DNA of 64,000 bases, taken from the NCBI GenBank assembly GCA_964016885.1, contig OZ024746.1:12524001-12588000 (forward strand). The letters run 5' to 3'. Under the pieces are notes generated by a model, which saw only the letters and a list, made by a program, of their open reading frames with translations, was not told the DNA's origin and did not search any database. Positions within the stretch are counted from its first letter, which is position 1. Each line of letters starts with the position of its first letter. This document shows, in pieces, positions 1 to 64,000 of the stretch. This DNA comes from Eledone cirrhosa (Eukaryota). Both the position numbers and the translations under genes were made by a program.

Positions 1-420
1 GGAATCCCATTGCGAATCATCTTCCAAAAGACCACGCTTAAAGCAGGCTTCCCGGTACGTATCACACATTTCTCCATCAACAGTTTTGAGGTCCTGAAAA
101 CTTTGTGGGCCTACAACTTCATGCAGAAGAAGGCGGAGATGAAAGCACTCATGCTGACTTGGGGGCACAGTGTAAATGCCCGTCAAATAATAGGTCAAAC
201 CTGTAAGCCAAGCTTGTCTGAGTTATAGCACAACAGAGCGTAAATAGGGGCGTTATTTTGGAGCACACTGGAAAATAAATCATCGAAATCGGACGTTCGT
301 TAAAAAAGTTTTCTCATTAATTTTTTGTCTCATATTGAGAAAAACAAAGAAATAAAATTACAAAAAGGACAACAATAAAATATAATGTCTTTGTTGAGAA
401 TCATAAATGCTTAAGCATCG
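1..420 (-). mobile_element. Fragment of a second, internally deleted Helitron copy in opposite orientation
   Basis: 1-176 is the reverse complement of ~3010-3186 (RepHel coding) and ~295-420 is the reverse complement of ~1460-1580; runs off the window start. Confidence 0.75.
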
Positions 421-462
421 TTATTTATGCAGGTAATAGAGCATATATATATATATATATAT

Positions 463-511
<49 letters not shown>

Positions 512-543
512 AAAGGTAAACAGAAATAACAACACAATCGTTA

Positions 544-3500
544 TCTCTATCTCTATATATATAAAACGGTAGATGTCTGTCTGTGTGTGTGTATGATTTT
601 TATGCATTTCCACATTTCTCTACCGATTGATAATTTATTTTCCAATCTTCTTCAAATTTACAAGGGCAGGTCAACGCGTAATTATTTTTGCCAAAAATTT
701 CCTGCTTCTATGAAAAATAATCGATAAAACTAAATATATGCTGTAACCTTCTCTCTTAGACGCTTCATTCCTCTCTCTTACACGCTTCATTCCTCTCACT
801 ACTACCATCAAAAATGTATGAAACTACATACATGTTGCAACTCTCTTTAAAAGGTTCATCCTTTCCTCTACTCCACTCTCAATCTCCTCTGCAACTCTCT
901 TTAAAAGGTTCACAACTCCTTCTACTCACCCCTCAATCTCCTCTGCAACTCTCTTCAAAAGGTTACTGCCTCCGTCTACTACCCTATCACCATTACAATT
1001 TAGAACAACGACAAAACTTCTTTTGAAGGAACGCGACACAAACTTTGAAACCTAAGCAACACAACAACCATAGCTTTACTCTCTCCATCGCTCTTTCCTC
1101 TCTCTACAATAGATTATTCCCCCTCTCTATAATTTAACTGCTTTACTCTCTTCATGCTTCGAGGTTTAACACTAGCTTCACTCTCTCCGTCGCTCTTCTC
1201 TCTCTATATAATAGATAATTGCCCCTCTTCGTGCGGGAACGCGAAAAAAACTTTGATAACTAAGCAACACATCATTTTATACAACAACAAACAGTCATAA
1301 CGACACTCAATACATCAAATATCAAAATTTAAAAAGCCGATAACACTAAATACATACTGCTCTCTCAACGTTACATTTTACACACTTACATTTTACATCA
1401 AATAACAAATATTCAAAAGCAACAGATGAATTTATAAAACAACAAACGTAACAATAACAATGCTTAAGCATTTATGATTCTCAACAAAGACATTATATTT
1501 TATTGTTGTCCTTTTTGTAATATTCTTTCTTTGTTTTTCTCAATATGAGACAAAAAATTAATGAGAAAACTTTTTTCACGGGATTCTATTCAAAGTCAGG
1601 ACAATTATTGCCTTTGGTCAGAAGGTGACGAAATAAAAAAATTTCAAATCAATCAACAATAATGGCAAAAATCGATCATGATCATTCCCCCTCTCTATAA
1701 TTTAACTGCTTTACTCTCTCTGTCGCTCTTCACTCCCTATATGACAACACTGAAGAGAGAGAAACAATGTATATAATCAAATGGAGTGTTCCGTATATTC
1801 CCCTTCTCTATAATTTAACTGCTTTACTCTCTCTGTCGCTCTTCACTCCCTATATGACAACACTGCAATGGAGCGTCCCGTATTGAGCATTCCGTATTGA
1901 CATACAGCTTATCTGGGGCATTTTCAATCGGCCTATTGCAAATAACAACCCGCAAAATAACACTTCATATAACAGATTAATGCTATAGACATATGAATCG
2001 GAATGTAACCTGTGAACTTTTTCCTGGGCAAAATTATTCGAACAGACATGACCTCATCGCCAGAGTGTTCAGACTGAAACTGACTAAACTCATGGCTTTA
2101 ATCAAAAAGGTCAGGTATTTGGGGCTGTAAAATGTGACATGTTCGCCGTCGAATGGCAAAAACGAGGGCTGTCACATGCTCACATTTTGATTTGGTTCAG
2201 CTAATAAAATCAATTCAAATGCCATAGACAGCTTCATTTCGGCTGAAATAAATAACCCAGCAACTGACCAGGAATTACATGACATCGTCAAAGCTAACAT
2301 GGTCCGTGTGCATAGGGTCCTAATGAGCATCACACGTGTCTGAAGGGGGGGGGCGGTCGTGCAGTAAGGAGACCCACAAAAATGTGTTGACCAGACTCAG
2401 ACTGGTGGCGACGGGTACCCCCTATACAGGCGGAGACGGCCCGAGAACGGTGGCTTCACAACAACAGTAAGGGGAGGTCAAGTCGACAATAGATGGGTGG
2501 TCCCTTACTGCCCGCTTCTCTTGAAGATGTTCAACGCCCACATCAACTTTGAGTTTTACATTTCCGTCAAGTCAATAAAATACATATGCAAATATGTAAA
2601 TAAGGGCTCTGATGCCGCAATGTTCGCATTTCAAGCTGAAAATAGCAGGGACGAGGTCACAGAATACCTGGTGGAGCGGTACATCAGTAGCAATGAAGCT
2701 TTTTGGCGCCTATTTGGTTTACCCCTACACCAACGTCACCCCGCCATCGTACAGCTTGCGGTACATTTGGAAAATGGGCAAAGGGTTTACTTTACGGACC
2801 AAACCGCCGCCAACTTGGCCGCCGATCCGAAAGAGACCACTCTTACGGGTTTCTTCAAACTTTGCCAGTTCGATACATTTGCACAAACAATTGTGTACTC
2901 CCAGGTTCCATCCTACTTTATATGGTCGAAAAACACTTGGGGGCGAAGAAAGTCAAGTCAGGCTGTTGAAAGACATCCTGGTGTAAAATTTTACAGCTGT
3001 CTTGGAAGGGTTTACACTGTGCCCCCAAGTCAGCATGAGTGCTTTCATCTCCGCCTTCTTCTGCATGAAGTTGTAGGCCCACAAAGTTTTCAGGACCTCA
3101 AAACTGTTGATGGAGAAATGTGTGATACGTACCGGGAAGCCTGCTTTAAGCGTGGTCTTTTGGAAGATGATTCGCAATGGGATTCCACTTTAGCAGAGAG
3201 TGCTTTGTTGAAATCACCTAAAGGTCTACGGGAACTCTATCATTTTGCTTCAAAAGTGTGAATTGGGTGATCCCAAATCTTTATGGGTCAAGTACAGAGA
3301 CTTCATGTCTGAGGACTTCCTGCACCTGGTTCATCTGCAGTATACTTCAGTGGAAGTTGGTTACAGCGACATTATCTACAACAGGGCACTCATTGATATC
3401 GAGGACACCCTCCTCGACATGGGTGGGAGTTAGTTGGTGACGTATGGCTTGCCGTCAACCGTCAGAAAGGAAGCTAACACGTTGGCCCCGGATTTGTTGG

Positions 3501-5220
3501 GGGAAACAGCATATTATATCGAATCTCTTTCCCAATACTTAGAGGAAAATGAGCCCAAACTTCTGTCGGACCAAAGGTTAGCCTATTTAACTATCATTGA
3601 CGCAGTTCAAAATCAGACTGGGGGTATTTACATTCTCGATGCTCCTGGGGGTACCGGAAAAACTTATGTAACGAAATTGATTCTCGCTAAGATTCTCCAG
3701 GAGAAAAAAAATTGCGTTGGCCGTTGCATCGTCCGGGATCGCTGCTACTTTGCTGCCGGGAGGCAGGACAGCACATTCAACCTTTAAACTCCCCTTGGAT
3801 TTAGAAAAAACTGAGTCACCAACATGCAATATCAGCAAGAGTTCACACGAAGCTCTGGTTTTCAAAAAATGTTGCCTCATTGTTTGGGATGAGTGTACAA
3901 TGGGTGCCCTTGAGGCATTGGACAGGACCCTGAAAGACATTAGGGATTCTACGGCTCCTATGGGTGGCGTAACCCTTCTGCTATCAGGGCTTTTTCGGCA
4001 AACGCTGCCTGTCATCCCCAAAGGGACAAGAGCTGATGAAGTGCGTGCCTGTCTTAAGTCGTCCATGTTGTGGCTCCAGGTGAAGAGTTTGTACCTGAGC
4101 ACAAATATGCGTGCTCATTTGCATGGTGACAACATGTCTGCAGCATTTGCTCAGAATATTTTAGCACTTGGTGAGGGCAAGGTCCCTGCGGATAACAAGG
4201 GCGGCATAGCAATCGACTCCCTGTGCAACATTGTAAGCAGCCCATCTGACCTTTGGGAAGCAGTTTTTCTTAATGTCTCATCTAACTTTAAAAACCTCGA
4301 TTGGCCTAGCGAAAGAGCCATCCTTGCTCCGAAAAATACCATGGTTAATTTTATTAACGAACAGCTGATTGAGAAGTTTCCCGGTAAAGAGCCATCTTCA
4401 AATCTATCGACCGGACGTCAGACCCCGATGACATCGTTAATTATCCGGTTGAGTTATTAAATTCCCTTGAGCCCCTAGGGCTCCCACCTCACATTCTTAA
4501 GCTTAAGGTTGGCTGTCCCATTATGCTAATAAGGAACTTGCGTCCACCAAAGCAGTGCAACGGTACTCGCATGGTCGTCAAGTCACTGGCGCCCCACTTG
4601 ATTGAGGCCACCATTGTAACGGGGTGCGGGAGAGGGGAGAATGTTTTCATTCCAAGGATGAACCTTTTCCCCTCGGCATCAGATATCCCGTTCGATTTCT
4701 GGCGATCCCAATTCCCGGTGAGACCATGTTTTGCCATGTCCATTAACAAGTCACAAGGGCAAACATTGTCGGTGGCGGGCATCCATTTGGGGAGCCATGC
4801 TTCTCCCATGGCCAACTTTATGTTGCCTGTTCCCGCGTAGGGAGCAGGAATGGACTTTTTGCTTACACTCCTCAAGGGATGACATGCAATATCGTCTACA
4901 AAGAGGTGCTATAGATGTTGGTGCAGGTGTTGGAGCTATGCCGTCTGGAAAACTGGTAGGGTCACCCATAGCGGACAGATCTGACACCCAGCGGCATCAG
5001 GGCCACCATCTTGCAACTTTGGTCTACTAAATTCGCTATTAGAAGATTATTAACCCATCATTGATTGTCCAAAATGCTAATTGGTTCGTAACTTTTAATA
5101 ACCGGTTCAACTGCTTTATTCACTTAATTGATAAGCTTATGCGCTTTCAAGCTACGTTTACCTGTATGTAACTTTTCATAGCAAATGAACAAACCCGAGC
5201 AACGCCGGGCTAAACTGCTA

Positions 5221-5221
<1 letters not shown>
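544..5221 (+). mobile_element. Helitron (rolling-circle DNA transposon), decayed
   Basis: 5' A|TC..TCTATATATATAAAA start at ~544-550. 3' end has subterminal hairpin CCCG-agcaacgc-CGGG (5194-5209) then CTAG|T (5218-5221). Internal RepHel remnants. Confidence 0.85.
2030..4915 (+). pseudogene. Helitron Rep/PIF1-helicase (RepHel) pseudogene, several frameshifts and stops
   Basis: HUH motif VEWQKRGLSHAHILIW (~2150), VPYCPLL...SIKYICKYVNKG (Y2 motif), Walker A DAPGGTGKT, IVWDE, LSTNMR, FAMSINKSQGQTL, split over ORFs 2497-3261, 3434-3787, 3717-4460 and 4523-4840. Confidence 0.92.
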
Positions 5222-5257
<36 letters not shown>

Positions 5258-5441
5258 CCAAGCGAAAAATATATGTGTATATATAGAGAGAGATAGAGAG
5301 AGAGAAAGGATCATATATCCGGGAGAAAACAATATATTGTATATATAAAGATGTAAAAGATATATTTATATATAGATATATTATTTTCTCACGGATATAT
5401 GGTCTTTTCTCTATATATACACATACATATTTTACACTTGA

Positions 5442-5538
<97 letters not shown>

Positions 5539-5546
5539 GTGTGTGT

Positions 5547-5587
<41 letters not shown>

Positions 5588-5816
5588 TTATTCCGGGTAC
5601 AATAAGTAAGGTACTCAATGCATAGCAGAGTATAAATGTTTAATATATAGAATTCATAGAATAATTAAACTCATCGTAAGAAAAGATTAATTGATAAATT
5701 AATTGATAAATTTTAAAAATTAGCAATTCCCATTAAAAATTAAAATTAATAATTTATAAAACAAATGAAAGAAAAGAATAAGTCACCGATGTTTAGTATT
5801 GACGAGGAGCTAATAT

Positions 5817-6006
5817 CAGACCTGCCAACCTCTAAAGACCCAAACGAGGTGTACCATGAAAAAAAGTGCCCCAAAACGGAAAGAAATGAGGCAAATGGAG
5901 AGATTTTACATAATGAAAGCTATGCCCATTTCACGAGAGACATCTCTCACCCACCTCAAAGTGGATGGGAGATCTACCCGTGGGACGGAGAGAGTCGACG
6001 GATCTG
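5817..6006. mobile_element. ~190-bp MITE (further copies ~9657-9828 and 62454-62649)
   Basis: Three similar copies in the window; terminal inverted repeats CAGACCTGCCAAC.../...GTTGACAGATCTG. Confidence 0.65.
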
Positions 6007-6462
6007 TAGCATGATTTAATATAAACATCCAAGGAAGATGAGGCAATATTTTCCTAGTCATGAAGAAGACGTTTAATTGGAGAAAAGGTCCGAAATATCT
6101 GTTGAAGAAATAGCAATAACACTGAACGGAAGTCTCTTCAATTGGATGAGTTACTAAAATCATTACGTACCAGCTCCTGTAAAATAATAGTTATTCACTA
6201 TAAATAATAATTGAGAAAATTGGGTTGGAGACGTAAATAGAAGGCAGAAGCTCTTGGAGTTCCACTACACTACACACACACACACACACACACATATGTG
6301 TGTGTGTGTGTGTGTTTGTTTGTGTGTGTGTGTGTATGTGTGTATGTGTGTGTGTATATATATATACACATTTATATGTATATATATATGTATATTCATA
6401 TATTAGGTTTCACTCGTATCGTCTCCATAACTGCAGTTTCTGGAATTAAGAAACAATATTAA

Positions 6463-6606
6463 TTCTTCTTCTTCTTCTTCTTCTTCTTCTTCTTCTTCTT
6501 CTTCTTTTTCTTCTTCTTCTTCTTCTTCTTCTTCTTCTTCTTCTTCTTCTTCTTCTTCTTCTTCTTCTTCTTCTTCTTCTTCTTCTTCTTCTTCTTCTTC
6601 TTCTTC
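6463..6606. repeat. (TTC)n microsatellite (another at 30368-30449)
   Basis: Direct reading. Confidence 0.95.
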
Positions 6607-7195
6607 GTGCCGTGTCTCTCACCTCTCGCCCTCTCCTCCGATTTAATAACGAAATATCATCATTATTGTTATATAATGTTCAGAGTGGTGACCTTCAACT
6701 AATTTTATGGAAGTAATTTGCAGTTGTGTGCGTTATTATGACATACAATAGAGGCAGATTTCATTTGTAGCTGGTGTATATTCTACAATCCTGCATGTCA
6801 ATACACGTTAACATTTTAAAACCAAATTAAACATGCAATATTTATGTGGGAGAGAATCAAAATAAACTTACAAAACGCTGTGTATGCCACGTGTTCACAT
6901 TTTAAAACCAATTTAAACATGCAATATCTATGTGAGAGAATGAAAACTTACAAACCGCTGTATGTGGAGTATGTTAGCATTTTATTTCATAAAGTTAACA
7001 TTTATTCGGCTTTAGACTTTAGAGTAATCAACGCTAAATTTAATGGTAGCCCCTCTCTTTCTCTTTCTCACACACATGCAAACGCACATACCACACGCTT
7101 ACACACATACATACGTACATACATCCATAAAATGTATCCGTCCCAAAGCAAATGACCATAATAATAGTAAAAAAAAGTGAACAAAGGCCACTAAA

Positions 7196-7227
<32 letters not shown>

Positions 7228-7607
7228 AGTTTTCTCATCTCCATTGCAAGGAAAGCACCTCCTTCAGTTCCACTTACAAAGAAGGAACGAAATATTTCGT
7301 CCAACATGGCTGACGAGGAAACGTCTGTCGAATATATGACATAAAAGAAAGGAGAAATTCGTAACAACAGGAAATTGGAACAGGGTCACGTAGTTGGTTT
7401 AAATCACCTGAGATTCAGTGCAGCAGTCATGAGAAAGCAGGAATCATTCAACACAACACATATACATACAACAAACATAAGATATTTAGATTTACAAATA
7501 TTTACATAATAAATTCGTAGATCATATCTAACTATGAATCAATTGCGCATAATTAACAAACGTCAGTCTATTTTGAATGCTGACTTGACAGAACAGTATT
7601 GTCCTGT

Positions 7608-7668
<61 letters not shown>

Positions 7669-7705
7669 CATACAAATACATACACATATACATATATATG
7701 CATAC

Positions 7706-7754
<49 letters not shown>

Positions 7755-10539
7755 CACATATATATACACATATACATACACACACCTATCTATATGCGAG
7801 TGCGTGTGTGTGTGTGCGCGTGTGTGTGTGTGTGTGTGTGTGTGGCGTGCGTGCGTGTGTGTGCGTGTGTGTATGAATGTATATATATATATAATCACGG
7901 TCATCAACCCTACATCCCACTTTTCCATGACTGAAATGTATAGATAAATAAATGTCTATGTAACCATTATTATTTATTTACTGTGGCTGGTTGTATCAAC
8001 TACAGGATCTGCAATCTTCGCATTAGACATTGCAAATCAGCAGAATTTTCAATATGGCTACTGTTTCCGGTTGTACTCTGTAGCCCAAACTCTAAACATT
8101 TCTTCCTTCTTGCAGTAAACTAACTTATCTCACTTTTATACTGTTTATATCACTAGAACCTAAATTTTTGTATTTGACTGTATTTAACGTCTCCGAATGT
8201 AAAATGAAAGGGAATGTCTAACGCCATGACTCAGCCTTTCGAGAAATAAGAGGCAAATCTCCTTCAAATCACACGCCACTCTCTTTAAAAAGAAAGGATA
8301 CATTGTATATGTCTCTAAAAAAATACGGGGTGGTCATAAATGGAACGGTTTTAAACAACAACAACAAAGTTGTATGATTGTATCTTTTCTCTCTGAAATT
8401 TGGGATGTTGGAATATGGAGAAGGCATTGGAAATGAACGATGTCAACTGAGACATTGTGTTTATTGATTCATTTTTATTGCGACATTTATAATATTCTCT
8501 GGTAATCATTTTGATACTAGTGGTGTTTAGAAAGACGACATTTGCCGTGACAAATTATTTCTGTTGACGTCTGCAAATTCAAAGACAGCAGTGGCAGAAT
8601 TGATAAGTTTTATCTCGTTATATTCTTCTCACCTTCAACGAAATGAATAAACAAATAAATAGATAAACAAATGAAAAAACAAGAAAGCAAGATAAGAAAA
8701 TGGGAATGACATATTAAAGATATACCATATCGTGTTAAATATTTTCATGCTGAGAAGTGTTTGAAAAATACTCGAGAAATGTGTTGAGTACTATTAGCGA
8801 AACCTACACTAGATTAACACAGATTTCTAAATTAAAAATGGAACATAACAGTATTTGTAGCCTTTTTATCTCTCATCTAACACTAACTACAGCAGTCAAA
8901 GAGATAACATCTGAGACGTCGCACTCTCTGCTAAAAATAGCAGCCTAATCGACCTCAAAACACACTTTATAGTCTTAAAGGGTGACTTGTACATATGTAT
9001 CCAGGATATTATAGACCTTAGATACAACGTGAATTTTAGAAAAGGGTTCACGGTTGTAATATATTTGATTGAATGTCTACTTGACCAGGGTTGGAATGAA
9101 CTGGACATCCGTCGCAACTGGGAGTAGACATGTACAACCTTTCCACCTTCCCTCTATGATCCAGCGGAACATCCATGCCTTAATGTATAAGTGGCTGAGT
9201 ATTCTGTAGACATGTGTATCCTTAATATAATTCTTAGAGGATTCGGCGTGATACAATGTGCGCCTTGATCCAGTATGTGATAGTTGGAAGGAGGGGGGGG
9301 GGGGGGGCTACGCCAGTAATGGGGTGGAACCCCGAAAGGATGAAAGGCCAAGTTAACTTCAGCGAGATTTGAAATCAGAGCACAGAGAACTGGAACAAAT
9401 ATCCAACGCTCTAACGATTCTACCAAACCGATATCCTACCAATCACCAGTGCAGCCATAGTATATTGACAGTATAGCAAACAACCCAGGACATGTTTGAG
9501 TTTTATCACCTTAGGAGGGTAGTATAACAACTAAATACTACCAGACATTTTGTCAACCGCTCAAATCATGATTTACATTATGGATTTAAATTCTATTGAG
9601 ATTGATATTTTGAGGTTTACATATCCCCCCCCCCTCCCCCTTTCCGGGACCAATAACAAACCTTCCAACCTCTAAAAACCCAAACGGAGAGTATCATAAA
9701 AAAGTGCCCCGAAATGGGGAGATTTTGCATAATGAAAGCTATACCTATTTTCACAAGAGAAGACATCTCACCCACCCTAAACTCAGTGGGTGATCTCCCT
9801 GTCGGAAGGAGAGAGTTGACAGGTTTGCAATAAAATAATGTCATACTCATTTCACTGTCCCAACATTTCAAGCCTTCTCCTAATGCTAGCAACGCTTGTC
9901 TGTGACATGAAAATTTGTCGCTTTCTCAGTCACACTGTTCACTTGTTCGATTACATCTTTGCTTCTAAATTACCCACAAAAGAATATATTGGAAGACATA
10001 GTTATACACATTTTACTTCACCCTTTCTTTTTTCTTTCTTTCCCTCCCTATTTTTATTTTATTTAGGGCATCAGTTCATTCTAAGAGGGTTTCGTTATCT
10101 CCTATAATGACCTTTTAACCGTGATGCTATCTCACCTGACTGAGGTAAATAAAGTTACATATCATCTTCTAACTGTAATACATATCCAGTTTCAGATAGG
10201 CGTTCACCATATAGATTTACAAGCCAGCGAAGAAACCTCTAGGCGCTAGAAATAGTAACCGGATCTCCTTCCCACCGTCTTTAAAAAAGTACATAGAATA
10301 ATGTAACACTGGTTACATAAATCGTCCAAAACGACGAATTAGTTACGACTGGAATGCCTGTTGAACATACGTCTGCTTGATCAACAACAAGTTATTCGAT
10401 AGGTTTGTTTCATGTTCTGATAACAATTTGTAATGGAGGTGGTTCGGGGACCAAGAAGTCTCCACCTTTTCAACGACAAACTAAACATTGATGCTACTGC
10501 GTGACTTGTTCGATACTGATACCACCATTATAACACAGC

Positions 10540-11793
<1,254 letters not shown>

Positions 11794-11948
11794 TGTAGTA
11801 TAAGTTTGGTATAAATATCTAAAGGTAAGAACATTCAGCCCATAGTTAAGTATAATTTCTTTTCTTTCTTTTTATATAGCAGGCTGAATGAGTTGGGGTG
11901 TATAACCCAACGTAACTTAAGTAGCTGTATATGTTACTATAGTAACTA

Positions 11949-12027
<79 letters not shown>

Positions 12028-12104
12028 AGGAGTTCAGTTTTATTGTAATACAATAAAGCAATGCAGATATCGGATAAGTAGCACTCTACTGGAGTATAAA
12101 TAAT

Positions 12105-13886
12105 ATAAGATCAAAAGATGGTTAAAAGAGTTCCATGTATTTTATTATGCGTATTTCAAAAACAAATATCTTCATGCGATGACATTTGCATTTTCGTCAG
12201 ATAAAATAGGGAGACATGATATGAAGGTTAAAAAACACTTGTGAATAGTGCAGTTTTAAATCAACATATGAAAAGTAGTTTTAGATTGATATGTGATATT
12301 GGGAAAAAAATTGAGGGGGGGGGTGGAAAAGAGGAGGAGATGAGAGTAAAGAATAGAGGGGGAGGAGTATAATAAGGAAGGATAAGATAGGAGGAGAGAT
12401 GGGTGGTAGAGAGAGAGAGATAGCTTTTATAACTGAGGAAAATATATTGTTTTACATAGAGAGGTTAAAAAACCGTTGGAAGATAATATATAAATTAAAA
12501 GAATCACTTCAGAAGTACCAAACCATAAATTTAAGTTCAAAGAAGAGCAATTAGAACGAACTTGTGGGATAATTCAATCCAAGATGGCTTTGCTAACAAC
12601 CCCCAGATCTGATTTAGAGGGGGCGATTAGTCTAACAGGTAGTTCAGTACGAAAGTTGTTTTTGTGATCCTTGAGATTTATCCTCGGAGTTCTTGGGAGG
12701 AATGGTTCGGTCTTTTTTCCGATGCCAAGTTTTGACATAATCTCAGAAGCTTCAAAGTTTATGGATTCTAAATTATCATGGTTGGTTTTGCGATATTTTT
12801 TCCTAAGTTCCTTTAGGATAAGGTTGTTATAGTTATCCTTAGAAATACCATATAAATTATTTGTTTAGTCAGAGTAGACTAAAACATTTTTTGAGGAATT
12901 TAGGTTTGAAATCGTGTTCTTGAGATTTACAAGGTGCTCTTGTCCTCTGTAAGGGTTTCTCTGGAATTTAAGATTTTTTATAATGTTAGTTAACTCCTCC
13001 TCGAATTGCACTAGATTTTTGTTGGAAGGAGGATTTCTTCTAGAATTAAATAAATGATCGAGAAAGTTATGTATAGAAGTTCCCTTTTAGGCACTGGTCA
13101 TAGAAATAAGCTATTCATCTAAGCCTTCTTATAAAGGTGTCAGTTTTTTCAATTAGAAGTTTTTTTGACGTTAGATTATTCATCCTCAATTCATTATTTT
13201 TTTCTCCCTTTCATGCTCATCTAACTTATACATATTACACATATCCATCCACTCTTCTACTTCTTTTCACAATATATCCTTAATTACATTACTCTTGTTA
13301 TATTTTTATATTTTTTTTAATAATACATATCAACAATTTCTTTGCATCGCACATATTATTAAACCCTTAAATATTATTCTTAATACATATTAACAATTTC
13401 TTTTCATCGCACATATTATTAAACCCTCCAATATACAAACCTTAATTTAACATTATTCTTAAATTTTTCTCTTCGTTAATTTTCAAATTCTTTTAATTTA
13501 TATATTATCTTCCAACGGTTTTTTAACCTCTCTATGTAAAACAATATATTTTCCTCAGTTATAAAAGGTATCTCTCTCTCTCTACCACCCATCTCTCCTC
13601 CTATCTTATCCTTCCTTATTATACTCCTCCCCCTCCATTATTTACTCTCATCTCCTCCTCTTTTTCACCCCCCCCCCTCAATTTTTTTCCAAATATCACA
13701 CATCAATCTAAAACTACTTTTCATATGTTGATTTAAAACTGCACTATTCACAAGTGTTTTTTAACCTTCATATCATGTCTCCCTATTTTATCTGACGAAA
13801 ACGCAAATGTCATCGCATGATGATATTTGTTTTTGAAATGCGCATAATAAAATACATGGAACTCTTTTAACCATCTTTTGATCTTA
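12105..13886 (-). mobile_element. Penelope-like (Naiad-type) element fragment with inverted pLTR copies
   Basis: ~12105-12500 is inverted at ~13500-13886. The minus strand of 12560-12680 reads KDHKNNFRTELPVRLIAP/KSDLGVVSKAILD, typical of the region N-terminal to Naiad-type PLE RT. Flanked by (TA)n. Confidence 0.75.
13784..13854 (+). ncRNA. Minimal type I hammerhead ribozyme (inverted copy 12138-12208 on -)
   Basis: TATTTTAT-CTGACGA-[aaacgcaaatgtcatc gcat gatgatatttgttttt]-GAAA-TGCGCA-TA-ATAAAATA: helix I, core boxes, helix II and palindromic helix III. Confidence 0.85.
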
Positions 13887-13970
13887 TATATATATATATA
13901 TATATATATTAATTCAAAATATTTATTAATTCAAAATATTAACAAAAATAGACATTCGTGTGATCAAGTA

Positions 13971-14037
13971 TATTTTATTATACATATTTCAGAGGTACTG
14001 AACTATCCTCGACAGTATGTCCTCATCAGATAAAATA
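13971..14037 (-). ncRNA. Minimal type I hammerhead ribozyme
   Basis: Minus strand TATTTTAT-CTGATGA-ggacatactg...cagtacctct-GAAA-TATGTA-TA-ATAAAATA. Confidence 0.75.
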
Positions 14038-14309
14038 AGATGATGCATGACATATCCTGACTTAGTAGATGGTTAAGATTCAGTCATGGTAGTACTACCA
14101 TGACTGAATCTTAACAAGACTACTTTCGAGCCTAGGTGGAAGCGAACTCCTTTCAAAATTCAAGGGTCTGTGAGGTGTTTTTTTAATGTGGAGCCAGCCC
14201 TAGACTAGCATACTGACTGAACCCAACCTTAACCCTTAAAATCTCTTATAACGTTCACCTGACTTCTATTAAGAACCCCAGTAAGTTTCACCTGCAAGGA
14301 AATGTCGTT

Positions 14310-14461
14310 ATGTTCTTTCCAGCATAGTTACGTCCCTTTACGATCTGAGTTTAAATCCTGCCGAGGTTGACTTTGTCTTTCATCCTTACGGGGTCGATAA
14401 AATAAAGTACTAGTAATGCACTGAGTAATTGCTGGCCTTGTGCCTAAAGTAGAAACAATTA
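14310..14461 (+). mobile_element. tRNA-derived SINE family (other copies ~9320-9430 -, 16855-17010 +, 21850-21975 -, 56640-56830 +, 56900-57035 +, 57612-57722 +)
   Basis: Recurrent B-box-like GAGTTCAAATCC followed by CCGAGGTTGACTTTGCCTTTCATCCTT..GGGGTCGATAAAATAAAGTAC and a shared 3' tail; A-box-like TGGTAGTATCGG in the 56640 copy. Confidence 0.75.
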
Positions 14462-14935
14462 TGATAGCGTGTGTTGATATTATAGAAGAGAGTATCATTT
14501 AGCTGACATGTTTAATGCTTCACTTAACTTCTGTGAAATTCATGAAAGTCACCTTAGTCGTCGATCTCCGCTATCAAATACTTCTGAGGGTGACTAGGTG
14601 AGAGGGGGGGGGGGGTAGTGGTGTTAGGGGGGAGGGGGTAGCGGTGGTGGTAGTGGTGGTGGTGATGGTGGTAGTGGTGGTGATGGTAGTGGTAGCGGTG
14701 GTAGCGGTGGTAGAGGTGATGGTAGTGGTGGTGGTAGTGGCGATGGTATGATAGAGGTGATTGTAGTGGTGATGGTGGTGGTGATGATGGTAGTGGTGGT
14801 GGTATTGGTGGTATGGTATTGGTGGTGGAATTGGTGGTAGTATTGGTGGTGGTAGTGGTGGTGGTATTGGTGGTGGTATTGGTAGTGGTGGTGGTAGTGG
14901 TTGTGGTATTGGTGGTGGTATTGGTGGTGGTAGTT

Positions 14936-14972
<37 letters not shown>

Positions 14973-15209
14973 TATAACTTCTGCATATATATATATATAT
15001 ATTTAATTTGTTGGGATTTCAACAAACTTAAAAGTTTATAACTGATATAGAGCACTCAACAGTTACTGGAGTAAATATTCAATATATTAATAAATGGAAA
15101 CTAAAACCCTAATTATTTTATTATATATATTTCAAGGGCAACCAAGAGCCTCTTGGTGCGCTTTCATCAGATAAAATACAAAACTTTGTATTTTATGAAA
15201 CAAATTTTG

Positions 15210-15274
15210 TATTTTATCTGATGAAAGCGCACCAAGATTGCCTTGGTTGCCCTTGAAATATATATAATAAAAAT
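15210..15274 (+). ncRNA. Minimal type I hammerhead ribozyme (inverted copy 15114-15178 on -)
   Basis: TATTTTAT-CTGATGA-aagcgcaccaag..cttggttgccctt-GAAA-TATATA-TA-ATAAAATA inside an inverted repeat (~15075-15316) between (TA)n tracts. Confidence 0.82.
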
Positions 15275-15314
15275 ATGGTTTTATAAATATAGTTTCCATT
15301 TATTAATATATTGA

Positions 15315-15348
<34 letters not shown>

Positions 15349-15383
15349 ATGTGTGTGTATATATATATATATATATGTGTGTG

Positions 15384-15421
<38 letters not shown>

Positions 15422-15810
15422 TGTAGAGAGATATAATGAAGGCGATTCATGCTACTTAAGCCAGAGCATACGAAATCGAAACCATTTAATTGAAGTAGGC
15501 CACATCTGCTGTGTAGTATGTACCCTCATTCCAGCTGTCTCATCTAGATGAAAGATCTGTAGATTAAAATAGAATTTGTTATTTGTATTCATTTTTATGT
15601 TTTAGACATGCTTTATATCATAAATTATGTTTATCGTCTGCATGCATATTTAAAAAAATCATAAATCTTCTGTTGAAATACTGGAAGTTCAACAAAAATA
15701 ATTTTGATACCATAGGTCAAAATCTTCATAAAAATGATCCATCTTAACTTCTAAATATCACTGTGACATTTAACTATAGCTGACAGGAGAAAATTACATG
15801 AAATTGCATG

Positions 15811-15923
<113 letters not shown>

Positions 15924-17414
15924 CCTACAGATCAGTTATTATACGTTATTAATTTGACATATATATACATATGTCTCTAGCAGGAACTTAGATAAACTGA
16001 CCGCATATTCAAACAAAATATATCTATAATTCTGGTATGTTTGGTGGATACTCTGAAGTAAAAGATAAAATGTTGACCAGTTGAGTAGGTGGCTCAGTTT
16101 TGATCCTCAGTTAATGCTCTTTTAATTCACTTTCGTTGCTTGTGATCTTGAAGAAAAGGCTTAAACATTTCCCCTACAAATCTCAGCTTCATCCATCCAA
16201 CTGTTTTTTTTTGTGTGTTTTTTTAGTACTCCGAAAGACTGTATAAGGGTGGGAGGGAGTAATATCTTCAAAGAGGCGGAAATAAAGTGAATTCAACCAG
16301 AAATAAAAACAGTTCGTGAAATTAGGATTCGTTTTGTATTAGCCATTGTATTGTTGGCTCAGTACATCATGTTCATGTATTGTGTCTTGGAAATATAATT
16401 TTGGGGAAACCTAACCCCCTCTGGGTTATATCCGTAGGGTGAATGGAACTGATAACTGCATGTTAACAATAATAACACTACACAGTGAGTTGTTCCTGAT
16501 CCAGTCTCTCTTTACAGTAAAATATAAACTGCGAACTGTATCAGACACTTAACTAGGACGTCTGAGTTGACTTAGCTTTAAGTGGTTGAGCCTATGGCAG
16601 TGGGGACTGCCGGCATTCTGGGCCCCTATACCACATCCCTGCTCCCTGCTATCGAAGCGGAGCTGGCTACCAACAAGTGTGAGCCCCACGAGGTGAAATG
16701 GCTGATCAGGTGCGTCTCCTTCACCGTCTTCCGGGGCAATGTATTCTTCATCCTGTCGGCGGGGAAGCGGCCTGTCTCTTAAGATATGCTGTTTGTATTC
16801 TATGGTTTATTTTACCAGTTGACCAGACTTTACACTAAGGTTTACATTCCTCAAGAAGGCAGCGAATTGGCAGAGAGGTTAAAACGTCAAATACTTTGCA
16901 GTACTCGTTCCAGCTCTTTGTGCTCTCAGTTCAATCCCGTCGAGGTCAACTTTGCCTTTAATCTTTTCGAGGTCGATATAAAAATACCAGTCATATACGG
17001 GGTCGATTCTTTCTCTATGTATCTTTCTATCTTCATCTCTCCCTCTCTCTCTGGAAGAAATAGGATCCATCCATTCATTAACAATGCAAGTGAAGTAAAA
17101 TAACTTAAACTGGATATTGAAACCTGAATGCAGACTCGGTTCGCTGGCAACCTGTATCATGTATTATATAGTACTCGCTTTAGATTGCCCATGTAAAATT
17201 GATAGCTTAAAGCGAGCTGTTTCGCATGATATATTAATGGGCGGAGAAACGAGAAGTTCTGATGTTTATTCTTTTCATTAAGATTAGCAAAGTGGGTGGG
17301 TTTACATTTAGTTTAACTTCTGTATTAAAAGTCGGATTCCGTAGCAAAAAATTCTGGTTTTAGTATTAGATTCGGTAAATAAGAGCTTTCCGTTTATACA
17401 TGTACATACGAGTA

Positions 17415-17455
<41 letters not shown>

Positions 17456-17560
17456 TTTATTACTTTATTATTATCATTTACTATTAAATGTTTGTGTTTT
17501 TCTTGGGTATTATGTTTGTTTCGCAGACAGCCTCTAACAACGAACAAGTGGAGCTACAGA

Positions 17561-17566
17561 TATAAA
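17561..17566 (+). promoter_or_regulatory. Possible TATA box of the carbonic anhydrase gene
   Basis: TATAAA followed by a GC-box-like CCCGCC, ~220 bp upstream of the exon 1 ATG, in non-repetitive sequence. Confidence 0.3.
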
Positions 17567-17780
17567 CAGCCCGCCTCCCCAAAAGAAAGCTGACAGATAA
17601 CCACTCTATTTAGTACAGCTTGCCTGCTTAACTTACAACTTTCTCTTCTCTGATTCCATTTCAGCACCACAGTCAAGTGTCAGTTGATTTAACAACAGCA
17701 AGTGCACGTTAGCTCCTCTTCAGACTTCTCCATTCACGTACATATTACAGTCGATCTCACTACAACAAACATCATTGAAA

Positions 17781-17820
17781 ATGTGTGCTGCTGCTACTTG
17801 GGGTTACAAAAAGGATAATG
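17781..17820 (+). CDS. CA: Alpha-carbonic anhydrase, coding exon 1 (MCAAATWGYKKDNG)
   Basis: WGY motif of the alpha-CA N-terminus; GTAAAT donor at 17821, phase 1, completes G|GT with exon 2 to give NGPSVW. No signal peptide. Confidence 0.85.
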
Positions 17821-17959
17821 GTAAATATTACTATTTTATTATAACTACTATTGTGAATAGTTGCGTGTGTGTGTCGGTGTGTGTGTGTTGTGTGTGTGTG
17901 TGTTGTGTGTGTGTGTGTGTACAGCGCGCGCATTTCTCTCTTTCTATCTCCCTTTCACA

Positions 17960-18555
17960 CATGTATGTATGTATGAATAAATGTATATATGTATGAATAA
18001 ATGTATGTATGTATGTATGTATGTATGTATGTATGTATGTATGTATGTATGTATGTATGAATAAATGTATGTATATATGTATATATGTATGAATGAATGT
18101 ATGTATGTAAGTACGCATACATGCATGTATGTATGTATGCATGCATGTATGCATGTATGAATGTATGCATGCATGTATGTATGTATGTATGCATGCATGC
18201 ATGCATGCATGTATGTATGTGTGTATGTATGCATGCATGCATGTATGTATGTATGCATGGATGTATGTATTTATGTATGTATGTATGTATGTATGCATGC
18301 ATGCATGCATGCATGCATGTATGTATGTATGCATGCATGCATGTATGTATGCATGCATGTATGTATGTATGCATGTATGCATGTATGTATGCATGCATGT
18401 ATGTATGTATGCATGTATGTATGTATGTTTGTAAGTATACATGTATGTATGTATGTATGTATGTATGTATGTATGTATGTATATATGCATGTATGCATGC
18501 ATGTATGTATGTATGTATGCATGTATGTTTGTATGTATGTTTGTATGTATGTATG
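17960..18555. repeat. (TATG/CATG)n tetranucleotide microsatellite (similar tract 20675-21100)
   Basis: Direct reading. Confidence 0.95.
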
Positions 18556-18956
18556 TTCTGGTTTTATGAGTTTATACATTTTTACCAATAGAGAGAGTCG
18601 ATTTCTAACATAGACACAAGACTCTCTCGTTGGAATTTAAACATCAACTAGGTAGATATGTGTGTGTAGGTATGGATGTTATTGTATGTGTGGATGTGTA
18701 TGTTTTGAGTTGTTTGTGTGCATGTATATGCTTTGTATCTGTACATGTGTATATGCAGTTATTACATGCAGAATTTTTTGAACGTTTTACATATTTTTAC
18801 TGCTCCATTAATGGATTGTACTTGTAATTTCCTAACTAATTGTGTTCTTTCTGTTCCTGTGAAGCCTAGCTTCTCAAGATTTGTATTGAGGCAATTTCTA
18901 ACATATGTATGTATGTGTGCGCGAGAGCCCCTGTTTGTACTTTTCTTTTCCATGTT

Positions 18957-18991
<35 letters not shown>

Positions 18992-20482
18992 GTTTGTATG
19001 TATGTATATATATATATATAGAGAGAGAGGGGGGGGGAGGTAATTGCATCAATATGTTCATTTCAAAGAAAGATAAAAGGAAAATTAAGTGCAAGTTGGA
19101 TATTGTAGCTTCTTCCACACACTATTCTCTTCTTAAACACTTTATATTCATTACACATACGTAATGTTTGGTGTCGAGGCCTTAATAATTTCTAATAAAT
19201 TTCTTAATAAAAACTAAAATCTATTGAAACGATTTTAGCGAAATATATATATATTCTATCTAGGGAGATCAATACACGTATAGATGAGTGTTTTATGATT
19301 TACAATATTTTATGATTTACAAAAGAATTTAACTATTGTTTTTTCACTACTTTATCGGTAAATAATTCAGTTATTTGACCTCCCAAGTTTCCGAAGTCCT
19401 ACAAAGGCTATGGTCACGACCCCTTTATTTAAACCAATAGAAATGAATTATTAAATATTACTATACAGCACTGACCGACTGAAGAAGCCAGCGTGGCGCG
19501 GTAAAATCACGTTATCCTATTGTTAGGGCGAAATGACCGGCTAAATCAAGTTATTGACTATCCACTCCTAACTCGTGAATTAAAATCTGTTGCAGGTGTT
19601 TCGCCCAGAAAGGAGAAAATCATCATTTACCTGTTTGGTATAGGAACAAGTTATCGGGGGACATTAGTTGAGTGTTAACAACATTAAGTGTTGGTCGTTA
19701 GTCGTTAGTCGTTAGTCGTGAGGAATATAAATAATTTCTTATCATAAGCACGCCATAATATTTTGAGGGGGTGTTGTAGTCGATTCCAGTGCTTGACTGC
19801 AATGGAAAGTTAGACTGTAACCATGTTATACTTTATTTTATATATACATATATACACCAGGTCCGGAAACAAAAGAACCAAACCCCTACTGTCACCGCCT
19901 CCGTCTCTCCAGCTCTCCACATCTCTCATTATTGTGAACAAATGGGGTCCCACGCGCTGGCCGCCCCACGGCCCCGGCGGACAGAATAGATAAGGCATTT
20001 CACCGAAGGGTGGAGAGGGAGACGCGCTGGAAGAGCCATTCCTGCTCACGAAGCTCACACCCGCGGGAAGCCAGCTCTGTGCGGATGGTGGTGATCAGGG
20101 AGATGGCCCTAGGGCGAAGGACACCAGAAGTCTCCACTGTCACAGGATCGACCCCAAACCTGTCGGAGAGCGAATTTTATTTCATCGATTACAAAAGGAT
20201 GGAAGATATAGTCAGCAATGACGTGATTTCAACTAAGAATGTAAAAGGGATATAATAGATTGCTCTGCCATTTTCCCCTGTGTTTTACCAATTCTGTCAA
20301 TACTCTGCCGTAGAGTTAATACTTTTTTACACACCTCTATTACCAAATATAGTGCTAGTTACTCTAACTGTAGAAAAGAGGGTTACCTATTAAGATATTA
20401 ATAGGTAACCCTCTTTTCTACAGTTAGAGTAACTAGCACTATATTTGGTAATAGAGGTGTGTAAAAAAGTATTATACATAAA

Positions 20483-20646
20483 CAGTGCCGGGTTTACCAT
20501 TGTGCTTAGGTGTGCTTAAGTACAGGACCCTGTTGGCCGAGGTGGCATCTTCCTGCCAAACAAATTTTTTACCTCTTTCAGGGCTGAAGTCAGGGGCCTC
20601 ATAACTTAAGTAGTATGGGGCCTCATTTGTCTTAAATGCGGCACTG
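20483..20646. mobile_element. hAT-type MITE
   Basis: TIR CAGTGCCG...CGGCACTG with perfect 8-bp target-site duplication TACATAAA (20475-20482 and 20647-20654). Confidence 0.85.
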
Positions 20647-20911
20647 TACATAAACATATCGTATATGCTTTCATATGTATGTGTGTACGTATGTATGTGT
20701 GTATGTATGTATGTATGTATGTATGTATGTATGTATGTATGTATGTATGTATGTATGTATGTATGTATGTGTGTATGTATGTATGTATGTATGTATGTGT
20801 GTACGTATGTATGTGTGTGTGTATGTATGTGTGTGTACGTATGTATGTGTGTACGTATGTATGTGTGTATGTATGTATGTATGTATGTATGTATGTATGT
20901 ATGTATGTATG

Positions 20912-20944
<33 letters not shown>

Positions 20945-21263
20945 GTGTATGTACGTGTGTATGTGTGTGTGTATGTATGTGTGTGTGTACGTATGTATGT
21001 GTGTTTTTATGCATGTATGTTTGTATGTACGTATGTTTGTATATATGTATGTGTGTATGTATGTATGTATGTATGTATGTATGTATGTATGTATGTATGT
21101 ACGGACCCGTAACTTCTGATGGAGTTATAGGGGGGGGGGGGGACAGTAGTGACATATGTCGGGTATTGAACATTTTAAAGCTGAGGGAACCCATTCCCTT
21201 TCCAGCTGATTTCTTCCAGAGAGGAAGTAAGAATTGACTCCAGTATTGGACTGCTGCTTTTCT

Positions 21264-21849
21264 TTTATGGAAATAATTGTTTCTACTTTAGGCACAAGGC
21301 CAACAATTACCCAGTGCATTACTGGTACTTTATGGAAATAATTTTTCTACTTTAGGCACAAGGCCAGCAATTACCCAGTGCATTACTGGTACTTTATGGA
21401 AATAATTTTTCTACTTTAGGCACAAGGCCAGCAATTACCCAGTGCATTACTGGTACTTTATGGAAATAATTTTTCTACTTTAGGCACAAGGCCAGCAATT
21501 ACCCAGTGCATTACTGGTACTTTATGGAAATAATTTTTTCTACTTTAGGCGCAAGGCCAGCAATTACCCAGTGCATTACTGGTACTTTATGGAAATAATT
21601 TTTCTACTTTAGGCACAAGGCCAGCAATTACCCAGTGCATTACTGGTACTTTATGGAAATAATTTTTTCTACTTTAGGCGCAAGGCCAGCAATTACCCAG
21701 TGCATTACTGGTACTTTATGGAAATAATTGTTTCTACTTTAGGCGCAAGGCCAGCAATTACCCAGTGCATTACTGGTACTTTATGGAAATAATTGTTTCT
21801 ACTTTAGGCGCAAGGCCAGCAATTACCCAGTGCATTACTGGTACTTTAT
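21264..21849 (-). repeat. 9 x 64-65 bp tandem repeat of the SINE 3' tail
   Basis: Unit TTTATGGAAATAATT..TCTACTTTAGGC(A/G)CAAGGCCAGCAATTACCCAGTGCATTACTGGTAC; contiguous with the SINE body at 21850-21975. Confidence 0.9.
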
Positions 21850-22149
21850 TTTATCGACCCCGTAACGATGAAAGGCAAAGTCAACCTCGGCGGGATTTGA
21901 ACTCAGAATGGCAAGGGCCGTAACTATGCGTCAAAGCATGGCGTCCGACCCTCTACCGATACTGCCAATCCCCCCTTCTGGAAATAATGAAAGGCAAAGT
22001 TGTCCGCGGTGGTACTTCAACTTATAGAGCAGAGAGCCGGCACGAATCTCGCAAAGGATTCTATCTGACGTTCTAACGACTTTATCAATTCTCTACCTTA
22101 TTCATTCACATACACCTCTATTATGAATGATGCTATGTTAGTGCCATTG

Positions 22150-22200
<51 letters not shown>

Positions 22201-22204
<4 letters not shown>

Positions 22205-22394
22205 CGAAGGAAATGTGGTAAGGAACCAGATGGACCATAACGCACCAAAGTACTCAATACTTAGGGTAGTAGAGTGGATAATAGGAACAAGTATGACCCC
22301 GACGGCAGAGCTCAAGCCTTTTCGACGGCTAATTCTGGAGTCCAGAATTAGCCGTCGAAACGGCTTGAGCTCTGCCGTCGGGGTCATACTTGTT

Positions 22395-22400
<6 letters not shown>
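22201..22400. mobile_element. Foldback PLE-terminus-like element in (TA)n (second copy ~59096-59293)
   Basis: Near-perfect ~57-bp-arm hairpin containing GAAA-CGGC-TT; same architecture in both copies, both TA-flanked. Confidence 0.6.
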
Positions 22401-22438
<38 letters not shown>

Positions 22439-24172
22439 CTAATGTTGATCTTGTTTGCTAACAATCGGGATGACAATACAATGTTATTTTGTGATCTACG
22501 TCAACTCTTGGTGATCGAAACTTTTGTCTTAAACTTCATTCTGGGGCCATGGCGGAGAGGATGTCATCTATAGTATTGATTAGGGAGGGTGTCAACTGTA
22601 GTATAGATTAGGGGGGAATGTCAACTATAGTGTTTATTGTGGGGGGGGGGTCAACTATAGTGTTGCCAGTGGGGTAGGCGTGACTATCTAAAAAAATATA
22701 TGTACAGAAAACGTAAGTCTATATTATAAGTGGCAGAAGAATAGATGTAATTGTGAGTTGTCTAATACATATATCAATGAAAAGTCTTTCACATTCCATA
22801 TTCAGTGAGTGTACGTACATTACTAACAGCTCTGGCTTGGCTATTCATACCAGTGCTTGCGGCGCACCTAAGAATTATCTTCTGTTGTATTTTGCTTTTA
22901 TTTTATTTTCATAGTTTACTTGATAATCTAGGTTAACGACTGGCAATATATATATACAACTGCTGTCAGGGCATTTTGTCTTTGTGCAGTGTGTCCGATG
23001 CAAAACAGATTGGTGGAGCCCATCCCCTCTATAAAATATTCATGAAAAGATTGGAAATAAACGAAATAGTCTTTAGATATACAGTTTTAGTAACTTTCAC
23101 TAAACTTCCTGTTTAGGAGTTACGAATTCAAATATGTCTGACTGCTTCGTTCTGTTTCTGAGGGAAACACTTTAATCTACATATCCTTAATCAATTATAT
23201 GCAATTTATATTAACAAACTCCTGTTATTATAACCCGCACTCTAAACAGAAGGGAAATAGCAATGAAATAAATTACATGTAAAATACCAAAAGAAATATT
23301 AAGTAGATTAGCAGAAATTAAGATGTAAAGCTTAAGGGCTGTCCCTCATTAAAAAGATTTGAGAATATTTATCTTGGGAACAATAGAGATATTCATTTAT
23401 TTATTCATTATTAACTGTTTAAGATTTACAGTGATGCGATACCGCTAATAGAATTCAAATCGTTAGCCTTTTCTGCTCTGTCTCGATTATTTTCGATGAC
23501 ATTAATAAATGATTATATAAGCATTAACTTCTCCATCTTGGTATTGCTTTCTTTTTAACTTAGACTCAATTCGGGCTTAGAACCGCTTAAGGAAAACATG
23601 AGAAATGTTTGTGGGTTGTGTCAGCTAAGATAAAGTTATCGCTGTTTTCGTTTCATTGAATTTATTGTTACCACACATGAATATGAGGAGGCAAGAAGAA
23701 AGATATGGCATGTTAGTGAGATTTTTTATTGATCGTCACTTGGATGTAACTTAGTGTAATAACAGCTGCCTGACAAATAAGGTTTATTTTAATGTGGAAA
23801 GCTTACAGTGTTAGTTTATAACAGAAGCTCAACACATGAGGACTATTTTAATTTATAATGTCAGTAACTGATTAAAGGTGGAATATTTTATAACTCTCAA
23901 GAAAGGGAGATAAGGTGGAGAGGTAGATAGATATATTTCTTTATTAGCCACAGGGGCACAAAAGAAGGGGACAAATACAAAGGGGGAAGTTTACATACAA
24001 TAAAAACGTGTAAAATGTTATCACAGACGGAATTTAAAAGTTAGTCGATTTTCCCCAATAGAGGGAGACAGTTTATATGGGTAACACAGACCCCCGAAAA
24101 AAATGTGCAACCCTCATCTCCAGGAGTACGAAGAGCTTGTACTCCTTTCCTCTCCTCCTCCTTTTCCTCAAC

Positions 24173-27100
24173 CTACAGGCTGATATAGAGAGAAGGCCCA
24201 TTCACTCGGGCCATTCTCGCCACTTTCACCCACCTTTCATAAAACTTGCTGGGGTACAGCACCTCTCTCTCCATCCTGATTCTTCTTCCAAAGTGGTATT
24301 TGAAAAAAAGAATCAGTTGTTGGCCGGAGAGAAAGGTGTCTGACCTCAGCCCTTTCAACCTTGTCCACCATACAACCTCTTTCGCCATAGCTATCACACA
24401 AAGGAAAACCGCCTCTCCTTCGTTTTTGAAGGAGGGTGGCGGTTTGATCATGACAATGGACTCGGTGGTCAACTGGATTGGTCCCACCCGCGACAATAGT
24501 CGTTCCACATAGCCCCACAGGTCAGTGACGCCCGGGCAGTGTATGAATGCGTGCGCGACGGTTTCTTCGTCTCGCACGCACCTCGGACAGATCTTTTTTG
24601 CAGGGTCCCTGCCCGGGCGCCCATGTCTGTAGAGCTTGTCTCGAACTGGTAGAGCTCCTCGGTAGCACTGCCAGGCCAGGGACTTTTGGAAGTTGTCCAT
24701 CGGTCCCGGGCGGAAGGTCCTACCGAACAGACTGGCCAGTTCATCTTCCTCCACGCCTAGAGTTTCACCGAGCGCGTCGTCGCACTTGCTGCGGACCAAC
24801 CCTCTATAGAATGACGAAGTGGAGTCTCCACTGATCGCCGGGTCCGCCTGCCAGAGGGCTGTGAGCGCCTGAGCACATTCGATGTGCCAGTCGCCCATTT
24901 TCCTCGGTCTCTGCTTGACCCAGGACTGCAGCTCGGTCAGCGAGACGAGTCGTGGGAAGGCTCGCCTCACGAACGGGGCCCACACCGGTTGTCCGGTGAG
25001 GAATACGTAGAGATGCCGCAGCCTGAGCGCGTGTTTGCGCATCGTCAACCACGGCATCCCCAGCCCTCCGTTAGAAGGGTGTTGGCAGCAGATGGATCTT
25101 CTTACCAAAGGAGCCCGCCTCTTCCAAAGGAATTGGAAGAGGGCGCGCTCCATTTTGGCGAGCGTTTTGGCTGGACAAGGCACGACGGTCAAGCGGTAGT
25201 AGATGGCGGACGCTATAAAAGTGTTCGCCACCTCCGCTCGACCTTTCAAGGATAGTTTGCACTCGGCCCACTTCTGGGTGAGTGCAAACACCTTGGCCGT
25301 CACTTCGTTCCAGTTCTTCTCCACCTGGAGGTCCGGACCAAACCAGACCCCGAGCAGCTTTACCGGTCCTTCCGTCCAGCGTCCGACGACGCCATCGGAA
25401 GGCATCGGTCTGCCTCTCCACGATCCGAGTTGCAAACCGATGGACTTGTCCCGGTTCAGCTTCGCTCCTGTGAGACTTTCGTATTCCTTTAGTAAGGTGC
25501 CGACTTCCTCGATTTGCGAGGCGCTCGACACCATTACTGTCACGTCGTCGGCGTAGGCCGACGCCGCTTTCCGCAGTCCCGGTTCCAGAGGGATGCCCTG
25601 CAATAGCTCCAGCTTCCGCAGTAGTGGCTCGAGAGTCAGTACGTACAGAAGGGAGGAGAGAGGGCATCCCTGTCGAATGGATCGCGTAATATGGAACGGC
25701 TCCGAGAGGTAACCGTTCACCTTGACCCTTGAGCAGATGTTGCTGTTGTGCATTGCAGCAATCCAGCCCCTGAACACGGGTCCGAAGCCTGCCGCCTCGA
25801 GCACCGCATCCAGGTAACGATGGTCAACCCTATCGAAAGCCTTAGACTGATCCAAGTTGATCAGGGCCCCACCGAAGCCGGGTTTACACCCTACCCTCTC
25901 TATGATGTATCGCATGAGGTGGAGGTTGTCGTGTATGGACCTGGTCGGGATCGCGCATGTCTGCGCTTCTCCCACCAGGTTCTCGACGACAAGCGCCAGC
26001 CTCTTTGCCAACACCTTGGCCAAAATCTGTAACTCTGTGTTTAGCAGAGTTATGGGCCGGAAGTTGCCTATGTCATCCCCCTTATTCTCGTCCTTCCTGA
26101 TTAGTGTGACCACGCCCCCGGTTACAGAATTGGGAATTCTCCCGTTCTGTTGCCAGTTGCAGTAGACCGCTTCCAGGAGACCGGAGAATAAGTCCGGCAT
26201 TGCTACGTAAAATTCGTAGGGTAGACCGTCGAGACCTGGAGATTTGCGTTTGCCGCATTGGCTCAGCGCGTCCCCTATCTCAGTGGCTGAAATCGGCTTT
26301 TCGCAGAACTTCGCCTCGCTGTCCGAGAGTCGCGGTAGGCCGTCGAGGTATGGACCGAAATCCATAGCCTCTCCCGGCGCGCCGCTCCCCCCGAACAGCC
26401 GAGCAAAGTGCCGCTGAAAAGCCGCACACATCTGCTTCGGCTCACGTATCACGCGTCCGTTTTGGTCCTTCAAAGACCGAATCGTGGACTTGTTGCCACT
26501 TTTTGCCTCCGTCACTCGGGCCCAGCTAACAGCTTTGGCTCCCTCGTTTCCCAGAGCACGTATTTTGCTTCTGACAACGCAGCCCTCGTGCTTTGCGTCG
26601 AAGAACTGGTCCAAGGCCGTTCTCGTTGCTAGCACGCTGGCTACGTTGCCACTTCTAATAGCCTCTTCTACTTTATCTACCAGTTCCTTCTCGGTTCTAT
26701 TTCTATCTAACGCTAATTCTTTACTAAAAACTATCGAGTCTAATCTAACTGCCCTCTTGAGAGAGTACCACCATCTGTTGTTGACAATGGCCCCTGTCAA
26801 GTGCTGTTTAACTAAAGTGCTAATCCGTCTACTGTAGGCTTTGCTTGTCGGTAACGACAAGTTCAGCTTCCAGTAGCCGGGTCCTTGTCTATGGGTTCTA
26901 TCAAGGTTGGCCATGCAGGTCACTAGTTTGTGATCTGAATAGGCAACCATGAACATTTGTGGACAGCTTAACATGTCCCTATCCTTATTTCTAACTAGAA
27001 CCCTATCTAGGTACGATCTAGATGTTCCGCTACGATTACTCCACGTCCACAGTGGCGCAGTCGGAAAATCTAGTCGATATCTATCGGCCAGGTCAAATCG

Positions 27101-27610
27101 GTCGATTAACTGTTTGAGGCTGTTACACCCCCCTTTATCGGGACATGCTCCCACATAGTCCCAACGTGCATCTAGGATTCCATTCCAGTCCCCCACTAAA
27201 AGCAAGGAGCGGGACGTTCCCAGAAAAGTCTCTAGACGTTTGAAGAAGTCTGGCCGCGGTGTCCCGGATGGGGCATATGCGGCCACCAGCCTGAACGCTC
27301 CACCTTCACTACCGTCAACGTCTAGGACCACCAGTCGACCCTCCGGGTCCAGATGTACCGTCTGTGTTACGAGGCCCAGGTGTTTCCGCAGCAAAACGGC
27401 AACTCCGCCCCCACCCCCCGGTTGACAGAGAGATGCGTAGATCTCAAAGTCATCGAAGATGGGGGCCAGCTGTCGCTCGCCGTGGATCCTGGACTCGCAA
27501 ATGGCTACCACATCCAAACTGTGCGACCTGAGGTCGTTTAAGAGTTTGCCCTGTTTCCAGGGCATCCCCAGGCCGCGTACGTTCACACATCCAACTCTTA
27601 TATTGGCCAT
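24173..27610 (-). CDS. LINE ORF2: apurinic-like endonuclease + reverse transcriptase + C-terminal CCHC zinc finger (1145 aa)
   Basis: VNVRGL, ICES, GDWN, YLDRVL, SDH (APE); KSPGLDGL, FRPITLLN, DQSKAFDRV, RQGCPLS, AYADD (RT); CPRC..ETVAHAFIHC. Confidence 0.96.
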   Translation of the reverse strand: MANIRVGCVNVRGLGMPWKQGKLLNDLRSHSLDVVAICESRIHGERQLAPIFDDFEIYASLCQPGGGGGVAVLLRKHLGLVTQTVHLDPEGRLVVLDVDGSEGGAFRLVAAYAPSGTPRPDFFKRLETFLGTSRSLLLVGDWNGILDARWDYVGACPDKGGCNSLKQLIDRFDLADRYRLDFPTAPLWTWSNRSGTSRSYLDRVLVRNKDRDMLSCPQMFMVAYSDHKLVTCMANLDRTHRQGPGYWKLNLSLPTSKAYSRRISTLVKQHLTGAIVNNRWWYSLKRAVRLDSIVFSKELALDRNRTEKELVDKVEEAIRSGNVASVLATRTALDQFFDAKHEGCVVRSKIRALGNEGAKAVSWARVTEAKSGNKSTIRSLKDQNGRVIREPKQMCAAFQRHFARLFGGSGAPGEAMDFGPYLDGLPRLSDSEAKFCEKPISATEIGDALSQCGKRKSPGLDGLPYEFYVAMPDLFSGLLEAVYCNWQQNGRIPNSVTGGVVTLIRKDENKGDDIGNFRPITLLNTELQILAKVLAKRLALVVENLVGEAQTCAIPTRSIHDNLHLMRYIIERVGCKPGFGGALINLDQSKAFDRVDHRYLDAVLEAAGFGPVFRGWIAAMHNSNICSRVKVNGYLSEPFHITRSIRQGCPLSSLLYVLTLEPLLRKLELLQGIPLEPGLRKAASAYADDVTVMVSSASQIEEVGTLLKEYESLTGAKLNRDKSIGLQLGSWRGRPMPSDGVVGRWTEGPVKLLGVWFGPDLQVEKNWNEVTAKVFALTQKWAECKLSLKGRAEVANTFIASAIYYRLTVVPCPAKTLAKMERALFQFLWKRRAPLVRRSICCQHPSNGGLGMPWLTMRKHALRLRHLYVFLTGQPVWAPFVRRAFPRLVSLTELQSWVKQRPRKMGDWHIECAQALTALWQADPAISGDSTSSFYRGLVRSKCDDALGETLGVEEDELASLFGRTFRPGPMDNFQKSLAWQCYRGALPVRDKLYRHGRPGRDPAKKICPRCVRDEETVAHAFIHCPGVTDLWGYVERLLSRVGPIQLTTESIVMIKPPPSFKNEGEAVFLCVIAMAKEVVWWTRLKGLRSDTFLSGQQLILFFKYHFGRRIRMEREVLYPSKFYERWVKVARMARVNGPSLYISL

Positions 27611-27643
27611 GTTGGTGCTGAAAAGTTAAAAGAGGAAAAGAGA

Positions 27644-29560
27644 TCACTCACCCTTCGCCTCCTGGGGACCAGGCCGCACGATTTCCATGGGGGTGTTGGA
27701 GGGGTTGTCTGGATGGGTGGTGGTTTCCGGCGGGGTGGGGACGCAGATGTTTGGTGGGGTGGGGTCTGGTGGAATGGGGGTGTCTGGGGTGGGGAGGCAT
27801 TTGAGAAGGACGCGGTTGAGTGGTTTCACGCAGGAATTCCCCACATCCTTCTCAAATGTTTCTTTTAGGGACCTATAAGTTTGTATAGGGACCCTAATCA
27901 GTTTTAGGTTCATTTTTTTGCTATTTTTTATAGAGTGGGCGAAAGTTTTCCCTTCGGTGAAAACCGAAGGGTCGTTCGTAATGGTCTCCATTAGTGTTTT
28001 GTTTTCAGTGTTTATGTAAGTGTAAGTGTAATTTTCTTGTGTTGTGTTTGTTTTTGTCTGTAGTTCTTGTGTGTGCTTTCGTTTTGTTGTAGGTATTTTG
28101 TTTTCAGGAGGTGGGGGTTTTGTTTGTGATATTTTTGTTGTTTGTGTTGGTGGTTGTATGTTTGTGGTAGTGTTTGCTGGTTTTTTGCTTTTGTGATGTC
28201 TTTTCTTTCTTTTCGAGCGATGGGGTTCTCCCTCGTCTTCACTGGGTGATGGCGAGATAGCCTCATCTGTTGTATCGTCTGTGTGATTGGGGAGGGGTAT
28301 GTCTTGGGGAGCTGTTGTGTCTGTATGTGATTTTGCAGTGGTTTTAGGTGGAGTGAGGTTGGGTGGGACTGTGTTTGTTGTGGTTATTTTTGTGTGTTGG
28401 TGTTGTTGTTGTAGTGGTGGTGTTGGTGGTTGTGTTGTTTTGATGGGTGTTGGCAGAAGAGCCTTTTTTTGGTTCATTAGTTTAGGACAGGAAGCCCTCA
28501 GGTGACCCCTGCTAAAGCAATGGTAACATGAAGGCCGCCTACCCTCAACCGAAAGGTTTATGTAGGTAAGTCCGTCCAGGAGTACACGCTGTGGGATCAT
28601 AGCTATTCGCTCTGGGCTCATTTGCACCAGAACTTCAATGCTAGTCCCATTGAATACATCTCTGGGGGACTTGCCTACTGACAGTATTCTGTCTTCATCA
28701 AAATTGATGAAGCCGCACAGTATCCACCATATGTTCACCTTTGGTGTGACACTTGTGATTCTGATCTTTTGTGTCCTTTTTCCCATGTATGTAGGGAAAA
28801 AGGTGTACAGGTTGGATACAATTGGCGACACAGAGTAATTTTGGGCCGTCAATTGATCCTTCATCAGTACCGAAATACTCCCAAAAAGTTTGCTTCTTTG
28901 AATGAATGCAATATCATTCATTGAATCTTTGAAAACCAGTTCAATATCTTTCTGTGACAATTGGACTGGTTTTCGGGTAGAATTGGAAACTGTCCTAAAA
29001 ACTATCGTTTTGAGAGCAGTTTCCTTGCGAATTTCTACCGGAGAATTGATGCTGAAAGCACCATTTTTTTCGAAGGTGACATATCTCTTAGCGTCCTTTA
29101 AAAGGTGTTCAGCATTTGTTATGTCGAGATATATCAATTGTTCTTTCTTTTGAACTTTCTCCGCAAAGGAGATTTTTGGTTTCTTTGTGGAATCCGTATT
29201 GGTGGTGTTGTCATTATTGTTGTTATTCTTGTTGTTATTCTTGTTGTCACCGATGTTGGTATCATCCGTATTTTCCTTGGTGTTGTTGTTGTCTTTGATG
29301 CTGGTGTTATTGGCGTTGTCTTTATTTTTTTCTTTGTTGTTGTTATCATTGTTGCTTTTATCATCATTATTGGTTTTGCTGTTATTTTTGTTGTCATTGA
29401 GCTGTTTGGTGTCATTTGTGTTGTTTGGATGTGAATTCGTTTTTTTATTTTCATTTTGTCTTTCCATCTCTATAGTATCTAGTGAAGAAGACGTTGTTGA
29501 CTGCGAGCTTTGTAGTCTTACCGCCTCTCCACCACCATTATCGTTGGACGCAGCGTTCAT
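27644..29560 (-). CDS. LINE ORF1 (638 aa), gag-like with one CCHC zinc knuckle
   Basis: CYHCFSRGHLRASC knuckle; lies 33 bp upstream of ORF2 on the same strand; N/K/D/T-rich N-terminus and P/T-rich C-terminus. Confidence 0.88.
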   Translation of the reverse strand: MNAASNDNGGGEAVRLQSSQSTTSSSLDTIEMERQNENKKTNSHPNNTNDTKQLNDNKNNSKTNNDDKSNNDNNNKEKNKDNANNTSIKDNNNTKENTDDTNIGDNKNNNKNNNNNDNTTNTDSTKKPKISFAEKVQKKEQLIYLDITNAEHLLKDAKRYVTFEKNGAFSINSPVEIRKETALKTIVFRTVSNSTRKPVQLSQKDIELVFKDSMNDIAFIQRSKLFGSISVLMKDQLTAQNYSVSPIVSNLYTFFPTYMGKRTQKIRITSVTPKVNIWWILCGFINFDEDRILSVGKSPRDVFNGTSIEVLVQMSPERIAMIPQRVLLDGLTYINLSVEGRRPSCYHCFSRGHLRASCPKLMNQKKALLPTPIKTTQPPTPPLQQQHQHTKITTTNTVPPNLTPPKTTAKSHTDTTAPQDIPLPNHTDDTTDEAISPSPSEDEGEPHRSKRKKRHHKSKKPANTTTNIQPPTQTTKISQTKPPPPENKIPTTKRKHTQELQTKTNTTQENYTYTYINTENKTLMETITNDPSVFTEGKTFAHSIKNSKKMNLKLIRVPIQTYRSLKETFEKDVGNSCVKPLNRVLLKCLPTPDTPIPPDPTPPNICVPTPPETTTHPDNPSNTPMEIVRPGPQEAKGE

Positions 29561-29799
29561 AACGTAATCAAAATTTTACAATATTTTTTTCCAAGATTCG
29601 ATGGAGAAAAATTTTTTAAATGGATATTCCGCCCCTGAAGGGGCGAAAATGAGTTGACCCACCACCTGAAGGTCCAGACGGGTGGTCAAGTTACACAATG
29701 ATATAAAATTGAACTAAAAACTTACGTTTTTTCCTTACATAAATTAACGGAAACTTCTCCGCGAAGTGACACACGACTGATAGAGAGAGAGATAGAAGG

Positions 29800-29909
<110 letters not shown>

Positions 29910-31018
29910 CCTTTCAAATGTAATTTTAGTAATAAGATTGCCATGAAGAACCTTTATGTGGATACTCAAAATATTAGATATAGCAACGAAATATACCTCA
30001 AATCACAATGAATACACCTCAATGTTATCCTAGATACTTTAAAAAGAAATGGTTACGACAGGAATGCCGTTGGTCATAGGTCTGCTCAATCAAAACTTGT
30101 GTTCAAACAACAATAACATCACATATTGCCAGGTCTAGTGTGTATGGCAACTTAAATTACGTTATCTGGTTTCGGGTGTGAATACAAACATTATCCAGGA
30201 TTCACTCACATATCTGTGGCATTAATTATCTGGTAGAGAGAATTAAATATATCAGACCAATCTACTTATCGATACTGGCGGAAACGTTAGAGCATCGGTC
30301 ACTATGCTTTGTGATAATTATAGTTCTTTACTCTCAGTGTCCAGATCCCACAGATGTCAACTTTGCTCTTCTTCTTCTTCTTCTTCTTCTTCTTCTTCTT
30401 CTTCTTCTTCTTCTTCTTCTTCTTCTTCTTCTTCTTCTTCTTCTTCTTCGCCCACTTATTCCTGAAAGGGTCGTGGGTGACACAATCCTCAAACACTCCT
30501 TCTAGCGGGTCCTGTCAGAACTGTCGATAAAAAAATTCAGGTTGTGAGATCGATACAGAAGTACCGGGATCGATTTTATCTTGTATACTTTTACCTCAAA
30601 TTTTAGTCCAGTGCCTATGTTTGAAATTAGTATATTGCTAGGGACAAGATGTCGTTAGATCTACCTGGAACTGACTTTCGTATCAATTAAAGTCTATTAA
30701 ATATGTACCTGTAATATACTGTGGGTAGATCCGTCGACTATACCTTATTCATTCATAAAGTTGAGCATACTCAAATATCTTTCTCGATTTTTTTTCTTCT
30801 ATTTTCTTTGGTTTTATTACATCAGATTAAAGGGTTAGGGTTAGGGAAAGGCTAAAGACTCCTTTCGGTCACGAATGACTATGGGAATGACTTTGTACCT
30901 AGAAAGTGCCCCCCCCCCAGTCTGGGCAAGGTTGTTTGTGGAAGACCAGCAGTCGCCCAGGCATACTAGTCTCCCCTCTCCACGCCACCGATGTTGTCCA
31001 GAGAAAGGCAATGACCAA

Positions 31019-31370
31019 TACAGCTTGGCACCAGTGACATCACAACTCATTACAGCTTGGCATCAGTGACATCACAACTCATTACATCTTGGCACCAGTG
31101 ACATCACAACTCATTACAGCTTGGCACCAGTGACATCACAACTCATTACAGCTTGGCATCAGTGACATCACAACTCATTACATCTTGGCACCAGTGACAT
31201 CACAACTCATTACAGCTTGGCATCAGTGACATCACAACTCATTACATCTTGGCACCAGTGACATCACAACTCATTACAGCTTGGCACCAGTGACATCACA
31301 ACTCATTACAGCTTGGCATCAGTGACATCACAACTCATTACAGCTTGGCACCAGTGACATCACAACTCAT
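31019..31370. repeat. 11 x 32-bp minisatellite within a SINE-like repeat
   Basis: Unit TACAGCTTGGCA(C/T)CAGTGACATCACAACTCAT. Confidence 0.92.
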
Positions 31371-32659
31371 TTCTACAGCTGAGTAAACAAAAGCAACGTG
31401 AAATGAAATGTCTTCCTCAAGGACACAACGTATCATCCTGTCCGACAAAATGAAGCTGAGAATGGATGAATCTATAGACTATCAGGCGTCGGTTTGTTTC
31501 TTGTAATCCCCACTGTGTTGTGTTCTAATTGACTAACCGTAAGTGGCTATGACAGACTGATATAATTCGCCGCTATAAACAGTAGAAACGTACATTTGAT
31601 AAGTAAGTGTTTTTACAACATCTGTGCTAAATCTGGTATCTGCCCTAAGTTTTAACCCAAATATGTACCCCATTGCTTGCACTTCCTGACTCGTTGCAAT
31701 AGAAACGCGGGTGTAACGAGCGATCTTGTTTTAACTTGGTCAGTGGAACAGAAATATTTTGATAGTAGTTGAAGATATAAACAAAAAAATCTAAATCTCC
31801 GCTCTTTTCTTATAATATATTAAGATATATATTTGTGTGTGTATTGACGCAAGATGAAATGTAGGTACCCTTAGTAAAGGTGTAACTCCTCTACCAAATA
31901 TAACAGGAAGACATTACTTGCAAAAGTGCTGCAGAACAGAAGGTAAACAAATGGAATGGAGTCCAATATCAGATTTCAGTTGCCAGGAATAACAATTCTT
32001 ATTACATCATCATGGATACTAGAAAAAGCAACATACATTCATACACTCACACTCACTCTCACCCTCTCTCTCTCTCTCTCTCTCACTCACTCTATCTCAT
32101 CTTCACCCTCACTCTCTCACCCTCTCCCTCACTCTCTCACCCCATTCTCTCTCACCCTCACCCTCGCTCACCCGCTCCCTTTCTCAAATACACTCTCTCT
32201 ACTCTCTCTCTCTCGCTCTCCTCACCCTCTCTCCAATCTCTCTCTCATCCCCTCTCTCTCTCTCGCTCTCCTCACCCTCTCTCTCATCTCTCTCTCACCC
32301 CCCCCTCTCTCTCTTTCTCACTCCCTCCCTCACAGCCCTTATGAATCTCGGGAATGGTTTTATAATGGAACCCAGTTAATCTTTTTTAAAGGACATTAAC
32401 AACTGTTGCCCTGTGGTCAATTAGGCGGGTTACCTTTGGTCTCAAAAGGTTAACTCAGTTGACAGGCTCGTATAATATATTTTTACTGGTTTTAATCATT
32501 GAATTTCGGCCATTCTGGGGCACTACCTTCAATTATTTAGTCACTCATATCGACCCCCAATATTTTTTTTGTTTTCTTTTTAAGTTTGATACACACTCTA
32601 CTGAGCTCTGGCTGTCGAATTGCAAATATACAACACCGGTTGTTAAGCGGTGTACTCGT

Positions 32660-32738
<79 letters not shown>

Positions 32739-33127
32739 GTAGATAAATCTACCAAGAGTTTACGGTAGTGTCCAATCCGTATGAAGAACTCAATGTATTC
32801 CGGATATCATGGAAAGAAGAGATGTAATGAAAAATCACTTTCGGTGAAAGATAAACGGTATACAGAGTCAAGATAAAATATTAAACAAATAATGAATAAA
32901 CAATTCCTTATATTAAACAAAAAAAGTTCATTATTTAACGATCGTTTCTAGGATATATATGTGTTAGAGTTGGCATGCATATTCAACAGATCTATGTACA
33001 AAATTATACAAAATTATACAAACTATCAAGATTAAATATACATACCAACACATATATATGCCGTCTTCAGACGCATATAGTGCTAATTTTGGTACCTTCC
33101 TCAGTAAACCATAAATCTACTGGATCC

Positions 33128-33162
<35 letters not shown>

Positions 33163-33164
<2 letters not shown>

Positions 33165-33310
33165 TATTTCTGAAGACGGCATATATATGTGTTGGTATGT
33201 ATATTTAATCTTGATAGTTTGTATAATTTTGTATAATTTTGTACATAGATCTGTTGAATATGCATGCCAACTCTAACACATATATATCCTAGAAACGATC
33301 GTTAAATAAT
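33163..33310 (+). ncRNA. Type I hammerhead with ~115-nt helix II insertion (copies on - at ~32930-33070 and 57413-57549)
   Basis: ATTATTT-CTGAAGA-[long stem catatatatgtgtt...aacacatatatat]-GAAA-CGATCG-TT-AAATAAT. Confidence 0.72.
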
Positions 33311-33358
33311 GAACTTTTTTTGTTTAATATAAGGAATTGTTTATTCATTATTTGTTTA

Positions 33359-33403
<45 letters not shown>

Positions 33404-33550
33404 AACAAAACGAGGTACGAAAGTATTAGGCATAGTTTAACTCAGTAAAAACTTCAATGTGAAACTTCGTTTTCATCTTTATATACTCTACTATAGCATA
33501 GAGTGCTAATTTTGGTACCTTCCTCAGTAAACCATAAATCTACTGGATCC

Positions 33551-33604
<54 letters not shown>

Positions 33605-33615
33605 CCATTACAAGG

Positions 33616-33700
33616 GGTCTGACGAGCCACAGATTACAGAGTCGGATCAGATCGATACAGATCGAACCTTGAGCTGATAAGTGGCGAAACGCGCGTCACC
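33616..33700 (+). ncRNA. Minimal type I hammerhead ribozyme
   Basis: GGT-CTGACGA-GCCAC...GTGGC-GAAA-CGCGCG-TC-ACC between (TA)n tracts. Confidence 0.8.
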
Positions 33701-33949
33701 AACCAATAAACGTAATGAAGAAGTAACCAATCGTCCGTGTTATTTTATTTCACTATATATATATATATGTTTGTGTCTATATTGTATCTGTATTATTTTT
33801 GACCGTCGGTCAGTCAATGGCAACATTGAGGACCGAGTAAGTTAGATTGCAGATATAAAAGACAGCGAGAAGCGAAAACCAACCAAACAGTGAGTGTGTT
33901 CTGTTATTAATTCTGGCAATATTACACAAATAAGACCCTCCCCAAGTAT

Positions 33950-34046
<97 letters not shown>

Positions 34047-34271
34047 CAATATCGGAGAAAGCTTTTTAGCGATACTCAGGCCAAATTCCAACTCACTCAA
34101 CAAACATTAGGAAATAAGTGATTATATTCCCATTTATGCGTTCGGGGTGCTAACTAAAAGTATTGCGTGGAAAATTGGCTGTATTATTTCATATGAGACA
34201 TATCGAATATATATATATATATATATATATATTTCATTTCTGAATTTGGCAACATGACCCTCCCAAAGTAT

Positions 34272-34329
<58 letters not shown>

Positions 34330-34423
34330 CGTTTAATTAGGAATATACTCAGGTATTTCCTAATGTTTATTGAGTGAGTTGGAATTTGGCCGGAGTATCG
34401 CAAAAAAGCTTTCTCCGATTATG

Positions 34424-34487
<64 letters not shown>

Positions 34488-34643
34488 ATATATCTCATAT
34501 GAAATGATACAGCCAATTTTCCACACAATACAATTAGTTACCACCCCGAACGTTTAATTAGGAATATACTCAGGTATTTCCTAATGTTTGTTGAGTGAGT
34601 TGGAATTTGGCCGGAGTATCGCTATTAGCTTTCTCCGATTATG

Positions 34644-34763
<120 letters not shown>

Positions 34764-34875
34764 AGTATGTGTGTATACGTATGTACATACATATATACGT
34801 ATACACACATACTTACATTTAAGTAAGTGCCGTACTATGAGTGAGAAATGAAATTTCGTTTTCATTTTATTTCAA

Positions 34876-34913
<38 letters not shown>

Positions 34914-34916
34914 TGA

Positions 34917-35966
34917 TAATAATGGAGCTGCGGCGCTGCAAATGGGTTACATATGAAAAAGTTTGTCCTCATCAGTGGCCATCCAACCGTCGTAGGCATT
35001 TCGTCGCATTAGAGGCCATATACCCCAGGTTGGTGCGAGCAACGGCTAAAAAAAAGTCGTTGGGACACGTAAATAAGGGGGACGCTAGGGTAAACGAACA
35101 AAATGGTTTAAGCAGCAGAAAGTAATGAAGAAGGAAACAAGTCCCAGATTTCTATGAATATAAATTCGGTGAAATGGTGAACGAGAGAATAAAGACCATC
35201 AAACCTGGTTGAAATGTGAGCAAGGAAGTAATTTCGCACAGGTCTAACGGGAGGAAGAAGGGGTCTGGTCTGCGAATTCGGTAAACATAAGTTCTGTGAA
35301 GTCGCAGACGAGAGAGAGAGAGAGAAAAAAAATTCATACCGGCTTGGCCAAGTGCCCGCGAGAAAAGGAATACGGGCAGGTCAAACGGGAAGAAAGGGGA
35401 GGAGGAGAGGTAGTGACAGAGAGTGAGTGAATGAAAGGTGAGGAAGAGGCTAACAGAGAGAGAGACTGCTAGAAAGGGTAAAGACACAAAGAACGAAACG
35501 GACTGGTGGCAGCAGAGGAAAATTATATGTGTAAATATAATAATGGAGCTGCGGCGCTGCAAATGGGTTACATATGAAAAAGTTTGTCCTCATCAGTGGC
35601 CATCCAACCGTCTGTGACTTCACAGAACTTATGTTTACCGAATTCGCAGACCAGACCCCTTCTTCCTCCCGTTAGACCTGTGCGAAATTCCTTCCTTGCT
35701 CACATTTCAACCAGGTTTGATGGTCTTTATTCTCTCGTTCACGATTTCACTGAATTTATATTCATAGAAATCTGGGACTTGTTTCCTTCTTCATTACTTT
35801 CTGCTGCTTAAACCATTTTGTTCGTTTACCCTAGCGTCCCCCTTATTTACGTGTCCCAACGACTTTTTTTAGCCGTTGCTCGCACAAACCTGAGGTATAT
35901 GGCCTCTAATGCGACGAAATGCCTACGACGGTTGGATGGCCACTGATGAGGACAAACTTTTTCATA
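34917..35966. mobile_element. Non-coding PLE-like element with partial-tandem plus inverted structure
   Basis: 34917-34990 is directly repeated at 35538-35611; 35612-35965 is the reverse complement of ~34951-35305; (TA)n on both sides; related diverged copy at 36250-36420. Confidence 0.65.
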
Positions 35967-36155
35967 TATATATATATATATATATACTCAGCTGGTTTCC
36001 CCATAATTTGCATCTACCAAATTTCTCTCACAAGGCGTTGTTCAACCTGGGGCGCAATAGTAGAAAACGTTTGCCCAAGTTGCCATGTAGTGGTACCGGA
36101 GTCAATACCTTTTAAACCTCAGAGCCATACACACACGCACACATACCACACTTAC

Positions 36156-36221
<66 letters not shown>

Positions 36222-36431
36222 GAGAAGAAAGAATACTGCGTGGTTTGCACATGGGTTACATATGATAAAAATAGTCCTTCGTCAGTGATTTTCTAACCAT
36301 CATTGGTATTTCATCGCATTAAAAATCAGATACCTCAGGTTGGTGCGAGCAATAATCTAAAAAAAGTTATTGGGACCAGTAATCGCGTAAAGCGAGGGGG
36401 ACAAGTGAACAACATAGAAGGATAAAAACAA

Positions 36432-36562
<131 letters not shown>

Positions 36563-36599
36563 TGTGTGTGTTTGTGTGTGTGTGTGTGTAGTAATTGAC

Positions 36600-37080
36600 C
36601 GATAATTTTTTAAGCCGGTACTATGCGGCAAATGATGACAAATGAAACAAAACAGTCCTATATGGTGACCTCAATCTCTTGGTTGTGTCATCTGTCAAGT
36701 TGTTTCTTTTTAATGGAAGAGATTCTCATTGTTACGTGCTCTTTGATCCGTATGTGTAGCCGCCTTATGGTACTTCTGATGTATGAGGAGTTGCATATTT
36801 TGCATGTGATCTTATAGACCACATATGTTCTCGTGCGCACTTCTGCGTTGTTGACGCGATCTCTTTATTGAGGGTCCCAAGTGTACCAGACGTATATTTG
36901 GTCCCTCCCTACGAATAGTTTTTCTGATGGCAGCTGCCGTCGTCTCATTGAAGTTTAGCAGCTTTAGGTAACTTATGTTATCTGTAGAAGCGCGTGTCCT
37001 CCTTGTTCTTTTAAGTGTTGCCGTCTCGGCATTTCATTGTTTGGAGGAAAGTAGAGTTGCCGTTTTCGGTGAGAAGTCTT
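36600..37080 (-). pseudogene. Penelope-like GIY-YIG endonuclease/thumb fragment
   Basis: Minus strand reads VVYKITCKICNSSYIRSTIRRLHIRIKEH (~36735-36825) and RLLTENGN (LxxNGY-like) at ~37055-37080. Confidence 0.75.
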
Positions 37081-40000
37081 TAGAATTCTACCGTGCTGGT
37101 ATGTCTGTCCCTACCTTCACTGCATCTATTGCAGGTACATGAGAAGTCTTTAGAATTCTACCGTGCTGGTATGTCTGTCGCTTCCTTCACTGCATCTATT
37201 GCAGGTACATGAGAAGTCTTTAGAATTCTACCGTGCTGGTATGTCTGTCGCTTCCTTCACTGCATCTATTGCAGGTACATGAGAAGTCTTTAGAATTCTA
37301 CCGTGCTGGTATGTCTGTCCCTACCCTCACTGCATCTATTGCAGGTACATGAGAAGTCTTTAGAATTCTACCGTGCTGGTATGTCTGTCGCTTCCTTCAC
37401 TGCATCTATTGCAGGTACATGAGAAGTCTTTAGAATTCTACCGTGCTGGTATGTCTGTCGCTTCCTTCACTGCATCTATTGCAGGTACATGAGAAGTCTT
37501 TAGAATTCTACCGTGCTGATATGTCTGTCGCTTCCTTCACTGCATCTATTGCAGGTACATGAGAAGTCTTTAGAATTCTACCGTGCTGGTATGTCTGTCC
37601 CTACCTTCACTGCATCTATTGCAGGTACATGAGAAGTCTTTAGAATTCTACCGTGCTGGTATGTCTGTCCCTACCTTCACTGCATCTATTGCAGGTACAT
37701 GAGAAGTCTTTAGAATTCTACCGTGCTGGTATGTCTGTCCCTACCTTCACTGCATCTATTGCAGGTACATGAGAAGTCTTTAGAATTCTACCGTGCTGGT
37801 ATGTCTGTCCCTACCCTCACTGCATCTATTGCAGGTACATGAGAAGTCTTTAGAATTCTACCGTGCTGGTATGTCTGTCGCTTCCTTCACTGCATCTATT
37901 GCAGGTACATGAGAAGTCTTTAGAATTCTACCGTGCTGGTATGTCTGTCGCTTCCTTCACTGCATCTATTGTAGGTACATGAGAAGTCTTTAGAATTCTA
38001 CCGTGCTGGTATGTCTGTCGCTTCCTTCACTGCATCTATTGCAGGTACATGAGAAGTCTTTAGAATTCTACCGTGCTGGTATGTCTGTCCCTACCTTCAC
38101 TGCATCTATTGCAGGTACATGAGAAGTCTTTAGAATTCTACCGTGCTGGTATGTCTGTCCCTACCCTCACTGCATCTATTGCAGGTACATGAGAAGTCTT
38201 TAGAATTCTACCGTGCTGGTATGTCTGTCCCTACCTTCACTGCATCTATTGCAGGTACATGAGAAGTCTTTAGAATTCTACCGTGCTGGTATGTCTGTCC
38301 CTACCCTCACTGCATCTATTGCAGGTACATGAGAAGTCTTTAGAATTCTACCGTGCTGGTATGTCTGTCGCTTCCTTCACTGCATCTATTGCAGGTACAT
38401 GAGAAGTCTTTAGAATTCTACCGTGCTGGTATGTCTGTCCCTACCTTCACTGCATCTATTGCAGGTACATGAGAAGTCTTTAGAATTCTACCGTGCTGGT
38501 ATGTCTGTCCCTACCTTCACTGCATCTATTGCAGGTACATGAGAAGTCTTTAGAATTCTACCGTGCTGGTATGTCTGTCCCTACCTTCACTGCATCTATT
38601 GCAGGTACATGAGAAGTCTTTAGAATTCTACCGTGCTGGTATGTCTGTCCCTACCTTCACTGCATCTATTGCAGGTACATGAGAAGTCTTTAGAATTCTA
38701 CCGTGCTGGTATGTCTGTCCCTACCCTCACTGCATCTATTGCAGGTACATGAGAAGTCTTTAGAATTCTACCGTGCTGGTATGTCTGTCGCTTCCTTCAC
38801 TGCATCTATTGCAGGTACATGAGAAGTCTTTAGAATTCTACCGTGCTGGTATGTCTGTCGCTTCCTTCACTGCATCTATTGCAGGTACATGAGAAGTCTT
38901 TAGAATTCTACCGTGCTGGTATGTCTGTCCCTACCTTCACTGCATCTATTGCAGGTACATGAGAAGTCTTTAGAATTCTACCGTGCTGGTATGTCTGTCC
39001 CTACCTTCACTGCATCTATTGCAGGTACATGAGAAGTCTTTAGAATTCTACCGTGCTGGTATGTCTGTCCCTACCCTCACTGCATCTATTGCAGGTACAT
39101 GAGAAGTCTTTAGAATTCTACCGTGCTGGTATGTCTGTCGCTTCCTTCACTGCATCTATTGCAGGTACATGAGAAGTCTTTAGAATTCTACCGTGCTGGT
39201 ATGTCTGTCGCTTCCTTCACTGCATCTATTGCAGGTACATGAGAAGTCTTTAGAATTCTACCGTGCTGGTATGTCTGTCCCTACCTTCACTGCATCTATT
39301 GCAGGTACATGAGAAGTCTTTAGAATTCTACCGTGCTGGTATGTCTGTCCCTACCTTCACTGCATCTATTGCAGGTACATGAGAAGTCTTTAGAATTCTA
39401 CCGTGCTGGTATGTCTGTCCCTACCTTCACTGCATCTATTGCAGGTACATGAGAAGTCTTTAGAATTCTACCGTGCTGGTATGTCTGTCCCTACCTTCAC
39501 TGCATCTATTGCAGGTACATGAGAAGTCTTTAGAATTCTACCGTGCTGGTATGTCTGTCCCTACCTTCACTGCATCTATTGCAGGTACATGAGAAGTCTT
39601 TAGAATTCTACCGTGCTGGTATGTCTGTCCCTACCCTCACTGCATCTATTGCAGGTACATGAGAAGTCTTTAGAATTCTACCGTGCTGGTATGTCTGTCG
39701 CTTCCTTCACTGCATCTATTGCAGGTACATGAGAAGTCTTTAGAATTCTACCGTGCTGGTATGTCTGTCCCTACCCTCACTGCATCTATTGCAGGTACAT
39801 GAGAAGTCTTTAGAATTCTACCGTGCTGGTATGTCTGTCGCTTCCTTCACTGCATCTATTGCAGGTACATGAGAAGTCTTTAGAATTCTACCGTGCTGGT
39901 ATGTCTGTCCCTACCCTCACTGCATCTATTGCAGGTACATGAGAAGTCTTTAGAATTCTACCGTGCTGGTATGTCTGTCGCTTCCTTCACTGCATCTATT

Positions 40001-64000: not shown

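Follow-up and report, generated by a model that had tools for sequence, protein, structure and literature searches.

The motif and its four copies in the window

The window, that is, the whole stretch of 64,000 nucleotides analysed here, holds four copies of an RNA motif built around the core letters of the hammerhead ribozyme. Copy A, a candidate ribozyme whose full structure is read from the sequence and a covariance model, occupies about 35852 to 35954 of the plus strand. In the block notation of Eckert et al. (2023), who define the blocks S, G and C and the type-SGC hammerheads (PMC10085705), its block S (35894–35904) consists of a stem III strand, the triplet AUA and a stem I strand; block G (35916–35923) consists of GAAA (35916–35919) and the second stem III strand; and block C (35938–35949) consists of the second stem I strand and CUGAUGA (35943–35949). 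Stem III thus pairs 35894–35897 with 35920–35923, and stem I pairs 35900–35904 with 35938–35942. By analogy, cleavage is predicted after position 35899.

The 5' leader takes part in the predicted structure. In the alignment, the 5' strand of a first leader helix (Pa, 35852–35856) pairs with 35950–35954, directly after CUGAUGA; a leader hairpin follows (35857–35878), which is missing from the old subfamily N; and the 5' strand of a second leader helix (Pb, 35880–35884) finds its partner at 35910–35914, just before C-GAAA and in the position of stem II. Positions 35885–35893 carry the 5' strand of a further helix, NC, together with the UGA (3n, 2n, 1n) of a predicted k-turn, and the opposite strand (35924–35935) is made up of a 3-nt bulge, GA, C and the 3' strand of NC. 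The limits of 35885 to 35955 given in the preliminary description are therefore too narrow, since they leave out the leader hairpin and two further leader helices. An alternative pairing of copy A, between 35869–35878 (the 3' strand of the leader hairpin) and 35925–35935 (k-turn and NC), is the minimum-energy fold; in this folding model, it is possible that the alternative acts as an off state.

The other three candidates are the inverted twin of A (34958–35072, minus strand), in which an A of the k-turn is mutated to G; copy B (36267–36382, minus strand); and copy C (60805–60916, plus strand). The strings quoted in the preliminary description were found in their places at all four loci when the window sequence was re-read, and a covariance model made from genome copies matched exactly these four loci in 64 kb, a recovery that is partly by construction because the model was built from families of the window copies. 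The AAAA that replaces GAAA in copy C is present as described, but it is a private mutation and not a trait of the family, as GAAA is found in 26 of 28 distinct rows of family C. Bare CUGANGA is weakly enriched in the window (45 occurrences versus 29 +/- 5). No Rfam family matched the motif, and the hammerhead was absent from local scans and among the 150 listed of the 177 whole-window matches.

Elements that carry the motif in the window

The four copies lie in non-coding repeats that end in or between TA tracts. A family-A element (34912–35612, minus strand) comprises a full unit of ~624 nt and part of an upstream unit, and ends ~119 nt past the predicted cut in (TA)n; a fifth CUGAUGA (35590–35596, minus strand) belongs to this 5'-truncated upstream unit. 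It is joined by an inverted, 5'-truncated family-A copy (35609–35965, plus strand) that ends ~71 nt past the predicted cut, also in (TA)n. The 5'-truncated elements of family B (36215–36432, minus strand) and family C (60718–60957, plus strand) each lie between TA tracts. Across families, the units are non-coding, occur in head-to-tail tandems and as inverted 5'-truncated copies, and are flanked by (TA)n; they measure ~624 nt (A), 500–535 nt (B/E), 568 nt (C), 470 nt (D) and 670 nt (A3). As non-coding tandem repeats with a ribozyme candidate in each unit, the window elements are of the retrozyme type. Animal non-LTR retrozymes are known to give cut and circularised RNA (Cervera and de la Pena 2020, PMC7229834).

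At 58 pattern-selected loci of family A, two sites, ~71 and ~119 nt past the predicted cut, account for 74 of 79 3' ends, and in families B and E most ends lie 63–70 nt after CUGANGA. Every insertion retains an intact ribozyme site, and 17 of 74 segments extend past a second one. The 5' ends show no significant excess at the cut in the pattern-selected set (11 of 74 within the 60 nt after it, 10 within the 61 nt before it; P=0.10), and among 5' junctions at the predicted cut one is exact and two are compatible. An apparent 5' pile-up in a BLAST-selected set (12 of 46) fell to these 11 of 74 under pattern selection and gives no support. Two sequencing runs made up of contigs cover the unit as well, but contigs do not show RNA ends or expression and are not counted as evidence.

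A protein-coding carrier for the window units was also sought. A PLE fragment just upstream of copy C was rejected, as a TA tract lies between them, the fragment has its own type-I hammerhead, and the window locus is the only one of 30 C loci that shows its ORF. Retrozyme units A, C and D had no sequence in common with the autonomous candidates at E<0.01. In this genome, PLEs with a C-terminal endonuclease and type-I hammerheads likewise target TA.

Several other repeats lie nearby. The rejected PLE (59400–60700, plus strand) is 5'-truncated, carries an inverted copy of its own 3' end and has TA flanks; by eye it is Hydra- or Neptune-like, and its relatives are 88–92% identical genome-wide. 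Its C-terminal ORF (59842–60447) is GIY-YIG-like, with no Pfam match, and a minimal type-I hammerhead with a palindromic loop lies at 60629–60669. At two loci elsewhere (L013 and L119), another PLE family has a GIY-YIG domain, a type-I hammerhead in its 3' repeat and retrozymes at its TA tail. The window further holds a satellite array of ~137 copies of a 70-nt unit, 97–99% identical (36930–46700); a tandem array of a 310-nt unit (52613–56421) that switches orientation near 55460 and has CUGANGA in each unit, a repeat that recurs at another locus (L081) and is unmatched by the covariance model; two long open frames of 643 and 1150 aa (24176–29575, minus strand) that by eye form an apparently intact L1/Tx1-like LINE; and fragments that by eye resemble a Helitron Rep-helicase (2368–4457, plus strand).

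Occurrence in the genome and in other sequence collections

In the 3.0-Gb assembly, a spaced core pattern had 10,503 exact matches (5,134 + 5,369) versus 61 (45 + 16) for the reversed control. An exact 34-nt stretch of family A matched 435 times and a pattern for the older family N 82 times, each versus 0 in the control. Counts so far above the reversed control mean that the motif is not due to chance. A pattern for other stem III variants gave 73 matches versus 47 in the control, mostly mutated members of known families. In DNA searches, the best 40 of ~1,800–2,400 candidates were 97–99% identical to copy A, 98–99% to copy B and 90–96% to copy C.

Metagenomes were scanned with a pattern in which only the letters of core, k-turn and linkers were specified and no pairing was required. 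Of its 66 matches, five had nine of nine scored pairs of stems I and III and the other 61 had at most six. The same five were the only strong covariance-model matches (40–50 and 34 bits); two of them are near-identical and three come from one assembly series. They keep Pb and NC, each of 6 bp, with new sequence, and Pa is clear in three of the four parsed. None of 21 pattern matches in prokaryote genomes had the fold (none had more than six pairs), nor did any of the 6 and 1 pattern matches in viral contigs.

Three of the five metagenome copies directly follow the end of an ORF. Full-length relatives of this ORF have an RT domain and, among solved structures, are closest to R2. Homologues occur in fishes, lancelets and bivalves; viral contigs yielded no protein related to the RLE protein. 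The octopod genome itself has 69 matches to the RT-RLE element, and the motif stands directly after the ORF, in the 3' UTR, at 17 of 30 loci at E<0.001 and more weakly at 5 more, in two families. The likeness to the R2 superfamily and the host range are observed; from the host range and the C-terminal motif, these RLE LINEs presumably belong to the HERO clade. This clade is named in PMC4640811. The HERO-like family is rare in this genome. Family 1 has a Pa of 11–12 bp, 13 exact pattern copies and a head-to-tail partial tandem; about half of 11 copies have TA-rich 3' flanks, and the single full-length unit examined is broken. A short tandem of the HERO-type module without an ORF also occurs beside a TA tract (L423 / L417; G000:C9:34894471-34894528, minus strand); this may be the 3' end of the LINE turning into a retrozyme. 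The earlier suggestion of TA-targeting, PLE-like carriers thus holds for TA insertion and for tandem and inverted copies, but not as a restriction to PLE-like elements, since HERO-like LINEs carry the motif too.

Naiads are PLEs that Craig et al. (2021) describe as lacking a canonical hammerhead and targeting (TA)n, with only 'HHR_core' or 'HHR_half_core' marked in their sequences (PMC8557442). We read the last 300–400 nt of 53 published consensus sequences by eye (PMC8557442), and the SGC order with a leader-supplied Pb appears in eight of the 53 3' ends: Naiad_Bfor, Naiad-3_Chem, Amil, Aacu, Anas, Naiad-2_Movir, Obim and Ovul. By the same reading, the Esco Naiad has a decayed version and the Ptep Naiad an SGC form with a different stem II; the k-turn is clear only in the two octopus Naiads, in which the leader hairpin loop and stem III are similar to those of families D, F and N here. 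In the octopod genome, a protein search found 14 Naiad-like remnants, which are old, and the motif was absent in both of the two with a traceable 3' end. Motif copies at Naiad remnant loci (13 + 2 loci) turned out to be separate retrozyme insertions. A Naiad peptide-motif pattern had 10 matches versus 20 in the control, and two looked Naiad-like. Other Naiads have at their 3' ends what we take to be a twister-like motif (Naiad-1_Movir and several bivalve Naiads) or an HDV-like motif (oysters, hemichordates and two Clytia families), and those of two spiders presumably contain type-II-like hammerheads. The 3' ends of the nematode Naiads 1-3_Nbra, Hcon, Hpol and Asuum show, by eye, candidates for type CSG (supplement of PMC8557442), a type represented in Eckert et al. 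(2023) by only two similar metagenome sequences (PMC10085705).

Pairing and covariation

Genome-wide copies were gathered and modelled, as the preliminary description had proposed. Each of 18 subfamilies is represented in the main alignment by one natural copy, chosen from sequence clusters; the single decayed copies of family N were mostly excluded, and one was retained. Seven helices were counted (Pa, the leader hairpin, Pb, NC, stem III, stem I and the 10.1-11.1 pair). In these copies, 92.2% of 630 cells are paired, and 24 of 35 pairs, spread over all seven helices, have changed on both sides. None of 500 shuffles reached the observed pairing, and slid controls were 30–44% paired. The significance of these counts is overstated, because the structure was derived from the same sequences and the rows are related; the counts carry no tree correction. 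The covariation of helices I and III that had been reported is real: stem I is paired in 94% and stem III in 98% of cells, and two-sided change affects five of six and four of five pairs, respectively. The NC helix is 95% paired, with covariation in five of six pairs. RNAalifold, which cannot represent pseudoknots, returns Pa, the leader hairpin, NC and stem III on its own. Family N, without the leader hairpin, keeps Pa and Pb. The core is conserved (CUGANGA in 18/18, GAAA in 17/18, U16.1-A15.1 in 18/18; triplets AUA, AUC and GUA), partly by construction, as the collection patterns contain the core.

A wider alignment of 13 rows includes HERO-like and metagenome copies, with 44–65% identity between groups. 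Here 96.2% of 286 core cells are paired, 18 of 22 pairs have changed on both sides, and the covariation score is 0.855 versus at most 0.16 in slid controls. Anchor-based parsing succeeded for 15 of 19 copies, the four others being decayed (H, N and two of HERO family 2).

These data bear on the reading that repeat history, such as local duplications and hairpins in one transposon family, produced the pairing as a by-product with no RNA function. The rows of the subfamily alignment are indeed related, and single-sequence folds are unremarkable: they return different structures, whose z-scores are weak (-0.4 to -1.5), and this also makes misfolding plausible. But the pseudoknotted helices covary across groups that are only 44–65% alike, and the metagenome scan, blind to pairing, gave a clean two-class result. 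The by-product reading is largely refuted, and we give it hardly any credence.

Proposed replacement of stem II and a predicted k-turn

In a canonical hammerhead, stem II pairs the bases that follow CUGANGA with those that precede GAAA. Here this stem is limited to 0 or 1 bp in all 18 copies, in agreement with the caveat raised earlier, and even the 10.1-11.1 pair fails in 4 of the 18. It has 0 bp in HERO family 1 and 0–2 bp in the metagenome copies. The deficit is compensated by leader pairing, with Pb and Pa standing in place of the canonical helix. We know of no tested hammerhead in which the stem-II partner comes from a separate strand.

The extension of helix III beyond the core, which had also been noted, exists and has 6 bp in most copies (the NC helix), but it is not continuous with stem III: between the two lies a loop in which a 3-nt bulge precedes a GA that faces GA on the other strand. 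Its letters agree closely with a k-turn (GA on the bulged strand in 18/18, A1n in 18/18, G2n in 17/18), and 3b.3n is U.U in 11 and C.U in 4 of the 18 copies. The standard k-turn signature is a 3-nt bulge and tandem G.A/A.G pairs, flanked by the C and NC helices (PMC4382518). From these letters, the loop capping stem III is predicted to kink as a k-turn. The linkers are fixed in length, with ~1 nt between Pb and NC, 1 nt between NC and stem I, and 3–4 nt, mostly UAA, between stem I and Pb. A kink would set NC beside the tips of stem I and Pb, which are adjacent in the hammerhead fold, so that one molecule can close the structure.

It had been argued that the strand order needs a pseudoknot or a dimer. 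Stems I and III are pseudoknotted, as that argument foresaw, but the k-turn probably relieves the strained geometry of the monomer and a dimer is not needed. A hammerhead active only in trans, or as a dimer of neighbouring units with intermolecular or inter-unit long-range helices, would suit units that occur in tandems, and minimal type-I hammerheads of PLEs show no activity on their own and weak activity as dimers (PMC4209133); covariation, moreover, is blind to cis versus trans pairing. Against such a requirement, stem III is here a full helix of 4–5 bp with no palindromic loop, the fixed 1-nt and 3–4-nt linkers and the k-turn letters fit a single molecule, and published type-SGC RNAs cleave as single transcripts of ~80 nt (PMC10085705). 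We consider an obligate trans or dimer mode quite improbable, and favour the single-molecule fold.

Proposed mechanism and significance

Taken together, we think it likely, with good confidence, that the motif is a covarying RNA with a hammerhead core in S-G-C order, located at the 3' end of TA-inserted tandem units, likely self-cleaving and serving to process retrotransposon RNA. In the proposed structure, stems I and III are canonical, and the 5' leader would pair after CUGANGA through Pa and before GAAA through Pb, its two strands being separated in most cases by a hairpin. The predicted k-turn would fold the continuation of stem III back, with the 1-nt and 3–4-nt linkers reaching the tips of stem I and Pb, and a closed single-molecule cage would result. 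Read-through transcripts of tandem units would be cut to unit length, and the unit-length RNA would probably be ligated into circles by a host ligase, as in other animal retrozymes (PMC7229834). The RT of an autonomous element might then start at a TA lying 70 or 120 nt beyond an intact or re-ligated ribozyme and integrate the copy into (TA)n. Both the intact site in every insertion and the 17 of 74 segments that run past a second site are consistent with a template that is circular or not fully cut. In autonomous Naiad PLEs and HERO-like LINEs, the module would free the 5' end of the next tandem unit.

The motif could also be a weak or dead hammerhead derivative, kept as a 3' recognition element for a retrotransposon protein or as a host k-turn-protein site. 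Its place 40–120 nt from the 3' end, where the RT starts, would suit this, as would the uncut site in every inserted copy, the missing stem II and the lack of 5' ends enriched at the cut. What speaks against it is that CUGANGA, GAAA, U16.1-A15.1 and a non-G at position 17 are kept while the stems of retrozymes, HERO-like LINEs and metagenome copies differ completely, that unrelated RTs carry the motif, and that other Naiads, by eye, have ribozymes of different classes in the corresponding position, an argument that selection favours cutting itself. We regard the recognition element as unlikely and retain self-cleavage as the preferred reading.

On a broader proposal our judgement is evenly balanced: that the motif is a four-strand hammerhead outside the three-block scheme of Eckert et al., in which the leader replaces stem II and a k-turn makes folding dependent on the host protein 15.5K/Snu13; that it is the missing ribozyme of many Naiads and is also present in HERO-like LINEs, whose enzymology is unrelated; and that non-circularly permuted types, SGC as well as the CSG of nematode Naiads, are common in animal genomes. 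The observations matter in several respects. Non-circularly permuted ribozymes were known before from anonymous environmental sequences only, and here there are more than 10,000 copies of a candidate in an animal genome, in a defined biological setting. They offer a testable answer to the apparent lack of hammerheads in Naiad PLEs, and they add a candidate ribozyme to the 3' UTR of a LINE from the R2 superfamily, in which we found no earlier report of one. They also break the assumption that CUGANGA and its stem-II partner form one block; because the two are separate here, descriptor searches miss the motif. A natural k-turn in a hammerhead, if real, would point to a ribozyme that may be gated by protein, and would give engineers a compact scaffold.

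Comparison with known systems

The non-circularly permuted order UH > GAAA > CUGANGA of the preliminary description is confirmed, but its novelty is not: the order is that of type SGC, so a match to an already described motif, a point marked there for checking, exists for the block order (PMC10085705). The orders CGS, GSC and SCG of types I–III do not apply, the order being SGC, with no Rfam hammerhead match. What is new here is the architecture (split stem II and predicted k-turn) and the setting. The split stem II, the k-turn, the genomic abundance and the association with Naiads and HERO-like LINEs were not found in the literature searched, which was short of most subscription papers and Repbase Reports; passages of PMC13725137, PMC6765202, PMC4209133, PMC4640811 and PMC7650587 contain no split stem II, k-turn or genomic motif of this kind, and the literature searched held no report of a HERO ribozyme.

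With the published type-SGC hammerheads (HRIMA-1 and SGC variants), the motif shares the block order, the core letters, the pseudoknotted stems I and III and a short linker of ~3 nt from stem I to the stem-II position (PMC10085705). The published RNAs self-cleave at 0.007–0.13 per min as single, monomer-length transcripts of ~80 nt; in them, block C pairs with block G (descriptor G-C plus 2–6 bp) and stems I and II are linked by a further helix (PMC10085705). Here, in contrast, stem II has 0–1 bp, the 5' leader gives both partners, and a k-turn-type loop sits on stem III; the words 'kink' and 'k-turn' have 0 occurrences in the supplement text of that paper (PMC10085705). The type-SGC descriptor, as re-coded here without a positive control, matched 0 of 18 copies in strict or relaxed form, so the motif is a new SGC-order variant and not HRIMA-1. 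The settings differ as well: the 583 published sequences are all metatranscriptomic, and a search of RefSeq in that study gave no instance in the genome of a known organism (PMC10085705), whereas the copies here are genomic and lie inside retroelements.

The Kt-7, box C/D and U4 k-turns (PMC4382518) have in common with the loop described here the 3-nt bulge, the tandem G.A and A.G pairs and the C and NC helices. Unlike a standard k-turn, the loop of HERO family 1 is non-standard, and the coral and ctenophore Naiads lack a k-turn by eye.

The window elements share with animal retrozymes (PMC7229834; Li et al. 2026, bioRxiv 10.64898/2026.07.22.740005) the tandem non-coding units, one hammerhead per unit, the thousands of copies and the link to PLEs. 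Those retrozymes have type-I hammerheads and measure mostly 150–450 nt (PMC7229834; bioRxiv 10.64898/2026.07.22.740005), whereas the present ones are of SGC and not of type I, measure 470–670 nt, and are strictly TA-inserted, with inverted truncated copies. With Naiads they have in common the (TA)n targeting and the tandem and inverted insertions (PMC8557442), and in the octopus, coral, hydrozoan, cubozoan and ctenophore consensus sequences the fold lies, by eye, ~70 nt from the 3' end (PMC8557442); unlike Naiads, the window elements encode no protein.

The HERO-like LINEs, finally, share with HERO-clade non-LTR retrotransposons an ORF with RT and restriction-like endonuclease related to R2, and some of these target microsatellites. 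R2 itself has a ribozyme that is HDV-like and lies at the 5' end, whereas the motif of the HERO-like LINEs is of the hammerhead type and lies in the 3' UTR.
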